Translations under genes and position numbers: made by a program | Shown here: positions 1 to 11,157 of the stretch, one piece after another | Numbering within the stretch: position 1 is the first letter of the stretch | Layout of the letters: every line of letters starts with the position of its first letter | Assembly (NCBI GenBank): GCA_965649115.1 | Contig: CBFGJN010000060.1 | Location: 1-11,157, forward strand | Direction: 5' to 3' | Length of the DNA stretch: 11,157 nucleotides | From: a candidate division WOR-3 bacterium | GTDB lineage: Bacteria > Hydrothermota > Hydrothermia > LBFQ01 > DSFT01 | The notes under the pieces: generated by a model | Database searches by the model: none | Seen by the model: only the letters and a program-made list of their open reading frames with translations | What the model was told of the DNA's origin: nothing

Positions 1-231
1 GCCTTCGGCTTACAAATTCCCATATTTAGGCTATGGGGGGCAAAGCCCCCCTTAATCCCCCCATTATTTCAAGTATTTCAATGAATTTTTTATAAGTGAT
101 TGATTATCAATCACTTAACAATAATTATTGGACAAAGCGGCATTTTCATGTTTTGTCTAGTAATTCTGAAATATAGATTATTTCTTATTTTGCCCGCCCA
201 CCCTGAAAATAGGGAGCTTTGCCCCCTTCCA
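1..231 (-). repeat. Copy of ~214-bp modular palindromic repeat (inverted relative to the array at 10580-11157; runs off the left edge)
   Basis: The reverse complement reads TCAGGGTGGGCGGG (206-193), inverted repeat AATTACTAGACA..TGTCCAATAATT (165-123), perfect palindrome TAAGTGATTGAT-N-ATCAATCACTTA (93-117), hairpin GGGGGGC-TTT-GCCCCCC (35-51) and GCC-GAA-GGC (1-9). Positions 99-138 match 11064-11103 at 39/40 as reverse complement. Confidence 0.95.
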
Positions 232-1515
232 TTAAAACCATCCAATAAAATCTTCAAATTTCATTCCTCTTGAAGCTTTTAAAATAATTCTTCTAAATTT
301 TTTTGAATAAATTTTAAGAAATTCAAAAGCCTTTTCTTTATTATCAAAATAATAACAATTTATTTTACCTTTAAGCTCCTCATAGGTCCATCTAACGAAA
401 TTCCCTACAAATATAAAATTATCATGTCCTAAATCTAAAATCAATTTGCCAATTTGTCTATGATAAAATTCTGAAAACTCTCCAAGTTCAAGCATATCAC
501 CAATTATAAATAAATTCTTTTTACTTGGTTTTATAGAATAAAGCAATGCTCTCAAAGAATAAGGATTTGAATTGTAGGCATCATTTATTATTTCAAAACC
601 ATTAATTTTTAAAACTTCCATTCGCATACTTTCAGACTTAAAATTTTTCAAAAATTTATATGGTTCTTCTATATTGAAAAATTCGCAAACTTTCAATACA
701 CATATGGCATTTTCAAGCCATCCATAGTTTGGAAAATCAATATAATCTCCATTATTTAGAATAAGTCTCACTCCAACTTCAAGAAACTCATATTTATAAT
801 CATTAATATCAAATGTTATAATTTTTTTAGGCTTTTTCATAATTTCGTAAAATTTCAAATAATCTTCTTTTCGCATAAAACCAACATCTGCAAATTTAAA
901 TATATTACTCTCTTCAATAGCAATATTTTCCAAAGATTTAAAAAATTCAATATGTTCAACTTCTATATTTGTTAAAATTGAATATTTTGGTTTTGCTATA
1001 TTAACTAAAAATTCAACTTCACCAATATGATTTGTTCCAATTTCAAGAATAAGAAATTCTGCTTCTCTTGGTGTATTTAGAATTGTTAAAGGAACACCAA
1101 TATGATTGTTATAACTCTTTGGACTTTTATAAGTTTTATAGAAATTTGAAAAAACTTTAAATAACATTTCCTTTGTTGTAGTTTTACCAACTGCCCCACC
1201 AACTGCTATTATTTTCGTTTTATTCAAGTAGTTATCTCTATAAAATTTAGCTATTTCAATTAAAGCATTTAAAGGTTCTTTAACTTTTATAATTTGATTT
1301 AAATTCTTACTGAAATTTTCAGAAACAATACATCCAACTGCTCCTTTATTCAAAGCATCTTCTACAAAATCTTCACCGTTGAATTTTTCACCTTTTAATG
1401 CAATAAATAAATCTCCTTCCTTTATTGTTCTACTATCAGTTGAAAATCCTATAACTTCACTGTCATCTCCAATTAATTCTGAATTTAAAATTTTTGCTAT
1501 TTCAGAAAGTTTCAT
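232..1515 (-). CDS. murF: UDP-N-acetylmuramoyl-tripeptide--D-alanyl-D-alanine ligase
   Basis: 427 aa with Mur-ligase motifs: STDSR..GDLFIALKGEKFNG, P-loop GAVGKTTTKE, SYNNHIGVPLT, LEIGT, INDAYNSNP, GDMLELG and C-terminal KASRG. Confidence 0.95.
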   Translation of the reverse strand: MKLSEIAKILNSELIGDDSEVIGFSTDSRTIKEGDLFIALKGEKFNGEDFVEDALNKGAVGCIVSENFSKNLNQIIKVKEPLNALIEIAKFYRDNYLNKTKIIAVGGAVGKTTTKEMLFKVFSNFYKTYKSPKSYNNHIGVPLTILNTPREAEFLILEIGTNHIGEVEFLVNIAKPKYSILTNIEVEHIEFFKSLENIAIEESNIFKFADVGFMRKEDYLKFYEIMKKPKKIITFDINDYKYEFLEVGVRLILNNGDYIDFPNYGWLENAICVLKVCEFFNIEEPYKFLKNFKSESMRMEVLKINGFEIINDAYNSNPYSLRALLYSIKPSKKNLFIIGDMLELGEFSEFYHRQIGKLILDLGHDNFIFVGNFVRWTYEELKGKINCYYFDNKEKAFEFLKIYSKKFRRIILKASRGMKFEDFIGWF

Positions 1516-2144
1516 TCTTCAATATAACTCATCATATTCATAAAGAAGAAAATCAATGACCAGAAAAAGTAGTGATACTGATTGTTTAAAAGGTACAAAG
1601 GATCTCCAACAAAAAAGAAAGAAAATGCTAAAAATCCCAAAAGCCACCTTTTACCTAAATCACTACCAAGATATAATAAAACATTAGCAAGAAGAATAGC
1701 AAAATTTAAATTAAGAACTATTAAAAATAAGTAATCAATAGTCGTTTTTAGATAAATTGAAAATATAAAACTTAAAGATATTGAAACAATAAGTCCAAAT
1801 AACCAAATAATTGTTTTTTTTCCTTTCAATTCAAGACCTTGCTTCAAAAGACCTACAAGCATAAAAGCAAGCGTGAAGGTCAAATAAAATCTTGATATTA
1901 AATGCAGAATTTTTGAATAAAATAACTCAGATATTGGGAAAAATAAACCGTTTAAAGAAAGCAATATCCAAAATCTTCCTCTGAGATTATCAAATCCTAA
2001 TATAAAAGCCTTTCTTAAAGATGAAATTAAAAAGAGAAAACATAGAAGAATAAATGAAATCCTTGAAATTTCAATGTTATAAAAAATCCCCCATACTCCT
2101 AAAAGAACTGAAACGATATTTAAAATTCTCAATATCCAAACCAT
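1512..2144 (-). CDS. Hypothetical polytopic membrane protein
   Basis: 210 aa with about 7 hydrophobic segments. Its stop overlaps the murF start (ATGA, 1512-1515). No family recognised. Confidence 0.75.
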   Translation of the reverse strand: MVWILRILNIVSVLLGVWGIFYNIEISRISFILLCFLFLISSLRKAFILGFDNLRGRFWILLSLNGLFFPISELFYSKILHLISRFYLTFTLAFMLVGLLKQGLELKGKKTIIWLFGLIVSISLSFIFSIYLKTTIDYLFLIVLNLNFAILLANVLLYLGSDLGKRWLLGFLAFSFFFVGDPLYLLNNQYHYFFWSLIFFFMNMMSYIEE

Positions 2145-2151
2145 ATTGAAA

Positions 2152-2157
2152 ATTTTA
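2152..2157 (-). promoter_or_regulatory. Putative -10 box (TAAAAT) 7 nt upstream of the ATG at 2144; probably leaderless
   Basis: The - strand reads ATCCTTTAAAATTTTCAAT-ATG with no Shine-Dalgarno. The same CCTTTAAAAT motif occurs at 2244-2253 and 8184-8193. Confidence 0.5.
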
Positions 2158-2224
2158 AAGGATAATTAATTGATTTTTCAAGGTTAGTGGAGAAATAAAG
2201 AAGAAAAGCCATCCGCTTGATTTC

Positions 2225-2253
2225 AGGACACAGCATTTTTTAACCTTTAAAAT
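2225..2253 (+). promoter_or_regulatory. Putative sigma70-type promoter of asnS (AGGACA-17 bp-TAAAAT)
   Basis: AGGACA at 2225-2230, a 17-bp spacer, TAAAAT at 2248-2253 and the ATG 11 nt downstream. Confidence 0.45.
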
Positions 2254-2264
2254 TATCAAAGGTA

Positions 2265-3560
2265 ATGAAAAGAACTTATATTGAAAATTTAAGAAATTTT
2301 GTTAATGAGGAAGTTGAAATAAAAGGGTGGCTATACAATAAGCGTTCAAGTGGTTCAATAAAATTTTTAATAGTTAGGGATGGAACGGGATTTGTTCAGT
2401 GCGTAATGAGTAAAAACGATATAAAAAATGAAATTTTTGAAATGGACATTCCTTATGAATCTTCAATTATTGTTCGTGGAATTGTTAGAGAGGATAAAAG
2501 AGCTCCTGGTGGATATGAAATTTTATTAAAAGATTTAGAAATTGTTTCAATATGTGAAAATTATCCTATACCAAAAGTTAGAGAAGAAAATATTCCTAAT
2601 GTTGATGTTTTAATGCCAATTAGACATTTATGGATTAGAGGAAGAAAGCAATGGGCGATTTTAAGAATTAGAAGTGAAATTGAACAAGCAATTCATGATT
2701 TCTTTTATAATAAAGGATTTATTAGAACAGATGCACCAATTTTAACACCAAATAGTGTTGAAGGAACAACAACCTTATTTGAAATTGATTATTTTGGAAA
2801 ACCTGCTTATTTATCACAATCAGGACAACTTTATGTTGAAGCTACGATGATGTCATTTGGTAAAGTTTATTGTTTTGGACCAACATTTAGAGCAGAAAAA
2901 TCTAAAACAAGAAAACATTTAACGGAATTTTGGATGGTTGAACCAGAAGTTGCTTATGCAACGCTTGAAGATATTATTGATTTAGCAGAGGAATTTGTTG
3001 AATATATTGTTCAAAGAGTCCTTGAAAGAAGAATGGAAGAACTTAAAATTCTTGAAAGGGATATTAAAGAACTTGAAAATGTTAAAAGACCATTTTATAG
3101 AATAACATATGAAAAAGCAATAGAAATTTTAAAGAATAAAGGATTTAATATCAAATATGGGGATGATTTTGGGGCTGATGAAGAAAGAGGAATTTATGAA
3201 GAATTTGATAAACCTGTTTCAATAATGTTTTATCCAAAAAAGATTAAACCATTTTATATGAAAATTGATTATAATGACAAAAGCAAGGTTAGAAATTTTG
3301 ATATGCTTGTAAAAGGTGTTGGTGAAATTATAGGAGGTAGTCAAAGAGAAGAAAATTTAGAAGTTTTAATGGAGAGAATTAAAGAAGAAAATTTGCCTAT
3401 GGAAGTTTATGAATGGTATCTTGATATTAGAAGATATGGAAGTGTTCCACATTCAGGATTTGGACTTGGGATTGAAAGAACAGTTCTATGGATAACAAAT
3501 ACAAATCATATTAGAGAAACTATTCCATTTCCAAGACTCATTGATAGAATTTATCCGTGA
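2265..3560 (+). CDS. asnS: Asparagine--tRNA ligase
   Basis: 431 aa class IIb synthetase. OB-fold GWLYNKRSSG..FLIVRDGTG, YLSQSGQLY, motif 2 FGPTFRAEKSKTRKHLTEFWMVEPE, GEIIGGSQRE and motif 3 RYGSVPHSGFGLGIER. Confidence 0.93.
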   Translation: MKRTYIENLRNFVNEEVEIKGWLYNKRSSGSIKFLIVRDGTGFVQCVMSKNDIKNEIFEMDIPYESSIIVRGIVREDKRAPGGYEILLKDLEIVSICENYPIPKVREENIPNVDVLMPIRHLWIRGRKQWAILRIRSEIEQAIHDFFYNKGFIRTDAPILTPNSVEGTTTLFEIDYFGKPAYLSQSGQLYVEATMMSFGKVYCFGPTFRAEKSKTRKHLTEFWMVEPEVAYATLEDIIDLAEEFVEYIVQRVLERRMEELKILERDIKELENVKRPFYRITYEKAIEILKNKGFNIKYGDDFGADEERGIYEEFDKPVSIMFYPKKIKPFYMKIDYNDKSKVRNFDMLVKGVGEIIGGSQREENLEVLMERIKEENLPMEVYEWYLDIRRYGSVPHSGFGLGIERTVLWITNTNHIRETIPFPRLIDRIYP

Positions 3561-4495
3561 AAAGAATTTTATTTATAAATACAGCTCCATATCTTGCAGG
3601 AAGTTTATTAAGCGATTTAAAACTTGCCAAATTACTTCAAAAAAATGGTTTTGATGTTTATTTTTCAACAATTTTAGAGAATATAAAAAAAGAATTTAAC
3701 GATTTGAAATTTATTGATTTTAATGAAGTTTTAAAATATATAAGAAATTTTGAAATCATTTTCTTAACTGAAAGCAAAGCAAGAAATTTATTAATTTTAA
3801 TAAAATTTCTAAATCCAAAAGCAAAAATTTTTTCTGTAAGAAGAGCAATTCCAAAAAGCACGAAGTTATCAATTCTTATACAAAATTTATTTTCTGATAA
3901 AATTCTTTGTGTAAGTAAAGATATTGCCGAAAAAATAAATTCAAAAAAAACATTTGTTATTTATTCTTTTGTTGATAAAATAAATGGGATTAAAAGCTCT
4001 TTTAATAGTCCGATTGTTTTTGGTTATCTTGGAAGAAATGATTATGATAAAGGAACTGATATTTTGTTAAAAGCATATAAAATGAAAAAATTTAAACTTG
4101 TTTTGGCAGGAAATTTTGAAAATTCAGAATTTTTAAAATATGATGTTGAATATCTTGGGTTTATAAAAGATAAAAAGATGTTTTTCAATAAAATTGATGT
4201 TTTAGTCTTACCTTCAAGAAGAGAAGGATTGCCAGAAGTTATTTTAGAATCCTTTTCCTTTGGAATTCCTGTAATAGCAAGTAATGTAGGAGGAGTTCCT
4301 GAAATTGTTAAAGAAAATTACAACGGTTTTTTATTTGAATGTGAAAATGTTAATCAACTAATTGAAAAAATTGAATTTATAGAAAAAAATCCAAAAATTA
4401 TTTTGGATATTTCAAAAAATTGTGTAAAAACAATTGAAGAAAAATTTCTTCCAGAGCATATGTTAGAAAGAATTTTGAAAGTTATAAATGATTAA
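3557..4495 (+). CDS. Glycosyltransferase family 4 (GT-B fold)
   Basis: GYLGRNDYDKG, then DVLVLPSRREGLPEVILESFSFGIPVIASNVGGVPEIV (EX7E motif) and NGFLF. The GTG start overlaps the asnS stop (GTGA). Confidence 0.9.
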   Translation: MKRILFINTAPYLAGSLLSDLKLAKLLQKNGFDVYFSTILENIKKEFNDLKFIDFNEVLKYIRNFEIIFLTESKARNLLILIKFLNPKAKIFSVRRAIPKSTKLSILIQNLFSDKILCVSKDIAEKINSKKTFVIYSFVDKINGIKSSFNSPIVFGYLGRNDYDKGTDILLKAYKMKKFKLVLAGNFENSEFLKYDVEYLGFIKDKKMFFNKIDVLVLPSRREGLPEVILESFSFGIPVIASNVGGVPEIVKENYNGFLFECENVNQLIEKIEFIEKNPKIILDISKNCVKTIEEKFLPEHMLERILKVIND

Positions 4496-4548
4496 TTTGC
4501 TAATGATAAAGCAGTCGTTATTGCTAAAAGTTTTGATATTGAAAAAGC

Positions 4549-4884
4549 TTAGCAAGAATTTTCTAAAACACTCCAATAACATTCAATTCCATTTTCTCTT
4601 AAAATATCACATAATGTTGAACTTCTAATTCCATCAGAACAAGTTATAAAATAAATGTTATTTTTGTCAAATTTTTCAAGATTTTCAAGATAATAAAAAA
4701 AATCATCATTACTTTTAATTTCAATATGAACATAAGGCTTATTTAAGTTTTTTCTCAAATAAATTAGCATCTCTATTGGAATGGCTTTTAAGTTTTTAAT
4801 ATAAACACCATTTATTTCAGCACTTTCAAGATTTTCCAAAATTTTTCTATTCTTTTCTAAATCTTCAATACTTAAAATTGTCAT
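4549..4884 (-). CDS. Small rhodanese-like domain protein
   Basis: 111 aa. YFITCSDGIRSSTLCDILRENG fits the rhodanese active-site loop (C-x-x-G-x-R-S) followed by L..G. It is divergent from the next gene. Confidence 0.65.
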   Translation of the reverse strand: MTILSIEDLEKNRKILENLESAEINGVYIKNLKAIPIEMLIYLRKNLNKPYVHIEIKSNDDFFYYLENLEKFDKNNIYFITCSDGIRSSTLCDILRENGIECYWSVLENSC

Positions 4885-4888
4885 ACCT

Positions 4889-4898
4889 TAAAATTTTA
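4889..4898. promoter_or_regulatory. Palindromic TAAAATTTTA: overlapping -10 boxes for the two divergent genes
   Basis: It gives TAAAAT on + (4889-4894) and on - (4898-4893, 8 nt from the ATG at 4884) within a 26-bp gap between ATGs at 4884 (-) and 4911 (+). Confidence 0.45.
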
Positions 4899-4910
4899 GA
4901 GCTTAACGAT

Positions 4911-5246
4911 ATGGTTATAATATCATATGATATATCGCTTTTGAGAGCAGAAATGGAACAACTTGCAAAAGAAAAAAAGTCTATTGTTCTAAACCCAGAT
5001 AACCAAGCACTTTTATATATAAAAAAGCACAAACCAAAAGTAATCATTTTAGATATATCTTCCGCTGAAAGTTTATTATATGAAATTTATTTAGCTATAA
5101 AAAATGAAATTCCAGATGCAAAATTCATTATTACAGGATTTCAAAAATTCTTAAAAGGAAAATTTGAAGAAGTTGAAGGATTTAAAGTATTTCCTTACAA
5201 TAGCAAAAAAATTAAACAAATTTTAAAAGAGCAATTTAAATTATGA
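4911..5246 (+). CDS. Stand-alone atypical CheY-like receiver-domain protein
   Basis: Alternating beta/alpha pattern with ALLYIKKHKPKVIILDIS (beta3 Asp) and PDAKFIITG. The acidic pair and the K-P motif are degenerate (KVFPY). Start placed at ATG 4911 because the TTG at 4878 overlaps the divergent gene's start. The stop overlaps the lysA start. Confidence 0.6.
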   Translation: MVIISYDISLLRAEMEQLAKEKKSIVLNPDNQALLYIKKHKPKVIILDISSAESLLYEIYLAIKNEIPDAKFIITGFQKFLKGKFEEVEGFKVFPYNSKKIKQILKEQFKL

Positions 5247-6367
5247 ATAAGTTATTATATGAAATTTCAAATTTAGGAACACCAGTGTATTTTTATTTAA
5301 AAGAGAAAATTTTGGAAAATTCCCAAAAACTCAAAAATTATTTTAAAAATGTTAATATATTTTATGCTGTTAAGGCAAATTTCAATCCAAAAATTTTAGA
5401 AATTTTTAAAGAACAGGGATTTGGCTTTGAAGTTGTATCAAAAGGAGAATTAAAACTTGCTTTATCAACAAAAATAAATCCCAAAAAAATTATATTTAAT
5501 GGCAATGGAAAAACTTATGAAGAAGTTAAGTTTGCAATTGAAAATGGTGTTGAATTCTTTAATTTTGATAGTCTTGATCAATTATTATTACTTGAAGAAA
5601 CTGCAAAAGCATTAAATAAAACAATAAAAGCTTTTATGAGAATTAAACCCCTTGTTGATGTTGAGACTCATTCCCATTTACAAACAGGAACATTTACAAG
5701 TAAATTTGGTTTGAATGATGAAGAAATAGACGAAGTTATTGATATTTACAAAAAATTAAAAAATGTTAAAATTATAGGAATACATAGTCATATTGGTTCA
5801 AATATAAAAGATGAAGAACCATTTATTAAATCCGCTTATAGAGTTTTAAAAATTTCAAAAGTTATTGAAAATTTAGAAATTTTAAATTTCGGGGGAGGAT
5901 TTGCAATAAATATGAATTTTAAAGAAATACCAAAACTATATAATGAACTTTCAAGCAAATATCAAATTTTTATTGAACCTGGAAGATATTTAATAGCGGA
6001 TGCTGGATTTATACTAACAAGAGTTATTTCTATAAAAAGAGGTTATCCTTATGATTTTTTAGTAATAGATTGTGGAATGTCTGAACTTATTAGACCTGCC
6101 TTGTATTCAGCTTATCATCCAATTAGAAGTTTAGAAAATAGAAATTCAGAAAAATTTTATATTGTAGTGGGTCCAATTTGTGAGAGTTCTGATGTTTTTG
6201 GTGAGTACTTTTTGCCAAATATGAAATTAAATGAATTACTAATTATTGAAAATTGTGGTGCTTATGGTTATTCAATGTCTTCAAATTACAACGGAAGAGA
6301 AAAACCTCTTGAAATTTTAATTGAAAACGATAAGTTTGAAATCATAAACCAAAGAAAATTCTTATAA
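5243..6367 (+). CDS. lysA: Diaminopimelate decarboxylase (group IV PLP-dependent decarboxylase)
   Basis: FYAVKAN (PLP lysine), EVVSKGEL, THSHLQTG..SKFG, HSHIGS, NFGGG, EPGRYL, LIRPALY, VVGPICESSD and GAYGYSMSSNYN. Confidence 0.88.
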   Translation: MNKLLYEISNLGTPVYFYLKEKILENSQKLKNYFKNVNIFYAVKANFNPKILEIFKEQGFGFEVVSKGELKLALSTKINPKKIIFNGNGKTYEEVKFAIENGVEFFNFDSLDQLLLLEETAKALNKTIKAFMRIKPLVDVETHSHLQTGTFTSKFGLNDEEIDEVIDIYKKLKNVKIIGIHSHIGSNIKDEEPFIKSAYRVLKISKVIENLEILNFGGGFAINMNFKEIPKLYNELSSKYQIFIEPGRYLIADAGFILTRVISIKRGYPYDFLVIDCGMSELIRPALYSAYHPIRSLENRNSEKFYIVVGPICESSDVFGEYFLPNMKLNELLIIENCGAYGYSMSSNYNGREKPLEILIENDKFEIINQRKFL

Positions 6368-6369
6368 TT

Positions 6370-8100
6370 ATGTACCTTGGAATCCATGATGGTCATACTG
6401 CAACAGCTTGCTTATTTAAAGATGGAAAAATTATTGCTTGTATATCAGAAGAAAGAATTAACAGAATTAAGGAATGGGGTGGATTTCCAAAAAATGCCAT
6501 ATTAGAAGTTTTAAAAATTTCTAATGTTAATCCATCAGATATAAAAGCAGTAGGCGTTAGTTCTATATTTCCTCCAATTAGAAGTGTAGATGAACTTGAA
6601 AGTCATTTCTTAAAGAAATTAGCAAAATTTTCAATAAAATTTATACCAAAATCCATAATTAGAAGTTCAAGTTTAAGAAAGTTATTTTTAGAAATTTATG
6701 AAATGTTATCAAGTAGGAAAAATTACATTAAAAATGAACTTGAAAAATTAGGCATTAGAGCAAAAGTCTATTTATATGAACATCATTTTATTCATGCTTT
6801 TACAAGTCATATTTTATCAAAAACAAGAAATGAAAATTTAATAATTACACTTGATGGTTCAGGGGATTTATTATCAGGAACAATTAGTATCGGAAGAAAT
6901 AGTGAAATAATTAGAATTTCTGAAATTTCAAATTATGATTCTATTGGTGAATTTTATATGAGAATTACTCAATTTTTAGGAATGAAACCATTGTCTCATG
7001 AATATAAAGTTATGGGACTTTCTGCTTATGTTGATGAAAATGACAAACATTCAATAGAAACATTTAAAATTTTCAAAAATTATTTTGAAGTTAAGAATTT
7101 AAAAATTTATAATAGGACAGGAGCATATAAAAGTCTTTATTTGAATTTATTTAAAAGGCAAATTTTAAATAAAAGATTTGATTATATTGCTTTTTCTGCT
7201 CAAAAGTTATTAGAAGAAATTGTTATTGAACTTGTTAGAAATGCTATTAGAAAAACTAACATAAGAAATGTTGTTCTTGGTGGAGGTGTCTTTATGAATG
7301 TTAAATTAAATAATAAAATTTTAATGCTTGATGAAGTTGAAAATTTATTTGTAATGCCAAGTTGTTCAGATGAATCTTTGGCAGTTGGTTGTGCTATAAA
7401 GTGCGCAATTGATGAAGGTTTTAAATTTGAAGATGTTAATTTTCTTGAAGATATATATTGGGGAACTTCTTATAGTAAAGAAGAAGTTGAAAAAGCTTTT
7501 GAAAATTTGGATGAAAAAGAATTTGAAATAAAATATATTGGAGATGATATTGATGAACTTGTAGGTGAATTGATAAGTGAGAATTACATTATAGCACGAT
7601 TTAAAAATAGAATGGAATTTGGAGCCAGAGCACTTGGTAATAGAAGTATATTAGCAAATCCAAGTAATCTTGAAGTTATTACAAAAATAAATAAAGCTAT
7701 AAAACAAAGAGATTTTTGGATGCCATTTGCCCCAACAATTTTATATGAAGACCAAGATAGATACATAATAAATCCAAAAAAGTACGAAGGATATTATATG
7801 ATAATGGCTTTCTTTACAAAAGAAGAGGCTCACAAAGACCTTAAAGCAGCCTTACATCAATATGACCTTTCTGTAAGACCCCAAATTTTAATAAAAGAAC
7901 ATAATGAAAGTTATTATAAGCTTATTAAAAAATTCAAAGAGAAAACTGGGATTGGAGGTGTCTTAAATACTTCTTTTAATTTACATGGCGAACCAATTGT
8001 TATGTCTCCAAATGATGCTATATGGACATTAAAAAATTCATCTCTTGATGGACTTGCTATTGAAAATTACTTGATTTTAAGAAGAAAATTTGTTATTTAA
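6370..8100 (+). CDS. Carbamoyltransferase, NodU/CmcH/TobZ family
   Basis: 576 aa. LGIHDGH..A, EERINRIK, EHH..HA, TLDGSGD, EYKVMGL, GGVFMNV, EFGARALGNRSILA, KQRDFWMPFAP and LNTSFNLHGEPIV. Confidence 0.92.
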   Translation: MYLGIHDGHTATACLFKDGKIIACISEERINRIKEWGGFPKNAILEVLKISNVNPSDIKAVGVSSIFPPIRSVDELESHFLKKLAKFSIKFIPKSIIRSSSLRKLFLEIYEMLSSRKNYIKNELEKLGIRAKVYLYEHHFIHAFTSHILSKTRNENLIITLDGSGDLLSGTISIGRNSEIIRISEISNYDSIGEFYMRITQFLGMKPLSHEYKVMGLSAYVDENDKHSIETFKIFKNYFEVKNLKIYNRTGAYKSLYLNLFKRQILNKRFDYIAFSAQKLLEEIVIELVRNAIRKTNIRNVVLGGGVFMNVKLNNKILMLDEVENLFVMPSCSDESLAVGCAIKCAIDEGFKFEDVNFLEDIYWGTSYSKEEVEKAFENLDEKEFEIKYIGDDIDELVGELISENYIIARFKNRMEFGARALGNRSILANPSNLEVITKINKAIKQRDFWMPFAPTILYEDQDRYIINPKKYEGYYMIMAFFTKEEAHKDLKAALHQYDLSVRPQILIKEHNESYYKLIKKFKEKTGIGGVLNTSFNLHGEPIVMSPNDAIWTLKNSSLDGLAIENYLILRRKFVI

Positions 8101-8110
8101 GTTCATTTTT

Positions 8111-8170
8111 AGAATTATTGATTTGCCCCCCAAAATAAATAGTTTTGGAATTACTAGACAAAGCATATAA
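8111..8170 (+). repeat. Truncated fragment of the ~214-bp repeat
   Basis: 8132-8166 matches 10808-10842 at 31/35. 8149-8166 is the exact reverse complement of 10850-10867. TTTGCCCCCC (8122-8131) resembles the right half of the GC hairpin. Confidence 0.85.
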
Positions 8171-8193
8171 ATACATTTATCATCCTTTAAAAT
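8155..8193 (+). promoter_or_regulatory. Putative sigma70-type promoter for glmU-gatA (TAGACA-17 bp-TATCAT; alternative -10 TAAAAT)
   Basis: TAGACA at 8155-8160, exactly 17 bp, then TATCAT at 8178-8183 (each 5/6 to consensus). A second TAAAAT at 8188-8193 lies 9 nt before the TTG start. Confidence 0.5.
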
Positions 8194-8202
8194 TTTAAAA
8201 CT

Positions 8203-9165
8203 TTGGAGCGTTATCCATTAGCTTGTATTATTTTAGCAGGTGGAAAATCAAAAAGAATGAAATCAAAAAAAAGTAAAGTATTACATAAACTTTGTGGAAA
8301 ACCTATAATAAGCTATTCAATTAAAGCTTGTAAAAGTTTAATTCCGGATGAACTATATATTGTAATCGGTCAAAATAGTGAAGATATAAAAAATGTTGTA
8401 AATGATGATAATATCGTTTTTGTCTATCAGAATGAGCCTCTTGGAACAGGCCATGCAGTTATGCAAGTCATTCCCTACATAAAAAATAAAGATATGGATG
8501 TTTTAATAATGCCAGCTGATGTTCCGTTAATAAGAATAGAAACGATAAAAGAATTATATAAATTTCATAAAGAAAATGATGCTATTGTTAGTATTTTAAC
8601 AACAGAAATACCAGATCCAACAGGATATGGAAGAATAATTAGAAGTAGTGGAAATAGAGTTCTGATGATTGTAGAAGAGGCAGATGCTTTTCCCGAAGAA
8701 AAACAAATAAAAGAAATAAATTCGGGTATATATATATTTGAAAGTAATATCTTAATTGAGGCGTTGAGTGAAATTAAACCTGATAACAAACAAGGTGAAT
8801 ATTATTTAACGGATGTTATTGCTATTATTCAAAGAAAATATGGAGGTGTTTATGCTTATAAGATAACTGATTGGAAAGAAATTATAGGTATAAATACAAG
8901 AGAACAGTTATCTCAAGCTCACTTAATTTTACAAGAAAGAATAATTAAAAAACATTTGGAAAATGGTGTTAGTATATTATTCCCGAACCTTGTCTATATA
9001 GAAGAAGATGTCATTATTGAAAATGATGTAGTAATTTATCCATTTGTTTCAATTCTTGGTAATAGTTATATTAGTGAAGATTGTGAAATTGGTCCTAATG
9101 TTGTTTTAGAAAATTACAAGACTAAGAAAGGTGAAATTATAAGAAATGCTTATTTAAAAGGATGA
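8203..9165 (+). CDS. glmU: GlmU-like UDP-N-acetylglucosamine pyrophosphorylase (N-terminal domain plus a short beta-helix stub)
   Basis: IILAGGKSKRMKS..KVLH, Q.EPLGTGHAV, ADVPLI, DPTGYGRIIR, IVEE.DA, EINSGIY, NKQGEYYLTD and GINTREQL. Only 320 aa, with few hexapeptide repeats. TTG start. Confidence 0.82.
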   Translation: MERYPLACIILAGGKSKRMKSKKSKVLHKLCGKPIISYSIKACKSLIPDELYIVIGQNSEDIKNVVNDDNIVFVYQNEPLGTGHAVMQVIPYIKNKDMDVLIMPADVPLIRIETIKELYKFHKENDAIVSILTTEIPDPTGYGRIIRSSGNRVLMIVEEADAFPEEKQIKEINSGIYIFESNILIEALSEIKPDNKQGEYYLTDVIAIIQRKYGGVYAYKITDWKEIIGINTREQLSQAHLILQERIIKKHLENGVSILFPNLVYIEEDVIIENDVVIYPFVSILGNSYISEDCEIGPNVVLENYKTKKGEIIRNAYLKG

Positions 9166-10562
9166 CCGTTTTAGAACTTTTAAAACTTTTAAGAAAAAGG
9201 GAAATAACACCATATGAATTAATTTTAGAGTACATTAAAGTTATTGAAGAAAAGGAAAATGTTTATAATGCATTTATTAATGTTTATAAGGAAGAGGCTA
9301 TTAGGAAAGCATTAGAACTTTCAAGACAGGATCCTGATAATTATTTGTTATATGGAATTCCAATTGGTATTAAAGATAACATAGCTGTTGAAAATATGGA
9401 ATTAACTTGCGGTTCAAGAATTTTACTTGGATTTAAATCTCCTTACTCTGCAACTGCTGTTAAAAGATTAATAAATGAAGGTGCAATAATTATTGGAAAA
9501 ACAAATTTGGATGAATTCGGAATGGGTTGCTCTACGGAATTTTCTTACTTTGGACCTACAAAAAATTCTATAAATCCTGAATATGTTGCTGGTGGTTCTT
9601 CTGGTGGTTCAGCAGTTGCTGTTAAAATTGGAGAATGTGCTATTTCCCTTGGTTCAGATACGGGAGGCTCAATAAGACAACCTTCTGCATTTAATGGACT
9701 TGTTGGACTTAAACCAACTTATGGTAGGGTTTCAAGATATGGTCTTGTGGCATTTGCTTCAAGCTTAGACCAAATTGGACCAATTGGATTAAATGTTAGA
9801 GATGTAGCATATATTTGGACAATAATTTCAGGATATGACCCAAAGGATAGTACAAGTGTAAATATTCAAGTTGAAAAATTTGATGAAATTTTTAGATTTA
9901 AAAAGTACAAAATTGGCATTCCAAGAGATATTATTACCGATGATGTTGATAAGGAAATAAAAGAAGGTTTTGAATATGCTATAAAAAAACTTATAGATAT
10001 GGGTCATATTGTTGAGGATATTAAATTAGATTATTGGAAATATGCATTAAGTGTTTATCATATAATAAGCTCATCAGAAGCAAGTTCAAATTTATTAAGA
10101 TATGATGGGATAAGGTATGGTTATAGAGCTGATGGTGATGATTTAATTGAAGTTTATTTCAAGACAAGAAGTGAAGGATTTGGTGATGAGGTTAAAAGAA
10201 GAATTTTAATTGGAACGTTTTGCTTATCCTATGGATATTATGATGAGTACTATATAAAGGCAAGTAAGGTTAGAAGGTTATTAAAAGAAGATTTTATTAA
10301 TGCCTTTAAGAATGTTGATGTTATAATTACTCCAACAGTTCCAACATTTCCTTGGAAAATTGGAGAAAGAATAGATGACCCTATGAAAATGTACTTAGCG
10401 GACATTTATACTGTTCTTGCTAATTTGGTTGGTATTCCTGCAATTTCAGTTCCTATACAAAAGGCAAAAAATGGTTTTTATATTAATTTACAAATCATGG
10501 GGAATTATTTTAGAGAAGCTGATATTTTAGATTTAGCAGAACAAATTTTTTATGATAAATAA
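9162..10562 (+). CDS. gatA: Asp-tRNA(Asn)/Glu-tRNA(Gln) amidotransferase subunit A
   Basis: Amidase signature GIPIGIKDNI, GKTNLDEFGMG, GGSSGGSA and GSDTGGSIRQP, plus GatA-typical SEASSNLLRYDGIRYG and RSEGFGDEVKRRILIGT. The start overlaps the glmU stop (ATGA). Confidence 0.95.
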   Translation: MTVLELLKLLRKREITPYELILEYIKVIEEKENVYNAFINVYKEEAIRKALELSRQDPDNYLLYGIPIGIKDNIAVENMELTCGSRILLGFKSPYSATAVKRLINEGAIIIGKTNLDEFGMGCSTEFSYFGPTKNSINPEYVAGGSSGGSAVAVKIGECAISLGSDTGGSIRQPSAFNGLVGLKPTYGRVSRYGLVAFASSLDQIGPIGLNVRDVAYIWTIISGYDPKDSTSVNIQVEKFDEIFRFKKYKIGIPRDIITDDVDKEIKEGFEYAIKKLIDMGHIVEDIKLDYWKYALSVYHIISSSEASSNLLRYDGIRYGYRADGDDLIEVYFKTRSEGFGDEVKRRILIGTFCLSYGYYDEYYIKASKVRRLLKEDFINAFKNVDVIITPTVPTFPWKIGERIDDPMKMYLADIYTVLANLVGIPAISVPIQKAKNGFYINLQIMGNYFREADILDLAEQIFYDK

Positions 10563-10579
10563 TTCGTCAAGTAAATTTT

Positions 10580-11157
10580 ATTGAGGAATTTAATGGAACA
10601 AAGCCCCCCCAAATGCAAACAGGAAGACTTAGTTATAGGGTGGTTGGGGAAAATATAATAAAATACTAGACAAGGCATTAAAACTTTGCAAGGTTATGAA
10701 TTTTTAATGGAAACTATTGATTTTATGGGGGGTTGCCCCCCGTAGGCAAAAGTTGGGGTTTTTATAAGCCGAAGGCTTATATTCAGGGTGGGTTGGAAAA
10801 ATAAAGAAAAATAAATAGTTTTAGAATTATTGGACAAGGCATCCATAAAATGCTTTGTCTAGTAATTATTGTTAAGTCTTTGATTATCAATAACTTACGA
10901 AAATTTTACTGAAAATATAGATTTTGGGGGGGAATTTAAGGGGGGCGGAGCCCCCTTCAGCAGAAAAATGGGAATTTATAAGGCTCCGCCTTATTATCAG
11001 GGCGGGTGGGAAAAATAAGAAATAATTATACTTCCAGAATTACTAGACACAGCACCATAAATTGCTTTGTCCAATAATTATTGTTAAGCGATTGATAATC
11101 AATAATTTATAAAATTTTTAAGGAAATTGTTGATTTATTGGGGGGATTATTAGGGGG
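10580..11157 (+). repeat. Tandem array of the ~214-bp modular palindromic repeat (degenerate partial unit, 148-bp deleted unit, full 214-bp unit, unit truncated by the window edge)
   Basis: Unit anchors are ATAGGGTGGTTGGGG at 10635, TCAGGGTGGGTTGG at 10783 and TCAGGGCGGGTGGG at 10997 (spacings 148 and 214). Long inverted repeats at 10825-10867 and 11038-11079, palindromes at 10873-10897 and 11085-11109, hairpins at 10724-10744, 10763-10781, 10941-10955 and 10978-10994. Confidence 0.95.

What the first reader, a model, noticed from the sequence alone, without database searches (positions are those of the whole stretch)
10580..11157. Unrecognised ~214-bp multi-palindrome repeat family forming tandem intergenic arrays
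Seen: each unit has a fixed module order of GGGYGGG box, A-rich linker, ~43-bp inverted repeat, 25-bp TAAG..TTGATWATCAA..TTA palindrome, G-run, GC hairpin and a second triloop hairpin. It occurs in tandem here, inverted at 1-231 and as a fragment at 8111-8170. The GC-rich modules stand out in very AT-rich DNA, and no transposase, recombinase or cas gene is nearby. Known: REP/BIME/REPIN elements and MITEs are non-autonomous palindromic repeats moved in trans, but I do not recognise this sequence or architecture as any of them. Inference: a dispersed non-autonomous element, an array of structured ncRNA units, or a multi-site protein-binding platform with a partner encoded elsewhere.
Basis: partly seen in the sequence, partly recalled or inferred. 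Interest (0 to 1): 0.85.

Follow-up and report, generated by a model that had tools for sequence, protein, structure and literature searches.

The report
Stacked miniature transposons between genes
The repeat is a roughly 205-base non-coding jumping element, moved by an IS903-like transposase encoded elsewhere, that piles up head-to-tail at a fixed distance upstream of gene promoters in an uncultured hot-spring bacterium.

Summary
The repeat family is real and very abundant. nhmmer finds 437 loci covering 95.9 kb, 5.2% of a 1.85-Mb genome with 27.6% G+C.

Its "43-bp inverted repeat" is the junction of two neighbouring elements: a 3' end, 9 spacer bases, then a 5' end.

The true element is a MITE (miniature inverted-repeat transposable element):
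- It is 204-206 bp long with 17-bp terminal inverted repeats.
- It has 9-bp target duplications, perfect in 80 of 191 elements and in 0 of 190 controls.

The partner is a multi-copy IS5-family, IS903-like insertion sequence, collapsed at about 26 contig ends.

Arrays arise by independent insertions. Neighbouring copies are no more alike than random pairs.

Outermost 3' ends lie 20-21 bases before a host promoter-like motif in 134 of 301 cases. The IS right end follows the same rule, and the rule recurs in a second genome.

Nothing supports an RNA gene or a REP/RAYT system.

This scan had already reported the same MITE, parent IS and promoter spacing on other contigs of this genome. I re-derived these results independently. 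The library searches I ran turned up no published description.

Verdict: a new variant of a known kind, of moderate-to-high interest.

The parts
10596..10677 (+). Decayed MITE copy lacking its 5' part. It keeps the right half of the GC hairpin, a degenerate small hairpin, the G-box and a shortened linker, and ends in the 3' terminal repeat at 10677.
   Evidence: Sequence read; 3' end mapped (looser end list).
10678..10686 (.). 9-bp spacer between two abutting copies.
   Evidence: Genome-wide, the spacer is exactly 9 bp in 83 of 102 junctions.
10687..10841 (+). 155-bp internally deleted MITE copy with a degenerate 5' terminal repeat and no 25-bp palindrome. It holds the GC hairpin 10727-10741 and the small hairpin 10767-10781. 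The 3' terminal repeat ends at 10841.
10842..10850 (.). 9-bp spacer.
10851..11054 (+). Intact 204-bp MITE. Its parts are: 5' terminal repeat 10851-10867; 25-bp palindrome 10873-10897; G-run 10926-10932; GC hairpin 10940-10955; small hairpin 10979-10993; G-box 11000-11010; A-rich linker; 3' terminal repeat 11038-11054.
   Evidence: Ends mapped; sequence; fold.
11055..11062 (.). 8-bp spacer, one base shorter than and otherwise nearly the same as the spacer at 10842-10850.
11063..11157 (+). MITE copy cut off by the contig end.
   Evidence: One search shows that 84 of 198 contig ends lie in the repeat.
1..139 (-). MITE copy on the minus strand, cut off by the contig start. Its 5' terminal repeat occupies 139 down to 123.
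140..148 (.). 9-bp spacer.
149..228 (-). 5'-truncated MITE remnant on the minus strand, with its 3' terminal repeat at 165 down to 149. It abuts the stop codon (232-234) of the Mur-ligase-like ORF 232-1515.
8109..8165 (+). Decayed MITE fragment with an internal deletion and no 5' end. Its 3' terminal repeat is 8149-8165.
   Evidence: At the same place a related genome (L039) holds a full copy with a perfect 9-bp duplication.
8166..8174 (.). The promoter-side copy of the 9-bp target.
8185..8196 (+). Host promoter-like motif. Its 8-mer core starts 21 bases after the MITE end, and the start codon of ORF 8203-9165 lies 18 bases after its first base.

Best explanation
The repeat is a family of miniature inverted-repeat transposable elements (MITEs).

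Each element is about 205 bp and non-coding. It is bounded by 17-bp terminal inverted repeats and flanked by a 9-bp duplication of its target.

It is moved in trans by the DDE transposase of a roughly 1.05-kb IS5-family insertion sequence of the IS903 type. That IS carries the same ends and is present in many near-identical copies, so the assembler broke contigs at it.

Insertion is directed by distance and orientation relative to a host promoter-like motif, not by the 9-bp target sequence. The element's right end lands 20-21 bases (less often 12-15) upstream of the motif core.

Each insertion duplicates the 9 target bases and so recreates the same target next to the promoter. Later insertions therefore go into the same site and push older copies upstream.

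Shown here: the ends, the duplications, the spacing, the orientation, the independence of neighbouring copies, and the family of the transposase.

Inferred: that the motif is a promoter, that the spacing reflects targeting rather than survival, the size of the complete IS, and any role of the internal palindromes.
For: - Re-phasing. Array 3' ends cluster at HMM columns 61-75 in 201 of 350 internal arrays, and flanks read directly show direct repeats.
- Strand-specific recount. There are 324 5' ends, 409 3' ends and 198 two-ended elements with modal length 204-206 bp. The flanking 9-mers are identical in 80 of 191 elements and match 8 of 9 in another 14. In a control shifted by 12 bases, 0 of 190 reach 7 of 9. 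Spacers are exactly 9 bp in 83 of 102 junctions.
- Array patterns. Both X-E-X-E-X and X-(E-Y-E)-X are seen, where E is an element and X and Y are flanking or spacer 9-mers.
- Independent insertion. Neighbouring copies are 75% alike and random pairs 75.3% (27 pairs and 150 pairs).
- Age. 59 of 192 elements have a twin at 95% identity or more, and 7 have one at 100%.
- Partner IS. About 10 contig ends carry one IS end and 13-16 carry the other. Both begin with the MITE's terminal repeat and are 98-100% identical among copies.
- Transposase in this genome. The N-terminal 56 residues hit NF033579, IS5 family, at E 3e-5.
- Full-length relative P0001 (300 aa). It is 92% identical to that N-terminus. 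Its last 14 residues and stop are encoded exactly at the other contig ends.
- P0001 family assignment. It scores 245.5 bits on NF033579 against a cut-off of 140 and carries PF01609 plus PF13737. It aligns over 96% of its length with IS903 and IS903B transposases at 26.6% identity.
- Known IS903 features. An IS903-family element in L175 is 1057 bp with 18-bp perfect ends that share 13-15 of 19 terminal bases with the MITE and parent IS ends. IS903-group elements of Paracoccus are 1050-1054 bp with 9-bp duplications (PMC3281130, passages of Table 2).
- Host motif. Its 10-mer occurs 657 times against 55 expected. A start codon lies 15-19 bases downstream in 264 of these.
- Spacing. The motif core starts at +20 or +21 after 134 of 301 outermost 3' ends and at +12 to +15 after 43. 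After outermost 5' ends it does so in only 7 of 217.
- The IS follows the same rule. Its right end has the motif at +20/21 in 9 of 16 cases and its left end in 0 of 10.
- The target itself. The 9 target bases carry at most 0.14 bit each.
- Orientation. 143 of 153 arrays between co-directional genes point with the genes.
- Second genome. In 30 loci (29 from G002, 1 from G003), 17 of 34 elements have duplications matching 8-9 of 9, the control gives 0 of 34, and the motif lies at +20 to +22 in 14 of 26.
- Presence/absence between relatives. The relative L039 has no array after gatA, and a full copy where the window has a fragment.
Against: - The complete IS was never seen in this genome. Pfam searches of the contigs for PF01609 and PF13737 found nothing. 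A search for long elements bounded by the terminal repeats found only MITE dimers and two pairs with imperfect 7-of-9 flanks (445 and 845 bp) that I did not inspect. The IS length of about 1052 bp is a sum of fragments plus the length of P0001, which comes from another source.
- The MITE shares only about 15-24 terminal bases with the IS ends available. It is therefore not a simple deletion derivative, and mobilisation by this transposase is inferred from the shared ends and shared insertion rule.
- 97 of 191 two-ended elements have fewer than 8 of 9 matching flanks. Part of this is explained by arrays and decay.
- 107 of 301 outermost 3' ends have no exact motif within 80 bases.
- That the motif is a promoter is inferred only from its position. 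No transcription start data were available.
- Both arrays named in the finding run off the contig, so their promoter-side ends are not visible in this window.
Confidence: 0.87

Rival explanations
1. The elements are MITEs that insert anywhere in AT-rich intergenic DNA. On this view the sharp spacing and single orientation reflect survival: only insertions that leave the promoter intact, and do not send harmful transcription or termination into neighbours, persist.
For: The genome is compact, with 87% in long ORFs by a crude call, so many positions would be harmful. Insertion at the observed place keeps the 9 bases next to the motif unchanged. 107 of 301 outermost 3' ends have no exact motif within 80 bases.
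Against: Positions further upstream of promoters should be equally harmless, yet 134 of 301 ends fall on two adjacent positions. The near-identical, presumably young IS copies already obey the rule, 9 of 16 right ends. Reuse of the same 9 bases within stacks needs a positional cue.
Confidence: 0.12
2. The arrays grew by local tandem duplication (slippage or unequal crossing-over between the 9-bp direct repeats or between copies), not by repeated insertion.
For: Several arrays have identical 9-mers at every junction, which slippage between the flanking duplications would also give.
Against: Neighbouring copies are no more alike (median 75%, 27 pairs) than random pairs (75.3%, 150 pairs). In the window, copies 10851-11054 and 11063-11157 are about 77% alike. 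Arrays of the form X-(E-Y-E)-X also exist, where E is an element and X and Y are flanking or spacer 9-mers.
Confidence: 0.05
3. The units are structured non-coding RNAs, or RNA-level elements of untranslated regions, kept in the sense orientation because they act in transcripts.
For: There is a strong orientation bias with the flanking genes, 143 of 153. The small hairpin keeps pairing through swapped pairs: C-G 257 and G-C 114 at one position. The fold is stable, z -5.5.
Against: Rfam gives no match; the best is E 0.96, far below threshold. The opposite strand folds as well, z -5.7. G:T and A:C mispairs in stems are about equal: 422/525, 275/366, 194/150 and 23/31. GC-hairpin loops occur as reverse-complement pairs (58/38, 42/17, 33/28, 21/15), as expected of flipping DNA palindromes. 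No terminator-like site was found. The orientation bias is explained by the insertion rule.
Confidence: 0.04
4. It is a REP/BIME/REPIN-like family moved by a RAYT (Y1, HUH) transposase that cuts hairpins in single-stranded DNA.
For: The elements are GC-rich hairpins in intergenic arrays with a strand bias.
Against: No PF01797 match was found in the genome, while the control genomes ring. Fixed 9-bp target duplications and terminal inverted repeats are hallmarks of DDE transposition, not of Y1 elements. The partner found is a DDE enzyme.
Confidence: 0.02

Closest known systems
IS903 group of the IS5 family, and MITEs derived from such elements
   Same: The transposase is a DDE enzyme of NF033579 with PF01609 plus PF13737. 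It aligns end to end with IS903 and IS903B transposases. The target duplication is 9 bp (PMC3281130 Table 2 passages). The estimated size of about 1.05 kb compares with 1057 bp for the IS903-family element in L175. The terminal repeats of 17-18 bp share 13-15 of 19 bases with that element.
   Different: Protein identity is only about 27-30%. The host is an uncultured thermophile of Candidatus Hydrothermia. Insertion is oriented at a fixed distance from a promoter-like motif. The MITE interior is unrelated to the IS ends seen. Copy number is extreme, 5% of the genome.
TnGBS conjugative elements and the ISLre2 / ISKra4 insertion sequences (prokaryotic Mutator-like transposases)
   Same: These insert in one orientation at a fixed distance upstream of promoters: 15-17 bp upstream of the -35 box of sigma-A promoters, with the right inverted repeat next to the promoter (PMC3942029, abstract and passages).
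   Different: The transposase family is unrelated. P0001 has no Mutator-like domain in Pfam. The reference point here is a -10-like motif close to the start codon, and the outcome is stacks of MITEs.
REP / BIME / REPIN elements with RAYT transposases
   Same: Both are short GC-rich palindromes clustered in intergenic DNA in mosaic arrays.
   Different: REP elements have no terminal inverted repeats or fixed target duplications, and their partner is a Y1 enzyme. Here a 9-bp duplication is present and no Y1 gene was found.
Correia/NEMIS and other bacterial MITEs
   Same: Both are non-coding, about 100-300 bp, have terminal inverted repeats and target duplications, occur in hundreds of copies, and lie between genes.
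   Different: Here the target length and ends differ, copies stack in tandem with reuse of one target, and spacing to a promoter-like motif is fixed.

Membership tests
MITE (non-autonomous DDE-type element) | Terminal inverted repeats | tested here: met
   The 17-bp ends are conserved at 79-97% in the first nine positions, with lower conservation further in. In the window they lie at 10851-10867 and 11038-11054.
MITE (non-autonomous DDE-type element) | Target-site duplication of fixed length | tested here: met
   The flanking 9-mers match 9 of 9 in 80 of 191 elements and 8 of 9 in 14. The shifted control has 0 of 190 with 7 or more. In the second genome 17 of 34 match against 0 of 34 in the control.
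MITE (non-autonomous DDE-type element) | Small, without coding capacity, many dispersed copies | tested here: met
   The modal length is 204-206 bp. No ORF of 60 aa or more lies in the arrays. There are 437 loci on most contigs.
MITE (non-autonomous DDE-type element) | An autonomous element with the same ends encodes the transposase | tested here: inconclusive
   IS ends with the same terminal repeat, and the first 56 and last 14 codons of an IS5-family transposase, lie at about 26 contig ends. The interior is not in the assembly, and the full protein is known only from the relative P0001.
MITE (non-autonomous DDE-type element) | Presence/absence differences between related genomes | tested here: met
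   The family is abundant in G000 and G002. G003 has 2 matches, G001 has 1 weak match and G004 has none, all in the same genus. There is no array after gatA in L039.
IS5 family, IS903 group (the partner) | DDE transposase of the IS5 type | tested here: met
   P0001 scores 245.5 bits on NF033579 against a cut-off of 140, and carries PF01609 and PF13737. The genome's own N-terminal fragment hits NF033579 at E 3e-5.
IS5 family, IS903 group (the partner) | 9-bp duplication, about 1.05 kb, terminal repeats of about 18 bp like those of IS903 | tested here: met
   The duplication is shown. The ends share 13-15 of 19 bases with an annotated IS903-family element of 1057 bp. The length of about 1052 bp is inferred from fragments, not assembled.
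REP/BIME/REPIN with RAYT | Y1 (HUH) transposase partner and no target duplication | tested here: not met
   PF01797 was not found in the genome (94.5% complete) while 6 control genomes ring. Duplications are present.
Described RNA family (Rfam) | Match to a covariance model at or above its gathering score | tested here: not met
   The only match is Clostridiales-2 at 19.6 bits against 58.6, E 0.96.
Promoter-targeting Mutator-like elements (TnGBS, ISLre2, ISKra4) | Mutator-like transposase with the signature tied to promoter targeting | tested here: not met
   Pfam finds only IS5/IS4-type DDE domains in P0001. The resemblance is in behaviour only.

The most novel reading that the evidence does not exclude
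An IS5/IS903-type DDE transposase reads the host's -10-like promoter motif, or the RNA polymerase bound to it at leaderless genes, as a molecular ruler. It inserts in one orientation exactly at the upstream edge of the promoter. The MITE's interior (GC hairpins, G-box, palindrome), which is foreign to the IS, would then have been kept because it insulates or tunes the promoter. On this reading the stacks in front of about a quarter of such promoters are partly domesticated regulatory cassettes and not mere parasites.
Probability: 0.25. Interest if true: 0.8.

Novelty: new variant of a known kind. Interest (0 to 1): 0.6.

Why it matters
The finding turns an unexplained "multi-palindrome repeat" into a defined mobile element with a testable rule.

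[quoted passage not shown] Showing it for an unrelated IS5-type enzyme would give a second, independent solution to how a transposon avoids genes.
- **How the arrays form.** The rule explains how head-to-tail MITE arrays with constant 9-bp spacers arise.
- **Use for annotation.** The element marks promoters and probable leaderless starts in a phylum with very few cultured members (one WOR-3 isolate appears in a listed abstract).
- **Use for assembly.** It accounts for much of the fragmentation of this assembly, since 84 of 198 contig ends lie in the MITE and about 26 in the IS.
- **Possible tool.** A thermophilic transposase with a positional rule could also be useful as a tool.

Tried and rejected
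- **Rfam.** A scan of the whole window at E up to 1 gave one chance-level match.
- **Transposase families in the contigs.** PF01797, PF01609 and PF13737 gave no match. The genome is 94.5% complete and repeats are collapsed, so this does not show absence.
- **Full-length elements.** A search for long elements bounded by the terminal repeats with matching flanks found only MITE dimers and two pairs with imperfect 7-of-9 flanks (445 and 845 bp), which I did not inspect.
- **Multi-copy segments.** Ten ORFs in the longest multi-copy DNA segments were scanned in Pfam. They are ordinary paralogues (peptidase, ankyrin, Uma2, methyltransferase and others), none a transposase.
- **Transposase loci elsewhere in the class.** 20 PF01609 loci were scanned for the terminal repeat, and 0 of 20 carry it.
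- **Weak blastn hits.** Hits of the unit in G021, G037, G040 and G001 were read and dismissed as chance.
- **Terminators.** The terminator scan of 10500-11157 found none.
- **Age gradient.** In 27 neighbour pairs the promoter-side copy was nearer the consensus in 15 and the distal copy in 12. This is inconclusive, and decayed copies without both ends were left out.
- **Sequencing runs.** Only assembled contigs were available.
  - They give no depth, strand or transcript ends.
  - One RNA-library contig matches window 11062-11145 exactly. Its loose-end sequence overlaps the flank printed for the copy at C4:35710.
  - DNA carry-over cannot be excluded, so I draw no conclusion on transcription.
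- The distribution outside the 64 genomes of the class searched here therefore remains unknown.
- **Not run.** I did not predict a structure for the transposase, because it would not decide any claim made here.

Full report
**Observation.** The window is a whole 11,157-base contig (C60) of a 1.85-Mb assembly in 99 contigs with 27.6% G+C.
They recur with a 212-213 base period to the contig end, on the other strand at 1-231, and as a fragment ending at 8165.
- blastn of the unit finds 101 matches in the genome.
- Iterated nhmmer finds 1018 hits in 437 loci, 95,894 bases or 5.2% of the genome, and each profile position is covered 400-670 times.
- 84 of 198 contig ends lie in the repeat, and only 3% of repeat bases lie in long ORFs.
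- The window's ten larger ORFs are housekeeping genes or have no Pfam family; none is a transposase.
- The closest named relative of the gatA product, at 94% identity, is a MAG titled Candidatus Hydrothermia. Public runs that hold the stretch are mostly labelled hot-spring metagenomes.

**Re-phasing.**
- Array 3' ends fall at profile columns 61-75 in 201 of 350 arrays that do not touch a contig end, and many 5' starts fall at columns 51-70.
- Reading the flanks showed that the element starts with the right arm of that inverted repeat and ends with the left arm. It is then flanked by direct repeats of 9 bases.
- The two arms vary independently at two linked positions (C·A 97, T·G 89, T·A 58, C·G 50 at one pair). 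This fits two ends of different copies, not one hairpin.

**Counts.** My first counts included some junctions twice, because the junction is palindromic and was also hit on the other strand. The strand-specific recount gives:
- 324 5' ends, 409 3' ends and 198 elements with both ends, with modal length 204-206 bp.
- Flanking 9-mers identical in 80 of 191 elements and matching 8 of 9 in 14. In a control moved 12 bases outwards, 0 of 190 reach 7 of 9.
- A spacer of exactly 9 bases in 83 of 102 junctions between abutting copies.

**The partner.** Pfam searches of the contigs for PF01797, PF01609 and PF13737 found nothing. No long element bounded by the repeats was found. The multi-copy genes are not transposases.

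After I had reached the MITE reading, the scan's earlier notes said a parent IS exists in this genome, so I looked for terminal repeats whose inner side is not MITE.
- About 26 contig ends stop 100-127 bases inside one of two sequences that begin with the terminal repeat. Ten are of one kind and 13-16 of the other, and copies are 98-100% identical.
- One kind holds the start of an ORF whose first 56 residues hit NF033579 (IS5 family) at E 3e-5.
- A search of the protein collection for longer relatives gave P0001: 300 aa, 92% identical to that N-terminus, named transposase by its source.
- The last 14 residues and stop of P0001 are encoded exactly at the other kind of contig end.
- P0001 scores 245.5 bits on NF033579 (cut-off 140) and has PF01609 and PF13737.
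- Adding 67 bases before the start, 903 of ORF and 82 after the stop gives an IS of about 1052 bp. This is inferred, not assembled.
- P0001 aligns over 96% of its length with transposases annotated IS903 and IS903B at 26.6% identity, and with ISVa1 and ISAba10 at about 29-30%.
- An annotated IS903-family element (L175) is 1057 bp with perfect 18-bp ends. These share 13-15 of 19 terminal bases with the MITE and parent IS ends.
- IS903-group elements captured in Paracoccus are 1050-1054 bp with 9-bp duplications (PMC3281130; I read the passages around the term, including Table 2).
- The MITE shares only its first 15-24 and last 13-18 bases with the IS ends available.

**Where it lands.** Flanks of 3' ends often hold one motif just before a start codon.
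- Its 10-mer (window 8185-8194) occurs 657 times against 55 expected. A start codon lies 15-19 bases after its first base in 264 cases. I read it as a -10-like promoter of leaderless genes; this is an inference.
- The 8-mer core starts at +20 or +21 after 134 of 301 outermost 3' ends and at +12 to +15 after 43. After outermost 5' ends the figure is 7 of 217.
- The IS right end shows the motif at +20/21 in 9 of 16 cases, and three others abut MITEs. The left end shows it in 0 of 10.
- 178 of the 657 motif sites have a MITE 3' end 5-21 bases upstream.
- The 9 target bases carry at most 0.14 bit each, whereas the motif is sharply defined. The cue is therefore distance to the motif, not the target sequence.
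- In regions between co-directional genes, 143 of 153 arrays point with the genes. 99 arrays lie between divergent genes and 48 between convergent ones.

**How arrays form.** Junction 9-mers often equal the outer duplications, the pattern X-E-X-E-X, where E is an element and X and Y are flanking or spacer 9-mers. Dimers moved as a unit, X-(E-Y-E)-X, also occur.
- Neighbouring copies are 75% alike and random pairs 75.3%, so arrays are not local duplications.
[quoted passage not shown] The same 9 bases are left at the same distance, ready for the next insertion, and stacks follow.
- My test of whether promoter-side copies are younger gave 15 against 12, which is inconclusive.
- The family has old and young members. 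Median identity to the consensus is 84%. Median nearest-neighbour identity is 90.7%, 59 of 192 elements have a twin at 95% or more, and 7 have one at 100%.

**In the window.** The right-hand array is, in order: a decayed copy, an internally deleted copy, an intact copy (10851-11054) and a copy cut by the contig end.
- Its spacers are 9, 9 and 8 bases, and the last two are nearly identical.
- The left-hand array is a remnant next to the stop codon of the Mur-ligase-like gene plus a copy cut by the contig start.
- Both arrays run off the contig, so their promoter sides are not seen.
- The fragment ending at 8165 obeys the rule. The motif core starts 21 bases later and the start codon of the next gene is at 8203.
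- In the relative L039 the same site holds a full copy with a perfect 9-bp duplication, and gatA is followed at once by a convergent gene without any array.

**Distribution.** At blastn level the family is abundant in G000 and G002. G003 has 2 matches and G001 has 1 weak match. G004 has none. Three chance-level hits occur among 36 other genomes of the class. In 30 loci (29 from G002, 1 from G003) the duplications (17 of 34 against 0 of 34) and the spacing (14 of 26 at +20 to +22) recur.

**The palindromes.**
- The small hairpin keeps pairing through swapped pairs (C-G 257, G-C 114; also G-C 371, A-T 13) with several loops.
- The GC hairpin's loops occur as reverse-complement pairs: 58/38, 42/17, 33/28 and 21/15.
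- G:T and A:C mispairs are about equal in all stems, both strands fold equally well, and there is no terminator-like site.
- This is what DNA palindromes do. It gives no support to an RNA gene, and their role, if any, is unknown.

**Literature.**
- Oriented insertion 15-17 bp upstream of sigma-A promoters is described for TnGBS and the ISLre2 and ISKra4 groups, which have Mutator-like transposases (PMC3942029; abstract and passages).
- Search listings showed no paper on such elements. The searches were: Hydrothermae and genome (18 papers, 10 listed, titles and abstract starts seen), WOR-3 and MITE (0 papers), head-to-tail MITEs with target duplications in bacteria (4 papers, none bacterial by title), and insertion sequences upstream of promoters (2 papers).
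- Subscription journals are not in the library, and I read no supplement.

**Earlier work of this scan.** Notes on other contigs of this genome already describe the MITE, its IS5-type parent, the promoter spacing and the stacking. I reached the MITE, duplication and IS903-like reading before reading them, and I took from them the lead to look for the parent IS in this assembly. I re-tested the spacing, the stacking and the hairpin claims. The claim that the newest copy lies nearest the gene was not confirmed by my small test.

**Verdict.** The thing is a MITE of an IS903-like IS5-family element. Its extreme abundance, promoter-anchored oriented insertion and stacking make it a new variant of a known kind.

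Noticed in passing
window 8185-8196; also the reverse-strand copy near 2146-2176; genome-wide: A 10-mer promoter-like motif occurs 657 times against 55 expected. A start codon lies 15-19 bases after its first base in 264 cases. This suggests that very many genes of this organism are leaderless, with a strongly conserved extended -10-like box and no visible Shine-Dalgarno sequence.
   Followed up: partly
G000 contig ends, e.g. C1:1-126, C29:1-126, C71:1-127, C43:1-126, C6:49961-50086: About 26 contig ends stop 100-127 bases inside a near-identical IS (both ends). The IS interior is missing from the assembly, and the true copy number is probably 13 or more.
   Followed up: yes
GC hairpin of the element, e.g. 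window 10940-10955 and 10727-10741: The three loop bases occur genome-wide as reverse-complement pairs at comparable frequency: 58/38, 42/17, 33/28 and 21/15. It looks as if the loop flips between the perfect arms.
   Followed up: partly
outermost 3' ends genome-wide: There is a second, smaller peak of spacing. The motif core starts at +12 to +15 after 43 of 301 ends, about 7-8 bases closer than the main peak. This is unexplained.
   Followed up: no
G000:C39:5159-6183 and C35:5393-6417; C24:9357-10502 and C35:2845-3951; C21, C23, C46: Several gene families are present as diverged paralogues at 82-90% DNA identity. They include tandem pairs of Uma2-type putative restriction endonucleases, an ankyrin-repeat protein and a methyltransferase.
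   Followed up: partly
window 4549-4884 (-), 4878-5246 (+) and 1512-2144 (-): Three ORFs of 111, 122 and 210 aa have no Pfam family. The first two are divergent and overlap by 7 bases at their starts.
   Followed up: no
window 11062-11145 and G000:C4 near 35710: The copy at the window's right end is identical over at least 60 bases to copies at C4:35710 and C40:3613, which points to a young subfamily. A contig from an RNA library matches window 11062-11145 exactly, and its loose-end sequence overlaps the flank printed for the C4 copy. This is not proof of transcription.
   Followed up: no
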